In this document: piece by piece, positions 1 to 64,000 of the stretch
Position numbering within the stretch: position 1 is the first letter of the stretch
How the letters are laid out: each line of letters opens with the position of its first letter
NCBI GenBank assembly: GCA_041661405.1
Contig: JBAZUL010000009.1
Location: 464-64,463 of the forward strand
Source of the DNA: Patescibacteria group bacterium
Lineage (GTDB): Bacteria; Patescibacteriota; Patescibacteriia; Patescibacteriales; JBAZCA01
Direction of reading: 5' to 3'
DNA length: 64,000 nucleotides
Program-made: the position numbers and the translations under genes
The notes under the pieces: model-generated
The model's database searches: none
What the model saw: only the letters and a program-made list of their open reading frames with translations
Told to the model about the DNA's origin: nothing

Positions 1-84
1 AGATTGTTTAATAAGGCTTTCCAGAGCGGCGTCAAGCTCTTTCGCGTGGTTATAGAGCGGAATTATTACGCTGATGACCGGCAT
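1..84 (-). CDS. glycosyltransferase family 2, N-terminal fragment (gene runs off the window start)
   Basis: The minus-strand ATG at 84-82 reads MPVISVIIPLYNHAKELDAALESLIKQS. The ISVIIPxYN opening is typical of GT2 enzymes. The fragment is too short for the ORF track. Confidence 0.5.
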   Translation of the reverse strand, partial: MPVISVIIPLYNHAKELDAALESLIKQS

Positions 85-110
85 ATAAAGACTTTTGCTT
101 AGTTTATTCC

Positions 111-146
111 AATAAAAATCCCCGCCTTACGCGGGGATTTTTTTGA
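111..146 (-). terminator. rho-independent terminator after hup
   Basis: Hairpin CCCCGC-cttac-GCGGGG at 120-136 is flanked by an A-run on one side and a T-run on the other, 17 nt below the hup stop. Confidence 0.7.
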
Positions 147-152
147 TTTGAC

Positions 153-434
153 TTAAAGGACTGCTTCCTTGGCCGCTTTAGCTACCCTGAACTTCACTAC
201 GGTTTTAGCCGGGATGTTTATGGATTCGCCGGTGGCCGGGTTGCGGCCGACGCGAGCCGCCCGTTGGACCTTTACCAGCTTGCCGATTCCCGGAACGACG
301 AATTCGCCGTTCTTTTTAACTTCAGTTAAAGCCAGATCGGTAAACTTGTCCATGAAATTACCGACTTCTTTTTTTGACATCCCGGTCTGGTTGGCCATTG
401 CCTCCAAAATCTGGGATTTAGTCAGTTTTGCCAT
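153..434 (-). CDS. hup: HU family DNA-binding protein
   Basis: The 93-aa product contains GFGxF-like VPGIGKLVKVQRAARVGRNPATGESINIPAKTVVKF, the classic HU/IHF arm. Confidence 0.92.
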   Translation of the reverse strand: MAKLTKSQILEAMANQTGMSKKEVGNFMDKFTDLALTEVKKNGEFVVPGIGKLVKVQRAARVGRNPATGESINIPAKTVVKFRVAKAAKEAVL

Positions 435-603
435 AATTGTAAATAGCGGGCTCTTCCTCGCTCCTTAAAGGCTCCTGGGGATTAAGGCAGCGCCCGAAAA
501 ACCGCGACGCGATTTTTTTAGGCAGTGCCCGGCCTGAAAGAGTTTGTATCCAGCCTCGCTTTTATTAAATTATATTTAAATTGATTTAAGGAGCTATACA
601 GGT

Positions 604-632
604 ATTATACACTAATTCCGAAGAAATGTGAA
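604..632 (-). promoter_or_regulatory. candidate sigma70-type promoter for hup
   Basis: The minus strand reads TTCACA-17 nt-TATAAT. This implies a leader of about 160 nt, so the assignment is tentative. Confidence 0.4.
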
Positions 633-675
633 TATTAAGGCATTTTTTAAACAACCGGCACGGGATTGACTAAAC

Positions 676-697
676 CCCTGCCTGCCGGCAGGCAGGG
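676..697. repeat. perfect 22-nt GC-rich palindrome just downstream of tRNA-Trp
   Basis: ccctgcctgcc|ggcaggcaggg is perfectly self-complementary. A near copy lies at 45527-45548. Confidence 0.8.
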
Positions 698-718
698 AAC
701 CCACGCCCGACTAATTCG

Positions 719-789
719 CACGGGTGGAGGGAATCGAACCCCCAGTTCAGCTTTTGGAGAGCTGTGGTTTACCATTAACCGACACCCGC
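719..789 (-). tRNA. tRNA-Trp (anticodon CCA)
   Basis: A hand-folded 71-nt cloverleaf has acceptor GCGGGTG/CACCCGT, D stem GGTT/AACC, anticodon stem CAGCT/AGCTG with loop CTCCAAA, T arm GGGGG-TTCGATT-CCCTC and discriminator G. No CCA is encoded. Confidence 0.85.
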
Positions 790-800
790 ATTAAACCCAA

Positions 801-1832
801 TCATTTTTCCAGTATATCTCCGTATTCAAGTTCGTAAATATGCAGGATCGTAACGGCCACCGATATTATCAGGGGTCCGAATACCACCCCCCAAAAACCG
901 AATACCGCGACACCGCCGATAATGGAAAATATGATAAAAAGCGGATGGACCTGAGCTTTACCCTTTATAATATAGGCTCTGATAATATTGTCAATAACGC
1001 TGATTACTCCGAAGCCCCAGATTAAAAGGAAAATTCCCTGCCAGATACTGCCGGTGAGAAGGAGATAAATAGCCGCCGGAAACCAAACCGCGGCCGAGCC
1101 GATATACGGCAGAGGCGACAATATTACCATCAGTACGCCTCCGAGAAAAGCCGGCAGTCCGACGATGAAAAATCCCAGCGCGCCGAGAGCGCCTTGCGTA
1201 ATACTAATGACAAACGTTGACACCATGGCTGAAAGGCTCACGTCCTTAAATTTGCGAAATATCCTTTCGTCGTACTTATTTGGCAAAGGCGTCCAGCGCA
1301 TGACCCTTTTTAGCATTGCTTCACCGTCTATGAGAAAAAAGAACAGGGAAAGTATTATAAGAACCAGGGAAAAAATAAAGCTGGTCGTGCCTTTAATCAG
1401 GCCGGTGGCCGCGGCAAAAATCCAGTTATTAACTTCTTTCAGCGCGTCAAGAAGATAACTTCTGAGAGCGGCGTCCGAGAAAGAAAAACGGGCGAGATAA
1501 CGGCTATGGATCAGCGCGTCAAGTTTGTCCTGACTTAAAAAAGCGGAAAGATCCGCGTATGCCTCAATGAGCTTTTGGGCGGCGTAAACGATAAAATTGG
1601 CAATCGGCGCCAACGCGAAAATCATAACAGCCAGACAAATGATTAAAGCCGACGTTTTTCTTCGTCCGCCCAGGAAAGCTGATAGCCAGATAAATAACGG
1701 ATAAAAAATTGAAGCAAGAACCCCGGCAACAATTATTTCAGGAAGCAACGGCCGAAAAACCGCGTAGCAAAGATAAAGGATACTGGCCAGTATCAGTAAA
1801 AGAAAAACCCTTGGGATTATGGATTTTTCCAT
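801..1832 (-). CDS. AI-2E family transporter (PerM/UPF0118-like permease)
   Basis: This 343-aa polytopic membrane protein has the length, TM layout and C-terminal G-rich helices characteristic of the AI-2E family. Confidence 0.7.
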   Translation of the reverse strand: MEKSIIPRVFLLLILASILYLCYAVFRPLLPEIIVAGVLASIFYPLFIWLSAFLGGRRKTSALIICLAVMIFALAPIANFIVYAAQKLIEAYADLSAFLSQDKLDALIHSRYLARFSFSDAALRSYLLDALKEVNNWIFAAATGLIKGTTSFIFSLVLIILSLFFFLIDGEAMLKRVMRWTPLPNKYDERIFRKFKDVSLSAMVSTFVISITQGALGALGFFIVGLPAFLGGVLMVILSPLPYIGSAAVWFPAAIYLLLTGSIWQGIFLLIWGFGVISVIDNIIRAYIIKGKAQVHPLFIIFSIIGGVAVFGFWGVVFGPLIISVAVTILHIYELEYGDILEK

Positions 1833-1857
1833 AATTTAGAATTGCAAAATAAAGTTA

Positions 1858-2013
1858 TTATTTGGTTTCTTTGTGCAACGTGTGTTTAACGCAATGTTTG
1901 CAGAATTTTTTTAACTGCAGACGATCTTTCAGCAGTTTTTTATTTTTACGGGAAAAGTAATTAACTCTCCTGCATTCGCCGCATTCCATTTTTATCATGT
2001 TATCCTGGGACAT
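1858..2013 (-). CDS. rpmG: 50S ribosomal protein L33
   Basis: [51 protein letters not shown] has the CxxC...CxxC zinc ribbon and the HKETK end. The track ORF start at 2055 is an extension through a heptamer repeat, so the start was moved to the ATG at 2013. Confidence 0.9.
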
Positions 2014-2021
2014 ATTCAAAA

Positions 2022-2051
2022 AATTTCCAATTTCCAATTTCCAATTTCCAA
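2022..2051. repeat. tandem heptanucleotide array (AATTTCC)x4, equal to (GGAAATT)n on the minus strand
   Basis: Four perfect 7-nt units lie directly upstream of the rpmG start codon. Confidence 0.9.
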
Positions 2052-2156
2052 ACAATACTTAAATTTCAATTTACCAAGAATATCAATTTATAATTTGACC
2101 CTTGAAATTTGTCTGGTTATGGTATTTTGTGTCTTGGAGTTTATATTAAAATTAAT

Positions 2157-3242
2157 TTATTCCGTTTTTACCGAATACCCGATCGGTACGATTTCTATCC
2201 AGGTTGTTCCCGGGTTAAGCTTAATTTCCCGGCCGTCAGTATAAAAATAGGCGGTTTTTAAATTATCGTTCTTCTTTTTCCAAACCGCTTCAGCGCAAAT
2301 CCCGTCGGCGCAAATTTTAGCCTTTCCTTCGCCAATATCCGTGATTGCCCTTCTTCCCTGCTCATCAATTATCGCGCTCCGGACAAAGCGGATTATGACG
2401 TTTTTCGCCCTAATTTCGCTTCCGTCTTCGTCAAGATGGGGTGTTCCGCCCTGCGCTCTCGCGTAATCGTTTCTAATCTTATCATACTTCCAGCTGGCTG
2501 TAAAATCGTTTCCTTTGTAAAATACGGTAATTTCGGAGCTTTCCGGCCGTTCGGCGGAAAGCGCTTCTTCTTTATATTTAAAAGGCGCTATTCCTTCCTG
2601 CCCGATATTCTCTATCTTTTTTCGCGTGGCATACTCTGACAATCTATCTCCGGATGTATAAACATTATGCGGCGCCGGCCGGGAGGTTTCTCTCCAAAAA
2701 CTTCCGGCGTTGTAGAATTCGTTTAGATCCTCAATATCAGCGCCATAAATTTTTTTCAGCGCTTCGGGACTGCCTCCGCAATGAACATAAAGCGCCTTGA
2801 ATTCATCCGCCCAGCCGACGTAATACGGCCGCGCGCTTCTAATCGGTCCGATCTTTGAAATACCATCGGTATCGGCAAAAATCGCCAGGAATCTCGTTAT
2901 TCCTCCTTCGGCTTCGGCCTCATATACCAAACTGGCTCGCGCTAAACCGGAAGAAGGCCGGGAATCGGGATGATTTTCAATCATCACCGCGGCAGGCAGT
3001 AAATTTTCCTTTCCCAAAGGAACTTTAACTCCGTCAATTATCCGGGCAACGGAAATTTCCGCGTTTTTATTATTCGGCGAACCGTTTTCGACGGCCAGCT
3101 CAGGCTGATTTTTGAAAAATCTTTCTTTAAAGAATCTGGCCCGCAATTCTCCACCGGCAAGAAATCCAAAAATAACAATTAAACCCAGGCCGGCGAAAAG
3201 GGGCCATATTCTTTTTAGCGTGCTTAATCCTCCGTATCGCAT
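2157..3242 (-). CDS. DUF3048 domain-containing membrane-anchored protein
   Basis: PAAVMIENHPDSRPSSGLARASLVYEAEAEGGITRFLAIFA and GPIRSARPYY are DUF3048 hallmarks. The start was moved to the ATG at 3242 (MRYGG...) because the track start overlaps the rplY 3' end. Confidence 0.7.
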   Translation of the reverse strand: MRYGGLSTLKRIWPLFAGLGLIVIFGFLAGGELRARFFKERFFKNQPELAVENGSPNNKNAEISVARIIDGVKVPLGKENLLPAAVMIENHPDSRPSSGLARASLVYEAEAEGGITRFLAIFADTDGISKIGPIRSARPYYVGWADEFKALYVHCGGSPEALKKIYGADIEDLNEFYNAGSFWRETSRPAPHNVYTSGDRLSEYATRKKIENIGQEGIAPFKYKEEALSAERPESSEITVFYKGNDFTASWKYDKIRNDYARAQGGTPHLDEDGSEIRAKNVIIRFVRSAIIDEQGRRAITDIGEGKAKICADGICAEAVWKKKNDNLKTAYFYTDGREIKLNPGTTWIEIVPIGYSVKTE

Positions 3243-3252
3243 CTTATGATAA

Positions 3253-3927
3253 TTATTTTTTTTCTCCGGCTTTTCCTTTTGCTTCTTCGCCTTCAGCTTT
3301 CTCTTCCTTTCCTTTGGTAACCACCTCAACATCTTCCACGCTCACCGGCGCTACCGGCTCTTCTTCAAGCTTAGGCGGTACGACGCTCGCGATAATGATT
3401 TCTCCGTCGGCCAGCGCTTTAATTCCTTTAGGAAGATCTATATCGCTCACCTTAAGGGAATCATCAAGGTTTTCCATCCGGGAAATATCAACCCGGATTT
3501 CATGTACCAAATCGTCAGGAAGACATTCAATCTCAATTGAGTCAAGATTTTTAATAAGTGATCCTCCCTGCTCTTTTACAGCCTTGGATTCACCGATGAA
3601 CGCGAGAGGAATTTCGGTAACCACTTTCTTTTTCATGTCAACCTGGAAAAAATCTACATGGCTTAAAAGGTCTTTTACGGGGTCTTTTTGCACATCGTAA
3701 ATAAGAACCTTGACCGGTTTTTCCGAATCAATCGCTAATTCTAAGAGGGTATTTTCACCCGCTTGGGCGTAAACTTTTTCAAATTCGTTTTTTAGGACTT
3801 TAAGCGTCCGGGTCGTCTGGCCGCCGCCGTAAAGCACGGCTGGCAAATAACCCGCTTTGCGAATAGCTTGGGCTTTGCCGTTTGTTTCTTCGCGTTTAAA
3901 AGCCTTTAGGTTTACTGTTTTTTCCAT
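3253..3927 (-). CDS. rplY: 50S ribosomal protein L25 / general stress protein Ctc
   Basis: RKAGYLPAVLYGGGQ, a beta-barrel region and an acidic/lysine-rich tail are typical of the long Ctc form. Confidence 0.9.
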   Translation of the reverse strand: MEKTVNLKAFKREETNGKAQAIRKAGYLPAVLYGGGQTTRTLKVLKNEFEKVYAQAGENTLLELAIDSEKPVKVLIYDVQKDPVKDLLSHVDFFQVDMKKKVVTEIPLAFIGESKAVKEQGGSLIKNLDSIEIECLPDDLVHEIRVDISRMENLDDSLKVSDIDLPKGIKALADGEIIIASVVPPKLEEEPVAPVSVEDVEVVTKGKEEKAEGEEAKGKAGEKK

Positions 3928-4026
3928 ATTTATATTTTTTACAAATTAACGAATCACGCGACAATAAGCGCGAATACAAGTTAACTATTCGTAAAATCGT
4001 TGTATAATCCGTTGATTCGTTAGTAT

Positions 4027-5133
4027 TTAATAATTTATCCGGCTTCTGATTATAATGCTTTCCATGATTCCGACAAGAATCAGGCTGGAAACCAGGGCTG
4101 ATCCGCCATAGCTTACGAAAGGTAAAGAAATACCGACCACCGGCAGGAGGCCTATGTTCATACCAATATTAATAAACATTTCAATAAAAATCAAGCTCAC
4201 GGCCCCTAAAATGAAAAAAATGCTTGAGTCGTCCTTTAAACGTTTAATCAAAATAGCGCCGCGGTAGAAAAAAACCGAGAAAAAAGTAAGCACCAGCGCG
4301 ACCCCCAAAAGACCGAGTTCTTCGGCTATTACCGCGAAAATAAAATCATTTTGGCTCTCCGGCAGGAATCTTAACTGCGATTGCGACCCGAAACCGATAC
4401 CCCGTCCGGTAAACCGACCCGCTCCGACCGCTATCATGGCCTGGTTGACGTTATAGCCTTCTTTAAGGCTTTTGGATTCGGGATTGGCAAAGGTCATAAC
4501 CCGTTCTTTTTGGTATGGCTTTAAATAAAAAAACCAGCCGCCGGCGGCAAGAATTCCTCCGATCAAAAAAATCGTTAAAAGATATTTTTTGCTGTAGCCG
4601 GAAAAAACGAGCATGGCGAGCCAAAGGAGAATCAATATCATGGCGGAGCCGAAGTCGGGCTGGGCCATAATCAGCCCGGCAAAAATTAAAAGGAAAAAAA
4701 AGGAGATGAAAAAATTTTTAAATGACTTCAGCCCAAAATTCATCCTTGAATAAAAATAAGAGAAAAACAGTATGGCCGCGATTTTGGCGATTTCCACCGG
4801 CTGGAAGCGGACTCCGGCGATATCAAACCAACCCTTAGTTCCTCTTATGGTCGCGCCGAAAAACAAAACCGCGAGAAGCGCTATCGCGGTTAAGCCATAA
4901 AGATAAGGCGCCAGTCCCCTTAAATCATTAAAATCCAGAAACGAAAAAACAAAAAGTAAAACCAGCCCGGCCAGAGCGAAAAACAGTTGTTTTTTAAAGT
5001 TATTCAGGCTCTGGTCCCCCTGTCCGAGCGATACGCTGAATATTTCAACAAGGCCGTAGATGACCAGAAGCATCACGGGAATAAAAAGTATCCAGTCAAA
5101 ATTTTTCAGACGGATGATTATTTTTTTTAGCAT
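4027..5133 (-). CDS. FtsW/RodA/SpoVE (SEDS) family peptidoglycan glycosyltransferase
   Basis: The 368-aa product has 10 TM segments, with QPDFGSAMI, ESQNDFIFAVIAEELG and LPFVSYGGSALV motifs. Confidence 0.9.
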   Translation of the reverse strand: MLKKIIIRLKNFDWILFIPVMLLVIYGLVEIFSVSLGQGDQSLNNFKKQLFFALAGLVLLFVFSFLDFNDLRGLAPYLYGLTAIALLAVLFFGATIRGTKGWFDIAGVRFQPVEIAKIAAILFFSYFYSRMNFGLKSFKNFFISFFFLLIFAGLIMAQPDFGSAMILILLWLAMLVFSGYSKKYLLTIFLIGGILAAGGWFFYLKPYQKERVMTFANPESKSLKEGYNVNQAMIAVGAGRFTGRGIGFGSQSQLRFLPESQNDFIFAVIAEELGLLGVALVLTFFSVFFYRGAILIKRLKDDSSIFFILGAVSLIFIEMFINIGMNIGLLPVVGISLPFVSYGGSALVSSLILVGIMESIIIRSRINY

Positions 5134-5151
5134 GTCCGAAAATCACAATAA

Positions 5152-6138
5152 TTAGTCGCGCTGGCCGGGACCGGGTTGCCCTTCAAAATCCATGTAAATG
5201 TCATTCCTCATAATATTCAGGCGGGGAATAATTTTTACTTCGGACGCGTAGGACGCGGACGTCGCCCAGCTTAAGGATATATCATGGCTTTCGCCGGACA
5301 TGAAATTCTCTTCAGTATATGAAGAAAGGCTTATAATCCGGCTTCCCTGATACAGAAGCGCCAAAAAATCAACGCTCCAGTAATTATAGGCGGTTTTGTT
5401 GGCGGCCGCAAACTGAACATTGGCAAAGTTGGTTTTTTTCGCGTTTTGGCCGTCTCCGCTGATGTCAAATTTCGGGTTTTCTATGGCAATATTCAGATGT
5501 TCATCTTTAAATTTCCGCCAGTCGGGTATTTCTTTAGCTTTAACCGGATGCCAGGCAATCTTATTTATTTTGAACTCCGCGCTGTAAGGGGTGGCTTCTG
5601 ATTCTTCGGACAGGGAGATGATAATTTTTTCCTCCCCGGGCAGGATGAAATCTTTTTTTTCGGACAGCTCTTCGCCGTTTACCCGAAACGTATAGGTAAA
5701 TTCGGCCCAATGTCTTGGGTTAGGATTTTTTGCTTCCAGTAAAAAATCGTAAGTTCCGGCCGAACCGTTGGCTAATGTTTGGACATCGCCGGTTTGGAGG
5801 GGTTCGGGCTGGTTGCTTTCAAAATATTCATGGCCCGCCACCCGGACGTTTGCCGCGTTATCCACCAAAGCCTGGTCTTCTTTCATGCCGACAAAAATAT
5901 AATAAACAAAACCGTAAAAGAAATAACCCCAGCCGAAAACCGAGACCGCGATTAAAAATCCGATCAAAGCCTTGCGCAGACGTTTAAGGTGCAAAATATA
6001 CCAAAGCCCGAAATTAAGTTTTTTGTCCGTTAACCCGGTCTGATCCGCGTAAGCGGGCGGACTTGCCTTGCGCGGTCCATCGGTGTCGCGGGACGAAGAA
6101 GGGCGGGTCTCAGCTTGGGATTCTTTTTTTGTTTGCAT
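5152..6138 (-). CDS. hypothetical membrane-anchored protein (disordered N-terminus, one TM region, extracytoplasmic domain)
   Basis: This is a long ORF. The start was set to the ATG at 6138 because the first 12 track codons translate the promoter at 6139-6174. Confidence 0.55.
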   Translation of the reverse strand: MQTKKESQAETRPSSSRDTDGPRKASPPAYADQTGLTDKKLNFGLWYILHLKRLRKALIGFLIAVSVFGWGYFFYGFVYYIFVGMKEDQALVDNAANVRVAGHEYFESNQPEPLQTGDVQTLANGSAGTYDFLLEAKNPNPRHWAEFTYTFRVNGEELSEKKDFILPGEEKIIISLSEESEATPYSAEFKINKIAWHPVKAKEIPDWRKFKDEHLNIAIENPKFDISGDGQNAKKTNFANVQFAAANKTAYNYWSVDFLALLYQGSRIISLSSYTEENFMSGESHDISLSWATSASYASEVKIIPRLNIMRNDIYMDFEGQPGPGQRD

Positions 6139-6174
6139 ATTAATCATAATAGCAAATTTACGAATTTCGTTCAA
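6139..6174 (-). promoter_or_regulatory. sigma70-type promoter abutting the start codon (leaderless architecture)
   Basis: The minus strand reads TTGAAC-17 nt (gaaattcgtaaatttgc)-TATTAT-7 nt-ATG. Confidence 0.65.
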
Positions 6175-6180
6175 TGGATT

Positions 6181-6231
6181 TTGACATCCAAACAGGTTTA
6201 ATGTAATCTTAAAACAGGTTTGCTAATCTTA
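6181..6231 (+). promoter_or_regulatory. promoter plus tandem direct-repeat operator of the toxin-antitoxin operon
   Basis: TTGACA(6181-6186)-17 nt-TAATCT is followed by two tandem copies of AAACAGGTTT..(G)TAATCTTA at 6190-6211 and 6212-6231. Confidence 0.5.
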
Positions 6232-6248
6232 TTTTAAATTTCAAAGCT

Positions 6249-6509
6249 ATGCTAAAGTCATTAACTTGCAATAAATCAATACCTCTGTCCTCGCTCAATG
6301 AAAAAACCGGACGCTTGCTTAAAGGCATAGCGAGCCTGACGGACGATAAGGGGGCGGTAAAGGGATTTTTTATTGACCTTAACTCATGGGAGGAACTTCT
6401 GGAAGATATGGAATCCGCCGCTCCGGAATTTTCCGAAGAAATGAGCCGTTCCAAGGCTTCGGGCCGGATTTCGGGCGCCAATATTAAAAAAACGTTTGGA
6501 ATCAAATAA
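6249..6509 (+). CDS. putative type II antitoxin
   Basis: This 86-aa ORF lies 6 nt upstream of a RelE/ParE toxin gene and has an acidic C-terminal half. The call rests on position and size only. Confidence 0.5.
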   Translation: MLKSLTCNKSIPLSSLNEKTGRLLKGIASLTDDKGAVKGFFIDLNSWEELLEDMESAAPEFSEEMSRSKASGRISGANIKKTFGIK

Positions 6510-6515
6510 AAATTT

Positions 6516-6794
6516 ATGCTCCGATTTGACTTTACCAAGGCCGCCAAAAAAGAGCTTGACCGGCTTCCGGCTGATACTGGAAAAAGGATTGTTGAAAAAA
6601 TAATCTTCTATTGTTCCCAATCCGAGCCGCTCAGGAATGCCAAGCATCTTTCCGCGGTCGGAGGAAAAATTTATCGTTTCCGGATCGGAGACTATCGGGT
6701 TGTTTTTGAGGCAGAAAAAAACGGTATTCTGATTACGAAAGTTGAACATCGGGGCAATATCTACAAAAGAATGCTTTTTGATGTTTTTCTTTAA
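6516..6794 (+). CDS. RelE/ParE family type II toxin
   Basis: The 92-aa product carries the characteristic RelE/ParE signature IYRFRIGDYRVVFEAEKNGILITKVEHRGNIY. Confidence 0.8.
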   Translation: MLRFDFTKAAKKELDRLPADTGKRIVEKIIFYCSQSEPLRNAKHLSAVGGKIYRFRIGDYRVVFEAEKNGILITKVEHRGNIYKRMLFDVFL

Positions 6795-6813
6795 ATAATA
6801 AAAAATTTTCCCG

Positions 6814-6848
6814 ACCACCCCGCGTTTGCTGGGTGGTTTTATTTTTTT
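6814..6848 (+). terminator. rho-independent terminator of the toxin-antitoxin operon
   Basis: Stem ACCACCC/GGGTGGT with a 10-nt loop is followed by TTTTATTTTTTT. Confidence 0.75.
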
Positions 6849-6850
6849 CC

Positions 6851-6912
6851 AAAAAAAAGCGGACAGGTGCGTTTAGTGTGATGCCAAAGCAAAACGCTAA
6901 ACGTCCCTGTCC
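6851..6912 (-). terminator. rho-independent terminator of the 6947-7825 gene (convergent with the previous terminator)
   Basis: A long stem (GGACAGG..GCGTTTAG / CTAAACG..CCTGTCC) is followed on the minus strand by T8. Confidence 0.7.
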
Positions 6913-6946
6913 CTATGTATTGGAGCTTGATGCCTATTTATTCATC

Positions 6947-7825
6947 TCATCTCCCGCCTGCTCCGGTCGGCGGCTGGCATATTTGGATACCGCCATACCC
7001 CCAGAAACAGAAGTTGCTTTGAGAGGATTTGCCGCTAATCGTGACCTCGGCGACCGGACAGGAATTTGCCAGGTTTTCGTAATAGTCGAGCGTCACTCTG
7101 AAAACGAACTGGAGCGTCCGGTTTCCCCACTGATCGGTTTTTTCTTCGACCGTTGACCCGGCCACGAAAGCGATTTGGTCGATAACAAGGCTGACCGGAT
7201 CGCCGACACGGATTGTTGTGTCGAAAAATGGTTGAAGAACAACCGCAATTTCCATATCCTGTGATCCGCGTCGACACGTTTTTATCACGTAGAACTGAAA
7301 CGGCTGGATGTCCATGACGCGGCTAGCCGAAAAGTAATAGCCCTTTGATATAGGAATACGAATTTCTATGAGGTAGCTCCCGTCTTCAGTGAAGTACTGC
7401 TGCCCGCTTCCTTTTCCTTCGGAGCCAACTACAGGGAAGCCAAAACTTCCCTCATTCATCCCCAACGGAAAAGAGCCAACACGGCGGCCATTCACAAAGA
7501 CTCGAGCTCGTTTCCCGGCCCAAAATTCCGACTGGAAGTTGACGTTGGCGGAAAAATACAGCCTGTTCACGGCTCCGCCCGTTTCCCAACCTCGCCAAAT
7601 ATCAACGACCGGTACATCCACATTTCCGCCAAACATTCCACTAACCGCGCTTGTGCCGACCGCTACCGTTGCGCCACTGGTGCTTTTTACAGCTACCTTT
7701 GCCGGAGGCGGGTTTTGCTCGCGACTATCACCCGCCAAGACCTCGGCGGGGTTGAAGGTTGCTAAAAAAGTAAACGAAAAAACGCCAATAACCATGGCCA
7801 GCAGAACACGTGTCAAACCTTTCAT
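6947..7825 (-). CDS. secreted hypothetical protein
   Basis: The ATG at 7825 is preceded by GGAGGA 5 nt upstream. The product starts with signal peptide MKGLTRVLLAMVIGVFSFTFLA. I recognise no family. Confidence 0.6.
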   Translation of the reverse strand: MKGLTRVLLAMVIGVFSFTFLATFNPAEVLAGDSREQNPPPAKVAVKSTSGATVAVGTSAVSGMFGGNVDVPVVDIWRGWETGGAVNRLYFSANVNFQSEFWAGKRARVFVNGRRVGSFPLGMNEGSFGFPVVGSEGKGSGQQYFTEDGSYLIEIRIPISKGYYFSASRVMDIQPFQFYVIKTCRRGSQDMEIAVVLQPFFDTTIRVGDPVSLVIDQIAFVAGSTVEEKTDQWGNRTLQFVFRVTLDYYENLANSCPVAEVTISGKSSQSNFCFWGYGGIQICQPPTGAGGR

Positions 7826-8014
7826 AACTTTCCTCCATTTCTTAATGTAAGGCACAGTTTTTGTTTTTTCCTCTCTTTCTTCCTCTTCGCTTCTAACCTC
7901 TTCCTTCCCGCTTCACCTCCCTTTCCGCCCAAAGTAAAAAATAGGCTTTAAATGTTAAAGATCAACGAAATTTGACAAAGACAACAAAAATCATTCCTTG
8001 CCAAATAACCGTTG

Positions 8015-8043
8015 AGCATAACAGAAGAAGAAGAGGAAGTCAA
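8015..8043 (-). promoter_or_regulatory. sigma70-type promoter with a leader of about 180 nt for the 6947-7825 gene
   Basis: The minus strand reads TTGACT-17 nt-TATGCT. The downstream leader contains a polypurine tract of about 70 nt (7862-7930). Confidence 0.5.
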
Positions 8044-8056
8044 GAGTGCCGAGCGC

Positions 8057-8164
8057 GTGAGCGAGACATCCCGCTGGCGAAGCTGGCGGGAACAACACCC
8101 CGTCCCGCAAGCGGGTCGGGATGATTTGCTCACACGCAAATCAAAAACCCCTTTTTTAAAGGGG
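8057..8164. repeat. 108-nt multi-hairpin intergenic repeat, copy A
   Basis: This is a direct repeat of 8539-8648. Its last ~70 nt are nearly identical to copy B (...gcgggtcgggatgatttgctcacacgcaaatcaaaaacccc...aaagggg). It contains four consecutive hairpins. Confidence 0.85.
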
Positions 8165-8233
8165 TATTAAAGATTTTTGGGTTGTATTTAACTTTAAATT
8201 TAGTTTTCAGCCAGACTGAAGTCCAATATTTCT

Positions 8234-8488
8234 TCATGCATATCTGGCGAAATAATGTTTAAAATAATTTTTTACTTCCGGGCGGTAGTTGCTTCGGGTT
8301 TTATTGGCCTCACTCGTGAAAATCCCGGCGATTTTTTTTATCCCCAGAATTTTGATTATTTCCTTTACATCCTTCCAGTCGCCGTAATTTAAAACAGCTT
8401 CAACAAGAGACTCGTCCGAAACGTTCTCAGGATTCTTTATATACCAAAACAAATATTTCCTTTTTTTGATAAATTCCTTGCGGGTCAT
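8234..8488 (-). CDS. hypothetical small protein (84 aa)
   Basis: MTRKEFIKKRKYLFWYIKNPENVSDESLVEAVLNYGDWKDVKEII... The start was moved to 8488 because the upstream track codons translate promoter and repeat sequence. Confidence 0.55.
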   Translation of the reverse strand: MTRKEFIKKRKYLFWYIKNPENVSDESLVEAVLNYGDWKDVKEIIKILGIKKIAGIFTSEANKTRSNYRPEVKNYFKHYFARYA

Positions 8489-8524
8489 ATATATAATTAT
8501 ATCAAATTTACGGATTTTATCCAA
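8489..8524 (-). promoter_or_regulatory. sigma70-type promoter abutting the start codon (leaderless architecture)
   Basis: The minus strand reads TTGGAT-17 nt (aaaatccgtaaatttga)-TATAAT-7 nt-ATG. Confidence 0.65.
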
Positions 8525-8538
8525 TGGTTTTTGAACGT

Positions 8539-8648
8539 GTGGGCGAGGCATCCCGCAGCCGCAAGACATGCGGGCACAACAACCCCGCCCCGTAAGCGGG
8601 TCGGGATGATTTGCTCACACGCAAATCAAAAACCCCATTTTAAAGGGG
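8539..8648. repeat. 108-nt multi-hairpin intergenic repeat, copy B
   Basis: See copy A. The first hairpin differs in its internal sequence but still folds (CCCGCA...TGCGGG). Confidence 0.85.
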
Positions 8649-8669
8649 CTTGCGGTTTCTAAAATCCGG

Positions 8670-9452
8670 TTATTTTATCGCGCTCCATTGCGCTAAAGTC
8701 GCTGCTATTTTGGATGAATGTTTAGACGAATAATACCCGAGCTCTTCGTCGGCTTCCCGCTCAATCCGCTCGGCCGCGTTCAGGGCTTTTAAAACTTCGC
8801 TTTTTAGTTTGCCGCTGCCTTCACCCATCCGGTCTTCTAAGGCGGCTTTTAACGCCCATGAATCTTTTCTTAATTTATTATACATCTCTACGCATTTTAC
8901 GTCTTCGCCCCGAGCCTCAAATTCATCGGCCTTAGTTCTTATCGCGTTAACCTGGCTATTGATATTTTCCATTGCCTGGCTAATTCCCCGCGCGGTTTTT
9001 TCCGCGTCGCCGCTTTTCTCGCCCTGGCCGGGTTTTGCAAGAGCCGAAATCTCGTTAATCCGCGCGTCAATCACCTTTTCCCGCAAACTGAATTTTTCAT
9101 CCTCGTTCCTGGTCATGGATATATTAAAATTATCACCCTGAATTTTAACCGGGTATAAAAGGTCGCCCGGAAGACTCGCTTTTGAAGCAAAAATCGTTCC
9201 CGCGCCGGAAAAAATGAAAATCACGAGCATAGCGAAAGTATAGGCCGGAGCAAATCTTTGGACAACAAACAAATCCTTAATATCCTGCCAATAACTTCTT
9301 CTCTCCGCATTCCGCTTAGTAGCTGATCCCTCATAAGGATAGGCTTTCATGTAATCCATTAAAACCTGCCGCGCGTCCGTAAGGCAATCCTCGTTAATCG
9401 GACAGCTCCGAAGATTCTCTAGCATTAATTTTAATCTTTTCTCGCTGGTCAT
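8670..9452 (-). CDS. putative anti-sigma factor (single TM, DUF5667-like extracytoplasmic domain)
   Basis: The gene lies immediately downstream of, and overlaps, a sigma-70 family gene. It has one TM segment (FAMLVIFIFSGAGTIF) followed by a helical domain beginning LPGDLLYPVK. Confidence 0.5.
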   Translation of the reverse strand: MTSEKRLKLMLENLRSCPINEDCLTDARQVLMDYMKAYPYEGSATKRNAERRSYWQDIKDLFVVQRFAPAYTFAMLVIFIFSGAGTIFASKASLPGDLLYPVKIQGDNFNISMTRNEDEKFSLREKVIDARINEISALAKPGQGEKSGDAEKTARGISQAMENINSQVNAIRTKADEFEARGEDVKCVEMYNKLRKDSWALKAALEDRMGEGSGKLKSEVLKALNAAERIEREADEELGYYSSKHSSKIAATLAQWSAIK

Positions 9453-9987
9453 ATTGTTCTTTAACCTTGTTTTTTAAGGTTTTCATTCCTCTATGTATAA
9501 TGACGTAAATGTTAGTCATTGTTTTACCGGTAATATCCGCGATTTCCTTTATGCTAAGCTGGTCAAGATATTTGTAGATTATCATCTGACGCTGGTCATC
9601 GGCTAATTCTGAGAGATACTTTTTTATCATTTTAAGATCCATGTCCCGGTCAATTTTATCTTCCAGCCTATCGTTTCCCTCGTCAGGCAGGTTAAAAGCC
9701 TCCTCTAAATCAACGGAGGGCGGTTTTTTCGTCCGGTAATGATCTATAACCATATTGCCCGCCACCCGGTAAAGAAGGCTCTTAAAGCTGTCAACTTTCT
9801 TCCCTTTCCGGAGATACTGCCAGGTTCGGAGAAAAGTTTCCTGGAGCATTTCCTCGGCTAAAGCGTTGTCGTTTACGCGGTAATATATGTGGCGGAGTAT
9901 GTCTTTGGAAAATTGGTCATAAGCGGCGATGAATTCTTTTTCAGCGATATTATTTTGTTCCATAACCCAATTATGCCTTTCTTTCAT
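9394..9987 (-). CDS. RNA polymerase sigma factor, sigma-70 (ECF-like) family
   Basis: Region 2 is LQETFLRTWQYL...LYRVAGNMVIDHYR. The region 4 HTH is LSIKEIADITGKTMTNIYVIIHRGMKTLK. Confidence 0.85.
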   Translation of the reverse strand: MKERHNWVMEQNNIAEKEFIAAYDQFSKDILRHIYYRVNDNALAEEMLQETFLRTWQYLRKGKKVDSFKSLLYRVAGNMVIDHYRTKKPPSVDLEEAFNLPDEGNDRLEDKIDRDMDLKMIKKYLSELADDQRQMIIYKYLDQLSIKEIADITGKTMTNIYVIIHRGMKTLKNKVKEQYDQREKIKINARESSELSD

Positions 9988-10096
9988 TAATATTTTATGA
10001 AGACTAGGAGAGGGCGTTAGCCGGACTGTAAGACATTTTTTAGCGCTTCGTCAGGATATTCAGTTAATTAATAAGCATAAAACTTGCAAAAATCAT

Positions 10097-10618
10097 ATGA
10101 ACAACTTAAAAAAGAAAATCGTATACCTTAGTCTTCTCGGCCTGCTGGCGGCGACCGGAACAGCGGCTCTCGCGAGCGAAGGAAGAAGAGGCGGAGAATT
10201 AAGGAGATCGGATGACGACGGAGTCCGGCAAAGAGTCCTTAGAGTAAGAGATTTAGGAAGAAGAGCTTTTGAGGATAATGACATATTCAGGTTTAGAAAC
10301 GACGACCGCCGCAGTTTTGATGACACTAACCTTACCCGGCAGGAAAAGATCAATCTTGAAATGCGAGCCGGAGACGATAAAGGAGGCTTAAGAAACACGG
10401 TTGAAACATCAGGCAGGGATAGCGTAAGAGTCTCGGATGATAGATTTGACGATAATAGCGGCCGGAGCGAAAGAACAATCTTTGATGACAACTCAGGACG
10501 CGGGAACGGATTGGATGATTCAGGCAGGCGGGTTGAAAACAGAATCTTTGATGATTCCGGACGCCATGGAGACGACTTCGGACTGAGGGAATTTGATGAC
10601 AGAGGCGGAAGAAGATAA
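10097..10618 (+). CDS. secreted Arg/Asp-rich low-complexity repeat protein
   Basis: A signal peptide (MNNLKKKIVYLSLLGLLAATGTAALA) is followed by repeats of the type (I)FDD(N)SGR. A terminator follows the gene. Confidence 0.6.
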   Translation: MNNLKKKIVYLSLLGLLAATGTAALASEGRRGGELRRSDDDGVRQRVLRVRDLGRRAFEDNDIFRFRNDDRRSFDDTNLTRQEKINLEMRAGDDKGGLRNTVETSGRDSVRVSDDRFDDNSGRSERTIFDDNSGRGNGLDDSGRRVENRIFDDSGRHGDDFGLREFDDRGGRR

Positions 10619-10633
10619 CAGGCATTTTAAAAG

Positions 10634-10668
10634 AAAAAACCGTCCCTAATAAAATGGGCGGTTTTTTG
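10634..10668 (+). terminator. rho-independent terminator
   Basis: Stem CCGTCC/GGGCGG (one G.U pair) is followed by TTTTTTG. Confidence 0.65.
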
Positions 10669-10691
10669 TTGCTCTTAAACATTAGCGAGCC

Positions 10692-10720
10692 TTGCAATAG
10701 GGCGGTATTTTTGATAGAAT
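10692..10720 (+). promoter_or_regulatory. candidate gyrB promoter
   Basis: TTGCAA-17 nt-TAGAAT lies about 50 nt upstream of the gyrB ATG. Confidence 0.5.
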
Positions 10721-10769
10721 TAAGCAAGAATATTTACCCTGAATCGGGTTATTTTTATTTTATTTTTTT

Positions 10770-12809
10770 ATGGCTAAAGACAAAACAAAAATCAGCAATT
10801 ACGATGCCAGCTCCATAACCGTCCTGGAAGGGCTTGATCCGGTTCGGAAGCGGCCGGGCATGTATATCGGTTCAACCGGCGCGACCGGCCTCCACCATCT
10901 TATCTGGGAAGTCGTTGACAACGGAATTGACGAAGCCATGGCCGGGTTTGCCGATGAAATTATCGTTACCCTTACCGAAGACGGCATGGTCTCGGTTTAC
11001 GACAACGGCCGCGGCATTCCGGTCGGCATCCATAAAGTTACCGGCGTTTCGGCTCTGGAAACGGTTTTGACAAAACTCCACGCCGGCGGAAAATTCGGCG
11101 GCTCGGGCTATAAAGTTTCCGGCGGTTTGCATGGCGTCGGCGTAAGCGTTGTTAACGCTCTAAGCGACTATCTTAAAGCCGAAGTTTTTCAGGCCGGAAA
11201 AATCTGGACCCAGGAATATAAGCGCGGCATACCAATAAAAAAAGTAAAACCGACCGGGACGACAAAAAAAACCGGAACGCAAATTACTTTTAAGCCGGAT
11301 TCGCAAATTTTTACCGAAACAACCGAATTCAGCTGGGGAACTATTATTGACCATTTCCGCCAGCAGGCTTATTTAAACCGCGGGGTTTCCATAAAAATCC
11401 ATGATAAAAGAAAAAACCACCGCCCTAAAGAATATGTCTATTATTTTGAAGGCGGCATCAAAGCCTATATTAATTCTTTAAACCGGAGCAAGAACGTAAA
11501 AAATCCGACCATATTTTACGTGGAAAAGGATATAAACAGTTCGGTCGTTGAAATCGCCCTGCAGTATAATGATGAGTACAACGAAACCGTGCTTGCTTTT
11601 GCCAACAATATTTACAATCCTGAAGGCGGGACGCATCTTGCCGGTTTCCGCGCCGCCCTGACCCGGACTTTAAATAATTACGCGCGGGCTCAAAACCTCT
11701 TAAAAGAAAAAGAAGAAAATCTTACCGGCGAGGATGTCCGCGAAGGCCTTACCGCTATCGTAAGCGTTAAATTGACTGAGCCGCAGTTTGAGGGTCAGAC
11801 TAAAGGAAAGCTCGGCAACGCTGAAATGAAAGGCCATACTGAGCAGGTTTTTTCCGAAAGTTTCGGCGCATTTTTAGAAGAACATCCGCGCGAAGCCGAA
11901 GCCATAATCGCCAAATGCATCTTGTCGGCGCAGGCTCGTATTGCCGCCCGCACCGCCCGGGCTACTATCCTCCGGAAAGGCGCTCTTGAAGGAATTACTT
12001 TGCCCGGAAAACTGGCAGACTGCTCCAGCCGCAAAGCCGAAGAATCCGAACTCTTTATTGTTGAGGGAGATTCGGCCGGCGGAAGCGCGAAACAGGGTCG
12101 CAACCGGCGTTTTCAGGCCATCCTTCCCCTGCGCGGAAAAATCTTAAACGTTGAACGCGCCCGGCTGGATAAGATGCTCGCTAATAATGAAATTAAAAAT
12201 TTGGTTATTGCCATGGGAACGAATATTCAGGATCAGTTTGACATAACTAAGCTCCGCTACGGCCGGATAATTATCATGACCGATGCCGATGTTGACGGCG
12301 CCCATATCCGTACTCTTCTCCTTACCCTTTTCTTCCGGCATTTTCCCGATATAATAACCCAAGGCCATCTCTTTATCGCCCAACCGCCGCTTTACCAGGT
12401 TAAAAAAGGAACTACCGGCAAATACGCTTACTCGGATAATGAAAAAGACGAACTCATAAAAGAATTCGGCGGAACCGCTAAGGACATGGAGATTACCGAA
12501 GAGGCCGGCGAAGAGTCGCCGGAAGAAACTGAAGCCGGAGAAGAAGCTGAGGCTGGCGAAGAAAATAAGGCGATTAAACAGAAAGTCGCCAAAATCAATA
12601 TCCAGCGCTATAAAGGTCTTGGAGAAATGAACCCTGGACAGCTTTGGGAAACGACCATGGATCCGGAAAAAAGGATCATGTTGCAGGTTACTATTGAAGA
12701 CGCGGTTCGGGCGGATGAAACTTTTGACATGCTCATGGGCGGCGATGTCGCTCCGAGAAAACATTTTATCCAGACCCACGCGAAAAAAGTGCAGAATCTG
12801 GATATATAA
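10770..12809 (+). CDS. gyrB: DNA gyrase subunit B
   Basis: The 679-aa product has GHKL ATPase motifs (LEGLDPVRKRPGMYIG, HHLIWEVVDNGIDEA), a Toprim domain (ELFIVEGDSAGGSAKQGR, IMTDADVDGAHI) and a C-terminal QRYKGLGEM. An acidic insert E/A/G-rich lies near residue 580. Confidence 0.97.
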   Translation: MAKDKTKISNYDASSITVLEGLDPVRKRPGMYIGSTGATGLHHLIWEVVDNGIDEAMAGFADEIIVTLTEDGMVSVYDNGRGIPVGIHKVTGVSALETVLTKLHAGGKFGGSGYKVSGGLHGVGVSVVNALSDYLKAEVFQAGKIWTQEYKRGIPIKKVKPTGTTKKTGTQITFKPDSQIFTETTEFSWGTIIDHFRQQAYLNRGVSIKIHDKRKNHRPKEYVYYFEGGIKAYINSLNRSKNVKNPTIFYVEKDINSSVVEIALQYNDEYNETVLAFANNIYNPEGGTHLAGFRAALTRTLNNYARAQNLLKEKEENLTGEDVREGLTAIVSVKLTEPQFEGQTKGKLGNAEMKGHTEQVFSESFGAFLEEHPREAEAIIAKCILSAQARIAARTARATILRKGALEGITLPGKLADCSSRKAEESELFIVEGDSAGGSAKQGRNRRFQAILPLRGKILNVERARLDKMLANNEIKNLVIAMGTNIQDQFDITKLRYGRIIIMTDADVDGAHIRTLLLTLFFRHFPDIITQGHLFIAQPPLYQVKKGTTGKYAYSDNEKDELIKEFGGTAKDMEITEEAGEESPEETEAGEEAEAGEENKAIKQKVAKINIQRYKGLGEMNPGQLWETTMDPEKRIMLQVTIEDAVRADETFDMLMGGDVAPRKHFIQTHAKKVQNLDI

Positions 12810-12860
12810 ATTAGAGAACAGAGAATATACAACAGACAACAGATTTTTTTAAAAGAGAAA

Positions 12861-12884
12861 GAGCATGGCCGCGTGGCCATGCTC
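12861..12884. terminator. bidirectional hairpin terminator between gyrB and the convergent operon
   Basis: A perfect 10-bp stem GAGCATGGCC/GGCCATGCTC with loop gcgt has T-rich flanks on both strands. Confidence 0.65.
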
Positions 12885-12889
12885 TTTAA

Positions 12890-12988
12890 TTATATTCCCG
12901 CCCTGACCAATATCAGCCAGCCGACAATCGCGAGAAAAATCCCCATTAATACCATGACTAATTTTTTTAATTCGCGGATTAAGCTCAT
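12890..12988 (-). CDS. 32-aa single-TM micro-protein, translationally coupled to the upstream dehydrogenase
   Basis: The ATG overlaps the TGA of the 12985-14286 gene (ATGA). The product is MSLIRELKKLVMVLMGIFLAIVGWLILVRAGI, the stop is at 12890-12892, and a terminator follows directly. It is not in the ORF track because it is under 60 aa. Confidence 0.45.
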   Translation of the reverse strand: MSLIRELKKLVMVLMGIFLAIVGWLILVRAGI

Positions 12989-14286
12989 ATTTTTTCCACC
13001 CTATAAATAACTCCCCGGTTATCGTCAGTTATAAAAATCGCCTTGTCCGGGCCGATTTTAATATCAACCGGCCGACCCAGGACTTCTTCTTTGACGGTGA
13101 GCCAGCCAGTAATAAAATCTTCAATTTGCCCCTCGCCCTTTTCATTTATTTTTATCATGACGACTTTATATCCGGTTTTTCTACTCCGGTTCCAGGAGCC
13201 ATGAAAAGCGACGAGTAGGTTGCCGGCAAGATCATTACCAAAACCTTCTTCAGGAATAAAAGCCAGGCCGAGCGGAGCTGAATGAGCCGGCAGGTCAATA
13301 AGCGACGGCGTCTCAAAAGGCTCGGCGCAGGGATTTCTAATGTAGGTATTTTTATCAAAAACCGTGTCATGGATATTTTTGCCGTAGCAAATCGGCCAGC
13401 CGTAGTTGCCTTTGTCTTTAATTATGTTTATCTCGTCCGGCGGCAGGTTGTCGCCCAGTAAATCCCGCCCCATTTCCGTAGCGTAAATTTCCCCGGTTTT
13501 TGGATGAAGCGCCATAAAGACTGAGTTGCGAAGTCCGCGGGCGTATTCGCGGAAGTCGCTCCCGTCCTTATTCATGGAAAAAATTTTCGCCCGCCGGTTG
13601 TCGGCCTCATTGCAGACATTGCAGGATGATCCGATGGAAACGTATAACCGCCCGTCCCGGCCGAAAATTAGCGTCCTGGTTGAATGCCCGGCGCCAAACG
13701 GTAAATCCGCGATTTTTTCCGGATTAACTTTTTCGCCGGCCAAAAGTTTTCCGGCGTCAACGCGGGAAATTCTATTTTCTTCGGCAAAATATAAAATTTC
13801 TGGCTTTTCCGGATCAAAAGCCAGGCCATGAGGACCGTCTAAACCGGAAAAAATATCTTTTTGAGAAACTTTTTTTCCGTCCTTGATTTCAATAAAAGTG
13901 ATTCTTCCTTCTCCTGTTCGGGAAAGATAAATATTTCCCGCCCGGTCAAATTCAATCACTCTCGCGCCCGGCAGATTGTCGGCAAAGATTGAAATAGAAA
14001 AACCGGCCAAAAGACTGAGCGGCAGGCCGGTTAAATTGGATGCCGGACTGGGCGCTGGTTTTTTAGTGTTATCGGAATTCTTTGCGTTTTCATTCGCGTC
14101 AGACTGGGCGATGCTCGCGGAATCTCCCGCGGGCGCGTTGTCCGGAACATACCCGGTAATATCGCTAAGGCGAAAATTTCCTTTTGTGAACGCGAGCCAC
14201 GCTCCGGCGAAGATAACCAGAAGACCCAAAAAAATCGCGCCTACGAGCTTTATGTTTATATTTTTTTCAATTATCTTTAGCATCAT
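12985..14286 (-). CDS. PQQ-dependent sugar (sorbosone/aldose) dehydrogenase family protein, membrane-anchored
   Basis: The product has a beta-propeller family signature: GLRNSVFMALHPKTGEIYATEMGRD...DEINIIKDKGNYGWPICYG. Confidence 0.75.
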   Translation of the reverse strand: MMLKIIEKNINIKLVGAIFLGLLVIFAGAWLAFTKGNFRLSDITGYVPDNAPAGDSASIAQSDANENAKNSDNTKKPAPSPASNLTGLPLSLLAGFSISIFADNLPGARVIEFDRAGNIYLSRTGEGRITFIEIKDGKKVSQKDIFSGLDGPHGLAFDPEKPEILYFAEENRISRVDAGKLLAGEKVNPEKIADLPFGAGHSTRTLIFGRDGRLYVSIGSSCNVCNEADNRRAKIFSMNKDGSDFREYARGLRNSVFMALHPKTGEIYATEMGRDLLGDNLPPDEINIIKDKGNYGWPICYGKNIHDTVFDKNTYIRNPCAEPFETPSLIDLPAHSAPLGLAFIPEEGFGNDLAGNLLVAFHGSWNRSRKTGYKVVMIKINEKGEGQIEDFITGWLTVKEEVLGRPVDIKIGPDKAIFITDDNRGVIYRVEKI

Positions 14287-14308
14287 ATATTTAATTATGT
14301 TACCAGTC

Positions 14309-15592
14309 TTAAAGCCTGCCTAAGAGTCTCAATGCTTCTTCAATCTTTTTTAGAGACTTGATGTAAGCCGCCTGTCGGGGGCTTACTCTGTATTCCCGGC
14401 TCACTCTTAAGACATCCTCGTAAGCGTTTTGCATGGCTTCTTTTAACCGGCCGAGCACTTCTTCCTCTTTCCACATTATTCCCGAATGATTCTGCGCCCA
14501 TTCGTAATAACTGCCGATTACTCCGCCCGAATTAGCGATCACGTCCGGGATAACCGCCACTCCCCTTTCCATGAGAATTTTATCAGCCTCTTTCGTCGTC
14601 GGGCCGTTGGCCATTTCAAGAATAACCTTGGCTTTTATTTCCCCGGCGTTTTTTTCCGTAATCTGATTCTCTAGCGCCGCGGGAATAAGAATATCAACCG
14701 GAAGTTTTAAAAGTTCGTCGTTCGTCATGAGCTTGCATTCCACTTCCAGTTTTCTGAGCTCAGCCGGATAGCATGATTTTGAAACCAGCCGACCCATTTT
14801 TTTCTGGGTTTCAATTATTTCGTTTATGTTTAATCCGCCAGGGTCGTAAAGCGCGTTGTTGACGTCAGACACGGCGACAATTTTATAGCCAGCGGCGAAA
14901 AGCAGTTTTGCCATGTTGCCGCCGACATTGCCGAAACCTTGAATAGCGACAGTAATTTCTTTTTTCGGCTTGGCTTTAAATTCCTCTGATCGGTTTAAAA
15001 ATGCTTCCAGGACAACCATGCCGCCGTAAGAGGTTGAAATCTCCCGGCCTTGGCTACCGCCGATGATTATCGGTTTCCCGGTGAAAGCCGCGAGCGACGA
15101 ATAGCCCCGGATTTTACTGAATTCGTCATACATCCAGGCCATGATCTGCGCGTTTGTATTGACATCCGGAGCGGGCACGTCCTTCTCCGGGCCGATATAA
15201 AAATAGACTTCATTGACAAAAGCCCGCGAAAGCCGTTCCAGCTCGGAAAAAGAGAGTTTTTGCGGATCAACTTTTATTCCGCCTTTGGCGCCGCCGTAGG
15301 GGATATCCATGGCCGCGTTTTTTAAGGTCATGAGCATGGCGAGCGCTTTTACCTCGTCAAGGTCAACGTCCCTGTGGAAGCGGATGCCGCCTTTGAACGG
15401 CCCTAAAGCGTCCGAATGCTGAACCCGGTAGCCTAAAAATACTTCCACTTCGCCCGAATCTTTTTTCAGCGGCACGCTGAATTCAATCACCCGCCTCGGG
15501 GTTAAAAAAATTTTCATGAGCGCGGGCGACGCCTTAATAATTCCAGCGGCTTCATGCAGTTCTTCTTCCACGGTTTGTAAAAATTGGTTCAT
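14309..15592 (-). CDS. gdhA: Glu/Leu/Phe/Val dehydrogenase family (glutamate dehydrogenase)
   Basis: KGGIRFH and PYGGAKGGI match the catalytic Lys region, and GFGNVG matches the Rossmann motif. Confidence 0.9.
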   Translation of the reverse strand: MNQFLQTVEEELHEAAGIIKASPALMKIFLTPRRVIEFSVPLKKDSGEVEVFLGYRVQHSDALGPFKGGIRFHRDVDLDEVKALAMLMTLKNAAMDIPYGGAKGGIKVDPQKLSFSELERLSRAFVNEVYFYIGPEKDVPAPDVNTNAQIMAWMYDEFSKIRGYSSLAAFTGKPIIIGGSQGREISTSYGGMVVLEAFLNRSEEFKAKPKKEITVAIQGFGNVGGNMAKLLFAAGYKIVAVSDVNNALYDPGGLNINEIIETQKKMGRLVSKSCYPAELRKLEVECKLMTNDELLKLPVDILIPAALENQITEKNAGEIKAKVILEMANGPTTKEADKILMERGVAVIPDVIANSGGVIGSYYEWAQNHSGIMWKEEEVLGRLKEAMQNAYEDVLRVSREYRVSPRQAAYIKSLKKIEEALRLLGRL

Positions 15593-15618
15593 ATGTTTTT
15601 CGCGTAACGCGTAACGTT

Positions 15619-16242
15619 CTAAAAACCAAGTTTTTCCTTAACCAAAATCACGGTAATCCGTCCGGGGTTTACTTCCTTATTCAGGATTAAAATCTTATTT
15701 ATTCCGCTGCCCATGCCGTAAGCCTTAAGCGCCCGTTCGTTTTCTAAGGGAAATACATACTCGCGAATCCTCTCCATACCTTCTTCAAAATCTTTTACAA
15801 TCTTCTGCGTTCCGGCGATAAAAACAATTTTATCCGCGCCGTAAGCGTAAGCCGGAAGCTGGGAGCCGGTGGCTGATGCGATTATTATTTCGCCGTTTTT
15901 AGTTATGGCGTGAACTGAACCAACGGCGTATTCATGAGCCGCGCCAAACCTGAGTTTTTTAATTTTTTCTTCCTCACCAAGACTCTCTAGTTCTTTCCTT
16001 ACTGCCCGGTATTTTCCGGATTCCAAAATTTCATTGTCCAGCCCGAGTTCCATGAGCGTCGTAGAAGTCATGTTCATGACTTCGCTTCCTTCGGGAATTA
16101 ATTTTCTAAATTCAACAATCGCCACGTCCCGGTTATCAGCGATAATCGCTTTAATGCCGTTTTTTTCCAGGCCGACTGCCGCCGCTTTGATTGCTTCATC
16201 ATCGGCCAATCGGCCGAATTTTTCGTTTATTTTCAGTTCCAT
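15619..16242 (-). CDS. LUD (lactate utilisation, DUF162) domain protein
   Basis: The 207-aa product shows an LUD-type pattern: AVGSVHAITKNGEIIIASATGSQLPAYAYGADKIVFIAGTQKIV. Confidence 0.6.
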   Translation of the reverse strand: MELKINEKFGRLADDEAIKAAAVGLEKNGIKAIIADNRDVAIVEFRKLIPEGSEVMNMTSTTLMELGLDNEILESGKYRAVRKELESLGEEEKIKKLRFGAAHEYAVGSVHAITKNGEIIIASATGSQLPAYAYGADKIVFIAGTQKIVKDFEEGMERIREYVFPLENERALKAYGMGSGINKILILNKEVNPGRITVILVKEKLGF

Positions 16243-16315
16243 AGTTTTAATGGCTTATTAAAAAAGCCGTGATTATTTATCACAGCCATTATCGCTCTGG
16301 AAGATGAAGATTGTA

Positions 16316-17677
16316 TTAAAGGGAAAACTTTTCGTAATGAAGTTGATTCTGGTTAAAACCCGCTCCCTTAAGCTCTTTTTTTATTGATTCCATCATAGGC
16401 GGCGGTCCGCATAAAAAGATATCGCGATCCCGGAAATCAGGAACCAGCCGGCTGATTTTTTCCGCGTCAATCCTGCCTTGCTCGCCTTTCCAGTTTTCCT
16501 CGGCGCTTAAAATATGGACGATTTTTACCGGGTTCAACTCGGATAGTTTTTCCAGCTCATCTTTAAAAATAATGTCTTTTTTCGTCCGGTTGTTATATAA
16601 AAGTATTGCGTCCCGGCCTTTTTTTGCCATGGATTCAACTAAAGCCCGAAGCGGAGTAATCCCGACCCCGCCGGCTATTAGGAGAGCCTTTTCTTTTTTA
16701 ATCGCCTTTTCCGAAAATACGCCGTGCGGTCCGTCAATTAGAACCCGGGTGCCGAGTTTTAATTCCTTTGCTTTATTGGTAAAATCGCCAAGCATTTTTA
16801 TTGTAATCCGGATGTCGTTATTATCCAGGCGGCCGGAAAGTGAAAAAGGATGAGCTTCAAAGATATACCCTTGGGCGAGAAAGCGAAAAATCATGAACTG
16901 GCCGGGCATGACTTTAAAACGCTCCATATTTTTTCCGCTGATACGGATTGAGACCGCGCTTTTAGTCTCCAAACGGACTGATTTTACGTAAAAACGGTGT
17001 TGATAAAAATAAAAAAGCGGGCGGCCAAAACGGAATATGAAAAAATTAAAAAAGGCGAAAACGTAAAGTCCGGCAAAATAAAAGTGAAAAATTTGCTCCT
17101 GAAGATCAGAGCCGACCGCGAACTGGTGCCCCATAGCCGCTATTATGGCAAGATAAGTGAATAAGTGAGTGAAAAGCCAGAATTCATATTTCAATCTTTT
17201 CCTTACTATAGCCAAGGAAAAAATCATGACACTGAGAAAAATTCCGGCTGATAAAAAAGCTCCGACCACATCCTCCCAGCCGTTAAGAAAAATAAATATC
17301 TGTCTGAAGTAGGAATTGCCGGTAAGGGCGCCGTAGCCGAAACCGAGAAAAACCGGATGCAGGAGAATAAAAAAAAGCGCGAGAAAACCGTTTAGGTGAT
17401 GGACGCGCGAAAGCTTATCCAGGCCGAAAACTTTTTCCGCCCAGCCGACCCGGCCGATTAAAATCAGCTGACTAAGAATAAAATAAGTCGCTAAAAGTCC
17501 GAAAAGACGACCGAGCGCTATAATCATCTGCGTGAAATTTTCTCCGGCGCCGAACGCGACCGCGTTTTTTTCCCAAACAAAAATAATATAAGCCAGATTG
17601 AGTATTCCGAATAAAATCACGGCGATTTTTTTTAGCTTATCCATAAATTTTTCGCGCCATCCAATCATTATACTCAT
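16316..17677 (-). CDS. ferric-reductase/NOX-type membrane flavocytochrome (FRD TM domain plus FAD- and NAD(P)H-binding domains)
   Basis: Six TM segments carry paired His residues (HHLNG...LLHP, THLF...GHQF). HPFSLS is the FAD motif and GGVGITP plus CGPPPM are NAD(P)H motifs. The track start is TTG, so I used the ATG one codon later. Confidence 0.75.
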   Translation of the reverse strand: MSIMIGWREKFMDKLKKIAVILFGILNLAYIIFVWEKNAVAFGAGENFTQMIIALGRLFGLLATYFILSQLILIGRVGWAEKVFGLDKLSRVHHLNGFLALFFILLHPVFLGFGYGALTGNSYFRQIFIFLNGWEDVVGAFLSAGIFLSVMIFSLAIVRKRLKYEFWLFTHLFTYLAIIAAMGHQFAVGSDLQEQIFHFYFAGLYVFAFFNFFIFRFGRPLFYFYQHRFYVKSVRLETKSAVSIRISGKNMERFKVMPGQFMIFRFLAQGYIFEAHPFSLSGRLDNNDIRITIKMLGDFTNKAKELKLGTRVLIDGPHGVFSEKAIKKEKALLIAGGVGITPLRALVESMAKKGRDAILLYNNRTKKDIIFKDELEKLSELNPVKIVHILSAEENWKGEQGRIDAEKISRLVPDFRDRDIFLCGPPPMMESIKKELKGAGFNQNQLHYEKFSL

Positions 17678-17741
17678 CAATTATAAATTATCATAAGCAT
17701 CCGAGAATAAGATTAATATAGCATTAACATCTCGCGTAAAT

Positions 17742-18368
17742 TCATATTTCTTCGGGCTTTACGGTCCGGGGGATTAACCTGATAAAAGGCGAGGAGAGTC
17801 CGCTAATAACCGCTTTTATCATAATATTGGAAATAATTACGCTTACCACGACGCTAAAAGGCATGACCCCTAAAAACGCGATCAGGCAAAAAATCAGACT
17901 GTCTAAAATAAGAGAGATAAAATTTGAAATCAGCGATCCGGCGACATCATTCATCCTTTTATAAACAGCGCTAAAAATTTCCGTGTCAGCCAGTTCGGAT
18001 ATCACCTGGGCAATAATGCTCGCCAAAGTTATCCGGGCGATTGGCCGGAGGATGTTGTCGTAAGATTCCTGGAATGGCCAGGTTGGATCGGCCGGCATGT
18101 TGCCCACCAGCCAGAAAGACGCGAAAGCGACGAGGCTTAAGCTGGCCGCGAAAATAACCACCAGCCGGGAATTTTTCTTGCCGCAGGTTTTATGGACAAA
18201 ATCCCGCAAAGTAAAAGTAAGGGGATAAATTACAGTTCCGCCATCCATAGACAAACCAAGAATCGGCAGAAGCGTAATTTTCGTTGAAAGCACGTTGGCG
18301 ATAATCTGCGCCGCCGTGTAGGCTGAGGCGCTCATTAGCGCCAGATTGATTTTTTTGTCATTATTCAT
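17742..18368 (-). CDS. queuosine-precursor transporter (YhhQ/VUT, DUF165 family)
   Basis: AAQIIANVLSTK...YPLTFTLRDFVHKTCGK is the family signature. The protein is polytopic. The start was moved from GTG to the ATG at 18368. Confidence 0.75.
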   Translation of the reverse strand: MNNDKKINLALMSASAYTAAQIIANVLSTKITLLPILGLSMDGGTVIYPLTFTLRDFVHKTCGKKNSRLVVIFAASLSLVAFASFWLVGNMPADPTWPFQESYDNILRPIARITLASIIAQVISELADTEIFSAVYKRMNDVAGSLISNFISLILDSLIFCLIAFLGVMPFSVVVSVIISNIMIKAVISGLSSPFIRLIPRTVKPEEI

Positions 18369-18455
18369 ACTTAACCATATTAGCGGTTTCACCGGAAAAA
18401 CACAATTTTAGCTTATTATATTATATCGCCACCGGAAGCAACCGAGTCTTACCCC

Positions 18456-18490
18456 TTGACAAACAGATTAGTTAACTGATAAACTAGTTT
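18456..18490 (+). promoter_or_regulatory. marR promoter region with two perfect palindromes (candidate MarR operator)
   Basis: TTGACA lies at 18456-18461, followed by AGTTAACT (18470-18477) and AAACTAGTTT (18481-18490). TAATAT-6 nt-ATG lies directly before the CDS. Confidence 0.5.
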
Positions 18491-18511
18491 AATATTTTTT
18501 AATATGCGCCT

Positions 18512-19036
18512 ATGCATCCATTAAAAGAAAAATCCATCGCCAGGCTTATAATTTTTACCGCGGCGCGGCTGGAACAATTCGCAAACGCCCATATATTTAA
18601 ACCAATCGGCCTGAACATGACAGCGGCCAAAATCATGGGGCTTTTATACATCCATAAAAAAATCACCCCTTCCGACATTCTAAAGATAACCGGAGGAACC
18701 AAATCCAATATTACCCAACGCCTCAATTACCTGGAAAAAAAGGGTTATATTAAAAGGTTCATACCGAAAAACGTCGCAATGGATAAGAGAAAAATCTTTA
18801 TCAGCCTGACCGAAAAAGGAAAAAATAAGTTCGGACAAGCGCGCGGATTAATCAGCGAAAAAAGCCTTGATCTTGAAAAAGAATTCAGCCAAAAAGAAAA
18901 CGATTTTCATTTTGAATTTTTGAAAAAAATAAACATACTATTAAACCAACATGAATATGAACAACCTGAAAAAAACATCAATCATAAAGATAATTTCCAC
19001 AAGCTCGCTTCTTCTTGTTGTTCTCTTGACGATTAG
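18512..19036 (+). CDS. MarR family transcriptional regulator
   Basis: The winged HTH is LNMTAAKIMGLLYIHKKITPSDILKITGGTKSNITQRLNYLEKKGYIKR...DKRKIFISLTEKG. The 3' end overlaps the next gene by 86 nt. Confidence 0.85.
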   Translation: MHPLKEKSIARLIIFTAARLEQFANAHIFKPIGLNMTAAKIMGLLYIHKKITPSDILKITGGTKSNITQRLNYLEKKGYIKRFIPKNVAMDKRKIFISLTEKGKNKFGQARGLISEKSLDLEKEFSQKENDFHFEFLKKINILLNQHEYEQPEKNINHKDNFHKLASSCCSLDD

Positions 19037-20957
19037 CGCCTGCGGCAAAAGCGGCGCGCAAACCGGCGAAGAATTAAAAGAACCAGCCGCGGTTAGCGCC
19101 CGGAGCATCAAAGAAAGCTCCACCTTAAAAGAAAAACTTACCTACTCGGGACTGGTTTCTTCCGTGGAAGAGGCGAAAATAATCGCCAGGACTTCCGGGC
19201 ACGCCGAGGAAATAAATTTTAACGTCGGCGATGAAGTTAATATGGGGGATACTCTCGCGAGAATTGACGACGTTGACGGAAGCTCTTCTTCCGCCGGTTT
19301 TAATTCAAATCAGGTTCGTCAAGCCCAAATCGCGGTCTCGCAAGCCTTAGCTTCATACCGGATGGCGGAAACCAATTATGAAAATCTGCTTGTCTCTACC
19401 CAAAAAGACCTTAATCAGGCCGAGATCGCCAAAAATCAGTCATTAACCGGCAAAGGCAATACCGCTAGCTCAGTTGAAGAAAATTTTAAATCCGCCGAAC
19501 TGGCCTTGGAAACCGCCCAGGCCGCGGCCGAAAGCGCGAAAATTTCTCTTGAGAACCGCAGAAAAACCGCCAGCCAGGGAGAGGTGGACGCGAAAGACAA
19601 CGCCGAAACAACGGCTGACGGAGCCGCCAATATTGCCGCTTCAATTATTTCCTCAATTAATAACATTGCTTCTTTAGACGACCAAAACCCGGTGAGCCTT
19701 AATTATAAAAGTAACCTCGGCGCCCTTGACCCGAGCGCCCTTTCCGCGGCTAAAAACAATTTCGCTTTGGCCAAAACCGCCAGCCAAAAATATTCGGCGG
19801 GCGGATTTAAAAGTCTCAATGAAAAAATTGACTCAGCGGACGACTTGGCGGAGAAAACCAAACGTTTGGCTGACAGCGCGAAAACCCTTTTTGAGAAAAC
19901 CATGACTTCAGTTGATCTGCCGCAGACTTCGCTTACCGGCGCTTCCCTTTCCGGACTGCAGTCGCAAGCCGCCGGCTTCCAATCGCAAATCAGCGCCGCG
20001 ATCGCCCAGATTAACGGCGCTAAACAGCTTCTGGCCAACACTCCTTTAAATAATACTTCTACTTTGGACGCTTTGGAAAAAGCTTACGATCTCGCTAAAA
20101 AACAGGAAGCCCAGGCCGCCCAAAATTTAAACAGCCTGAAAGCCGGAAATAAAAGCCAGTCTGACGCGGCCGATTTTGGCTACCAGTCAGCGGCTAACCA
20201 ATACGCGACCTTAAAAACAAAACTGGATTCCCAAATTTCCGTGGCCAAAAGCCAGCTTGACATCGCGAGCTTCCAATACCAGAGCGCCGGAACCGTCTTG
20301 CAGGGGCTCTACGATATTCATCTGGCTATCGCCCCGATTGACGGAACAGTCACGCAAAAACTCGTTTCAGCAGGCGACGCGGTTTCCGCCGGACAGCTTT
20401 TAGCCGTTGTCAGCCGCCCCGAAGACGTTAAAATTGTATTTTATACCGACCAGGACAACCTTTTTTATTTCCGGCTCGGACAGGCGGCGGAAATTAAAGA
20501 CAATGACGGAAAATCTTATGCCGGAAAAATTACGGCGATTACCCCGCAGGCCGACAGCCTTACCCGTCGCTTCCAGATTGAAGTCCGCCCTGAACGGACT
20601 GATTTACCCGCTTCACCCGCGGGTGATAAAAACGCTAAACCGCCCCTAGCGGCCGAAACCGGCGCTTCCGGCGTGTTCGTTCTCGGAACTGTCATGGATG
20701 TTATTATCCCGATAACTAAAACCGCGAAAAATCCCGATACGGCCATCCTTCCGCTTTCGGCCATAGAAGTCGGGCAAAGCGGCAATTATGTTTTTATCAT
20801 TGAAAACGGCATCGCCAAAAAAACCCAGGTTGAAATAGTGAAGGTTGAAGGCGAAAACGCCGAAGTAAAAATTGATTTACCCGAAGAAACCCTCGTAATC
20901 GTTGACGGCAATAAACTCCTGGCCGACGGCGACCCGGTAGTTGTTAAAAGTGAATAA
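18951..20957 (+). CDS. efflux RND periplasmic adaptor (membrane fusion protein), lipoprotein, with a very long coiled-coil hairpin
   Basis: The lipobox is LLTISAC. The lipoyl halves are IIARTSGHAEEINFNVGDEVNMGDTLARID and IAPIDGTVTQKLVSAGDAVSAGQLLAVV. About 330 aa of Ala/Gln/Ser-rich coiled coil lies between them. Confidence 0.8.
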   Translation: MNMNNLKKTSIIKIISTSSLLLVVLLTISACGKSGAQTGEELKEPAAVSARSIKESSTLKEKLTYSGLVSSVEEAKIIARTSGHAEEINFNVGDEVNMGDTLARIDDVDGSSSSAGFNSNQVRQAQIAVSQALASYRMAETNYENLLVSTQKDLNQAEIAKNQSLTGKGNTASSVEENFKSAELALETAQAAAESAKISLENRRKTASQGEVDAKDNAETTADGAANIAASIISSINNIASLDDQNPVSLNYKSNLGALDPSALSAAKNNFALAKTASQKYSAGGFKSLNEKIDSADDLAEKTKRLADSAKTLFEKTMTSVDLPQTSLTGASLSGLQSQAAGFQSQISAAIAQINGAKQLLANTPLNNTSTLDALEKAYDLAKKQEAQAAQNLNSLKAGNKSQSDAADFGYQSAANQYATLKTKLDSQISVAKSQLDIASFQYQSAGTVLQGLYDIHLAIAPIDGTVTQKLVSAGDAVSAGQLLAVVSRPEDVKIVFYTDQDNLFYFRLGQAAEIKDNDGKSYAGKITAITPQADSLTRRFQIEVRPERTDLPASPAGDKNAKPPLAAETGASGVFVLGTVMDVIIPITKTAKNPDTAILPLSAIEVGQSGNYVFIIENGIAKKTQVEIVKVEGENAEVKIDLPEETLVIVDGNKLLADGDPVVVKSE

Positions 20958-21028
20958 TGAATAAAGAATTATGAATTATGCTAATTTAAATCCCATTATT
21001 CATTATTCATGATTCAAATCAATTTTGT

Positions 21029-24000
21029 ATGCCAGACGAAAAGCAAGAAAACGCAAACCACAAATCCTCTGATCATCTCTATCTCGAGCAACTAACATTC
21101 CGTCCGGAGCTAAGAAAAACCTGGCTGAATTTTTTTGTCGTAAACTTTCGGGTGGTCATATTAATGATTCTCCTTATTTCCGCCTGGGGAATTTATTCTT
21201 TCTTAAAACTTCCCCGCGAATCCAATCCGGAAGTAAAAATCCCCATCGCCGTAGTTGTCACGGCTTATCCGGGCGTTTCGCCGTCTGATATTGAAGAGTT
21301 GGTTACTAAAAAAATTGAAACCGGCGTGTCGGGAATTTCAGGAATCAGCAAGCTTTCTTCCAGCTCTTCCAATTCCCTTTCAACGGTTACAGTTGAGTTT
21401 GACGCTAACGAAGACCTTGAGGATTCCCTGCGAAAACTCCGCGACCAGGTGAATAACCTGAAAAAAGACCTGCCCGAAGACGCTAATGACCCCGTTGTGC
21501 AGGAAATATCTTTTGACGACCAGCCGATCCTGACTATCGCTTTGACCGGACCTTTTGACGGCCTGACGCTCCGAAAATACGCCGACGACATAAAAGACGA
21601 GCTGGAAAAGATTCCCGGCGCGCGCGAGGTGAACGTTTCGGGCGGCGACGAACGGGAATTTGAAGTCGCCTACGATCCGCAAAAACTCACCTTTTACAAT
21701 ATATCGCCGGACGACGCAAACCGGATTATCGCGGCGACCAACCTGGCTTTCCCGGCCGGAACTTTTAAAGGCAGTCAGTATAATTATCCGGTCCGAACTG
21801 ATGCCCGATTTTTTGACGCGAAAAAATTAGGCGACATTCCGATTTTTCATACTGAAGAGGGCGCTATTATATATCTGCGCGACATAGCCTCGGTTAAGGA
21901 AAAATCCATAGAAAAATCAGTCCTTTCCCGCTTTTCCATCAAAGCCTCTTCGCCCGACGAGGCCGTAACCATTTCTATTGTTAAAAAGACCGGCGGCTCG
22001 GTTCTCGCTACGGTTGACGAGGCGAAAAAAATTCTTGACAGTGAAATTTCTAAACTGCCAGAAGGGGCGAAATACGACACTATCGTTGACATGGCAAAAT
22101 ATATCCGCATGGATTTTGACCAGCTCACCCATGATTTTATCCTTACCTTAATCCTTGTTTTTGGCATCCTTTTTTTAATCGTCGGCTTAAAAGAAGCTCT
22201 GGTCGCCGGACTGGCTATCCCTCTCGTATTCTTTACCAGTTTTGGCGTTATGTTGTCGGCCGGCCTTACCTTAAACTTCCTTTCCATCTTTTCTTTGCTT
22301 TTATCGCTAGGACTTTTAGTTGACGACGCTATCGTCGTTGTTTCGGCGACAAAGCAATATCTCCGAACCGGAAAATTTACGCCTGAAGAAGCAGTGCTCC
22401 TCGTCTTAAACGATTTTAAAGTCGTGCTGACGACAACGACTCTGACGACCGTCTGGGCTTTCCTGCCGCTAATTTCCTCCTCAGGCATCATCGGCGAATT
22501 CATCAAATCCATCCCGATTACTGTTTCAGTTACCCTGATCGCTTCCCTCTTTATCGCCTTAATGATAAACCATCCTTTAGCCGCGGTTTTAGAGCGGATC
22601 CGGCTGACGAGAAATCTTTTATTTTTCTACATCGTCCTGCTTTTAGGCGTATCCGGGATTTTAGCCATACAGGGAAAAATTTTATATTACGTTCTCGCCG
22701 GCTTGCCAGCCTTAACCGCCCTTTTTATTTTCCGCTGGTACCGGAAACAAGGCAGAGAAAAACTAATTCAAAACGAGGAGCTTTCTAACAGGGAGTGGAA
22801 AGATGATAACCTTATTAAAAAAAAACTGCGGAACGCCGGGGCCCATGAAAAAAAATCGCTTTGGAACCGGCTCCAGCACGGCATTATTAATTTTAACGCC
22901 ATCCTGCCGCTTTATGAAAAATACTTAAAAATGGCTCTTTCCTCGCGAAAAAGAAGATTCCAGGTAATTGGCTTTACTTTTATCATGTTCATAATCGCGG
23001 TTCTCTTGCCCGTTACCGGCGTAGTTCCTATGGAATTTTTTCCGGTCTCGGATCAGGAATTCGTTTACATAAACTTCCGCGCTCCGACCGGATTAGCGCT
23101 TGAAAAAACCAACGAAATTGTCGGAGCGATTGAAGAAAAACTCCTCGCTTATCCGGACATCGCCAATTTTTCCACTATTGTCGGCCAGCAAGGCGCGGGC
23201 GGAGATTTCGCTATCGGCCTTTCCAGTTCATCTCATCTCGCGTCAATCACCGTCACTCTCTCGGATCCGGACGAAAGGGATATTACCTCTTACGAACTCG
23301 CCGAAAAAATGCGCGAAGAATTTAAAGAGATAAAAGAAGCGGAAATTACTATCTCAACCCCATCGGGCGGACCGCCGGCCGGCTCGGCTTTTGAAGCCCG
23401 GATTGTCGGCGATGATTTAGAAACCCTTGACAGCGTCGCTAATGATTTAAAACCTCTGCTCGCCGCTATTCCCGGCGTGATCAATACTAACGTGTCGCTG
23501 AAAGATTCGCCGGCTGAATATACTTTTACCCTGGATCCGGCGCGGCTGGAACTCTATAACCTAAACGCCGCTTACGTCGGCTCAATCCTTAGGATGGCTA
23601 TTTCCGGCAATGAAGTAAGTAAAATAATCCGGGACGGCAAAGAAATAAAGATCATGGCTCGTTTTGACAAAAGCCGTCTGCCGACCCTGGAATCGGTGCA
23701 GAATATCCAGATTTTAAACTTAAGAAAACAGCCGGTCTTTTTAAAGGATGTCGCGAAAATTGAATTAAAACCGTCGGTTGATACGATCTCCCGGATTGAC
23801 CAAAAGCGCGTGGTTCTTTTATCAGCCGGGGCCGCGGGAAAAACCCGGCCAGCCGCGATTCTCTCCGAATTCCAGAAGAAAGCCGAAGAATATAAAATGC
23901 CGGCTGGTTATTCAATTGTTTACGGCGGCGAGAACGAGGAAAATACCGAATCTGTCCTCTCAATAATCCGGGCCATGGTTATCGCCGGACTCTTGATTAT

Positions 24001-24439
24001 TTCTACCATGATTATCCAGTTCAATTCCTTTAAAAAATCCGTGATCGTTTTAATCGCCATCCCGCTCGCTTTAATCGGCGTGTTCTTCGGCCTGGCAATC
24101 ATGCGGATTAACTTAAGCTTCCCGGGCTTAATCGGCATCCTCGCTCTCTTCGGCATTGTCGTAAAAAACGCCATTATCCTTATTGATAAAATCAATCTGA
24201 ACTTAAAAAGCAATATTCCTTTTAACGACGCTGTTATTGACGCGGGAAAATCGCGGATGGAAGCGATTTTCATAACCTCAATTTGCACGATTTTCGGCAT
24301 CATCCCGATTACCCTTTCCAATGAAATGTGGATGGCTCTCGGCTCGGCCATTATTTTTGGCCTCATGCTTTCCTCTTTCATGACCCTTTTTATGGTCCCG
24401 GTACTCTTCGTTACGTTTATTAAAGATCCGAATAAATAA
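21029..24439 (+). CDS. efflux RND transporter permease (AcrB/AcrD/AcrF family)
   Basis: The 1136-aa product has 12 TM segments in two halves, with LSLGLLVDDAIVVV and ALFGIVVKNAIILID motifs. Confidence 0.92.
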   Translation: MPDEKQENANHKSSDHLYLEQLTFRPELRKTWLNFFVVNFRVVILMILLISAWGIYSFLKLPRESNPEVKIPIAVVVTAYPGVSPSDIEELVTKKIETGVSGISGISKLSSSSSNSLSTVTVEFDANEDLEDSLRKLRDQVNNLKKDLPEDANDPVVQEISFDDQPILTIALTGPFDGLTLRKYADDIKDELEKIPGAREVNVSGGDEREFEVAYDPQKLTFYNISPDDANRIIAATNLAFPAGTFKGSQYNYPVRTDARFFDAKKLGDIPIFHTEEGAIIYLRDIASVKEKSIEKSVLSRFSIKASSPDEAVTISIVKKTGGSVLATVDEAKKILDSEISKLPEGAKYDTIVDMAKYIRMDFDQLTHDFILTLILVFGILFLIVGLKEALVAGLAIPLVFFTSFGVMLSAGLTLNFLSIFSLLLSLGLLVDDAIVVVSATKQYLRTGKFTPEEAVLLVLNDFKVVLTTTTLTTVWAFLPLISSSGIIGEFIKSIPITVSVTLIASLFIALMINHPLAAVLERIRLTRNLLFFYIVLLLGVSGILAIQGKILYYVLAGLPALTALFIFRWYRKQGREKLIQNEELSNREWKDDNLIKKKLRNAGAHEKKSLWNRLQHGIINFNAILPLYEKYLKMALSSRKRRFQVIGFTFIMFIIAVLLPVTGVVPMEFFPVSDQEFVYINFRAPTGLALEKTNEIVGAIEEKLLAYPDIANFSTIVGQQGAGGDFAIGLSSSSHLASITVTLSDPDERDITSYELAEKMREEFKEIKEAEITISTPSGGPPAGSAFEARIVGDDLETLDSVANDLKPLLAAIPGVINTNVSLKDSPAEYTFTLDPARLELYNLNAAYVGSILRMAISGNEVSKIIRDGKEIKIMARFDKSRLPTLESVQNIQILNLRKQPVFLKDVAKIELKPSVDTISRIDQKRVVLLSAGAAGKTRPAAILSEFQKKAEEYKMPAGYSIVYGGENEENTESVLSIIRAMVIAGLLIISTMIIQFNSFKKSVIVLIAIPLALIGVFFGLAIMRINLSFPGLIGILALFGIVVKNAIILIDKINLNLKSNIPFNDAVIDAGKSRMEAIFITSICTIFGIIPITLSNEMWMALGSAIIFGLMLSSFMTLFMVPVLFVTFIKDPNK

Positions 24440-24457
24440 TTTTTAGCCAAAAGAAAA

Positions 24458-24480
24458 CCCGGATACCAACTGGTTCCGGG
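24458..24480. terminator. hairpin between the convergent RND gene and the 24508-24852 gene
   Basis: CCCGGATACCA/TGGT(-)TCCGGG forms the stem. On the minus strand it is followed by TTTTCTTTT. Confidence 0.55.
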
Positions 24481-24507
24481 CTTGGAGGATTGAACTCGCT
24501 CATATTA

Positions 24508-24852
24508 TCAGGGTGTCCTCCTCACCCAGATCTTTGAGATTTTGTGTTGGGCTGTAAGAACCAGCCCGCTACCGTCCTCGCGTTGGAGCACGCAAAGCCC
24601 TTCGGGGTCACAGGCTCTGCCTACGAGACTAATAGGTACTATCCTTTCTATCCTACCTCTAAAATGCTTTCTAATGCCTGGACCATGGATATTAACCCCC
24701 TTCCCGATCAGATCCTGAAGAGATTGAATGTATTGGTTGTCTAAGTGGCGAATGTCCTCGTAGTCCAGATAACCATTTTCTCTTAGCTTCTGGATCTCGG
24801 CATCCCACTTTGCAACCAAACTCGCGATTCCAGCCTTAGATAGCTGATCCAA
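24508..24852 (-). CDS. hypothetical protein (114 aa), possibly co-transcribed with dinB
   Basis: A TTG start is preceded by AAAGGAGAAAAT. I recognise no family. Only a T-run, with no hairpin, separates it from dinB. Confidence 0.5.
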   Translation of the reverse strand: MDQLSKAGIASLVAKWDAEIQKLRENGYLDYEDIRHLDNQYIQSLQDLIGKGVNIHGPGIRKHFRGRIERIVPISLVGRACDPEGLCVLQREDGSGLVLTAQHKISKIWVRRTP

Positions 24853-24950
24853 ATTTTCTCCTTTCCAACTTGAATGTACGAAAAAAGAAGCCTGTCCTCT
24901 TGACTAACTTACGCTAGCTATCCGTAGCTTAATAAATATCACAAAAAAAA

Positions 24951-26240
24951 TCAATTCTTCAGCCCGATTGTCTTCCTAAACCCAATCCGGTCGCGGGCGA
25001 GATTATCCGCGCCAAACATCAAACCCCGGACAACCGTGTATTCGCCGTATTTGTCGTTTAATTTGTCCATAGCCAGGCTTATGCTCCGCGGTTTCAGGTT
25101 ATCGCGAAAAAGGTTAGCCTGGCCGGAGATTGGCGCGAGCCTCGCAACTGAGACGGCGAGCAATCTCACCGGCAGCAGCATTTCCGTTTTCATGATAAAG
25201 TCATGGATCGGATTAAAAATCTCTTCGGTTGTAAAAACTTTGTCCCTGGGCGTGAATAGCTTATTCAGCCCGCTTACTGTCGGACGGTTTGCCCATCCGC
25301 CCGGTGATGCTATTTTTCCATCGTCCGCTTCGGCCGGCTTATTGCCCGACCATCTCGCGTAACCGGCGTAAAAATTTATTTTTCGCGCTTCTAGCCCGAG
25401 CGAACGCAGCCGACGGCCGGTCTTTTCGCATAACTTGTACATGATTTTTAAAAGATACTTTTTGTCTTTGGTCTTTTTTGGAAGGCAGTATGAATGGCCG
25501 ATGGATTTTGGCAAGGCTTCTTCTCGCGCCACGCTGGAAATCTCCCGGCCGTTAACGTTTGCCCAAAGGTAATATCCGTAGCTTCCAAGCTGTCTTTTTA
25601 TATCAACCGGGTCATAATTTTTTAGCTCCAGCAGATTATTTATCCTCAAAGTCTTAAGCCGCGCCTCCATGCGGTAATTAATTCCCCAAGCGTCCTTCAA
25701 ATCCCGGCCTTTTAAAATCGTTTCCAGATTACCTCTCTCTATTACTATTATTCCGTCTTTTTCCGCGATGTCGCCGGCAAACTTGGCTAAAAACTTAGTA
25801 AAAGAAATGCCGATTGAGCATTTTAGCCATTCGCCGATTTCCGCTTTTATCCTCGCTTTAATTTCCAAAGCGAGGTTTTTTGCTTCCCTATAATTTTTCA
25901 CCCAGCCGGATAAATCCAAAAACGCTTCGTCAATACTGTAAGGCTCTAGCGCATCAGAATACTCGGCTAGGAGTTTAAATATTTTTTCCGTAGTAGACCG
26001 GTATTTAGCCGGTTCGTTTTCCACCAATATCGCGCCAGGATCCAGTTTTAAGGCATCTGACACCCGGCAGCCGGTTTTTATGCCCTTAGCTTTAGCTTCG
26101 GCTGATGACGCGATAATACAGCCGCCGGGAGACAGATAGGCGCAGACTCCGACGGATTTTCCCCGCAAAAAAGGATTGGCCTGCTGTTCCACACTGGCGA
26201 AATAGCTATTCATGTCAATGTGAAGGATAATTCTTTCCAT
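24951..26240 (-). CDS. dinB: Y-family DNA polymerase IV
   Basis: ILHIDMNSYFASVEQ and SIDEAFLDL are the catalytic motifs, and the little-finger region is present. A Gly/Pro-rich insert of about 35 aa lies near residue 300. Confidence 0.9.
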   Translation of the reverse strand: MERIILHIDMNSYFASVEQQANPFLRGKSVGVCAYLSPGGCIIASSAEAKAKGIKTGCRVSDALKLDPGAILVENEPAKYRSTTEKIFKLLAEYSDALEPYSIDEAFLDLSGWVKNYREAKNLALEIKARIKAEIGEWLKCSIGISFTKFLAKFAGDIAEKDGIIVIERGNLETILKGRDLKDAWGINYRMEARLKTLRINNLLELKNYDPVDIKRQLGSYGYYLWANVNGREISSVAREEALPKSIGHSYCLPKKTKDKKYLLKIMYKLCEKTGRRLRSLGLEARKINFYAGYARWSGNKPAEADDGKIASPGGWANRPTVSGLNKLFTPRDKVFTTEEIFNPIHDFIMKTEMLLPVRLLAVSVARLAPISGQANLFRDNLKPRSISLAMDKLNDKYGEYTVVRGLMFGADNLARDRIGFRKTIGLKN

Positions 26241-26248
26241 ATAAGTTC
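26234..26248. promoter_or_regulatory. candidate LexA site overlapping the dinB start codon
   Basis: TTTC-catataa-GTTC has the same half-sites and spacing as the lexA operator TTTC-gctattt-GTTC. It is the weakest of the three sites. Confidence 0.35.
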
Positions 26249-26315
26249 ATACCTGCCCCGCAAAATGAGCGAAGCGAATTTGTGCGGGGTCAATATGAAG
26301 AATGATTCTTTCCAT
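26247..26315 (-). CDS. 22-codon upstream ORF duplicating the first 9 codons of dinB
   Basis: The uORF encodes MERIILHIDPAQIRFAHFAGQV*. Its stop lies 6 nt before the dinB ATG. Its first 27 nt match the dinB 5' end except for 3 changes, all synonymous. Confidence 0.4.
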   Translation of the reverse strand: MERIILHIDPAQIRFAHFAGQV

Positions 26316-26480
26316 AAAAGCCAAGCAAGTTTTAAACCCAACCCTAAATTAGCCAAAGCTCTTCGCCTTGAATACAAGAGTCCAAATTTATTCTTATTCC
26401 AACTCCAATAGCTCAAAAATATCAATCACTGGTTCTTCGTAAGGATGGACTTTTTACGAGGTTTTTGGATCTCATACGCT

Positions 26481-26840
26481 TTAATCTTTATCTTCCGAGT
26501 AAGCCCTTGGTATTTTTCTTACTTTATCAATGATTTCTCTAACCCTTTCTTCGCTTATGCTATAAGTTTCGGCCGCCACCTGGCGAACCCTTTTTTCTAA
26601 AAGGTCATAAACCCTTTCTTGTTCTTCGCCGCAAAGATCTTCAATAAAAGGCATATTTTTTTGAACCCATACATTAGCAAAAAAGTAAATTTCCAGCTCG
26701 CTCATAGTTATTACTCCTTTATCAACCGCTTTTCTGCGTCCCAATTCGTGCTTATAGATGGCTTGGGCGAATTCAGCGGCCTCCTCCCTTGAATAGCTTT
26801 TTTCTTCTCCAATTTGATTTTTTATTTCTTCCATGGACAT
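26481..26840 (-). CDS. hypothetical protein (119 aa) downstream of dinD
   Basis: A 34-nt gap separates it from dinD on the same strand. I recognise no family. Confidence 0.5.
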   Translation of the reverse strand: MSMEEIKNQIGEEKSYSREEAAEFAQAIYKHELGRRKAVDKGVITMSELEIYFFANVWVQKNMPFIEDLCGEEQERVYDLLEKRVRQVAAETYSISEERVREIIDKVRKIPRAYSEDKD

Positions 26841-26874
26841 AAATTTTATCTTGTTTATTCATAATTTTTATCTT

Positions 26875-27723
26875 TCATCTGTTTAGCTTATCTCTATCCA
26901 AATCTTTTAAATTTTTCTTTTCCTCTGACTTTAATTTTCTCTCTACTTTTTTAACATCCTCTATTGCCGGCAGATTTTCCGGATAAATACCTCGAGAAAT
27001 CAAAGTTTTTCTGACACTGCGATTATTAGTGATATGCTCCTCGGAAATGCTTTGCTCTGTATTTAGCTGTTTATTCTTTGTGTTAAAAATAGTAATCTCT
27101 GTGGCAAAATCTTTTGCTTTCAAAATAATTGTCGGCTGAAAATCGGATAATGGTCTGGATCGCGGGACTTTTAATCTACCTTTCATCTCTTGAGTTGTAT
27201 AACCAAATAATGCCTTGTCTCCCTTACTTCTAATTAAAGCAAAATTTCTATCGCTGCCTGTTTGCTGAAAAATAACTCCTGACAATTGTTTTTCTGTAGT
27301 AGAAAGTTTTTGTCTTGCCTGCAATCTCTCAATCTCTTGTATTTTCTTCTCTATAATTTCAAATTTTCTTGTTTGAACGGCAAAGTATGTCTGCGCAAAA
27401 GCTATTTCTTCTTTGCGCGGGTCGCCATTTTGGGCGATTAAATAACAAGCATAGCGAGTGAGCATAATATCCTGAACTTCTCTTTCGCTTCCAGAGCCAA
27501 GTTTGACCATTTTCCCGACGCCGGCAAAATGGTAGGAAATCACATGACCAGTATTTTCACAGGCAATTTTTGCCTTGGAAATAACGCCGATAAAATTATC
27601 CCACTTGTCATAACCCAATAATTGTTGCAAATCGCGCGCCAACCAAAACTCAATTCCATTTTCTGTTTTATGGGCGTATGACTCAAAATTATTTGTTAAC
27701 GATTGTATAATTTCCGTTTTCAT
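26875..27723 (-). CDS. dinD: DNA damage-inducible protein D-like (Bro-N/KilA-N-type N-terminal domain)
   Basis: NGIEFWLARDLQQLLGYDKWDNF...MLTRYACYLIAQNGDPRKEEIAFAQTYFAVQTR matches my recollection of the DinD family. Confidence 0.65.
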   Translation of the reverse strand: MKTEIIQSLTNNFESYAHKTENGIEFWLARDLQQLLGYDKWDNFIGVISKAKIACENTGHVISYHFAGVGKMVKLGSGSEREVQDIMLTRYACYLIAQNGDPRKEEIAFAQTYFAVQTRKFEIIEKKIQEIERLQARQKLSTTEKQLSGVIFQQTGSDRNFALIRSKGDKALFGYTTQEMKGRLKVPRSRPLSDFQPTIILKAKDFATEITIFNTKNKQLNTEQSISEEHITNNRSVRKTLISRGIYPENLPAIEDVKKVERKLKSEEKKNLKDLDRDKLNR

Positions 27724-27896
27724 AAATGTTTTTATTATTCAATTCATTATGAATTCCTCAATCTTAATCTCGCTGTCTGCGGAGTTGTAAATAATGATTT
27801 GATTATTCTTAGATTGTTTGTTCGGCATAATTATTGAAGATTTTATAACCTCAATATATCTATTTATCCCTAATATTAGTATAGTTGATTTTTCGT

Positions 27897-28142
27897 TTAC
27901 TCGCAATAAACCTCCTCCAGCCGCCAGGAAAGGTCGCGGGTAAAAAAGGCCAGGCGGAAAAAATTCAGGCTGTCGGAAACGCTGAAATAATAAATTTTGT
28001 CGTCACCGGATTTTTCGTTGTGCACTAAATTCAGCTTATCAATTTTATAAGTCCGGCCGTGCCATTTAAAAAAAGTCGGCAAAACCTGATTTTGGGAAAA
28101 TTTTACCAGGACATCCACTGGTTCATTGATTTTTTCATGCAT
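27897..28142 (-). CDS. small hypothetical protein (81 aa) divergent from lexA, behind an operator-bearing promoter
   Basis: MHEKINEPVDVLVKFSQNQVLPTFFKWHGRTYKIDKLNLVHNE...SWRLEEVYCE. The F-W-GR-Y...W-L pattern resembles small proteins found beside SOS mutagenesis genes (weak recollection). Confidence 0.55.
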   Translation of the reverse strand: MHEKINEPVDVLVKFSQNQVLPTFFKWHGRTYKIDKLNLVHNEKSGDDKIYYFSVSDSLNFFRLAFFTRDLSWRLEEVYCE

Positions 28143-28251
28143 ATTTTTATTCGCGATTAACGCGTTATTTATGGTCCCCGCGCGACGCGGGGTTATGTTT
28201 TTATTATCGGACCGTCATAAATTGCCGGCCTGTTGATAACTTAATACTATT

Positions 28252-28280
28252 ATTATACCGAACAAACAACGAACAGTAAA
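28252..28280 (-). promoter_or_regulatory. promoter of the 81-aa gene with an embedded GTTC-N7-GTTC operator (28260-28274)
   Basis: The minus strand reads TTTACT-gttcgttgtttgttcgg-TATAAT. Confidence 0.65.
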
Positions 28281-28331
28281 CACATCAACTAATTTAGCTG
28301 TAATTAGCCATAATAAAGTCAATCTAACAAT

Positions 28332-28360
28332 TTGACTTTCGCTATTTGTTCGTATATAAT
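28332..28360 (+). promoter_or_regulatory. lexA promoter with an embedded TTTC-N7-GTTC operator (28337-28351)
   Basis: TTGACT-ttcgctatttgttcgta-TATAAT. The spacer sequence TTCGcTaTTTGTTCG matches TTCGtTgTTTGTTCG of the divergent promoter. Confidence 0.7.
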
Positions 28361-28408
28361 TAATATAGCTGTGGATAACTAATCAATTAATAATTATCAA
28401 TTAAATCT

Positions 28409-29023
28409 ATGTCCATCAACCTTACAAAACGTCAAAGGCAAATCCTGGATTTTATCAATGACTTTACGAAGAAGCATAATTTCGCGCCGAGCTACCGGGA
28501 AATCGGCGAATATTTTGAGCTCCGCTCCCCGGCGACGATTCATGACCATGTCCAGTCTTTAAAGAAAAAAGGTTTTTTAAAAACTTCTTACAATGAAGCC
28601 CGTTCCATTGAACTGGTTGAAGCGGCTGATTTTGACGTTAACAAGAATATTGAACTGCCGCTCGTTGGCTACATTGCCGCCGGCGAACCGATTGAAGCGA
28701 TTGAGCAGACCGAAACAATCGCCATTCCGGCTCAATTCAAAGTTGACCGTTTTAACAGTTATGTCCTAAAAGTTAAAGGCGAATCCATGATTGACGAAGG
28801 CATTATGGACGGCGATTACGTCATAATTGAGCGCAACCCTTCCCCAAAAAACGGCGATGTCGTCGTAGCGCTCTTAAATAACGCTTACGCCACCTTAAAA
28901 AAATTCTACCGCGAAGCCGACCGGATCAGGTTACAGCCCGCTAACCCGGCGCTAAAGCCGATTTATGTCCGCGATCCGCTGATTCAGGGAATTGTCAAAG
29001 GCGTGATCAGGAAGTTTGACTAA
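28409..29023 (+). CDS. lexA: LexA repressor
   Basis: An N-terminal winged HTH is followed by the cleavage region VGYIAAGEP and S24 peptidase motifs (VKGESMIDEGI..GD, LKKF with the catalytic Lys). Confidence 0.93.
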   Translation: MSINLTKRQRQILDFINDFTKKHNFAPSYREIGEYFELRSPATIHDHVQSLKKKGFLKTSYNEARSIELVEAADFDVNKNIELPLVGYIAAGEPIEAIEQTETIAIPAQFKVDRFNSYVLKVKGESMIDEGIMDGDYVIIERNPSPKNGDVVVALLNNAYATLKKFYREADRIRLQPANPALKPIYVRDPLIQGIVKGVIRKFD

Positions 29024-29024
29024 A

Positions 29025-29049
29025 TCAAAAAATCCGCTCTTTCAGCGGA
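29025..29049 (-). terminator. rho-independent terminator of the 29076-30554 gene
   Basis: Stem TCCGCT/AGCGGA is followed on the minus strand by TTTTTTGATTT. Confidence 0.6.
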
Positions 29050-29075
29050 ATTAATAGCGCGGCGGACTGGACTCT

Positions 29076-30554
29076 TCACAGATAATTTTTTAATTTGGGA
29101 AGAATTATTTTCAGCCAGACAGAAAACTTTTCAGGATTATTTTTTATTTCTTTTTCCAGGTCGCGAAGTTTAATCCATCTCCAATCCTCAACTTCTTCGC
29201 GATTTAAAACCGGCCTGGCGTTATGCTTCCCGATTAAAACGTGATCGTGCTCGTTTTCCTTTAAGCCATGATCAAGCTTAACCCGGTAATTAAAAGAAAA
29301 ACATTCTTTCAGCCTGCAGGAAAACCCCATTTCTTCTTTTAACCTTCTTTCACCGGCGCTGATGACTGATTCGCCCGGTCGCGGGTGCGAACAGCAGGCG
29401 TTAGACCAGGTTCCGCCGGAATGGTATTTTTTCTTCGCTCGTTTTTGAAGGAGAAATTCGCCTTTGGAATTAAATATCACAATTGAAAACGCCCGGTGTA
29501 AGAGTCCTTTTTTATGGGCTTTTATTTTTTCCTCGCTTCCCTTTTCCCGGTTTTTCCCGTTAAGGAGAATAAGTCTTTCAGGGATTGGCGGGGCTTCATC
29601 AAGGTCTTCAAGAAATATCCTTTTTACGCGTTTAAAATTATCGGATTTTTTCAGGTCATAATAAAAGTAATGCATCCGCTCGGCCGATTTTATGAGGTGC
29701 AAACCGTATTCAAGGATTTTTAGCTCATTCTCGTCGTAAGGCACCTTGCCATAACCCCGAAAAAAAACCTGGCGAGCGAGCTTCTGCTTTTTTTTATCCT
29801 GCCAGGACTTAAGATGCCGCCACCACCAGGAAAGCTCAATAAAATCCCAAAGCCAGATTCCGGACCAGGCGTTATCCCAGTCAATTAATATCAGCCCCTG
29901 GCCTTTGGTCCAGATAGTATTTTTTCCGGTCGCGTCGCCATGAACAAGTACCGGCTTAAAGTCTTTTTTAAAAGGCTCTAAAGCCTGCCGAACTCTTAAA
30001 CCCATTTTTTTAGATATCCCTTCTTCAATCAGCCCGTCAGCGATCATCCGTTTTAAAAAACCGTCCGCCCGCTTTAGTTTGTAGCCAATAAAATCATGCG
30101 ACTTGCCTTCGCCTTTCCGCAATGGGCCGAATTTTTTTACTTTAATTTCATGAATTTTACGAAGAATTTTTCCTTTTTCAAAATATGATTTTTTATAGTC
30201 CAAAAGTCCTTTTTTAACCGCTTCTGATCCGTCAATCCCTTCGGCGTACTCGGCAACCATGAACCCGTGCGGAAAATATTTTTTATCCCGGGTAAAATGA
30301 ACCAGCTTGGCGTGCGCTATGCCGCGCCGGCTAAGTTCTTTTTCAATCCATTCCAGCTTGCCGTTTTCCGGCCAGTTTTCAAAATTAAAAACCCGGACAA
30401 TGTAATTTCCAGCTGATGTTTTTATTTTATAGACATGGTTGATTGAGCCGTTTTTTGTTTCTTCCAAACTAAAAATTTTAATTTTTAAGGCTTCCTCAAC
30501 CGCCGATACTATATTTTTTTTCAGTTTTTTCAGGCCGCTTTTGGTATTTTTCAT
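29076..30554 (-). CDS. fusion protein: N-terminal APH/choline-kinase-type phosphotransferase plus C-terminal type 1 isopentenyl-diphosphate delta-isomerase (Nudix fold)
   Basis: The kinase motifs are LVHGDATGKNTIW and LIDWDNAW. The IDI-1 motifs are LLHRAFSIVIFNSKGEFLLQKRAKKKYHSGGTWSNACCSHP and RRLKEEMGF. It is one uninterrupted 492-aa ORF. Confidence 0.75.
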   Translation of the reverse strand: MKNTKSGLKKLKKNIVSAVEEALKIKIFSLEETKNGSINHVYKIKTSAGNYIVRVFNFENWPENGKLEWIEKELSRRGIAHAKLVHFTRDKKYFPHGFMVAEYAEGIDGSEAVKKGLLDYKKSYFEKGKILRKIHEIKVKKFGPLRKGEGKSHDFIGYKLKRADGFLKRMIADGLIEEGISKKMGLRVRQALEPFKKDFKPVLVHGDATGKNTIWTKGQGLILIDWDNAWSGIWLWDFIELSWWWRHLKSWQDKKKQKLARQVFFRGYGKVPYDENELKILEYGLHLIKSAERMHYFYYDLKKSDNFKRVKRIFLEDLDEAPPIPERLILLNGKNREKGSEEKIKAHKKGLLHRAFSIVIFNSKGEFLLQKRAKKKYHSGGTWSNACCSHPRPGESVISAGERRLKEEMGFSCRLKECFSFNYRVKLDHGLKENEHDHVLIGKHNARPVLNREEVEDWRWIKLRDLEKEIKNNPEKFSVWLKIILPKLKNYL

Positions 30555-30632
30555 GCCGGGTTTACGCTTAGTAATCCTTTAACGCCGTCCCTAGCAATTA
30601 TCCCATACCAGGGGCATTAAGTCTATCTCGGC

Positions 30633-31073
30633 TCACAGTTTTGAAGCCGCGGCCAAGCCGGCTTTAATAATCAATTCGGCTGGAACGATTTCATGCGATT
30701 CCCCATCTATTTCCACGGTTCGGCATTCCTCGTCCCCGCAAACGTCACAGCATTGGCTTTGTCCGGTTTTTGCCCTGACTAAGTCCTCCAGCAATTCGCC
30801 GTTAAAGCTGATGCTGTTTGATTTAACCGGATTATTTTTAAATTCTTCCAGCGTCAATTCAGTTTTTCGCAATTCCACTTTTATTTTTAGCGGACTGAGC
30901 GCGCTGGTCAGCCGTTCAACGGCCTCGTTCAGTTCATTTTCAGTTGATCCGCATCTTGGGCAGGTGCTTCCGTCCGATATCAATCTTTGCCAGCTTATTA
31001 TTAAAGTCTTTTCATTTTCTTTTCCAGGTTCGCAGTTCCCGCCCTGACAGCCGCATTGATTTTTTGTATTCAT
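30633..31073 (-). CDS. DUF2703-like cysteine-rich protein
   Basis: The product has CPRCGST...CCDVCGDEC cysteine pairs and lies next to a DUF318/ArsP-type permease, as is typical for this family (recollection). Confidence 0.5.
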   Translation of the reverse strand: MNTKNQCGCQGGNCEPGKENEKTLIISWQRLISDGSTCPRCGSTENELNEAVERLTSALSPLKIKVELRKTELTLEEFKNNPVKSNSISFNGELLEDLVRAKTGQSQCCDVCGDEECRTVEIDGESHEIVPAELIIKAGLAAASKL

Positions 31074-31107
31074 AATATTAATTACGGTTAGCTAATAATC
31101 GCGCGGG

Positions 31108-32085
31108 TTAGTTTAAATTTAATAAGTAATTAAGCATATAGCCGGTAAACATAATTCCGATTCCGACTACGCTCGCGAAAATAATAATCAGCCGGATTTT
31201 CATGACTTTTTTTAAAATCATAAATTCAGGAAGCGACAGAGCCGTAACCGCCATCATAAAAGCCAGAGCCGTTCCCATGGCTACGCCTTTTTCGGTTAAA
31301 GCGCTAACCAAAGGGATTATACCGGCCGCGTTGGAATAAAGCGGAATGCCGATTAAAGTCGCGACAGGCACGGCGTACCATTTATCGGCGCCAGCGTAAC
31401 TCGCGAGAAAATCGGTCGGCGCGTAGCCATGGATCCATGCTCCTAATCCGATACCGGCAATTACATATGGCCAAACTTTTTTAATAATGCTTTTAACGTA
31501 ATTTCGGGCGTACTTCCGCCGATCCTTAAATGTCATTTGCAGTAGCGGCATGGCGTTCTGGCTGGCTCGGTTTTTATTGATAAAATCCGCTAAAAGCCGC
31601 TCAGCATTAAAAAAGCCGATAGCGATCCCGGAAAAAATGGCGATTAAGAGTCCGCTTAAAACATAAAGAACGGCAATTTTCCAGCCGAACATGCTAAAAA
31701 GTAAAACCAGAGCCACCTCATTGATCATGGGTGAAGACACTAAAAACGAAAAGGTCACGCCTAGGGGCACACCGGCTTCCACAAATCCTAAAAACAATGG
31801 CACCGCGCTGCAGGAGCAAAACGGCGTAATTATGCCAAGCAGGCCAGCCAATACATGGCCGAAATATTTATTTTTACGCGACAAAATATTCTGGATTTTC
31901 TTCGGCGGTAAATAGGTGCGGATAAATGACACGATATAAATAATAACCGCTAGCAATAAAAAAACTTTGATCGTGTCAAAGATAAAATAATTAACCGCTT
32001 CTCCTGCCAGGGTTTCAGGCGCCAGGCCGAAAAGGTCAAAAGAAACCCAGTCGGCTAATAATCGCGCGGGGTAAAATATGCTCAT
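31108..32085 (-). CDS. DUF318/ArsP-family permease
   Basis: The 325-aa polytopic protein carries the family motif ITPFCSCSAVPLF. Confidence 0.7.
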   Translation of the reverse strand: MSIFYPARLLADWVSFDLFGLAPETLAGEAVNYFIFDTIKVFLLLAVIIYIVSFIRTYLPPKKIQNILSRKNKYFGHVLAGLLGIITPFCSCSAVPLFLGFVEAGVPLGVTFSFLVSSPMINEVALVLLFSMFGWKIAVLYVLSGLLIAIFSGIAIGFFNAERLLADFINKNRASQNAMPLLQMTFKDRRKYARNYVKSIIKKVWPYVIAGIGLGAWIHGYAPTDFLASYAGADKWYAVPVATLIGIPLYSNAAGIIPLVSALTEKGVAMGTALAFMMAVTALSLPEFMILKKVMKIRLIIIFASVVGIGIMFTGYMLNYLLNLN

Positions 32086-32142
32086 AAATTAATATTGTCA
32101 GATGTAGTTTTTAAAAATGATCCTTTAAGCTCATTTTTATAG

Positions 32143-32164
32143 TTTGCTCGGGGGCTTGGATTCG
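32143..32164. repeat. distal att-like copy of the tRNA-Gln 3' end
   Basis: It is identical over 22 nt to 37731-37752. Weaker similarity extends to 32129. Confidence 0.85.
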
Positions 32165-32239
32165 CCCAAGCATGCGCTGGGCGGTTTAGCGACGAATTCT
32201 TTTTTATTTTTATAGTTTGATATCGTATTATAAGTAATT

Positions 32240-33334
32240 TTATCCTGGAGGTTTATTTAAATATCGCTCTAAAATAGATAAAAATTCTTTTGTATCAAGA
32301 AAATAATTAGGATAAGCCTTTCTAAGATCTTTAGCGGTATCGGCTTCAACAAGGACTATATCTTTATTGAGTTTTTCTTGGTTTGCTTTTTTCTGGGCTT
32401 CTGAATAGGCGAGATTAGCTTCCTCTTCGTTGCTCTTTTCAAAAGTTGTGACAGTTAATTCTTTGGTATCAATGCTCAAACTTAAAAGGTAAAAATGTGA
32501 TTTATGTTTTTGTTCTAGCTGCCCAATTATTCTGACTAATTTTGCCCAGCTTGTAATTTTATCTACAACCCTAAGTTCAGCAGAAAGACGCTTAACCTGA
32601 GAATGTAACTCAAATTTATCTTCGGGCGTATTAAGGACTTTGGGTGTTTTTTCAAAATCAGCAAACACAGAACTTATTAACCTAAAAAAATCTTTCCACT
32701 CTTTTTCTCCCTCGTTAGATTTTAATGCCTGTTTTGTGAAGTGATCCACCGTTTCAATAGCGGTTGCCCAAAAATGTTGAAGTTTTGATCTGACTTGAAT
32801 TTCAATCAGTAAACCGTTATATTTTTTCTGCTTCTTGTCGCTATTATATTTATAAATTAAGTGAATACCCCTATAACCATCAGGCTTGGGGCTAGTAATG
32901 TAATCTTTTTTGTTTTTAAAATGATGTTTAAGGTCGCAGTGTTTACCTTTTATATTTTTATCTACATGGTAATATTCATCACAAAGTTGTATTACTTTTT
33001 TAACATCTGAAAGCACCGCCCTACAGCCACCTATATCTTGCATCTGGGAAAGTTTCATCGTAGGCTCGCGCCCCTCATATTTACGTTGTAATTTTTTAAT
33101 AATTGCGGGCGTACGTTTAAGACGTTGAACAACTAAAGCCCCCTGGTCAACCTGCACAGACACACGCTTTAATCTTATTTTAAAGGTATGCAATGGAAAA
33201 CTATGAGAAGATCTCCAATTATCTAAAATAGCTGTAGCATTTTCCGTGTACTCTTTAGAAGAATTTTTGTTTATTAAGACTTCTCCTGCTTGATTTACCT
33301 CGCTCTTTTTATATTTAATTTCAGTCCAGGCCAT
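32240..33334 (-). CDS. RelA/SpoT (RSH) nucleotide pyrophosphokinase-domain protein with an uncharacterised C-terminal domain of about 150 aa
   Basis: The synthetase motifs appear in order: VQRLKRTPAIIKKL, DIGGCRAVL, PDGYRGIHLIY, EIQVRSKLQHFWATAIE. There is no hydrolase (HD) domain and no separate small partner ORF. Confidence 0.75.
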   Translation of the reverse strand: MAWTEIKYKKSEVNQAGEVLINKNSSKEYTENATAILDNWRSSHSFPLHTFKIRLKRVSVQVDQGALVVQRLKRTPAIIKKLQRKYEGREPTMKLSQMQDIGGCRAVLSDVKKVIQLCDEYYHVDKNIKGKHCDLKHHFKNKKDYITSPKPDGYRGIHLIYKYNSDKKQKKYNGLLIEIQVRSKLQHFWATAIETVDHFTKQALKSNEGEKEWKDFFRLISSVFADFEKTPKVLNTPEDKFELHSQVKRLSAELRVVDKITSWAKLVRIIGQLEQKHKSHFYLLSLSIDTKELTVTTFEKSNEEEANLAYSEAQKKANQEKLNKDIVLVEADTAKDLRKAYPNYFLDTKEFLSILERYLNKPPG

Positions 33335-33352
33335 ACGATTTTTAATAAAAAC

Positions 33353-34051
33353 TTATCTTATTGTAGCATACTGAAAATGCATAGCGTCAAAACTGCCAAT
33401 CCACCTGCCGCCCCACACAAACCCAACATCTTCAAAACATTTTACTAGATCTTCACCCATCTCAAAATTCTTTTGTCCAAATTGGTTCCATTGAGCATTT
33501 AAATCTATCGCGATTCCCCACGAGTGCATTGACCAAGTATTACCACCCCGCATTAAACGTTTATTTAAGCAGCCGCCAAAGGTTTTTATTTTATCGGCTA
33601 AATTTCTGTCAATAACATTTTTAAAGGCGAGTTGGAATTTAGGAGCAACGAGTCTATGGCAAGTAAAACCAAACCAACCTTTATGAGCAAAGGAATAATT
33701 ATCTACATGACCTAATTTATCGGCAAAAGCCGATAAATTACACCTAACCATATTTTGCTCATCCCAGCCAGATAGCTGGTGATTCCCGTAAACTTCAAAA
33801 CAGCGAGCTTGCGAAGGTGGATTATCTAAAGATGGGACTTTTGGAATCTGCTCTTGAAATAATGAACTCCAAGTCTGATCTCCAACTACTCCATCAGCGT
33901 GCAGTATTTTATCAATTTGATATTTTAATACTGCCGCTTCAGTTCTTGGACCGAATACTCCGTCAACAAAGCCAATATTATATCCAATTTCTGATAATTT
34001 TTGCTGTAATTTTTCTACTAATTGACCTTGAGAATTTTTTTGTAGCATCAT
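33353..34051 (-). CDS. peptidoglycan-binding domain plus M15 (VanY/endolysin-type) zinc peptidase, no signal peptide
   Basis: The N-terminus has a PG_binding_1 pattern (LQQKLSEIGYNIGFVDGVFGPRTEAAVLKYQ...DGVVGDQTW). The C-terminus has SMHSWGIAIDL and GFVWGGRW...DAMHFQ metal-ligand motifs. Confidence 0.75.
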   Translation of the reverse strand: MMLQKNSQGQLVEKLQQKLSEIGYNIGFVDGVFGPRTEAAVLKYQIDKILHADGVVGDQTWSSLFQEQIPKVPSLDNPPSQARCFEVYGNHQLSGWDEQNMVRCNLSAFADKLGHVDNYSFAHKGWFGFTCHRLVAPKFQLAFKNVIDRNLADKIKTFGGCLNKRLMRGGNTWSMHSWGIAIDLNAQWNQFGQKNFEMGEDLVKCFEDVGFVWGGRWIGSFDAMHFQYATIR

Positions 34052-34068
34052 AAAAAATTTTTTTATAA

Positions 34069-34470
34069 TTAAATCTTTATATCAAGAGCATTTTTTAGAA
34101 TCTCCATATTTGATGATTTTAATTTATGCTCCCAAATTCTGATAATTTCCCAGCCAATTTTTTTATAATACTTATTTACTTCTTTGTCTCTTTTCTTGTT
34201 TCTTTCAATTTTCGTAATCCAGTATTTTTTATTAGTCGCTGGCAACCGGCAATGTTTTTTGCAACCGTGCCAAAAACATGAATCAAGAAAAATAACCGTT
34301 CTATACTTTTTTAATACTATATCCGGCTTGCCGAAATAATTTTTTACGTTTTTTCTGTATCTGTATCCGGCTTTCCAAAGAGCTTTTCTAAAATTTACTT
34401 CAATTTTGCTATCTTTACTTTTAACTCGGCTCATTATTTCGCTCCTTTGTTTTTTGGAAACCGTATCCAT
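34069..34470 (-). CDS. vsr: very short patch repair endonuclease
   Basis: RSEIMSRVKSKDSKIE...GKPDIVLKKYRTVIFLDSCFWHGC are canonical Vsr motifs. Confidence 0.9.
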   Translation of the reverse strand: MDTVSKKQRSEIMSRVKSKDSKIEVNFRKALWKAGYRYRKNVKNYFGKPDIVLKKYRTVIFLDSCFWHGCKKHCRLPATNKKYWITKIERNKKRDKEVNKYYKKIGWEIIRIWEHKLKSSNMEILKNALDIKI

Positions 34471-34474
34471 ATTT

Positions 34475-35533
34475 TTACCAATCGCTGATTTTTTTAAGTT
34501 TATTATATCCGCGTTTTTTAATAAATGGCAGCAATTCGGAATTAGACGGAAACTCTAGATTAAATTCCCTTTCCACGTCTTTTAATAAATTTTTACCCAA
34601 ATTATTTTTATACTTGTCGCTTAAGCAAATTTTATACCATTGATCTAAATCGTTCATAGTTATTATGCCTTGAATTTTTTCTCCCCAGCCCACTTGAGAC
34701 AATAAATTTTCTATCGCATCTTTTTCAGAGTCAATACAAACTACCACAATTCTATCGGCAGAAATTCCATTCGCGACATCTTCAATCAATTCTGGAGTTA
34801 AAGTTAAATGTTTAACCTGGATAGCCAAACCAAAATTGGCCCACATATCCAAGCCCCTATCGGCCGCGTTGGCTACGCCCGCCCTGTATAGAGCGGCTGG
34901 CAATATTATCTTAGTATTATTGGCATCAATTCCCATAACCATTTTGATAAAAGGCTGAAAATCCTTAAGTAGTTGTTCATCTTTGTTTAAAATTTCCAAC
35001 GTTATTTGCGCGCGCAAAGCTCTTACTATGGCAGAAAACAAAGCATACACTAAAATTTCATATATTTTATCAATGCTTCTTTTTAAACCGGGGTTATTTT
35101 TAAATAAACTTACTAATTTTTTTAAATCAAAGGAAGCTGCCGTTGAACCGCAAATATAATTACTGACTCCATAAACTGACGATAATCTTTCATTTAGAGC
35201 ATTATAAACATAAGCCTCCACCAATCCCCCGCGCGACTTATTGAAGCGACCCAAATCGCGAAGCAACCTAGGCGGTATCGCATTTTCATCAAAAATGTTG
35301 TCTTGAAATTTTTGGCTTGAAGTGCAAACTCTTCCTACTAAACGATTTGAGACCTCATCCCGCCATCTTTTAGAAACATTACGGTATGACTCCATGTCCG
35401 CCAAATCCCAACGTCGTTTATCGATTCTATGGTGATATAAAATTTCGGCGATTTGAATCGGTTTATATAAATGAACGCGCGATTTGCGTATTATTGCGTC
35501 GAGAGCTTTCTTTGAAATATTAATGTTAGGCAT
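34475..35533 (-). CDS. type II restriction endonuclease (HaeII-like by recollection)
   Basis: The gene lies between a C5-methyltransferase and vsr and overlaps the methyltransferase gene by 8 nt. The N-terminal SRVHLYKPIQIAEILYHHR resembles the HaeII family. Confidence 0.5.
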   Translation of the reverse strand: MPNINISKKALDAIIRKSRVHLYKPIQIAEILYHHRIDKRRWDLADMESYRNVSKRWRDEVSNRLVGRVCTSSQKFQDNIFDENAIPPRLLRDLGRFNKSRGGLVEAYVYNALNERLSSVYGVSNYICGSTAASFDLKKLVSLFKNNPGLKRSIDKIYEILVYALFSAIVRALRAQITLEILNKDEQLLKDFQPFIKMVMGIDANNTKIILPAALYRAGVANAADRGLDMWANFGLAIQVKHLTLTPELIEDVANGISADRIVVVCIDSEKDAIENLLSQVGWGEKIQGIITMNDLDQWYKICLSDKYKNNLGKNLLKDVEREFNLEFPSNSELLPFIKKRGYNKLKKISDW

Positions 35534-37301
35534 AAATTTTTTTTGATTTTATATTTAATGAATCAATTGCGCTTAATTCATTTTTCGGCGGCCGACTCAT
35601 CGCTTCTACCATGGCGCGTGCGACTGCCTGAATTTTAGGAATAACCACGCTATTTCCGGCCTGCTTTCTAGCTTGCGTATCAGGGACGACTATTTTATAA
35701 TTATCCGGGAATCCTTGCAGGCGAAACATTTCTCGCGGCGTAAGCCTCCTTTCTCCATTGACGGTTAAGTAATTATACGATCCATTCGCTCTTAGCGCGC
35801 ATGAATATGGGTGCATTCCGATGTTGCCTCCTTTATTTTCATGCCAAACAGAAGGACTTTGTGCGGGCTTTTTGCCCTGTTCTTTCAGGCGAACCTGCAG
35901 TTTTTGCTTAAAGCTATCGCTTAAATAATGTTTTTTATCAATTTTTCTATATGATTCTAAAATTTCGGCTAAAGTTTTTGTCTCCGAGCCGCTTGTCGGG
36001 AATTCAAATGGATAATTTTCTTTAAAGCCAACGATTATTATTCGCTCTCTTTTTTGAGGCACGCCAAAATCAAGACCATTTAAAACTTTATGATGCACAA
36101 AATATCCAAGATTTTTTAAGGCGTCTAAAATCACTTTAAATGTTCGCCCGCCATCATGGGAAGTAAGTTGTTTTACATTTTCCAAAAGAAAAGCTTTCGG
36201 TTGTTTGGCTTTTAGTATTCTCTCCACATCAAAAAATAAAGTTCCGCGAGTATCCGCGAACCCTCGTTTTTTGCCGATTATACTAAATGATTGGCAGGGA
36301 AAACCGCCAGTTAAAATATCATGATCAGGTATTTCATCGGCGGAAATTTTTGTTATATCGCCGTGCGGCCTTTCGCCAAAGTTAAATTCATACATCTCTT
36401 GGCACGGTTTATCAAATTCGGATGTAAAAACGCATTGACCTCCGTTACGTTCAAAGGCAATTCTAATGCCGCCGATACCCGCGAATAAATCTATAAAACG
36501 AAAAGGTTTGTTATTAGAAGATAAATTTTCACATAAATCATTTCCATAAAAATAGGTCTGTCTTGTTTCAGTTAACAGACTGAATAACGAAGCCTGCACT
36601 CCTTCCGCCGCATATTCTATGTTTGATAATTTTTTATTATTTATTTCGCTTAGCGCGCTATGCGCTCCATTCTTTGCGATAATAATAAAATCCACAACAT
36701 TCACTCCCATTAATTGACCCGCTTCAATAATTCTTTTTGCAACTTGCTTGTCCGATTCGCTTGGATTTGCATCTCCGGACGGATGATTATGAACTAAAAT
36801 TATGCCTGCCGCCCGCAACTCTAAACCTAACGCAAAAATTTCTCGCGGATGAACAATATTTTTATCAAGAGTGCCTATAAAAATTGTTTCTTTTTTAATT
36901 AAAGCGTTACGAGCGTTTAAATATAGACAAACCAAATGCTCTTGTTTTTTTTCTTTCAAGTCTGAAGCTAATTTTATCGCATCTTGCGCTGACAACACCA
37001 AATTGTCGGATGCATTTTGTCTGTCATATACTCTTTTTGCCAAAGCCAACACAGAAGTAATTTGCAGAGCTTTTGCTTGACCGATTCCAGAAATTTTCGT
37101 CAAATCGTCAACCGAAGCATTTATAAAATTATCGCCGAATCTTCTAAGTATTTTTTGCGATAAAACTTTAACATTAGTTCCTTTAATTCCGCTGCCAAGT
37201 AATATAGCTAAAAGTTCGCTATCGGTAAGCGCATCAGGCCCTTTTTCCAGAAATTTTTCTCTTGGGCGGTCAAATTTTGGAATATCTTTTAATTTTGTCA
37301 T
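35526..37301 (-). CDS. fusion protein: RadC-like JAB/MPN domain (about residues 1-225) plus DNA (cytosine-5)-methyltransferase
   Basis: The RadC part has DSELLAILLGSG, a HhH segment (ISGIGQAKA) and the JAMM motif ILVHNHPSGDANPSESD. The Dcm part has FIDLFAGIGG (motif I), GFPCQSFS (IV), ENV (VI), QKRERIIIVG (VIII) and GNSVVIP (X). Confidence 0.85.
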   Translation of the reverse strand: MTKLKDIPKFDRPREKFLEKGPDALTDSELLAILLGSGIKGTNVKVLSQKILRRFGDNFINASVDDLTKISGIGQAKALQITSVLALAKRVYDRQNASDNLVLSAQDAIKLASDLKEKKQEHLVCLYLNARNALIKKETIFIGTLDKNIVHPREIFALGLELRAAGIILVHNHPSGDANPSESDKQVAKRIIEAGQLMGVNVVDFIIIAKNGAHSALSEINNKKLSNIEYAAEGVQASLFSLLTETRQTYFYGNDLCENLSSNNKPFRFIDLFAGIGGIRIAFERNGGQCVFTSEFDKPCQEMYEFNFGERPHGDITKISADEIPDHDILTGGFPCQSFSIIGKKRGFADTRGTLFFDVERILKAKQPKAFLLENVKQLTSHDGGRTFKVILDALKNLGYFVHHKVLNGLDFGVPQKRERIIIVGFKENYPFEFPTSGSETKTLAEILESYRKIDKKHYLSDSFKQKLQVRLKEQGKKPAQSPSVWHENKGGNIGMHPYSCALRANGSYNYLTVNGERRLTPREMFRLQGFPDNYKIVVPDTQARKQAGNSVVIPKIQAVARAMVEAMSRPPKNELSAIDSLNIKSKKIYA

Positions 37302-37303
37302 AT

Positions 37304-37511
37304 TTATTTTATCAACTCGTCAACGCCGGTATTTAAACTAGACGCGATTTTTTGAACCGTCTGAATGCTCGGTTTGGTAATAACATCCGATTCTATCTTG
37401 GCGATAGCGCTATAAGGCATTTTAGCAGTTTTAGCTAAAGCGTCTTGGGTCAAATTTTTTTTTCGCTCTCCACTTCTTTATTTTTTCCCCGATTGTTTTC
37501 TTTTCTTCCAT
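37304..37511 (-). pseudogene. XRE-family HTH (R-M controller-like) gene interrupted by a +1 frameshift in an A9 tract
   Basis: MEEKKTIGEKIKKWRAKK is followed by the A9 run (37455-37463). Continuing in the +1 frame gives LTQDALAKTAKMPYSAIAKIESDVITKPSIQTVQKIASSLNTGVDELIK*. The stop lies 2 nt before the methyltransferase ATG. Confidence 0.65.
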
Positions 37512-37513
37512 AG

Positions 37514-37534
37514 CATCTTAGTATATATAAGATG
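37514..37534. promoter_or_regulatory. C-box-like palindrome overlapping the -10 of the HTH gene
   Basis: CATCTTA-gtatata-TAAGATG has 7-bp arms. On the minus strand TATACT is followed by 8 nt and then the ATG. Confidence 0.5.
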
Positions 37535-37693
37535 GCTGATAGCCTACCTCTCATAACAAAAGTATACCATTTCTGCGGCCCCAAATCAACAAAAAATCGG
37601 CCTGAAGAAATAAATCAAAGAGATTAGGACTTAAGTTAAATTAGGAGCAAAATGCCAAAAATAACTTCAAACCGCCGATTATTATCTAACATG

Positions 37694-37717
37694 AAAAAAC
37701 AGGCTCATTTGAGCCTG
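37694..37717 (-). terminator. rho-independent terminator after tRNA-Gln
   Basis: Stem CAGGCTC/GAGCCTG with a 4-nt loop is followed by T6 on the minus strand, 17 nt past the tRNA 3' end. Confidence 0.75.
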
Positions 37718-37730
37718 CTCATTCCTGTAA

Positions 37731-37752
37731 TTTGCTCGGGGGCTTGGATTCG
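37731..37752. repeat. proximal att-like repeat (tRNA-Gln 3' end plus 4 nt)
   Basis: It is identical to 32143-32164. Confidence 0.85.
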
Positions 37753-37805
37753 AACCAAAATTCTCAGGTTCAGAGCCTGATGTCCTGCCGTTAGACGACC
37801 CCCGA
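37735..37805 (-). tRNA. tRNA-Gln (anticodon CTG)
   Basis: A hand-folded 71-nt cloverleaf has acceptor TCGGGGG/CCCCCGA, anticodon stem TCAGG/CCTGA with loop CTCTGAA, and T arm TTTGG-TTCGAAT-CCAAG. Confidence 0.85.
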
Positions 37806-37874
37806 ATATGTATACTCAATTACTATAATAATTCCGTATAATACCCCGAAGCATAAAGCGAAGGGGTATAAAAT

Positions 37875-38696
37875 TTATTTCTCCGCGTATTCTTTTATCC
37901 TTTTCCTGATCTCCGGCATGGCCGCTTCGGCCGCTGTTTCTCCCGCCCGGATAAACCGTTCAATATCATGGAAACGGAATGCGTTAACCGCGCCGGAAAT
38001 TTTCGGCCGGATGATAATCGCGCCGTTTTCCGCCCGTCCGTAGCAATACATCGCCCCCTGATTGCGAATTATTTCGTAAGACAGGAGCAAGGTCGTAATT
38101 AGGGAAGGATTTTCAATCTTATCAACGCTTCGTTTTATTAAGTCAACTCCGATAACGATATCGGCTCCCATTTTTTCCGCTTTTTCCGTCGGGGTCGGGT
38201 TAATTATCCCGCCGTCAACCAGGTATGAATCGCCGTATTTTACCGGCGGAAAAATTCCCGGCACGCTGATTGATGCCCGGATCGCTTTAGCGATATTGCC
38301 GGACTTTATAATTATTTCCTTTCCGTTCCCAAGGTCAGCCGCGAGAATTTCAAAAGGAATTTTCAGGTCTTTGAAATCAGCCTCGCCGAACATTTTCTCA
38401 ATATATTTCTGGACTTTTTTTCCGCGCAGAACTGAATGCCGGAATGTTGAAAGGTCAACGAGCCGGCTTAGAGCTTTTCTCTTATTAAAACTCAAAGCTT
38501 CCCGCTCCAGTTCGGAAAGGTTGCGGCCGAGAGCGAAATAAGCGCCGATAAGCGAACCAATGCTTACGCCGACCCCCATGTCAATCTCTATCCCTTCCCG
38601 GAGAAGAACTTTTAACACTCCGAGATGAGCCAGCCCGCGCGCCCCTCCGCACCCGAGCGCGATTCCGATCTTTGGTCTTTTTTCAGTCATAATCAT
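37875..38696 (-). CDS. patatin-like phospholipase
   Basis: The motifs are GCGGARGLAHLGVL (oxyanion), GVSIGS (the GxSxG nucleophile) and DGG (catalytic Asp). The start overlaps the dnaX stop (ATGA). Confidence 0.88.
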   Translation of the reverse strand: MIMTEKRPKIGIALGCGGARGLAHLGVLKVLLREGIEIDMGVGVSIGSLIGAYFALGRNLSELEREALSFNKRKALSRLVDLSTFRHSVLRGKKVQKYIEKMFGEADFKDLKIPFEILAADLGNGKEIIIKSGNIAKAIRASISVPGIFPPVKYGDSYLVDGGIINPTPTEKAEKMGADIVIGVDLIKRSVDKIENPSLITTLLLSYEIIRNQGAMYCYGRAENGAIIIRPKISGAVNAFRFHDIERFIRAGETAAEAAMPEIRKRIKEYAEK

Positions 38697-40483
38697 CCGA
38701 CGATCCGTCCGCCAAAGGTTTTTAAAAGGTTGGACATTATATCCCCGCCCTCGGCGCCGGAAAGTTTTTCCGGAGCGTCTTTGGTTTTATTCCCTTCCGG
38801 CTGGTTCGCGTCTTCTTTTTTTACCTGCTGTCCGCCCGACTGAACCGGAGCGTCCGGATCACCCTGAATTATTTCCAGGGCGGCGTCAACCACGGTTCCT
38901 ACTTTTAAGGGTATATTATACACTTCTTTTAAAGTTTTTTCAACTATGGCCTTAATGCTCGGATTGTCAATCCGGTCTTTATGGAATTTATACTTAAAAG
39001 CGAGGCAGACTGACCCGTCCCGGCTTTCGCGCGGCTGGCAGACCCGGAGAATGAATGAAAGCGAGTGGTTGTGCTTTTTGATTTTCGCGAGCACCTCATT
39101 CCACTTTGAAAGCAATTCTTCGGCGCCCAGCCGCGCGCCGATATTTGCCGCGCCTGCTTTTGAATCCAGCGATTTTTCGGCGGCAATCTTATTTTCCGTT
39201 TTAGCATCCGATATAACCTTATTTACCTCGTTGCCCGGACGTTCTTTTCCCAGAGCATTATCCCTCGCGCCATAGCTGTTAAGGCTTTCCGAGACCCGGC
39301 CTGGCTCGCTTTTATCCGCTCTCCGGCCTGCCGCTTCCGGTCTTGGGGCGGACATGCCCTGCCGCTCGCAGATCCGGACTATTGCCAGTTCTAGGGGAAG
39401 CTGGGTAATAAATGAATTTCTGGTTTCATTTCTGGCTTTAACTAGCTCCTCAATCATAAAAGCGATACGCTCCGTGTCAAGACTGCCAGCCGCTCCCCTA
39501 AGTTCAATTTCCAGCTGATCCCCGAGTTCCCGGCCGAAGTTTTCAGCCAGTCCCGGATTAACCTTGCTTAAAAGCGACTTCCTTAATATTTCAACGGCGT
39601 TAGTGGCAAAATTTTTAAGGTCAACGCCCTCATCAGCTAAATTATTAACAAGCCGGATAGCGCCGCCCGCGTCTTTTCTGGAAAGAAAGCCTATAAGGTT
39701 TATAGTTTCCCCGAGATTGCTTCTCGGAATGACCAGACTAGCCTCTTCGTCGGTAATTTCCTTAACATTTTTTCCGGTTTCGCCCGAAGATTCGCCGGCA
39801 ATGGCGACGAGCTGGCCTAAAAGGCTCTCGGCATCACGCATGTGGCCTTCGGAGCGGCGGGCGATTTCTTCAAGAATACCGACGGAAATCCTGACGCCTT
39901 CTTCCCCGGCAATCCGTTGGAGTTTTTTTACGATTTCAGCGACCCCGATTTTTTTAAAGTCAAAGCGCTGACAGCGGGAAATAATCGTGGCCGGGACTTT
40001 ATGAATTTCAGTGGTGCAAAAAATAAACATAACAAATCCGGCCGGCTCTTCAATGGTTTTTAAAAGCGCGTTAAACGCCGATGGCGAAAGCATGTGCACT
40101 TCGTCAATTATAAAAACTTTATATTTCAACCGGGACGGCGCGACTCTGGCCGACTGGATAACATTCTCCCGGACGTTGTCAACGCCCGTATGGCTGGCCG
40201 CGTCAATTTCAATTATGTCCATACTCCGGCCCTCTTTTATTTCCAGGCAGGCTTTGCAGCTGTCGCAAGGTTCGTACTTGCCTTTAGCGAGCGTCTCGCA
40301 ATTTATGGCTTTAGCAAACACGCGGGCCAGCGTAGTCTTGCCGATTCCTCTCGGGCCGCAAAAAAGATAAGCGTGGGCGATTTTCCCCGCCGCGATTTCC
40401 TGCTGAAGAGTATTTTTAACGTGATTTTGGTTAACAACCTCGCTAAACGTCTGAGGCCTGTGTTTTCTGTATAATGTCGCCAT
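38693..40483 (-). CDS. dnaX: DNA polymerase III subunit gamma/tau
   Basis: YRKHRPQTFSEVVNQ, the Walker A site GPRGIGKTT, a zinc module (CxxC..CxxC), DEVHML and SRCQRF are all present. Confidence 0.93.
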   Translation of the reverse strand: MATLYRKHRPQTFSEVVNQNHVKNTLQQEIAAGKIAHAYLFCGPRGIGKTTLARVFAKAINCETLAKGKYEPCDSCKACLEIKEGRSMDIIEIDAASHTGVDNVRENVIQSARVAPSRLKYKVFIIDEVHMLSPSAFNALLKTIEEPAGFVMFIFCTTEIHKVPATIISRCQRFDFKKIGVAEIVKKLQRIAGEEGVRISVGILEEIARRSEGHMRDAESLLGQLVAIAGESSGETGKNVKEITDEEASLVIPRSNLGETINLIGFLSRKDAGGAIRLVNNLADEGVDLKNFATNAVEILRKSLLSKVNPGLAENFGRELGDQLEIELRGAAGSLDTERIAFMIEELVKARNETRNSFITQLPLELAIVRICERQGMSAPRPEAAGRRADKSEPGRVSESLNSYGARDNALGKERPGNEVNKVISDAKTENKIAAEKSLDSKAGAANIGARLGAEELLSKWNEVLAKIKKHNHSLSFILRVCQPRESRDGSVCLAFKYKFHKDRIDNPSIKAIVEKTLKEVYNIPLKVGTVVDAALEIIQGDPDAPVQSGGQQVKKEDANQPEGNKTKDAPEKLSGAEGGDIMSNLLKTFGGRIVG

Positions 40484-40499
40484 GATAAAAATGTAAAAT

Positions 40500-41330
40500 T
40501 TAATTTTTCCTCACGATATTCTCAACCGCCGCCCAGGCGCTTTCCCCGTATTTAGGGACTAAAATTATTGTCTCATCGCCCGGTTCGCCGCGGAAATAAG
40601 TAACGCTCGCCGAAAGGATCCGCCAGCGTTTTTCATCCAGCCGGACATAATGTATCCCCGAGTCATCCCTTTCCAGCCGGCCGATAACCCGGCCGCGCTC
40701 AACTGGCCCGATCTGCTTATAAAGAAAAGCTCCGCCCAGAGCGATAGTAAGCTTCATCATATCGCCTTCCACCAGTTTTGATTTTGAAGCGTAATTGGCC
40801 GGGACGCTGTAAGACTTGCCGTCCGGACCGATCATCCGCTCCCCGTCAAAAACGCCCTCAATTATTTTTTCCCCGCCGGCTTCGGCGGTTTTGCGGCCGG
40901 AGCTTAAATTCTCGTCCGCGAGCTGGCCGATGCTGATCCGCGCCTCATCTTCGCCGGAAAAAAGCGGCAAAATAAGCCGGTTTAGTTCATCGGCATTCTC
41001 TTTAACGTTTGAAATCAGTTTTTTTATGAGAAGAAATTTAGTTTTGGAAAGGGTGACGGATTCTTCCTTGCCGGCTTCCGGCGGCCGGGCAATAACCGAA
41101 CTTTCTTTTTGCTCCGGTTTTTTACTGTCATCCCCGGCGTGAATACCGCCGCTCGCGAAGTCCCGCTTTTCTCCCCGATCTTCCTGAGCGGCGTCGGGGG
41201 CGGGAGGCTTGCAGGTTTGGCCGGGAAACAACTGAAACTCGTCGTCCCGCGGTTCTGCCGATCCGAACGGAAGAGCGCTTTTTAAATCCATATCCAAATC
41301 GTCGCTTACGATGTTTTGGTCGTCTGGCAT
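40500..41330 (-). CDS. hypothetical protein (acidic disordered N-terminal half, conserved-looking C-terminal beta-rich domain)
   Basis: This 276-aa ORF lies in an operon between the ATPase and dnaX. I recognise no family. Confidence 0.5.
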   Translation of the reverse strand: MPDDQNIVSDDLDMDLKSALPFGSAEPRDDEFQLFPGQTCKPPAPDAAQEDRGEKRDFASGGIHAGDDSKKPEQKESSVIARPPEAGKEESVTLSKTKFLLIKKLISNVKENADELNRLILPLFSGEDEARISIGQLADENLSSGRKTAEAGGEKIIEGVFDGERMIGPDGKSYSVPANYASKSKLVEGDMMKLTIALGGAFLYKQIGPVERGRVIGRLERDDSGIHYVRLDEKRWRILSASVTYFRGEPGDETIILVPKYGESAWAAVENIVRKN

Positions 41331-41454
41331 ATTTTTGTTTTAAGGAATTATTTTTTATTTTCCGATTCAGCGCAAGACTGCTTTCGCGGCGTTTTTTAAC
41401 TATATATGAATTTTTTTCTTTTTACAAGGCGCGAAAAAAGCGTGTAAAATAGCC

Positions 41455-43947
41455 CTAAACCCCGATTTTTACCCGCCTTAAAATCTCCGCTTCTATGATA
41501 TGGCGATCCTGCCCGTATTTCAGGCGCGACAGGGATTTTATTTTTCCAGCCAGGTCTTTCCGCTCAATTCCGGGCAGCGGCCAGACCGGTTTTAGCGAAA
41601 AAGGCCGGGTTGGCGAATTATCAATAAGCATTTTCGCGTAGCAGGTGTATTTATCAACATTGATAAGGTCATACTGGTTAAAAACCGGCTCAAATTCCTT
41701 TACCAGTTTTTCCGCGTCTTCGGAACCGACCTTAAAAACAAACCATGATCCGGCGTTGCCGAAAACCGCGTCTTTGATCGTGGTCTCGTTTTTATGGATT
41801 AGCTGGCCGAGGTATTGGTGCGCCATGATGAGATTTAAGCGGTATTTCCGGGCTTCGGACAAAATCGTCGCGACCGAATCGGTGGTAAAATTATGGAACT
41901 CGTCAATGTAAAGATAAAAATCCTTCCTTTCTTCCAAGGGGATGTCGCCGCGGGAAAGCGCGTTCATTAAGACTTTACCGACAAGGATCATGCCGAGCAA
42001 AAAAGAATTCATCTCCCCGATCTGGCCTTTGGACAAATCAACGAGAAGAATTTTTTGCCGGTCCATAACGTCGCGCAGGTTAAAGGAGCTTTTCTGCTGG
42101 CCGATTATCGGCCGCATCATGTCGTTTGAGATGAATGAGGTGAGTTTTGACGTAACATAAGGAACGATGTTTGCGAGCGCCGCGTCCCCCCCGGCTTTTT
42201 CCGCTTCTTTTCTCCAGAAATCAACTACGGTCGGGTCAGAACATTTTAAAAGTTTTTGCCGCCGAAAAGTCGCGTCAGCGAGCACCTTCGGAATTTCCAT
42301 GAGCGTTGAACCCGAATCCGGATCGCTCATGACTAAGAGCATGGCGTTTCTCATATACTGTTCAAAAATCGGACCGCCAGTCGCTTTTAAGTCGTATAGT
42401 TTGTCAAAAATCCGGATCATCTCGTTAATGACAAAAGTTTTTTGCTCGGGATAACGCTCGTCATATTCCATGAGATTTAAAGCCAAAGGCCGCTTTATGT
42501 CCGACGGAGCGAATAAAATTACGTCCTCCACCCGCTCGGGCGGGATGCGCGAGAGGATGTCGGCAATCAAGTCGCCGTGCGGATCAATTACTCCGACACC
42601 TTCGCCGTTTATGATGTCCTGGATGGCGAGACCGGCGAGAAACTGCGATTTACCCACGCCGGATTTACCAATGGCGTACATATGCCGCCTCCGGTCGTCG
42701 CGCTTAATATGGATTTGTTTGGCCATGCCCCGAAAAACGTTATTGCCGACGACGATTCCTTCTTCCGGCGTTCCGGCCGGCGCCGGGGCGTGTTTCGCTA
42801 AAAGCCAGAGGATGTTCGGCGTATCGTTCCAGCGCAGGGGAAAATGGTAAAGCGAGGTAAGCTCTTCGGAATTCAAAAGGATCTTTATCCGCTCGCCGAA
42901 GCGGCGGTGGATAAAATCGTTTATGAGCTGGTTCTGGATAAATTGGTTATTCTGCCACCACCTTAAAACTTTATTGTCAAAATAATTGCCGTATTCGTAA
43001 AAATTATACTGGGAAAAAACCGCGCCGGCGTCCATAAGATGCATTTTCGCGTGCTCCAGTTTTTCCGAACTGATAACCACCCGGATATTCACGTCCAAAC
43101 CGGATTTTGAATTTTTTTCTTCAATGCCTTTTAAAATGTCCTCTTCCATGGCTGAATTCCGTTTTGGCTTATTTTCGTCAAAAGGCTTATTGGGCTTTGA
43201 AGCGCTTACGAGATCCAAGACAAACGATATGACGCTCCCGGTCAAATTAAAATTCAGAGCTTCATGGATCTGCTTGCCACTCATTACTTTGCGGATCACC
43301 TTTCGCGCCCGTTTATGCCATCTGCCGTGGGCGCTCCGGACAACGTACTGGACGGCCATGCCCTCGTCCGGCTCCAGCTTGCTCATAACATTAGTGATGG
43401 AATTCAACGGATCCACTTCCATTTTCTTGTAGGTCTTTAAAGGGAAAATAAAATCTTTCTTCACCCTTAAATAGCCGGCAATCACTTTTGATCCCGGGCT
43501 GAAAATATTGTAGTCTTCAACCGGCTCAATCGCGGCTTCGGGAAAATGGGCCTGGACCTGCTGGAGGAGATAATCGCTCATTCCCCGCGGACAGGCCATG
43601 TAAAAAGAAATTATTTTTTTATGGGCGACAATTTCAAAAGAAAAATGGTCGTTCCGCCCAAAAAACCAGGCCGCGATCCCGCGGCCCGCCCGGAGGCCGC
43701 CGATGGCGGAAAACAAAGTCTCGCATTTGGCGATTTCCTCGTGAAGCTTCTGCACCCGCTGGTAGTTCATTTCTTTCTGGTCTTCCCCTGGTTTTTCCTT
43801 CGGCAGTTTAATCTGGAAAATCGCGTGGTCAAAATAACTGCTGTTTTTGGATAACCAGCGGAAAATTTTTCTCATGCCCAAAACAAAGCCGCATAAAACG
43901 ACCAGCCACAGGATGGAAAATGTCCAGATATTTACGAGCAGTCCCAT
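41455..43947 (-). CDS. membrane-anchored FtsK/HerA-superfamily P-loop ATPase (TraD/VirD4/DUF87-like)
   Basis: An N-terminal TM segment is followed by Walker A (GKSGVGKS), Walker B (FYLYIDEFHNF) and LIMAHQYLGQL. The start was moved to the ATG at 43947, which is preceded by TGTTATAAT-9 nt. Confidence 0.6.
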   Translation of the reverse strand: MGLLVNIWTFSILWLVVLCGFVLGMRKIFRWLSKNSSYFDHAIFQIKLPKEKPGEDQKEMNYQRVQKLHEEIAKCETLFSAIGGLRAGRGIAAWFFGRNDHFSFEIVAHKKIISFYMACPRGMSDYLLQQVQAHFPEAAIEPVEDYNIFSPGSKVIAGYLRVKKDFIFPLKTYKKMEVDPLNSITNVMSKLEPDEGMAVQYVVRSAHGRWHKRARKVIRKVMSGKQIHEALNFNLTGSVISFVLDLVSASKPNKPFDENKPKRNSAMEEDILKGIEEKNSKSGLDVNIRVVISSEKLEHAKMHLMDAGAVFSQYNFYEYGNYFDNKVLRWWQNNQFIQNQLINDFIHRRFGERIKILLNSEELTSLYHFPLRWNDTPNILWLLAKHAPAPAGTPEEGIVVGNNVFRGMAKQIHIKRDDRRRHMYAIGKSGVGKSQFLAGLAIQDIINGEGVGVIDPHGDLIADILSRIPPERVEDVILFAPSDIKRPLALNLMEYDERYPEQKTFVINEMIRIFDKLYDLKATGGPIFEQYMRNAMLLVMSDPDSGSTLMEIPKVLADATFRRQKLLKCSDPTVVDFWRKEAEKAGGDAALANIVPYVTSKLTSFISNDMMRPIIGQQKSSFNLRDVMDRQKILLVDLSKGQIGEMNSFLLGMILVGKVLMNALSRGDIPLEERKDFYLYIDEFHNFTTDSVATILSEARKYRLNLIMAHQYLGQLIHKNETTIKDAVFGNAGSWFVFKVGSEDAEKLVKEFEPVFNQYDLINVDKYTCYAKMLIDNSPTRPFSLKPVWPLPGIERKDLAGKIKSLSRLKYGQDRHIIEAEILRRVKIGV

Positions 43948-43957
43948 ATGGGATATA

Positions 43958-45040
43958 TTATAACATTTTTTCTCCGGCTTGAACACGCGACATCAGTCGG
44001 CGCAACTCGCTGGCGTCCCCGGGAGTAAAGAGCGCGCCGCCGCATTTTTCAATCAATTCGGGAATTCCTCCGATCCGCGACGCAATAACCGGCAGTCCGG
44101 CCCGGCAGGCTTCAAAAATTACGGCCGGAGCGTTTTCATAGCAAAGCGAAGGGACAACAAGGCAATCCGCAACGGCCATGATTTTTTCTACTTCTTCGCG
44201 GCTTTTGCGCCCAAAGAATTTAATCCGCGAGTTTTGGCCAGCCCTTTCTTTCAGGCTGGCCAAAAATCCGCCTTCCCCGACAATCAATAATTCCGCGTTT
44301 CCTTTTGATCCGCCGAACGCCTCAATAAGAGTTTCAACACCTTTATGCTTTTCCACTTGCCCGACAAAAAGAAAATTAAAACCACCGTTCTCGTCTTTTG
44401 TCCTTAATATTGAATCTCCAATTGCCGATTTCTTAACTTCAATTTTTGAATTTGAAAAGAATCCTCTTTCCTGATGCAGATTTATAAGCCAATTCGTCGG
44501 GGAAATAACCTTATTAGGCGATCCGAGCAATTGGGCGCAGATACGCTGGTAAAATATAGCCGCCGCGCTGTCCAGTTTTTTTTCTTCGCCAAAATATAAA
44601 AGCCCGGAAGGGTAAACAAGCTGAATATCATGCAAATAGTGATAATGTTCAATTTCCAACTTTCTTATCATCCCAGGGATAAGATAGCCGATGCCTTTCA
44701 GGTTGTGCGTAACAATCAAATCCGGCTTTTCTTTTTCCAGAATTCTTTTTACCCGATAGCATGAAACAGCGTCAAACATGTCCCAAACATGCCAAGTCAA
44801 GCGCGAAATTAAGGGCAGTTTTGACAGATTATAGTACAATCCCGGGATTTGAAATATTTTTATATTTTCATTGGAAATTGGAAATTGGAAATTGGAAATT
44901 TTATTGGAATACGGTTTTGTCGTAATTACAATAATTTCATGCCCCTCCTTGATGTATGCCTCAGACATGATTTCTACCACCCGCTCGGCTCCCCCTCGGT
45001 CGTATGGCTTGTATAAGTTGTTTATTAAGCAGATTTTCAT
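43958..45040 (-). CDS. glycosyltransferase family 4 (GT-B)
   Basis: YKPYDRGGAERVV opens the protein, and the C-terminus has E..PAVIFEA.A.GLPVIAS...GIPE (an EX7E region). A heptamer array lies inside the ORF. Confidence 0.85.
   Translation of the reverse strand: MKICLINNLYKPYDRGGAERVVEIMSEAYIKEGHEIIVITTKPYSNKISNFQFPISNENIKIFQIPGLYYNLSKLPLISRLTWHVWDMFDAVSCYRVKRILEKEKPDLIVTHNLKGIGYLIPGMIRKLEIEHYHYLHDIQLVYPSGLLYFGEEKKLDSAAAIFYQRICAQLLGSPNKVISPTNWLINLHQERGFFSNSKIEVKKSAIGDSILRTKDENGGFNFLFVGQVEKHKGVETLIEAFGGSKGNAELLIVGEGGFLASLKERAGQNSRIKFFGRKSREEVEKIMAVADCLVVPSLCYENAPAVIFEACRAGLPVIASRIGGIPELIEKCGGALFTPGDASELRRLMSRVQAGEKML
44870..44900. repeat. tandem heptanucleotide array (ATTGGAA)x4 plus a partial unit, inside the GT4 coding sequence
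   Basis: Four perfect units span 44870-44897, and another copy lies at 44903-44909. The array is translated as [13 protein letters not shown]. Confidence 0.9.
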
Positions 45041-45079
45041 TCATTTATCGCCCCCTGTTTCCATTTTTAAAACTACATT

Positions 45080-46249
45080 TTACGCCTTTATCGCTTTCTC
45101 CAGCTCATCCCCGGTTTTCTCCCAATCATATTTCATTTCAACCAGCTTTCTCCCGGCCCGGCCCATTTTCCTCCGCAGTTCATCATCCGCCAATATTTTT
45201 TCCATTTTTTCCGCAAGGTCTTTCGCGTCTCCGGCCCGAGCGAGATACCCTTGAATTCCATCCTGAAAAACGCTTCTTACTCCCGGCAGGTTTGACGCGA
45301 TTACTGGCGTTCCCGAGGCCATGGCTTCCAGAAGGACCAACCCGAAAGCCTCGCCTTTGGCAACGGACGGCAGGACAAAAATGTCCGCTGACCGGTATAA
45401 TTTCGGTAATTCATCGGATGAAACCGAACCCAGGAACTTCGTCTTATCCGCAATGCCCAGATTTTCCGCCATCTTTTCGTAATGCGCTTTTAAATCGCCG
45501 CTACCAACGATTTGTAATTCATAATTTGCCTGCCTGCCGGTAGGCAAGGTAATTCGTAATTCACTCATTGCATCCAGCAACGTGTCCAGCCCTTTAAAAT
45601 AGTGCGCCCGGTCAAGGCCGGCGACGAATAAAATGGTCTTAGCTTTACCTGCGCTTTCTGTTTTCGCGTTTTCAGCTTCCGCGGCCGCTGGATAAAATCT
45701 TTTTAAATCAACTCCGAACGGCAGTTCAATAAATTTCTCCCGGCGCCTGGCGTACGAACTTTTAATATCGCTATTTTTAACATAATCCAAACTGGCGGTT
45801 AATACCGCGTCCGAACGCCGGATCAGGCCGGGCAATATGAACTTTGACGGCAGGCTCATCATTCCGGCAAAAGGCGAAAGTCCGGAGACGTCCATATGAT
45901 ACTGAAAAATTAATTTCCCCTTAAACATCCCGAATATCCGGGCGAGCCAGACCACTTCAGCGGTTCCGAAAAACGGATAATGCAAAATTACGGCGTCAAA
46001 ATTTCTCAGCTTAAAAAAAATCCGCGGGAGAAAAGCCGCGTTGCCGTATTTTAAAACCGGTTTCAAACGCGCAACCTTTTTATATCCGCTCAAGCCATCT
46101 GATTCCAAAGTATTTAATTTTCCGCGGAGCGGGGTGAAAGTTGTGATGCTATGCCCCCTCTCTGCTAAAAGCCGGGCGTAATTCAGAGCGACATTCCCCA
46201 TGCCGCCTTTATACGGCGGAAAGGTGCTGATAATTTGGGCGATTTTCAT
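45080..46249 (-). CDS. glycosyltransferase family 4 (GT-B)
   Basis: PYKGGMGNVA opens the protein, followed by PSVAKGEAFGLVLLEAMASGTPVIASNLPGVRSV. Confidence 0.85.
   Translation of the reverse strand: MKIAQIISTFPPYKGGMGNVALNYARLLAERGHSITTFTPLRGKLNTLESDGLSGYKKVARLKPVLKYGNAAFLPRIFFKLRNFDAVILHYPFFGTAEVVWLARIFGMFKGKLIFQYHMDVSGLSPFAGMMSLPSKFILPGLIRRSDAVLTASLDYVKNSDIKSSYARRREKFIELPFGVDLKRFYPAAAEAENAKTESAGKAKTILFVAGLDRAHYFKGLDTLLDAMSELRITLPTGRQANYELQIVGSGDLKAHYEKMAENLGIADKTKFLGSVSSDELPKLYRSADIFVLPSVAKGEAFGLVLLEAMASGTPVIASNLPGVRSVFQDGIQGYLARAGDAKDLAEKMEKILADDELRRKMGRAGRKLVEMKYDWEKTGDELEKAIKA
45514..45561. repeat. 22-nt GC palindrome flanked by 13-nt direct repeats, embedded in-frame in the GT4 gene
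   Basis: The sequence is gtaattcataatt | tgcctgcctgccggtaggcaag | gtaattcgtaatt. The core closely matches the intergenic palindrome at 676-697. Confidence 0.7.
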
Positions 46250-46256
46250 ATTTATT

Positions 46257-46332
46257 CCTCACCCCAACGGGCTCAAGGCAAGCTCCCCTCGCCCGCGACG
46301 ATTAGGAGCGGGAGAGGGGTTTGGGGGTGAGG
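46257..46332 (-). promoter_or_regulatory. two-tier GC hairpin whose outer stem pairs the Shine-Dalgarno region of the 45080-46249 gene
   Basis: In the mRNA sense the outer stem is CCUCACCCC (46332-46324) paired with GGGGUGAGG (46265-46257), followed by 7 nt and the AUG. The inner stem is 12 bp with one mismatch. Confidence 0.45.
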
Positions 46333-46339
46333 GGAATTA

Positions 46340-48274
46340 TCAAACAATAAGCAGAATTACTAAAAGCGCGATAAGCCCCAGAGTCTTAAAAATGACATGC
46401 GGGTGCTGTTTTTTTATGTTGATAAAAATTTTTAACAGGAGGGAGATGGATGCGATAATAATAAGCAGAGTATAGTAAATTGAATTGAAGTTAAAAATCC
46501 GCCTTATGCCGGCGCCCTGATGGCTCTTTAAAAAGGAATACTGGTCAATAAGGGAAGTTTCGGCCGGAATGATATTCTTCCAGTTTATGTCTTCCGCGAT
46601 CGTATTGCCGGCGAAATCGATGGCCGTTAAGGTAGCCGGCACTATTGGATCAAAAACATCTTTTTCATCACTGCCGAAAATCAAAAGGCTGCCGGTCCAT
46701 TTATTCGGGTCGCCCGGGTCTTGGGTGAGGCTGATCCTGTTGTTTAAAAAATTTATTTCCGCCCGGGCCGTATCCGGACTTAAATACGCGGTGGCCATGA
46801 CCAGCTTTTCATTTTTCCCTTGCGGGGAATCAACGGTTATGAAAGTCCTTTCGGCGTCAATCACCGGAGGAGTCAAATCAATAAAAAACGGCTTTTCCTC
46901 GGAAGTTGAAGATAGTCCGGCTTTTTCCGCCGCGACCCGGAATTTATGCGGCCCTTCGCCGATTTCAAGCGTAAATTTTACGTAATCAACATCTGCTTCC
47001 TTAACCGCTGAATAAATTTCCAGGCCATTATCATAAAGCGCTACCCGTTCGGATCCCGGAGAAAATATTTCAAAATCAATATTTTTTTCATTACCATAGT
47101 CGTTGGCCGGCAATACAATATTCGGAGCGGACGGAGGAACAGGCGCGGGCTCATTTTCTGCCGGTACGCTTTCCGCCGGTTTGGCCGGAACATCAACACC
47201 ATCTTTTTTCGCGGGTTTTTGAGGAGTAATGCTTTCCGAAGCGACTTTCGGCGCCGGTTTCTCCTCGTTCTTAACGGCCGGTAAAACCGGTTGAGAATCT
47301 TTTACCGGCTGATCCGCCGGAATTATAGCGGAAGCTGATGCCCCGAAATACTGGGCGACAAAAATAGTCTCATATTTTTCATACATACCCGTTGTCATTC
47401 CGACCCCGATTTCAGTAAAATCTTTGTCAATAATATTGGCGTAATGGGTTTTTGAAGCCACCCAGGCGTTTACCACCTCTTCGGCCGAAGAAAATCCCAT
47501 GGCCAGGTTTTCACCGGCTACGCTAAAGCCATACTTAACGCCGACGAGCCAGTCGGAGAGCTTCCGGTTGTCCGGCCCGGTATGGGAAAAATACTGTTTA
47601 ATAAGCATGTCCTCGGCTTTATTGTAAGCCGCCTGGTTTAATACGCTGCTTTCAGTAAGACTCGGAAGCGCAAGCCCGGTACGGACTTTATTAGTAAGCT
47701 CAATTATTTTCCGGCTTTGTTCAACCAGTATGTCCGGAGTCAGCCAGGCCGAAAGCGGAACGGAAATAAGAAAGGCAACGGATATTATTTTTACAACGAC
47801 CGCGCCCGCCGCCCAGAACGCGAGGCGCCGAGGATGCAGTACCCGGGGAAGGTAATTATTCCCTTCATGGGGGATAAAAAAATTCTTGAGCGGCCCGGCT
47901 CCGAGAGGATTGGTTCCGGCCTTAACTTCGGTACCGTCCAAAATTCCGTCCCCGTCAGTATCGGGATTATTCGGATCAGTCCCGTAAACAAAAACTTCTT
48001 CATAATCACCGATCCCATCATTGTCGCTGTCAACCCTAAAAGGGTCTGTACCGAGTTTTTCTTCAAGCGAATCGGGGATTCCGTCCGCGTCCGAATCTTT
48101 TACCGCTAACCCCGCGTCCTCTTCCAATTCTAAAACCGCTTCGCTTTCCGGCGACTCGTCCGGTCTTTTGCCCTCCGGATTTTTCTCATCCTCGCGACCC
48201 CGCGGAACGTGGGACGCTGGAGGAGTAAGATTCCTTACTTTTATAAAATTTATTCTTTTCTTTTTCCTCGCCAT
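46340..48274 (-). CDS. membrane-anchored CAP/SCP (PR-1-like) domain protein with TSP3-type acidic repeats
   Basis: The acidic repeats read DSDADGIPD...DSDNDGIGD...DTDGDGILD. The CAP region is GENLAMGFSSAEEVVNAWVASKTHYANI. The start is the ATG at 48274, with AGGAAAG upstream. Confidence 0.7.
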   Translation of the reverse strand: MARKKKRINFIKVRNLTPPASHVPRGREDEKNPEGKRPDESPESEAVLELEEDAGLAVKDSDADGIPDSLEEKLGTDPFRVDSDNDGIGDYEEVFVYGTDPNNPDTDGDGILDGTEVKAGTNPLGAGPLKNFFIPHEGNNYLPRVLHPRRLAFWAAGAVVVKIISVAFLISVPLSAWLTPDILVEQSRKIIELTNKVRTGLALPSLTESSVLNQAAYNKAEDMLIKQYFSHTGPDNRKLSDWLVGVKYGFSVAGENLAMGFSSAEEVVNAWVASKTHYANIIDKDFTEIGVGMTTGMYEKYETIFVAQYFGASASAIIPADQPVKDSQPVLPAVKNEEKPAPKVASESITPQKPAKKDGVDVPAKPAESVPAENEPAPVPPSAPNIVLPANDYGNEKNIDFEIFSPGSERVALYDNGLEIYSAVKEADVDYVKFTLEIGEGPHKFRVAAEKAGLSSTSEEKPFFIDLTPPVIDAERTFITVDSPQGKNEKLVMATAYLSPDTARAEINFLNNRISLTQDPGDPNKWTGSLLIFGSDEKDVFDPIVPATLTAIDFAGNTIAEDINWKNIIPAETSLIDQYSFLKSHQGAGIRRIFNFNSIYYTLLIIIASISLLLKIFINIKKQHPHVIFKTLGLIALLVILLIV

Positions 48275-48317
48275 AAAAATCTTTCCTTGTGTTAAGAAAT
48301 TGGCTAAATCTGCTATT

Positions 48318-48345
48318 AGTATAACAAATTTACCAGCAATGGCAA
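48318..48345 (-). promoter_or_regulatory. candidate promoter of the CAP-domain gene
   Basis: The minus strand reads TTGCCA-16 nt-TATACT. Confidence 0.4.
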
Positions 48346-48374
48346 ACAAATATAAAACCGCCAATCAAGGCGGT
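48345..48374 (-). terminator. rho-independent terminator after the hydrolase gene
   Basis: Stem ACCGCC/GGCGGT with a 6-nt loop is followed by TTTTATATTT on the minus strand. Confidence 0.55.
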
Positions 48375-48457
48375 CTCTTTGTCCCGGCAAATTACAGTTG
48401 CTTCACCGCGTGCTTCTTTGTCGGGAAATTAAAATATATTCGCTTCATTCGCGTTTC

Positions 48458-49243
48458 CTAAATCTTACTGAGAAACTCATGGATTTTTTCCATGGTGATT
48501 ATTTTTTCTTTTTCATCAAAGAGATCAAGGTCATGGTTGTCCAAAGGAAGATATTCAACCCTTTTTATCCGGGATAAAACATTATCGTAAACGAATCTGG
48601 CGCTTTTCTTGCTAATGAGATCGCTTTTCCCGGCTTGGAGGATATATAACGGCGCGACAATCCGTTTTACTTCCTTTTTGGTCCTTTGATTAATGAAGTC
48701 AAAAATTTTTCCCGATGTTTTTACCGGAATATACTCATAGCTATGACTGTCCGCCACGTAATTCTTGCGGTAAAAAAAACTGTTTTTACTGACTTTCTCT
48801 ACGCCAAAAAGCTCCAGTATGGGCTGAATTATTTTTAAAAGCAAAAATATCCATAAATTAAAAAAAACCGGGGTTTCCAGGGTGACAACGCCTCTGATTT
48901 TTTCCGGATACCGGGCCGCCAGGGACAGGCATAAATTTCCGCCGAAAGAAGCGCCCACCAGGTAGACGCGACCATGTTTTTCAATAATTCCGCTGAGCAT
49001 TTTTTCCGTCTGCGCGAGCCAATCCTCGGGAAAAAAATTATTAATGGCTTCGTAATTATTTTCATGCCCTAAAAGAATCGGGGTATATATCTCGTAACCT
49101 TTAACCCTGAGGTATCTCAAAAGAAAATCCACGGTTTCGGGCTTTCCGCCAAACCCATGCAAAAATAAAACAGCCGGTTTTTCGCGGCAATTTTGTTCTG
49201 TTGGTTTTTCTTCGTTACTATTGGATGGATTGGGGTTTTCCAT
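48458..49243 (-). CDS. alpha/beta hydrolase (carboxylesterase-like)
   Basis: The product has LFLHGFGG and the nucleophile elbow GASFGG. Confidence 0.8.
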   Translation of the reverse strand: MENPNPSNSNEEKPTEQNCREKPAVLFLHGFGGKPETVDFLLRYLRVKGYEIYTPILLGHENNYEAINNFFPEDWLAQTEKMLSGIIEKHGRVYLVGASFGGNLCLSLAARYPEKIRGVVTLETPVFFNLWIFLLLKIIQPILELFGVEKVSKNSFFYRKNYVADSHSYEYIPVKTSGKIFDFINQRTKKEVKRIVAPLYILQAGKSDLISKKSARFVYDNVLSRIKRVEYLPLDNHDLDLFDEKEKIITMEKIHEFLSKI

Positions 49244-49364
49244 ATCTCGGTCAAAACTGCTAATATAACTTATTAGTATGTCATAAATAAATAGTTATGT
49301 CAATACAAATAGCTAATTTTCATCTAAAATTAGCAAATTTACTTATATTTGGAGAAAAATAATC

Positions 49365-49676
49365 TTATCTTCCGTTCTTTTTGCCTTTATATTTCTGAAT
49401 AGCCATGCGCAAATGGTCTTTCACTTTATCAATAGACTTCAAAATATCTTTTTCGGTTTTTTCCACCCGGATAAGTTCGCCCGGCAGTTTTAAGTTCACT
49501 TCTGTCCGGTAAATTCTGCCGTTTAATTGTCCGCCGACCGCGAGGCCGATTTCAACGTCGCAATTAGTCGGTTTAAAATTTCCGAGATATTTATCCAGCA
49601 TGTCCATTTTTTTCTGGACATACTCTTTAATCTCGGGAGTAAGTTTGATTTTTGTCGCTTTGATTTGGATGTTCAT
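49365..49676 (-). CDS. hpf: ribosome hibernation factor (HPF/RaiA/YfiA family)
   Basis: MNIQIKATKIKLTPEIKEYVQKKMDMLDKYL...YRTEVNLKLPG is the family pattern. The start was moved to the ATG at 49676. Confidence 0.85.
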   Translation of the reverse strand: MNIQIKATKIKLTPEIKEYVQKKMDMLDKYLGNFKPTNCDVEIGLAVGGQLNGRIYRTEVNLKLPGELIRVEKTEKDILKSIDKVKDHLRMAIQKYKGKKNGR

Positions 49677-49694
49677 AATCAATTTACAATTATT

Positions 49695-49714
49695 CAATCT
49701 ACAATCTACAATCA
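49695..49714. repeat. tandem heptamer (CAATCTA)x~3
   Basis: The array lies directly upstream of the hpf start. Confidence 0.8.
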
Positions 49715-49773
49715 TTAAATTACGAATTTCTAATCATTTTTTTTCCTCGCCCTAAATTCGTTGGCGAATTCGT

Positions 49774-49806
49774 GATTGAAGATTGAAGATTGACTGATTG
49801 AAGATT
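49774..49806. repeat. tandem heptamer (GATTGAA)x4, imperfect
   Basis: The sequence reads gattgaa gattgaa gattgac t gattgaa gatt and abuts the response-regulator stop codon. Confidence 0.8.
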
Positions 49807-50176
49807 ATTTTAAGTATTCTTTCGCTTTCGCCGCCACTTCTTTCGGGATGAATTCGCTTTTGTTTAAAAAATCAAAAGCGCCCTCTTTTTTCACCGTCGC
49901 GGGCAGGTCTTTCTGGTTGAAGTTGGATAAAATTATCACCTTTGTCGCTTTCATTTCCGCGTCCGCTTTTATCGCCGCTAGAATATCCCTTCCCTTTTCC
50001 GGGCCTAAGAGAAGGTCAAGGAAAACCAAATCCGGCTTTTCCTTTTTAATTATGCCAAAAGCCTCGTCCCCGCATCTGGCGGTGAATACGTTAAAGCCCG
50101 CCTTGGTCAGTTCCATCTCGTACATTAATAACTGGTCCGGGTCATCTTCAATCATTAAAATTTTTTTTGAAGGCAT
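49805..50176 (-). CDS. single-domain response regulator (CheY-like receiver)
   Basis: The product has MPSKKILMIEDDPD, the phospho-acceptor region PDLVFLDLLL and a conserved Lys region. Confidence 0.88.
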   Translation of the reverse strand: MPSKKILMIEDDPDQLLMYEMELTKAGFNVFTARCGDEAFGIIKKEKPDLVFLDLLLGPEKGRDILAAIKADAEMKATKVIILSNFNQKDLPATVKKEGAFDFLNKSEFIPKEVAAKAKEYLK

Positions 50177-50192
50177 AAGTATTATAATTACT

Positions 50193-50311
50193 AATTTCAA
50201 ATTTCCAATTACTAATAAAAACTCCAATGTCCATAAATTTAATAAATGCGGTTTATATTATTGAGGCATTAGGCATTTTATTGGAAATTAGATATTGGGA
50301 ATTGGAAATTT
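50193..50311. repeat. inverted GGAAATT-type heptamer clusters in the kinase/regulator intergenic region
   Basis: aatttcaaatttccaatt (50193-50210) faces ttggaaatta...gggaattggaaatt (50281-50311). Confidence 0.7.
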
Positions 50312-50328
50312 TTACGCTTAAACCATTA

Positions 50329-52476
50329 TCAAACAGCCAAAGTAATAAGAAATGTCGTCCCCTTCCCCTCCTCGGTTTTTTCAACGCAGACTTTTCCGCC
50401 TTTATGTTCTTCAATAATCCTTTTTACGATAAAGAGTCCGAGGCCGGTTCCGTCGGTGTACATGGCGATCGCGTTTGACGCGCGGGAAAATTTTGAAAAA
50501 AGCTTGGGAAGATCTTCGGCCGGAATCCCGATTCCCGTATCGCTCACCCTTATCTCAATGTTTTTTCCGTTCACTCGGGCGGAGACTTCAACCTTTCCAT
50601 TCTTCGGCGTGTACTGGAAAGAATTGTTAATCAGGTTGCCGACCGATTGCTCAAGATAGCGCTCATCCCCCTGGATAGCCGGCAATGATTCTTTCGGCAG
50701 ACTTAATTTCAACTCTATTTCCTTGCCTTTGGCCTGGATTTGCTTATCATCAACCAATTTGGTTAAAAAAGCGTTAAGGTCAACTTTAGCGAACTTCAGG
50801 AGCACCTTTTCCGAATCCATCTCCGACGCCCTTAAAATATCGTTGATGATTTCCGCGAGCTTGCCGGATTTATCAAGCATGGCCTTTAAAAATTCATTGA
50901 TTTTTTCCTTGGACATGCCGCCCTCTAAAATCATAGACGTCATACCCCGGATAACCGTTACCGGCGTCCGGAGCTGGTGCGACGCGATGTCCAAGAATTC
51001 CGAACGCATCACCAGCAATTTTTCCAAATATTCGTTTTTATCCCTTAGTTCGGTTGTTTTTTCTTCTACCTTTTTTTTAAGATTCAAGTTCATTTCCCCG
51101 ATTTCCTTGTACAAAAGGGCGTTTTCTATGGCTATTGTCGCCTGGGTACCGACTATATTCAGCACATTAATATCTTCATCATTATACATATCTCCCGACT
51201 CTTTTTCTCCTAAAGCAATTAACCCTGTTACCTGCCCCTCAATTCCCAGCGGGGATAAGGCGGCCATTCCGTAATCCTCCAGCAATTTTATGGATTTATA
51301 TTTTTTAGCCGAATTTTCCCTCTTTAATTCCTCTACGATAACCGGGAATAAATCTTTGCCATTTTGGCGATAAAGGCTTTTGCTGGCCAAAAATAATTTT
51401 TTACCGTCTATTTTACCGTTAAAATTGTCCTCCACTATAAAATTATTATTCCTATCCTTTACTAAAATCAGCATTGATTTAACGTGGAAAGCGTCGTTTA
51501 TCGTGCTAAAAATAATATTGTAAATTTTATTTTGTTCCAGGGTTGATTTTAACTTGTCGCCTAATCCGGTTATTAGGGCGTTGCTGTCATAGAGAGAGGT
51601 AAAAAAATATTTGTTGGAAATATTTTGAAAATAATCTTTGATATTGGGAAGTAAAAATATTACAACGGAAAAAGTCGTTAATTGGGAGAATAATTTATGC
51701 CCGGCAAAATACTTGTTAAATACAAATCCCACGCCAAAAGCTATTGCCAAGGCCGAAAATAAAGTCAGTAAAAACACCGTCCATTTGCGAAGCACCAGCC
51801 TGATGTCCATGAGGTGATGGACGATAATTGAGTAGCCGAAGACTATGGAATACGCGATTACCAGCGGGCTTCCAAGCGGGGGAAACCAGTCCTTGCCCAT
51901 CATCAGCGGAAAATTCGTGGAGCCGCCCAAAAAACCCAGTATTGACCCGAATAAAACGTATTTAATCTGCTCCCGATATACTCCGGTCGCGCGGCTTAAT
52001 TCTTTTAAAAGCAAAAATATCCCGAAGACTATCACGCTTAACCAGCAGACTATCAAAAAAGTTATGTAGACCCATCCGGCCTGAGGAAAAAAAATAAAAT
52101 AAAAAATTTCTTTTGTCCCGCTTATGTAATATTTACTGTAACTGAATAACAAGAATATTGAGGTAACGAGATAATAAAAAATCAAAGTCTTCTTTTTTTT
52201 CTTACCGAGAACATTTAAAATCCAGCTAATATAAAAAACCGGAATTAAAGTCGCTCCCATATTTAAAGTTCTTGCCCAAAAGAGGGCGGATTCCTGATTT
52301 TTGCATAAAAGCCAGACGCCATAGGCGAAACTCCAAATCACCACTCCAAGCGACAACAACCCAAAAGACCTGTTAACCGGATTTTTAATGTCTTTGCGCA
52401 AAACCGAAAACCCCAAAAGCACGGCGACAACGGCAATTACAAAATGACTGATGATGAAAAAATTTAAATCCGGCAT
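50329..52476 (-). CDS. sensor histidine kinase (multi-TM sensor, GAF-like domain, HisKA, HATPase_c)
   Basis: The H-box is FLDIASHQLRTPV, the N box is LINNSFQY, and the G boxes are DTGIGI and GTGLGL. Confidence 0.9.
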   Translation of the reverse strand: MPDLNFFIISHFVIAVVAVLLGFSVLRKDIKNPVNRSFGLLSLGVVIWSFAYGVWLLCKNQESALFWARTLNMGATLIPVFYISWILNVLGKKKKKTLIFYYLVTSIFLLFSYSKYYISGTKEIFYFIFFPQAGWVYITFLIVCWLSVIVFGIFLLLKELSRATGVYREQIKYVLFGSILGFLGGSTNFPLMMGKDWFPPLGSPLVIAYSIVFGYSIIVHHLMDIRLVLRKWTVFLLTLFSALAIAFGVGFVFNKYFAGHKLFSQLTTFSVVIFLLPNIKDYFQNISNKYFFTSLYDSNALITGLGDKLKSTLEQNKIYNIIFSTINDAFHVKSMLILVKDRNNNFIVEDNFNGKIDGKKLFLASKSLYRQNGKDLFPVIVEELKRENSAKKYKSIKLLEDYGMAALSPLGIEGQVTGLIALGEKESGDMYNDEDINVLNIVGTQATIAIENALLYKEIGEMNLNLKKKVEEKTTELRDKNEYLEKLLVMRSEFLDIASHQLRTPVTVIRGMTSMILEGGMSKEKINEFLKAMLDKSGKLAEIINDILRASEMDSEKVLLKFAKVDLNAFLTKLVDDKQIQAKGKEIELKLSLPKESLPAIQGDERYLEQSVGNLINNSFQYTPKNGKVEVSARVNGKNIEIRVSDTGIGIPAEDLPKLFSKFSRASNAIAMYTDGTGLGLFIVKRIIEEHKGGKVCVEKTEEGKGTTFLITLAV

Positions 52477-52524
52477 AGTTAAAGCGAGGGAAAAATATAT
52501 AATCAGGCTAAAACCGCTAAAAGA

Positions 52525-53484
52525 TTAATTGAGTTGGGCTACTGTCATTTTGTGATGGCGCAATGGCTCGTCATAAAATTCACCGATCGGTTTCCAGCCG
52601 GTTGCGCTGAGGATGCGCGATACATCCTGGTCAGTCTTGTAATCCATATACCAGCCCGTAATTTTCATTAAAAAATCAGTCAAAGGATCATCATAAATTA
52701 ATTCCTTCTGGGCGGTACTGCAGATTATCAGCCCTCCCGGCTTGCTGAAAAGCCTCATGCTTTTCATGACTCTTATGCTGATTTCCATCGGCAATGGGCA
52801 TAGTACGCCGACTAAAATCACCAAATCAGCCTTACGTAATTCGGCTTTTGAATATTTTTTGCATTCAAAGCTGAAATTTTCTTCAAGGCCGTATTCTTTT
52901 ACCAGCCTTTTTCCGATATCAATGGCGGCCGGATCAATATCAATATTTCTCACTTGCACTTTTTTTCTCCATCCGGGAAACTTTTTTAAAACTTCTATCA
53001 TATCTCTCCCCGGGCCGGAAGCAATATTATCAATCAATAGCTTCTTTCCTTTGTAAATTTTTTCCAGCCAGAAAGGAATATTGTCCCTTAAGGCAGTCAG
53101 CCGCCGATGAATCTGGATCCCGGCTTTGCTTTTAAGGTAGTACCGGTCAACCGGTGATATTTTATTCGGATCATAAGCCAGGTATAAATACTCAAAGGCC
53201 TCGGCAGAGCCCGGAAACCTTTTAATAATTTTTGCCGTTTCGGAATTTTTCAGCAGAAAATCAAGAATGTCTTTAATTTTTGGATTATCCGGCTCAAACA
53301 AGCATTCTCTGAATTTTTGCTTAATATCGGCCGGAAAAGCATCTAATAAATATTTCGCTTCTTCAGTATCAAGTATCCTCTGTTTTAAACAATAAACCAA
53401 CTCCCTGGAATACGCTAATTGGTTAAAACCAAAATCTAACGTTTTTTTCTTTTTTAAAAAAGGTAAATTCATCATAAAATTCAT
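52525..53484 (-). CDS. class I SAM-dependent methyltransferase (putative)
   Basis: LLIDNIASGPGRDMIEVL is a motif I-like sequence, and ADLVILVGVL with a Rossmann-type alternation follows. Confidence 0.5.
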   Translation of the reverse strand: MNFMMNLPFLKKKKTLDFGFNQLAYSRELVYCLKQRILDTEEAKYLLDAFPADIKQKFRECLFEPDNPKIKDILDFLLKNSETAKIIKRFPGSAEAFEYLYLAYDPNKISPVDRYYLKSKAGIQIHRRLTALRDNIPFWLEKIYKGKKLLIDNIASGPGRDMIEVLKKFPGWRKKVQVRNIDIDPAAIDIGKRLVKEYGLEENFSFECKKYSKAELRKADLVILVGVLCPLPMEISIRVMKSMRLFSKPGGLIICSTAQKELIYDDPLTDFLMKITGWYMDYKTDQDVSRILSATGWKPIGEFYDEPLRHHKMTVAQLN

Positions 53485-53560
53485 GGACTATTTATTTACA
53501 ACAATCTAAATTAAAAACCTTTATCATAATGCCTATATCTTACTATATCCACGCCATAAA

Positions 53561-54244
53561 TCAAAACAGCTTCGGAGCGCGCTCCAATCCCGCCAGTCCG
53601 GCGATTTTATCCATTACCTCGTCCGTTGCCTCGCGATAAGCCGCGGGGTTATCCTGCCGGCCGCGATATTCTGATAAATTCATGGGCGCGCCGATATTGA
53701 TTTCAACCATCTTTTTCAATTTCGGCCTTTTCGCGCCGGGCGGAAAAACCTCGTAAGTTCCGCGTATCCCTACCGGGACAACCTTCGCTCCGGTCATTAA
53801 AGCAAAGCGGGCGACTCCGGTGCGGGTCTTTTCTATTTTTCCGTTGCGGCTAAGGCCGCCTTGGGGAAAAATCGCGACCGTCCGGCCGATATTTAAAGCC
53901 GTAATAACTTCTTCTATGGTTTCGCTCTTATCTTTGGCGCTCCTGTCAACCCTTATGTGGCCGAGACGCTTCAATATCGGCCCGCAAAGGCGCGAATCAA
54001 AAAATCTTTCAGCCGCGAGAAAAGTGAGCCGGGCCGGCATAACCGCCTGAATACAGAGAAAATCAAGGTAGCTTTGATGGTTAGCCGCGATTATATAAGC
54101 GCCGGACTTTGGCAGGTTTTCCCGGCCTTTAACTTCCTTAATCCAAATCAGCCTTATCAAAGGCGCGAAAAAAATCCTAAGAAAGCAATATAATAGCTTT
54201 CCCCGGAGAGTGTTTTCTTCGGCAATTGGAAATTGACCGGCCAT
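53561..54244 (-). CDS. plsC: 1-acyl-sn-glycerol-3-phosphate acyltransferase
   Basis: The product has AANHQSYLDF (the HX4D motif) and IFPQGGLSRNG. Confidence 0.88.
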   Translation of the reverse strand: MAGQFPIAEENTLRGKLLYCFLRIFFAPLIRLIWIKEVKGRENLPKSGAYIIAANHQSYLDFLCIQAVMPARLTFLAAERFFDSRLCGPILKRLGHIRVDRSAKDKSETIEEVITALNIGRTVAIFPQGGLSRNGKIEKTRTGVARFALMTGAKVVPVGIRGTYEVFPPGAKRPKLKKMVEINIGAPMNLSEYRGRQDNPAAYREATDEVMDKIAGLAGLERAPKLF

Positions 54245-54410
54245 TGTTTTAACAGTTGCTTCGGATTAAACTTCAGCCTTAATGCCTTTATTTTACTATA
54301 ACCCGGACTTAATTCCAATAGCCTGTACATGATGAGCACATAGCCAGCGCTTCACTTAAGTTAACTAACTGATTTTTAGAGGCAGTTGGCCGCCAGCCTA
54401 TCTATAAAAC

Positions 54411-54451
54411 CCGCAAAAATAAATTCAGGGCTGTTTGGAAAAACAGCCCTG
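54411..54451 (-). terminator. rho-independent terminator after the small secreted protein gene
   Basis: An 11-bp stem CAGGGCTGTTT/AAACAGCCCTG with loop ggaa is followed by AATTTATTTTT on the minus strand. Confidence 0.6.
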
Positions 54452-54475
54452 TTTGCCCGCGGCTTGCGCGGGACT

Positions 54476-54775
54476 TTATCGGCACCGGATTGCTCCTTGG
54501 TATCCGGTGCCGGTTCGGCATCGCGCCTCGCGAGGATGAGAAATTACATCATAATCCCTCCCGTTGCAAGCTGATGCCGCTTCCTGAAGCCAACCCTGCA
54601 GTCCCTGTCGACCGCAGTAGCTGACTCCAACGGCTCCCCCTCCGCCGGAGGAGGAGCCACTTTGGCTCCAATCTGAGAGGGCGCGTTTTGCGACCCCTCC
54701 CCAGTTGAAGCCACCGGCGGTGGCGGTGGTTGCGATAAGCAACACCACCACCACAACTACCAAACATCTCTTCAT
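54476..54775 (-). CDS. small secreted Gly/Cys-rich protein (99 aa) in a GC-rich islet
   Basis: A strong SD (AAAGGAGG) lies 7 nt before the ATG. The signal peptide is MKRCLVVVVVVLLIATTATA. The mature part has 4 Cys and Gly/Ser runs. Confidence 0.55.
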   Translation of the reverse strand: MKRCLVVVVVVLLIATTATAGGFNWGGVAKRALSDWSQSGSSSGGGGAVGVSYCGRQGLQGWLQEAASACNGRDYDVISHPREARCRTGTGYQGAIRCR

Positions 54776-54884
54776 GAGAGACCTCCTTTTGTTTTGCCCC
54801 TTTCGGGGCGTTTGAGTTGAAAAGACCGCCTATACTGTATTTATTGAAGCATATTAAGGCTTAGATAGCAAGGCTACAACTTCT

Positions 54885-54919
54885 AAAAAACCAACTAAAA
54901 AACGGCCGGTTTAGGCCGT
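54885..54919 (-). terminator. rho-independent terminator
   Basis: Stem ACGGCC/GGCCGT is followed by TTTTTTAGTTGGTTTTTT on the minus strand. Confidence 0.65.
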
Positions 54920-54953
54920 CTGACTGCGTTCAAATAAATGTTAAAAAATTTTC

Positions 54954-55193
54954 TTAAGCGCTAACTGGCCGAACGCCGGTTTTCTCTTCCAGTGTTCCGA
55001 TCCTTCTCTCAAACCGGTCGTGCGCGGCCTGATTCATTGTGAAATTTTCGTTATTTTTTTTCAATTCTGCCATTAATTCGTCATTTGATTTTAAAATTTC
55101 ATCTTTCCAGTTAACCAGATCATCTTTGGTTGGCAGATTTTTTAGATCGTCTTTTGTAACAAGTTTGTTAAATTCCTCGGGTGTTAAGGTCAT
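54954..55193 (-). CDS. hypothetical coiled-coil protein (79 aa)
   Basis: This ORF has its own terminator. I recognise no family. Confidence 0.45.
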   Translation of the reverse strand: MTLTPEEFNKLVTKDDLKNLPTKDDLVNWKDEILKSNDELMAELKKNNENFTMNQAAHDRFERRIGTLEEKTGVRPVSA

Positions 55194-55210
55194 ATTATTG
55201 CGATTATTTA

Positions 55211-55408
55211 TTATTTATTATTTTTTAAAATCTCAGGGAAAATTTTAACCAATGCTTTAGATGACTTCTTAAAACAATTCTCGCAAAATTCAAAATTTTT
55301 ATAGTAGTGCCCGTCTTCAAAAAATTTTTCCGGACTGTTTATGCTAATATCCCCCTTTTTACCTTTAATAACCTTTTTACATTTATCGCATTTAAATATT
55401 TTGGCCAT
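55211..55408 (-). CDS. hypothetical zinc-ribbon protein (65 aa)
   Basis: The product has CDKC...CENC cysteine pairs. Confidence 0.45.
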   Translation of the reverse strand: MAKIFKCDKCKKVIKGKKGDISINSPEKFFEDGHYYKNFEFCENCFKKSSKALVKIFPEILKNNK

Positions 55409-55468
55409 ACATTTAAATATTAAATTAAATATTTCGTATCGCCATTATATCACCGGTCTGGCTCAAGG

Positions 55469-57706
55469 TCAATTTCCAAGCTCGCGGATAAATTGGTCAG
55501 CCGCTTCTTTTACCCCCGGGTCAATTTCTCCGGCTTTTTTTGCCGCGGCTTTGGCGTTTTCCCGGTCGCCCATGGCCACGTAAACCTTCGCCAACTCAAT
55601 TTGGTAAGCGGAATTTTTTGGATCCAGTTCCGCCGCCCGATTAAAGAGCATTATCTCCCGGGCGTAACTCCCTGCTTCGGCGTAATGGCCGGCCGCCCCT
55701 AAAATAAACTGCAGGCTTCCGATTGATCCGGCGCCCCCGAGGTCAAGGCACTTATCAAGTTTAGCGAATGATTTTTCCTCATCCTTCTTAAAAAGATAAA
55801 TCCGGGAAAGGTGGCAGTAGCCGTCCGGGTAATTTTCGTTCAGGCCAACGGCGTAGAGAAGAATATTTATGGCTTCATCAATATCGCCGCGGGTAAGGTA
55901 AATCTGCGCTTTCTCAAAATAGATCGGCGCCCGACCCGGGCTGGCTTCTATTGATTTATTAATCGCTTCTTCAGCCCGGAGCGAATATTGTTTAGCCGAA
56001 TTTTCATCTTTAATCGCGCCGGAAGCCATGTTTAATATCTGCCCGAAAGTCATCTGGTTCATGCTGTCGTCCGGATTATAACGGACATTTTTTTCCGCCT
56101 GCTCTATGGCGTAATTGATTATTCCGGCTTTTTTTTCTTCGCTCATGGAATCCAATTGGCTGAAATTCTGCATTACTGAGCGAACAAAAGTATTTCTCGC
56201 GTCGCGATCAAGCGGCGTATCGTAGCTTAAAGCCTTTTTATATTTTTCCGCGGCCGCTTCCAGCCCCTCGCCGGCCGCGATCGCGTACTGGCCGTCAATC
56301 GTCCCTTTGAGCATGTATAAAGGCTTAATATTATACTGATAAACGATGAACAGGGCGATAAGGCCGATTACTACAGCCGGAAAAGGGCTTTGTCCTGATT
56401 TAATATTTATGGCTTTGGCATTAATATTATCCTCGCCATCTCGGCTTAAAAAATAAATATAACTAAGCATTATCATTAAAGGGATGTAAGTCGCGAGCGC
56501 GTCAAAGACTACGAGATTCTGGATAAAATAGGCGATGATTAGCGTTGTCATCAGGCTAAAATCATTTAAGCTGATTTTCTCTTTTTTAAAACCTGAAACT
56601 AAATAATAACCGGCGGCGGCGAATATGAATAAATAAGTTAAGAGGCCGAGAAGCCCAGCGGTTGAAGCGATGTCAATTAAATTATTATGAGCCCGGTCAA
56701 AGTAAGTTTCCGCTTTTGTGTAGTCGTAAAATTTCGGATCAAAATATTTGTCAAAGGTTATGGCATAGTTTCCGAAGCCGGTGCCGAGGATTGGATGGTT
56801 GGGAAAATCCTTTAAGGCGGCTTGCCAGGAAATAAAACGGGTGTTCAAAGTCGGATCGCTTAAGGAAATATGTGTTACCCGGGAAAGGAAAGGACTTCCC
56901 TTTATAGCCTCGCTATTTTTAAACGCCAATAATAGGGATATGGCAATAATGATAATAATCGCTCCGGAAAGGCTCGCGATTTTCAGTTTTTGGTTTTTCC
57001 CGAAAAGCGCGTTGATAAAAAAAGCCAGGGTTAAACCAACGGCGAATCCGAGATAAGCTCCCCGGGTGCCGGAATAGATGAGCACCAATAGCATGGCCAG
57101 GCTGGCTAAACCGTAAAGGATTTTTAAACCGGCGGCTTTTTCTCTTAAAAAAAGGACGGCCGTGAAATAAAGGCTGAAAATCGCGAACGAACCAACGTAA
57201 GCCGCGTTGCCGATGACAGAAGTGACCCGCGCCGATCCATAAGGACTTTCCATAATTCCAAAATGCTGAAAAATTCCGACCATGCTCGCGTAAAAAGCCG
57301 TAAGAGTAAAAGCGATAAAGAGCCGGCGCCAGTCTTTTTCATCCCGGAAAACCGTAACGATTATGAAATAAAAAATTAGAAAATGAAAAAGGTGGAACCA
57401 GCCGAGCATCCGCTCAATGTCGCCCCAGAAGCTTAAATTAAAATCCACGCCGAAAATCGTTGAAACGAGGAGCGCGAAAAAGAAAGCGCCGAGCCCGAAA
57501 GAGATATAGGAAAATTTCGGGCGAAAGGGCGGGTATTGAATTATGAAAACCAGCCAGACTGCCCCGAGAATTTCCATCATGATGTTAAAAGGAATCTGCT
57601 TGGACGTTATGTAGGGAAATAAAAGGCTCGTAAAAACGAATAAAATACAGAGTAAACTGGCGTAAATCCCGCCTCTTAGGATGTTTAAGTAGGTTTTTGG
57701 CGTCAT
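55469..57706 (-). CDS. O-antigen ligase (Wzy_C)-like polytopic membrane protein with C-terminal TPR repeats
   Basis: A region of about 12 TM segments includes the SGTRGAYLG loop. The C-terminal ~300 aa are TPR-like. The start was moved to the ATG at 57706 (GGAG upstream) to avoid overlap with the M23 gene. Confidence 0.75.
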   Translation of the reverse strand: MTPKTYLNILRGGIYASLLCILFVFTSLLFPYITSKQIPFNIMMEILGAVWLVFIIQYPPFRPKFSYISFGLGAFFFALLVSTIFGVDFNLSFWGDIERMLGWFHLFHFLIFYFIIVTVFRDEKDWRRLFIAFTLTAFYASMVGIFQHFGIMESPYGSARVTSVIGNAAYVGSFAIFSLYFTAVLFLREKAAGLKILYGLASLAMLLVLIYSGTRGAYLGFAVGLTLAFFINALFGKNQKLKIASLSGAIIIIIAISLLLAFKNSEAIKGSPFLSRVTHISLSDPTLNTRFISWQAALKDFPNHPILGTGFGNYAITFDKYFDPKFYDYTKAETYFDRAHNNLIDIASTAGLLGLLTYLFIFAAAGYYLVSGFKKEKISLNDFSLMTTLIIAYFIQNLVVFDALATYIPLMIMLSYIYFLSRDGEDNINAKAINIKSGQSPFPAVVIGLIALFIVYQYNIKPLYMLKGTIDGQYAIAAGEGLEAAAEKYKKALSYDTPLDRDARNTFVRSVMQNFSQLDSMSEEKKAGIINYAIEQAEKNVRYNPDDSMNQMTFGQILNMASGAIKDENSAKQYSLRAEEAINKSIEASPGRAPIYFEKAQIYLTRGDIDEAINILLYAVGLNENYPDGYCHLSRIYLFKKDEEKSFAKLDKCLDLGGAGSIGSLQFILGAAGHYAEAGSYAREIMLFNRAAELDPKNSAYQIELAKVYVAMGDRENAKAAAKKAGEIDPGVKEAADQFIRELGN

Positions 57707-57710
57707 ATTA

Positions 57711-58124
57711 TCACTCCCCGTTAAAAAACTTTTCCGGGTCAATGAAGTTTTTAAAACTCTTAATCATTACCTTATTCCTGCTTATGTCCGTATGAAGATG
57801 CGGGCAGGTTGTAAGCAGTCCGGTATTGCCGGTATATCCGATAATCTCTCCTTCCTTGTATTTTCCTTTTTGACCCGGCTTTTTTAAATGCATAAACCGG
57901 ATAACGAGCGGTCCGTATTTTTTATCGCGAAAAAAAGCCCAGATCGTATTCCCGCCCTGCAGTCCGCGCCCCGAGTAAATAATTTCGCAATCCGCGGGCG
58001 CGAAAATTCCGGTTCCGGCCGGAACGATATGGTCAACCCCGAGATGGCGCGAAGAATAAAAAGTTTTTTCTCCGAACCAATATCCCCTTTTCGCTTTTAC
58101 CCAGTCTTTGAGAGGGAAAGTCAT
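57711..58124 (-). CDS. M23 (LytM-type) peptidase domain protein
   Basis: The metal-ligand motifs HLGVDH and CPHLHTDI are present. Confidence 0.75.
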   Translation of the reverse strand: MTFPLKDWVKAKRGYWFGEKTFYSSRHLGVDHIVPAGTGIFAPADCEIIYSGRGLQGGNTIWAFFRDKKYGPLVIRFMHLKKPGQKGKYKEGEIIGYTGNTGLLTTCPHLHTDISRNKVMIKSFKNFIDPEKFFNGE

Positions 58125-58143
58125 ATTTTCTCAACCATCTCAA

Positions 58144-60513
58144 TTACATCTTGCCAAAATCGCTATTACTTATTCCAAGACCCAAATTTCTCATTACATT
58201 AAACGCGTCAGCCGGGCGGCCGAGAAAATAGCGCTTGCCGTCCGCCGGGTTAATATACCAAGCTTCGCCTTTTCCTTCAACCTGCAAAAATATTTTTCCT
58301 TTCTGCTTCGCGGAAAAACCGGAATCAAGATTCATTTTAGCGTTCTTTATTTTTGGCGAATACCCGGAATTGAGTTCCGCTTTATCATCAAATCCGTCAG
58401 CGTCAGTATCCTTTTTGCTCTTATCTGTCCCCAAAGCGTCTTCAAATATGTCCGACAGTCCGTCCGCGTCAGAATCAGTCCCGGTCAAACTCGCTAGCCC
58501 CAAAGGAATTTTTTCCAGATCCGCGGTTTTAATTCCAATTCCCCGCTCCCGCATGACGGAAAAAGCGTCATCCGGCCGACCGAGAGAATACATTTTTTCC
58601 GTTCCCGGATCAACCCAGTAAGCCTCGCCCTTGCTTTCAACTTTCAGAATAATCTTTCCCTTTAGGTTTTTATAAAGAGAGGAGTTTTTTATGGACAGGG
58701 CGGTTTGGGATTGGGAGGCGGAGGAGGATGGAGATGTCGGGGGTGAGATGCTTCCGTTACCGCTTTCATTTCCCGAGCCGGATTGTCCCTGTCCGGCTGC
58801 TGAAATAATAAAAGTTTTAACCGTTGATTTATAGGCGGTACCCGGCGAGCTTGTTCCGGTTACGAAATACTCGTAATTTCCCGGAGCTAAATTTTTTATT
58901 TCCGCGGCATGCGAGGCATTCATCTCGTCCGAGCCGACCTTAACCCAATCCCCGCCTTTCTTATAATAAACCCAGCCGCTAGCGCGCAAACTCGTATCCC
59001 AGGAAATTTTTACCGAACTCCCCGCGGCCGTTGCCACAGGCTCTTTCGTAAGTAAAACCGCGTCGTTTAACGGGGTGGTAAAAGAAAGATAGGCGGTTTC
59101 TTTGGTAGTCGCGTTTAGCGACGAGATTACCCTGTAATTATATTTTGTTCCAGCCTTTAACCTGGTTAATTTTATTTCATGGTTAGAGGCATTATTGGAA
59201 TCCGAAACATTCTCAAGAGACACTGGAGGATCTTGGTTATATTCAACTTTGCTTGAGGCGGCTTTGGTAGTTTTCCAGACAATCGCGGCCGATGACGAAC
59301 TGATTAGAGATAGCGCCGTGTCAAAAATAGTAAAGCTGTTTTTTTCTTCCTGGCTCAGATAAACATAAACTGGGGTTGACGTGGAGTTGTTGGTTTCGTC
59401 CTTTTCCAAAAGACGTTCCACTTTATCAATTGTAAACTCAATTTTATTACTGCCAGCTTTAATAAATTCTCCCGTATATGAATATTTGAATTTTTCACCG
59501 GGTTCAAGAGGATTGTTAATATCCGGATAGTCGTCATAAGTTTTTGTTTTTATATCAAACCCCGATAGGTTATAAAAAATATCGTCTTCATGCAATCCGG
59601 TACTAGTGTTAATAGCTGAATCGCCGGCATTTTTTAACCATACATTTATAGTAATCGCCGAGTTTACAATCGGATCAAGAGGGACTAATTCTATCAAATC
59701 AAAAGCTAAATCGGTTTTTCCGGCCTCAAACACCTTGATAGTCTCTTCAAGACTGTTATTGATTTTTTCGTTGCTTTCATAAACTTCATCATTTTGGTCT
59801 ATGTTAAAAGAAATCTTTCGCTCTCCCGCTCCGGTAAACTTACCTTTAACAATATAATAGAATTCACCATCCGGAAGTATAACATTGTTTAACGAAGGCG
59901 CGGGCGCGCTAAAAGATTCAACTTCAAAGCCGGGCAGGCTGTACGCGTAAGCCGTTAAGCCAGCGGTAGTATAAATATTTTTTGTCCCGTTATTTTTTAT
60001 CTTAAATCTCACGTTGCAGGTCTGTCCGGCGGATAATTTTTCCGGCTCGGTAATTATATCCGTTACCGCTAAATCATTTCCCTGGACGGTTATCTCCTTG
60101 CTCAGGGTATTATTATTCTCATCCGTCTCCTCAAGCACATTGGCGGTATCTATGGAAAAAGTGAGATTTTGTTTCTTAATTTCTTTGAATTTACCGGTAA
60201 AAACATAAGTCTGCTCGCCGCCGGCCGCGAGCGAAACCAGAGGAAAAGTATAACTTTTCGTATCAATTTCAAAATTCGGGAATGAGTAGCTAAACGCGCG
60301 GAAGAATTCTTCCAAAGCCGCTCCGGATCCGAGATTTTTCGCTTTCACCGTAATAGTCGCCGCCTGGTTATAATCCGGACTTTCGGGATTCACGGAAATT
60401 GAGGTTACGGCAATGTCCGACCCGACCAGCGCGCGGGATTCTTTTATACCGGTTATCGCGGAAGCAACTATCAAGAAAGCGAAAAAAGCTAAAAAGGAAC
60501 GAAATTTTGTCAT
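58144..60513 (-). CDS. large secreted surface protein (repeated CARDB/Ig-like modules, Fn3-like region, TSP3-type acidic repeats, duplicated C-terminal domain of about 55 aa)
   Basis: A signal peptide is followed by recurring N(L/N)G..A modules. The acidic repeat is DSDADGLSD...DTDADGFDD. Two copies of KGKI.L.VE.KGEA.....G...Y.LGRP.DAF.VMR lie at the C-terminus. Confidence 0.7.
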   Translation of the reverse strand: MTKFRSFLAFFAFLIVASAITGIKESRALVGSDIAVTSISVNPESPDYNQAATITVKAKNLGSGAALEEFFRAFSYSFPNFEIDTKSYTFPLVSLAAGGEQTYVFTGKFKEIKKQNLTFSIDTANVLEETDENNNTLSKEITVQGNDLAVTDIITEPEKLSAGQTCNVRFKIKNNGTKNIYTTAGLTAYAYSLPGFEVESFSAPAPSLNNVILPDGEFYYIVKGKFTGAGERKISFNIDQNDEVYESNEKINNSLEETIKVFEAGKTDLAFDLIELVPLDPIVNSAITINVWLKNAGDSAINTSTGLHEDDIFYNLSGFDIKTKTYDDYPDINNPLEPGEKFKYSYTGEFIKAGSNKIEFTIDKVERLLEKDETNNSTSTPVYVYLSQEEKNSFTIFDTALSLISSSSAAIVWKTTKAASSKVEYNQDPPVSLENVSDSNNASNHEIKLTRLKAGTKYNYRVISSLNATTKETAYLSFTTPLNDAVLLTKEPVATAAGSSVKISWDTSLRASGWVYYKKGGDWVKVGSDEMNASHAAEIKNLAPGNYEYFVTGTSSPGTAYKSTVKTFIISAAGQGQSGSGNESGNGSISPPTSPSSSASQSQTALSIKNSSLYKNLKGKIILKVESKGEAYWVDPGTEKMYSLGRPDDAFSVMRERGIGIKTADLEKIPLGLASLTGTDSDADGLSDIFEDALGTDKSKKDTDADGFDDKAELNSGYSPKIKNAKMNLDSGFSAKQKGKIFLQVEGKGEAWYINPADGKRYFLGRPADAFNVMRNLGLGISNSDFGKM

Positions 60514-60599
60514 AAATTATTTTAAAAATTAGTTTCGCGCTTTATTCACTCCACTGATTCGCGCAAATTTAGGAGAGAGTAATCTCGTACATTAAAGCA

Positions 60600-61211
60600 T
60601 TATTCCCCGTGCCTTAAAAGATAGTCGTCTTTTCTTCCCCGCAGAATCCGGGGGTCAAGCACTCTTTTAATTCCCTGCTCATACACGGCGATTATATCTT
60701 CTCTGGATCTTTTCATGCTGTATTCATAAAGTTCGGCGAGCATTAGATAATAGGTCGTTTCGCCGGGCGAAATTGCTATGGCTTCTTTGTAATATTCCTC
60801 TGATAATTTATAATCGCCCAAATATTTTGCCATATTTCCGGCATTAACCATTAAAACGGTATTCTTCCTTTGCCCGGCTTCAATTCCTTCCTGATAAATT
60901 TTAAGCGCCTCCCGGTAATACTCTTTTCCATCGCCGATTTTTTGCGCCTGAACGTCTTCAGCCAGAGTCTTCCAAGCCATTCCCAAAGAAATATACGTCT
61001 TAATATTATTCTTATCCGCCTTTAAAATATTTTGCTCTTTTATTATTTCATCTACTGAAGCCGACAATCCGGGATAATTATTTTTTAATCGGTTCAAGCC
61101 AATGTCCGATCCTCCGCCCTTGTAAAAATACATTATCGCTCCAATGCTAGCGGTTAAAACGATAATTACGCTAAAAATTATTAAATTTTTTTTGCTAAAA
61201 ATAGCGCTCAT
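60600..61211 (-). CDS. membrane-anchored TPR-repeat protein
   Basis: An N-terminal TM segment is followed by three or four TPR-like helices (YYREALKIYQEGIE..., YYKEAIAISP...). Confidence 0.6.
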   Translation of the reverse strand: MSAIFSKKNLIIFSVIIVLTASIGAIMYFYKGGGSDIGLNRLKNNYPGLSASVDEIIKEQNILKADKNNIKTYISLGMAWKTLAEDVQAQKIGDGKEYYREALKIYQEGIEAGQRKNTVLMVNAGNMAKYLGDYKLSEEYYKEAIAISPGETTYYLMLAELYEYSMKRSREDIIAVYEQGIKRVLDPRILRGRKDDYLLRHGE

Positions 61212-61288
61212 ATCTTTAAATTTTAGATATTAATTAGTTATCATCTTAAATTATCGCATTATTACCCTTAAATTTCAACGGCGTTTAT

Positions 61289-63505
61289 CTACATTTCCAC
61301 TCCGTTATCCTTTAAGAAGTTTATCGCTTCTTCTCTTAAAGCCGGGTTTAGCTCTACGGCTTTTTCTATGTATTCCTTTGCCATAATTTTATCGCCCAAA
61401 ATCATGTAGGTAGCGGCCAGACTGGCGTAATTTTGGGCGTTTTGAGGTTCCCGCGCTATCAAATTTTCGTAAAGCGGGACTATTTTTTCGTAACTTTTAT
61501 CCTGAGCGTAAATGTCAATTAAATAGCGAGTGTTTGTCGTTATGGACAAGGCGAATCCCGCGCCTTTTTCCAGCTCTGTAATCCCTTCGGTCCGCTTTTT
61601 ATTCTGCATCAAGGCCAAGCCATAATACCAGTGCGGTTCGGGGTAATCAGGATTCTTAAAAGCCAGCTCGCCGAGTACAGCTTCGCTTTTTCCTGATTCG
61701 CCGGTTAAAAAATATAATTTTCCCAGCAATAGCGGTATCTGCTGGCGGTCATGGTTGATGCTTTTTGCAGAGAACAAAACTTCTTCGGCTTTTTTATAAT
61801 AAACATTGTCAAGATACTCGCCCATGAAAGTATAAAGTTGCCCCAGCCAAAATTTATAAATGTAGGTATTCGGATATTTTTCAACGTCAGCTTTAAATTC
61901 TTTTTCAATTTCATAAGCTACCGGCTCAAGAGTTTCCCTATCCAGTTTTCCCCAGCCGTCAAAAGAAGTAAGATCCATGGTTAAATTAACAGCCACGTCC
62001 CATTTAAAAGGCGCCGGAGTTTCCATTGCCTTTAGGGCGTATTTTTCCCAGATAAAATTAGACTGGATAGCTTTAGCGTCCCGGGCAAGGCTCGTATAAT
62101 AGGAGGCCTTAAGCATCCGGTAGCCGATGAAAGCCGAGACTAGAAAAAAAACAAAAAAGGCGATTACCATTAAATTTAAATGCCAATCTTTAATCGGCCG
62201 GTCTTCCTTTTTATCGGATTCAACTATCCAGACGACCAAAGCTAAAATCAAAAACCAAAGCTGGAGCGAATTTGAAGTTTCAAAAGAAAAAAGCAGGGCA
62301 ATAACGTAAGCGCCAATCCCGGCAAAAATAAAAATTAACCCGGCGCGATCTTTCCTATTTTCCTCCGCCCTGATTTTTTTATAGAGTCCAATAAAAATAA
62401 ATCCGAGCAGAACCAAGTAAGAAATAACGCCAATAATGCCGGCGGAGTTAGCGATATCCAAAACATAATTATGGGGCTGATCCCAGACAGTCTCCTGAAA
62501 TGAATAGGCTAGAAATTTAGGATTATAATATTTATCGTATATCGCCTGGTAACTCTCCAGTCCGTGTCCGATTATCGGCGAATCCTTTAAGCCTTTTAAG
62601 GCGATTTGCCAAGCCATGATCCGGGTTTTAGCGGTCGTGTCATTCAGGCTGATGCTATAAACAAAAGAGATAGACGGGGGCAAAAAATTTCTTACGGCCG
62701 GAAAAGCAAGTCCCGAGCTCCAGATAATTATAGCGAGCGCGGCGCCGGCTATAAGGCCGATTCTAAGTCTCTTACCGGCCTGAAAAATAAAATATAATAT
62801 TATAGCGAGCGCGGCGCCGGCTATTATACCGATAAAAACACCCCTTGTTTTGGTGCCAAAAATCGTAATTAGCGAAACCAGCGCCGATAAAAGGCCGAGC
62901 CATTTCCAGGCCGAATCCCTAAAACGCAGAAAATAAAAAATTCCGATGAATATCGGAAGCATTAAATAGTTGGCTAAAAAGATAGGATTGCCGATTAAGC
63001 CCGATAACCGGGTTCCATCTAAGATGTAATTCTTAATTCCGGGGATATAAAGTCCGAACCAGGCAATAAGCGATGATAATAGCGCGACTGCCAAAGCCAT
63101 GCCTAAAAACTTTTTCCAGTCGTCGCGAGAAACAATAAATTGCCTAAAAAGAAAATAAAAAATTATGAAATGCGCCAGCGTAAAGAGCCCCTGAACCCGT
63201 GACTGGTCGCTCCAGAAACTGCGGTTAAAATTATCTCCGAAAAAAGAAGTAGCTAATAAAACAAGAAAAAAAATAATAACTGCCCAGTCAATTTTACTAA
63301 AAACAAAAAATTTCTCTTTTTTTACGGCAACTAAAATTACGCCAAGAAGGCCGAGTAAAGCGATTAAAATTTGAAAAAAAACCGTCTTCCCGAAATGGGC
63401 CGGATACATGGTCCAGGAAATAAAAGCAAGCGGCAAAATAAGCGAAAAGTTAAGCCCGAATTTTATTATTTTATTCAGCATATTTTTCAAAACAACTGCT
63501 TTCAT
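61289..63505 (-). CDS. O-antigen ligase (Wzy_C)-like membrane protein with C-terminal TPR repeats (paralog of 55469-57706)
   Basis: It has the same architecture as its paralog, with a GTKTRGVFIG loop and a TPR tail. Confidence 0.75.
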   Translation of the reverse strand: MKAVVLKNMLNKIIKFGLNFSLILPLAFISWTMYPAHFGKTVFFQILIALLGLLGVILVAVKKEKFFVFSKIDWAVIIFFLVLLATSFFGDNFNRSFWSDQSRVQGLFTLAHFIIFYFLFRQFIVSRDDWKKFLGMALAVALLSSLIAWFGLYIPGIKNYILDGTRLSGLIGNPIFLANYLMLPIFIGIFYFLRFRDSAWKWLGLLSALVSLITIFGTKTRGVFIGIIAGAALAIILYFIFQAGKRLRIGLIAGAALAIIIWSSGLAFPAVRNFLPPSISFVYSISLNDTTAKTRIMAWQIALKGLKDSPIIGHGLESYQAIYDKYYNPKFLAYSFQETVWDQPHNYVLDIANSAGIIGVISYLVLLGFIFIGLYKKIRAEENRKDRAGLIFIFAGIGAYVIALLFSFETSNSLQLWFLILALVVWIVESDKKEDRPIKDWHLNLMVIAFFVFFLVSAFIGYRMLKASYYTSLARDAKAIQSNFIWEKYALKAMETPAPFKWDVAVNLTMDLTSFDGWGKLDRETLEPVAYEIEKEFKADVEKYPNTYIYKFWLGQLYTFMGEYLDNVYYKKAEEVLFSAKSINHDRQQIPLLLGKLYFLTGESGKSEAVLGELAFKNPDYPEPHWYYGLALMQNKKRTEGITELEKGAGFALSITTNTRYLIDIYAQDKSYEKIVPLYENLIAREPQNAQNYASLAATYMILGDKIMAKEYIEKAVELNPALREEAINFLKDNGVEM

Positions 63506-63523
63506 ATTATCACAACCTTCTCT

Positions 63524-63562
63524 AAAAACAACCCCGTCCCGCCCAATTAAGGCGGGACGGGG
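63524..63562 (-). terminator. rho-independent terminator
   Basis: A perfect 12-bp stem CCCCGTCCCGCC/GGCGGGACGGGG is followed by TTGTTTTT on the minus strand. Confidence 0.8.
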
Positions 63563-63616
63563 AGTTTATTTCAGTCGTATTAACCGAAATCTAAAACCAA
63601 TACTCTAACTAAATGA

Positions 63617-64000
63617 TTAGTTATAAGTAAGAGTTTTGGCCGACAAAGGCAGGGAGTCGCTGGTAGCAATATCAGTAGTTATTACACCGTCTCTCCAGGC
63701 CAGGTCAGTCGCGGCCATACCAATACCGATAGATTCGGCAGTAGTGTCAGTGGCGATTTCCAGCTGGTTAGTATCCATGGTTACAACAAAGGTCATGGAC
63801 TGGCCGGACGCGATTTCAACGTCAACGAAGTTGGTCGTGTTGCTGGTTCCGTTGGTGAATTCGGTATCGCCAACATTGCGGTTTTCTCCGGCGGCAAAGC
63901 TAGTGGTAGCAACAAGGTTCGCGGATGAAACAGTTCCATTCTTGTAAACCTTGATTTCCACCGCCTGATTAACAGTTTTTGATGTACCACTCTGGCTGAT
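63617..64000 (-). CDS. C-terminal part of a larger secreted/surface protein (open to the window edge)
   Basis: The reading frame stays open from 63961 to 64000 (...ISQSGTSKTVNQAVEIKVYKNG...). The track 'start' is an internal GTG. The composition is Thr/Asn-rich and beta-type. Confidence 0.5.
   Translation of the reverse strand: MSQSGTSKTVNQAVEIKVYKNGTVSSANLVATTSFAAGENRNVGDTEFTNGTSNTTNFVDVEIASGQSMTFVVTMDTNQLEIATDTTAESIGIGMAATDLAWRDGVITTDIATSDSLPLSAKTLTYN

Follow-up and report, generated by a model that had tools for sequence, protein, structure and literature searches.

Our analysis of a 64-kb stretch of DNA (hereafter the window) indicates that two adjacent genes on a ~5.6-kb mosaic island at tRNA-Gln, one encoding a CapRel-type protein with a RelA/SpoT (RSH) synthetase domain and the other an endolysin-type zinc peptidase, are independent passengers, a reading to which we assign a probability of about 0.78. 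The pairing of the two genes would thus be an accident of cassette shuffling and a false lead can be set aside, while a well-preserved, putative CapRel-type immunity protein is placed in Patescibacteria, with close relatives throughout the DPANN archaea.

The island lies at the 3' end of tRNA-Gln between exact 22-nt repeats (Table 1), and has a GC content of 0.36 compared with ~0.45 in its flanks. The repeat has exactly two matches in the window with three mismatches allowed, and none are expected in shuffled sequence. No integrase or recombinase was found between the repeats, and an Rfam scan of the island returned nothing beyond the tRNA. A Type II restriction-modification (R-M) operon with Vsr is present with all of its parts (methyltransferase, endonuclease, Vsr and a frameshifted controller HTH gene), and the R-M island setting described in the first-pass annotation was recovered in the form of a RadC-Dcm fusion, a HaeII-family endonuclease and Vsr. 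The controller (C-protein) gene of the window is split over two frames; it is intact, at 68 aa, in the related loci L001 and L002, and lies inside a longer listed ORF in L176. At the other end of the island is a remnant of a hairpin-rich segment of ~100 nt; in related islands this segment marks the distal limit of the cargo slot. The contig derives from a Patescibacteria MAG.

Table 1. Positions, in the window, of the island genes, the insertion site and associated elements
Feature	Position	Strand	Size, basis or remark
attR-like 22-nt direct repeat (second copy; displaced 3' end of tRNA-Gln)	32143..32164	-	exact repeat
Remnant of ~100-nt hairpin-rich segment	32165..32201	-	alignment and blastn of downstream regions
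Predicted CapRel-type fused toxSAS toxin-antitoxin gene	32240..33334	-	364 aa; PADLOC, PDB, AF2, Foldseek
Spacer between peptidase and RSH genes, 18 nt	33335..33352	-	blastn end-points
Signal-less PG_binding_1 + Peptidase_M15_4 zinc peptidase, endolysin type	33353..34051	-	232 aa; Pfam, PHROG, fold
Vsr very-short-patch repair endonuclease	34069..34470	-	Pfam Vsr E = 3e-29; TIGR00632 134.9 bits, above cutoff
HaeII-family Type II restriction endonuclease	34475..35533	-	Pfam RE_HaeII E = 1e-127; PADLOC REase_II
RadC(JAB)-Dcm fusion, C-5 cytosine DNA methyltransferase	35526..37301	-	Pfam DNA_methylase E = 8e-98, RadC E = 1e-36; PADLOC MTase_II
HTH controller (C-protein) gene of R-M operon	37304..37520	-	frameshifted in A-run
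attL-like 22-nt direct repeat CGAATCCAAGCCCCCGAGCAAA	37731..37752	-	last 19 nt of tRNA-Gln + 3 nt
tRNA-Gln(CTG), integration target	37734..37805	-	ARAGORN; Rfam tRNA 58 bits, E = 6e-11

The coordinates, minus-strand orientation and 18-nt separation that the first-pass annotation gave for the two open reading frames were confirmed. RelA_SpoT (PF04607; residues 70-191, E = 6e-16) was the sole Pfam match of the RSH protein, which therefore lacks an HD hydrolase domain, as the annotation had also stated. The PADLOC PDC-S33 HMM was matched along its full length (E = 1.5e-117, 390.9 bits, residues 1-360 against positions 1-343 of 349), making the protein a member of that catalogued family; PDC-S33 is a single-gene 'phage defence candidate' label assigned from genomic association, and no mention of it was found in the literature searched. 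The protein also matched phrog_4773 along its full length (E = 1.4e-95), and in a phmmer comparison its residues 5-359 aligned with residues 12-370 of CapRelSJ46 (PDB 7ZTB/9ERV; E = 9e-41). CapRelSJ46, from the Salmonella phage SJ46 prophage, is a fused toxSAS toxin-antitoxin with tRNA pyrophosphokinase activity and a phage capsid protein as its activator (PMC9712102, PMC11578894), and is a self-contained, single-protein system (PMC9712102). Together with the predicted fold, this similarity identifies the RSH protein as a clear relative, homologous over the full length, of this single-protein anti-phage family. Its C-terminal ~150 aa, which had been regarded as unplaceable, can be assigned because they align end to end with the CapRelSJ46 antitoxin/sensor domain, and are predicted to be that domain, with a pseudo-ZFD and a YXXY switch. 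The resulting domain map comprises toxSYNTH (residues ~1-200), anchor helices (~201-275), the pseudo-ZFD (~276-331), the YXXY switch (341-344) and a terminal helix (349-360). The ORF list contains no separate antitoxin-sized ORF adjoining the gene, and the earlier view of a toxic small alarmone synthetase-type enzyme carrying its own regulatory domain, probably acting in phage defence, is upheld by membership in the CapRel family in both sequence and fold.

Alignment to CapRelSJ46, combined with the residues named in PMC9712102, places the equivalents of R79, R116, Y155, Y352 and Y355 at R71, R105, Y154, Y341 and Y344 of the window protein, and those of the interface residues V338, L339 and A351 at V327, L328 and A340. 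All eight are invariant in the 16 aligned homologues (16/16). The ATP-coordinating arginines (R71, R105) and the G-loop tyrosine (Y154) are conserved, and the YXXY motif (Y341-P-N-Y344), within an invariant AYPNYF, aligns with Y352/Y355 of CapRelSJ46. Averaged over the homologues, identity with the window protein was 0.68 in the toxSYNTH core and 0.79 in the YXXY switch, and 0.49 in the pseudo-ZFD and 0.43 in the C-terminal helix, a profile that matches what would be expected of a sensor under diversification.

The AF2 model of the protein (pLDDT 80.7) is consistent with this assignment. Foldseek returned CapRel structures as its best matches (E about 4e-23, TM 0.65-0.69, 369-373 columns), with small alarmone synthetases far lower and restricted to the N-terminal half, the part of the model that superposes on RelQ/RelP structures. 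In the C-terminus, strands are predicted at residues 281-287, 293-298 and 324-330 and a helix at 300-319, with helices 210-274 and 349-360 flanking the sheet; as modelled, this is the pseudo-ZFD topology of three strands with a helix between the second and third. The rmsd between the model and the open CapRel crystal forms was 9-10 Å, a distance that would fit a closed state of the model. Like CapRelSJ46, the window protein is the product of a single ORF on mobile DNA (364 aa versus 373), is similar to it in sequence and fold over the full length, keeps most of the interface residues and appears to resemble it in pseudo-ZFD topology and in the variability of the sensor domain. It differs in that identity is only ~31 %, that V69 and E330 take the place of the interface residues A77 and A341, and that its toxSYNTH has a 13-residue insertion of low pLDDT (residues ~122-134).

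By analogy with CapRelSJ46, the pseudo-ZFD would fold back in the resting state and the YXXY motif (Y341/Y344) would occlude the ATP-donor site, which has R71 and R105 in its lining. A phage protein that bound the pseudo-ZFD would free this lock and allow the toxSYNTH domain, with its G-loop Y154, to pyrophosphorylate the 3' ends of tRNAs, leading to the shutdown of translation and an aborted infection. Such a protein would require no partner gene. The CapRel family takes its name from Cyanobacteria, Actinobacteria and Proteobacteria, in contrast to the Patescibacteria host of the window protein and its close relatives in DPANN archaea; its presence here would widen the known range of this direct sensing of phages to include ultra-small symbionts, about whose phages next to nothing is known. 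The window protein would also share the toxSYNTH fold and a YXXY motif blocking the ATP-donor site with the bipartite toxSAS systems FaRel2/ATfaRel2 and PhRel2 (PMC11782079). In those systems the antitoxin is a separate gene (PMC11782079), whereas in the window protein it is fused and there is no small adjacent ORF.

The pairing of the RSH and peptidase genes was assessed by tblastn and profile HMMs of both families in 335 loci, plus the gene tables of loci L336 and L337. In this screen, which covered the PG_binding_1/M15 family only and in which many comparison contigs were short, the peptidase profile was found in 0 of 168 RSH-homologue loci (2.26 Mb, many of them from DPANN archaea), and RSH in 0 of 168 peptidase loci other than L001. 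The two genes occur together elsewhere only in L001, a near-identical copy of the island; the 336 other related loci lack the pair. Collinearity with four of five related loci stops at or within a few bases of the 18-nt spacer (blastn end-points 33344 in L002, 33337 in L176, 33340 in L336 and 33348 in L337), while L001 continues through the CapRel gene. The new two-gene defence or host-interaction module put forward in the first-pass annotation is thus contradicted by the lack of conserved co-occurrence outside L001, a result that the annotation itself had named as weakening its proposal, by the closest islands, which keep the peptidase and have other genes in place of RSH, and by the ability of CapRel to work as a single protein (PMC9712102). 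The peptidase gene is a neighbour on a mosaic island and not a conserved partner, and the locus holds no new two-gene system; a conserved RSH-peptidase pairing was rejected by tblastn, profile HMMs and gene tables alike.

The adjacency of the two genes nevertheless raises the possibility of abortive infection with two effectors, in which phage sensing causes the RSH protein to halt translation and the cytoplasmic peptidase to lyse the cell, or in which the RSH protein is under the modulation of the peptidase. The genes lie on the same strand, 18 nt apart and with no predicted terminator between them, and are probably co-transcribed; no terminator was predicted in any gap between genes of the island or downstream of RSH, and promoter-like sites across the island were at background (20 found versus 20.3 expected), so that operon structure is taken from gene spacing alone. 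The site is a defence island, and the pair is kept in the window and L001 with low divergence and with both genes under purifying selection (dN/dS). Synonymous divergence between the two copies (dS) was 0.24 for the peptidase and 0.13 for RSH compared with 0.95-1.5 for the R-M genes, which could mean that the two moved as one block; the peptidase is, however, equally close to that of L176, which is without RSH. Several further observations make joint action very improbable, beginning with the absence of co-occurrence in both sets of 168 loci and the exchange of RSH for unrelated cargo at the spacer in the closest sister islands. A signal-less peptidase would need a membrane lesion to reach the wall, and translation arrest gives none. 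Many of the closest RSH homologues come from DPANN archaea, which are not known to have murein. The peptidase is without a PADLOC match, and CapRelSJ46 acts alone when expressed in E. coli (PMC9712102). On the same PADLOC result, the peptidase was also ruled out as a catalogued defence protein in its own right.

The reading of two independent passengers leaves the peptidase to be explained separately. Pfam placed PG_binding_1 at residues 8-64 (E = 2.8e-14) and Peptidase_M15_4 (PF13539) at residues 169-228 (E = 6.7e-17), in agreement with the domains and motifs noted at first pass, and the zinc triad (H-x6-D ... H) is formed by H176 and D183 (SMHSWGIAIDL) and H225 (DAMHFQ), invariant in 15/15 homologues. 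The absence of a signal peptide or TM segment was likewise borne out: no 19-residue window reached a hydropathy of 1.6, and with the ATG just 17 nt from the Vsr stop codon there is no room for a longer N-terminus. Nearly all aligned family members start straight at the PG-binding domain. The closest PHROG matches were endolysin families (phrog_17001 along the full length, and phrog_2649), a phage endolysin was the best BFVD match, with a full-length alignment, and fold searches matched the PG-binding domain to phiKZ gp144 and SleB, the catalytic domain to Ply500, LysB4 and ChiX, and the whole protein to 1LBU. With a wall-binding and a catalytic domain and no signal peptide, the predicted architecture is of the endolysin type. 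Domain order, size, H-D-H zinc site and lack of a signal peptide are as in PG_binding_1 + M15/VanY-like endolysins (phrog_17001, phrog_2649; Paracoccus phage vB_PmaS-R3; the Ply500 and LysB4 catalytic domains), but the gene lies outside a phage genome or lysis cassette, has no adjoining holin in the window and encodes a protein with identity to viral homologues of at most 39 %. The two-domain layout is also that of the Streptomyces albus G zinc DD-peptidase (1LBU), which differs in being a secreted enzyme. A literature search combining Patescibacteria with M15, endolysin or peptidoglycan hydrolase returned nothing relevant, and none of the papers listed in a further search mentioned CapRel.

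Such an architecture might be a relic, with the peptidase a decaying, functionless endolysin of a prophage or satellite and the island a prophage remnant. The endolysin-like matches would fit this origin, as would the absence of a holin from the window and of an integrase from the island, the frameshifted C-protein gene and the serine integrase found in relatives. We consider it quite improbable, since the dN/dS of 0.04-0.15 over four copies indicates that the peptidase is kept by selection, its zinc triad is intact and it is the best conserved gene of the block (in L176, 94 % identity compared with 73 % for Vsr and 57 % for Dcm). No holin-like ORF or phage structural gene was found on the island or in the rest of the window, and the six related islands are also without phage structural genes.

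A cellular origin is a second alternative, in which the peptidase is a Patescibacteria wall hydrolase with a housekeeping or host-interaction role, that is exported much as Serratia ChiX is, by a non-classical, holin-like pathway, and that remodels the cell's own wall or attacks the wall of a host bacterium, its island location being incidental. In ~12 loci, homologues of 55-58 % identity occupy a stable chromosomal synteny (SSB-S18-L9-BFN-...-DJ-1-peptidase-MutL-like), and the start of nearly all family members at the PG-binding domain would fit this explanation, as would the resemblance of the catalytic domain to ChiX. Serratia ChiX (5OPZ) shows that a signal-less LAS peptidase can serve a cell rather than a phage; it depends on ChiW, a holin-like protein with no counterpart in the window. 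A small membrane protein adjoins the peptidase homologue in 16/58 loci, which is suggestive only. We regard this explanation as unlikely for the window gene, because its copy and its closest relatives (85-96 % identical) all lie on mobile mosaic islands near R-M genes, recombinases or Rep, and no export partner was found in the window. Membership of a housekeeping family exported by another route, which the first-pass annotation had named as a finding that would weaken its module, holds in part: the family also has stable chromosomal members beside housekeeping genes.

Comparison of the related loci is instead consistent with independent passengers. The peptidase is 85-96 % identical in L001, L002, L176, L336 and L337, and the flanking genes vary. 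L001 carries the same block between other flanks, which have no match to those of the window and contain no tRNA. In L002 and L337 the order HaeII-Vsr-peptidase precedes a gene for a ~172-aa 4-TM protein and further ORFs, L176 has HpaII-Vsr-peptidase and then other ORFs, and L336 has N6-MTase-HinfI-peptidase; the alternative cargo genes of L002, L337 and L176 had no PHROG, Pfam or PADLOC assignment. Among the relatives, a large serine recombinase is encoded in L176 and L336, and a rolling-circle Rep also occurs. Across these six loci, on which the proposal is based, the peptidase appears to be a conserved anchor between variable cassettes, and may belong to the backbone of a group of small integrative elements, with Type II R-M cassettes swapped upstream and cargo downstream, the downstream slot holding the CapRel gene in the window island and one near-identical copy. 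With the way to the wall opened by a membrane lesion or a holin-like protein, the peptidase would most likely cut the stem peptides of peptidoglycan, and we infer a role in element release, host lysis or wall remodelling.

A stronger version of this proposal would make the peptidase the defining core gene of undescribed, very small (~5-7 kb) Patescibacteria integrative elements, inserted at tRNAs, serving as exchangeable defence carriers and mobilised by a large serine recombinase and/or rolling-circle Rep, with an R-M cassette (HaeII, HpaII or HinfI type) always directly upstream and a slot for CapRel, the 4-TM protein or other cargo directly downstream. We hold this to be rather unlikely. 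If true, the lysin would carry out its own function, for example element release or the killing of cells that lose the element, and could cooperate with whatever cargo is present.

Under the preferred reading of independent passengers, the locus is a compact mosaic island with a conserved lysin-type gene between defence cassettes that can be exchanged, and such islands could steer searches for additional cargo in these lineages. Hotspots of defence cargo between conserved backbone genes are known from P2/P4-like elements and other islands. The islands described here resemble them in having a conserved anchor gene, exchangeable defence cassettes on both sides and sharp breakpoints at gene boundaries, and differ in that the anchor is a lysin-type gene, the elements are only ~5-7 kb long with a serine recombinase and/or rolling-circle Rep, and the hosts are Patescibacteria. 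Two full-length viral homologues of the peptidase were also recovered (L096 and L097), the neighbours of which gave one Sak4-like and two weak structural matches by PHROG.

The two genes of interest lie on a metagenome-assembled contig of the Patescibacteria group, as the last of five consecutive minus-strand ORFs whose junctions are gaps of 4-18 nt or an 8-nt overlap. Database records for the exact proteins read "RelA/SpoT domain-containing protein" (hereafter RSH) and "M15 family metallopeptidase" (PEP). The first-pass annotation had described both ORFs from sequence, and its coordinates, domains and signal-less N-terminus were all borne out; no hydrophobic N-terminus was found in PEP, whose ATG is only 17 nt from the Vsr stop. 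The 22-mer CGAATCCAAGCCCCCGAGCAAA, which includes the last 19 nt of a tRNA-Gln gene, has an exact second copy 76 nt beyond the RSH stop, with no further matches in the window (up to three mismatches) or in shuffled controls. The GC content of the ~5.6 kb between the repeats is 0.36, versus about 0.45 in the flanks, and no recombinase was found within this interval. The island is an att-flanked tRNA insertion whose integrase was lost or never present. An island had been named earlier, without its att-like repeats or the tRNA-Gln.

Features of the island, its surroundings and related loci (window coordinates unless a locus is named)
Feature	Position	Strand	Assignment or remark
APH-NUDIX fusion, 492 aa	29076-30554	-	
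Second copy of the 22-mer	32164-32143		exact
Hairpin-rich segment	32165-32201; L001 ~5757-5880; L176 ~9650-9760; L002 ~7370-7470		
RSH protein, 364 aa, fifth ORF	32240-33334	-	RelA_SpoT domain
Peptidase (PEP), 232 aa, fourth ORF	33353-34051	-	PG_binding_1 residues 8-64; Peptidase_M15_4 residues 169-228
Vsr	34069-34470	-	Pfam, NCBIfam, PADLOC
HaeII-family restriction endonuclease	34475-35533	-	Pfam, NCBIfam, PADLOC
RadC-Dcm fusion methyltransferase	35526-37301	-	Pfam, NCBIfam, PADLOC
HTH controller (C-protein) gene	37304-37520	-	split by frameshift
22-mer at tRNA-Gln	37752-37731		
tRNA-Gln(CTG)	37734-37805	-	
4-TM protein gene, L002	6061-6576	+	
4-TM protein gene, L337	3528-4043	+	

On sequence and predicted structure, every in silico membership test places the RSH protein among the fused CapRel proteins and in the PADLOC candidate family PDC-S33 (E 1.5e-117, residues 1-360 against 1-343 of 349). 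The HMM and structure searches that the first-pass annotation had proposed for this protein identified CapRel along its full length: the matches to PDC-S33, to phrog_4773 (whole protein, E 1.4e-95) and to CapRel^SJ46 of a Salmonella phage SJ46 prophage (PDB 7ZTB and 9ERV; E 9e-41, query 5-359) all extend beyond the synthetase part, and Pfam found no hydrolase domain. An AlphaFold2 model built with 16 homologues as input (pLDDT 80.7) had as its best solved structures "Salmonella tRNA pyrophosphokinase CapRel" (369-373 columns, E 4e-23 and 2e-22, TM 0.65-0.69), whereas small alarmone synthetases matched only the N-terminal half, with E-values about 14 orders of magnitude worse. At ~31 % identity to CapRel^SJ46, it is a taxonomically distant member.

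The C-terminal domain, which the earlier annotation could not place, is predicted to be the fused antitoxin/sensor of CapRel, as indicated by the residue map, the modelled topology and the conservation pattern; its statement that no separate antitoxin ORF is present stands, and the predicted fusion would explain this. In CapRel^SJ46, R79 and R116 coordinate adenine, Y155 belongs to the G-loop, Y352/Y355 form the YXXY neutralisation motif, and A77, V338, L339, A341 and A351 line the interface (PMC9712102). Mapped through the PDB-chain alignment, whose chain numbering agrees with that paper, these correspond to R71, R105, Y154, Y341/Y344, and V69, V327, L328, E330 and A340, of which R71, R105, Y154, V327, L328, A340, Y341 and Y344 are invariant in a 16-sequence family alignment. 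The modelled C-terminus forms a three-stranded sheet with an intervening helix (strands 281-287, 293-298 and 324-330; helix 300-319), the topology described for the CapRel pseudo-ZFD, followed by a switch bearing AYPNYF and a terminal helix. Averaged over the homologues, identity to the window protein peaks in the switch (0.79) and the toxSYNTH core (0.68) and drops to its lowest values in the pseudo-ZFD (0.49) and terminal helix (0.43), the pattern reported for the CapRel sensor domain. Relative to CapRel^SJ46, residues ~122-134 form a toxSYNTH insertion (HVDKNIKGKHCD; pLDDT <50) shared by the closest Patescibacteria homologues; the archaeal-type sequences of the alignment lack it.

By homology with characterised CapRel/toxSAS systems (PMC9712102; PMC11782079), the pseudo-ZFD would dock on toxSYNTH in the resting state, with the YXXY 3-10 helix plugging the ATP-donor site. 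A phage protein bound to the pseudo-ZFD would keep the protein open, and the open enzyme would pyrophosphorylate tRNA and stop translation.

The first-pass annotation had further proposed that RSH and PEP form a new two-gene defence or host-interaction module, a claim that failed the co-occurrence test outside L001, another copy of the window island (HTH-to-RSH block, 87 % DNA identity). The RSH loci comprised a close set (three proteins of 66-77 % identity on eight contigs), 80 loci of 40-56 % identity from one-genome-per-species GTDB contigs (mostly DPANN archaea, Patescibacteria and assorted bacteria) and 80 from viral contigs; the PEP loci comprised seven exact look-ups, 80 viral contigs, 80 metagenome contigs and two members of the PEP 90 % cluster. 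Screening with tblastn and profile HMMs for both families gave the same answer: PEP was found in 0 of 168 RSH loci (2.26 Mb), and RSH in 0 of 168 PEP loci other than L001. Many of the nearest relatives of RSH come from DPANN archaea, which are not known to have murein; this would argue against RSH needing a murein hydrolase. With no conserved co-occurrence in these loci, and with relatives that swap RSH for other genes, we reject the new pair; the defence toxSAS part of the earlier interpretation holds as in silico CapRel-family membership, and the underlying observation stands.

Comparison with related islands suggests where this exchange takes place. L001 keeps the whole block, and in L002, L176, L336 and L337 blastn similarity to the window ends at 33337-33348, inside or a few bases from the 18-nt PEP-RSH spacer. 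L002 and L337 have HTH-RadC/Dcm-HaeII-Vsr-PEP in common with the window (82-86 % DNA identity), and at the RSH position they encode a ~172-aa protein with four predicted TM segments (4-TM protein), alongside further ORFs. L176 (Ga0247841_10000783; PEP 94 %, Vsr 73 % and RadC-Dcm 57 % identical) has an HpaII-type endonuclease and other ORFs downstream of PEP, and adjoins tRNA-Asn and a large serine recombinase. L336 (on a contig of GCA_041643175.1) shares only the PEP gene (87 % DNA identity over 715 bp), preceded by an N6/N4 methyltransferase and HinfI-type endonuclease, with a large serine recombinase and rolling-circle Rep on the contig. PEP 85-94 % identical to the window copy lies directly behind three R-M types (HaeII, HpaII, N6-MTase+HinfI). 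All genes are under purifying selection (dN/dS 0.04-0.15), and divergence between window and L001 is mosaic, with dS of 0.24 for PEP, 0.13 for RSH and 0.95-1.5 for the R-M genes; PEP of the RSH-less L176 is no more distant, with dS of 0.28 from the window gene and 0.125 from the L001 gene. The simplest reading is that PEP is a conserved anchor gene with exchangeable R-M cassettes upstream and an exchangeable cargo slot downstream, of which the CapRel gene is one of several occupants. A ~100-nt segment with GC-rich hairpins at the distal end of this slot is common to L001, L176 and L002; the window retains its first ~37 nt, then the att repeat. The segment, for which Rfam gave no match, may mark a recombination site or element end. 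A whole family of Patescibacteria mini-elements built around a lysin and bearing interchangeable defence cassettes seems unlikely.

PEP itself is a predicted active, selected, endolysin-type murein peptidase. Searches by HMM and structure, also proposed earlier, returned a PG_binding_1 + M15 endolysin-type architecture, of which PEP is a new member; all 15 homologues aligned keep its zinc ligands H176, D183 and H225, and PHROG endolysin families match it, phrog_17001 along nearly the full length. The model (pLDDT 85.1) resembles phiKZ gp144, SleB and AP3 endolysin in the PG-binding domain, Ply500, LysB4 and ChiX in the catalytic domain, and Streptomyces zinc DD-peptidase 1LBU in overall layout, and the best BFVD match, aligned at full length, is the Paracoccus phage vB_PmaS-R3 endolysin. 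We prefer an element-associated lysis or release function for the window copy, with a probability of about 0.5. The main alternative is a cellular role in wall remodelling or host attack. Homologues on viral contigs reach 37-39 % identity at most. The closer ones (50-74 %) lie on Patescibacteria-type contigs, where their surroundings vary: about 12 occupy a stable chromosomal synteny (SSB-S18-L9-BFN-...-DJ-1-PEP-MutL-like), and others come after an S24/LexA-type repressor, have a serine recombinase as neighbour or lie close to very large ORFs. By a crude hydropathy screen, 16 of 58 loci, about a quarter, have a small membrane protein next to PEP. The 4-TM protein of L002 and L337, which could be a holin-like partner of PEP, matched nothing in PHROG or PADLOC and gave only a weak, sub-threshold Pfam match, to SfLAP; its gene starts 11 nt past the PEP stop.

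Our literature searches found no paper linking CapRel to Patescibacteria or DPANN, and none mentioning PDC-S33; the only new elements are therefore the phyletic extension of CapRel and the mosaic, lysin-anchored island. Among the GTDB loci, DPANN (Woese-, Pace-, Nano- and Micrarchaeota), Methanoperedens/Methanosarcinales MAGs and Patescibacteria all very commonly carry full-length CapRel-type homologues of 45-56 % identity. This suggests exchange of CapRel-type genes across domains between ultra-small symbionts.

The RadC-Dcm protein is a cytosine-5 methyltransferase that carries at its N-terminus a RadC-like JAB domain together with UPF0758_N and HhH; this fusion also occurs in L001, L002 and L176, and is kept although the endonuclease switches from HaeII to HpaII type. 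The HTH controller gene, first in the R-M operon and unbroken in the same three loci, is split in the window by a frameshift in an A-run, with the N-terminal part MEEKKTIGEKIKKWRAKKK in one frame and NLTQDALAK...ELIK in another. Assembly error, phase variation or decay could each account for the split, which, if real, might deregulate the R-M operon. Just outside the island lies a gene fusing an aminoglycoside-phosphotransferase-like (APH-like) kinase to a NUDIX hydrolase domain; genes for a DUF2703 protein and an ArsP-type permease are found upstream of it.
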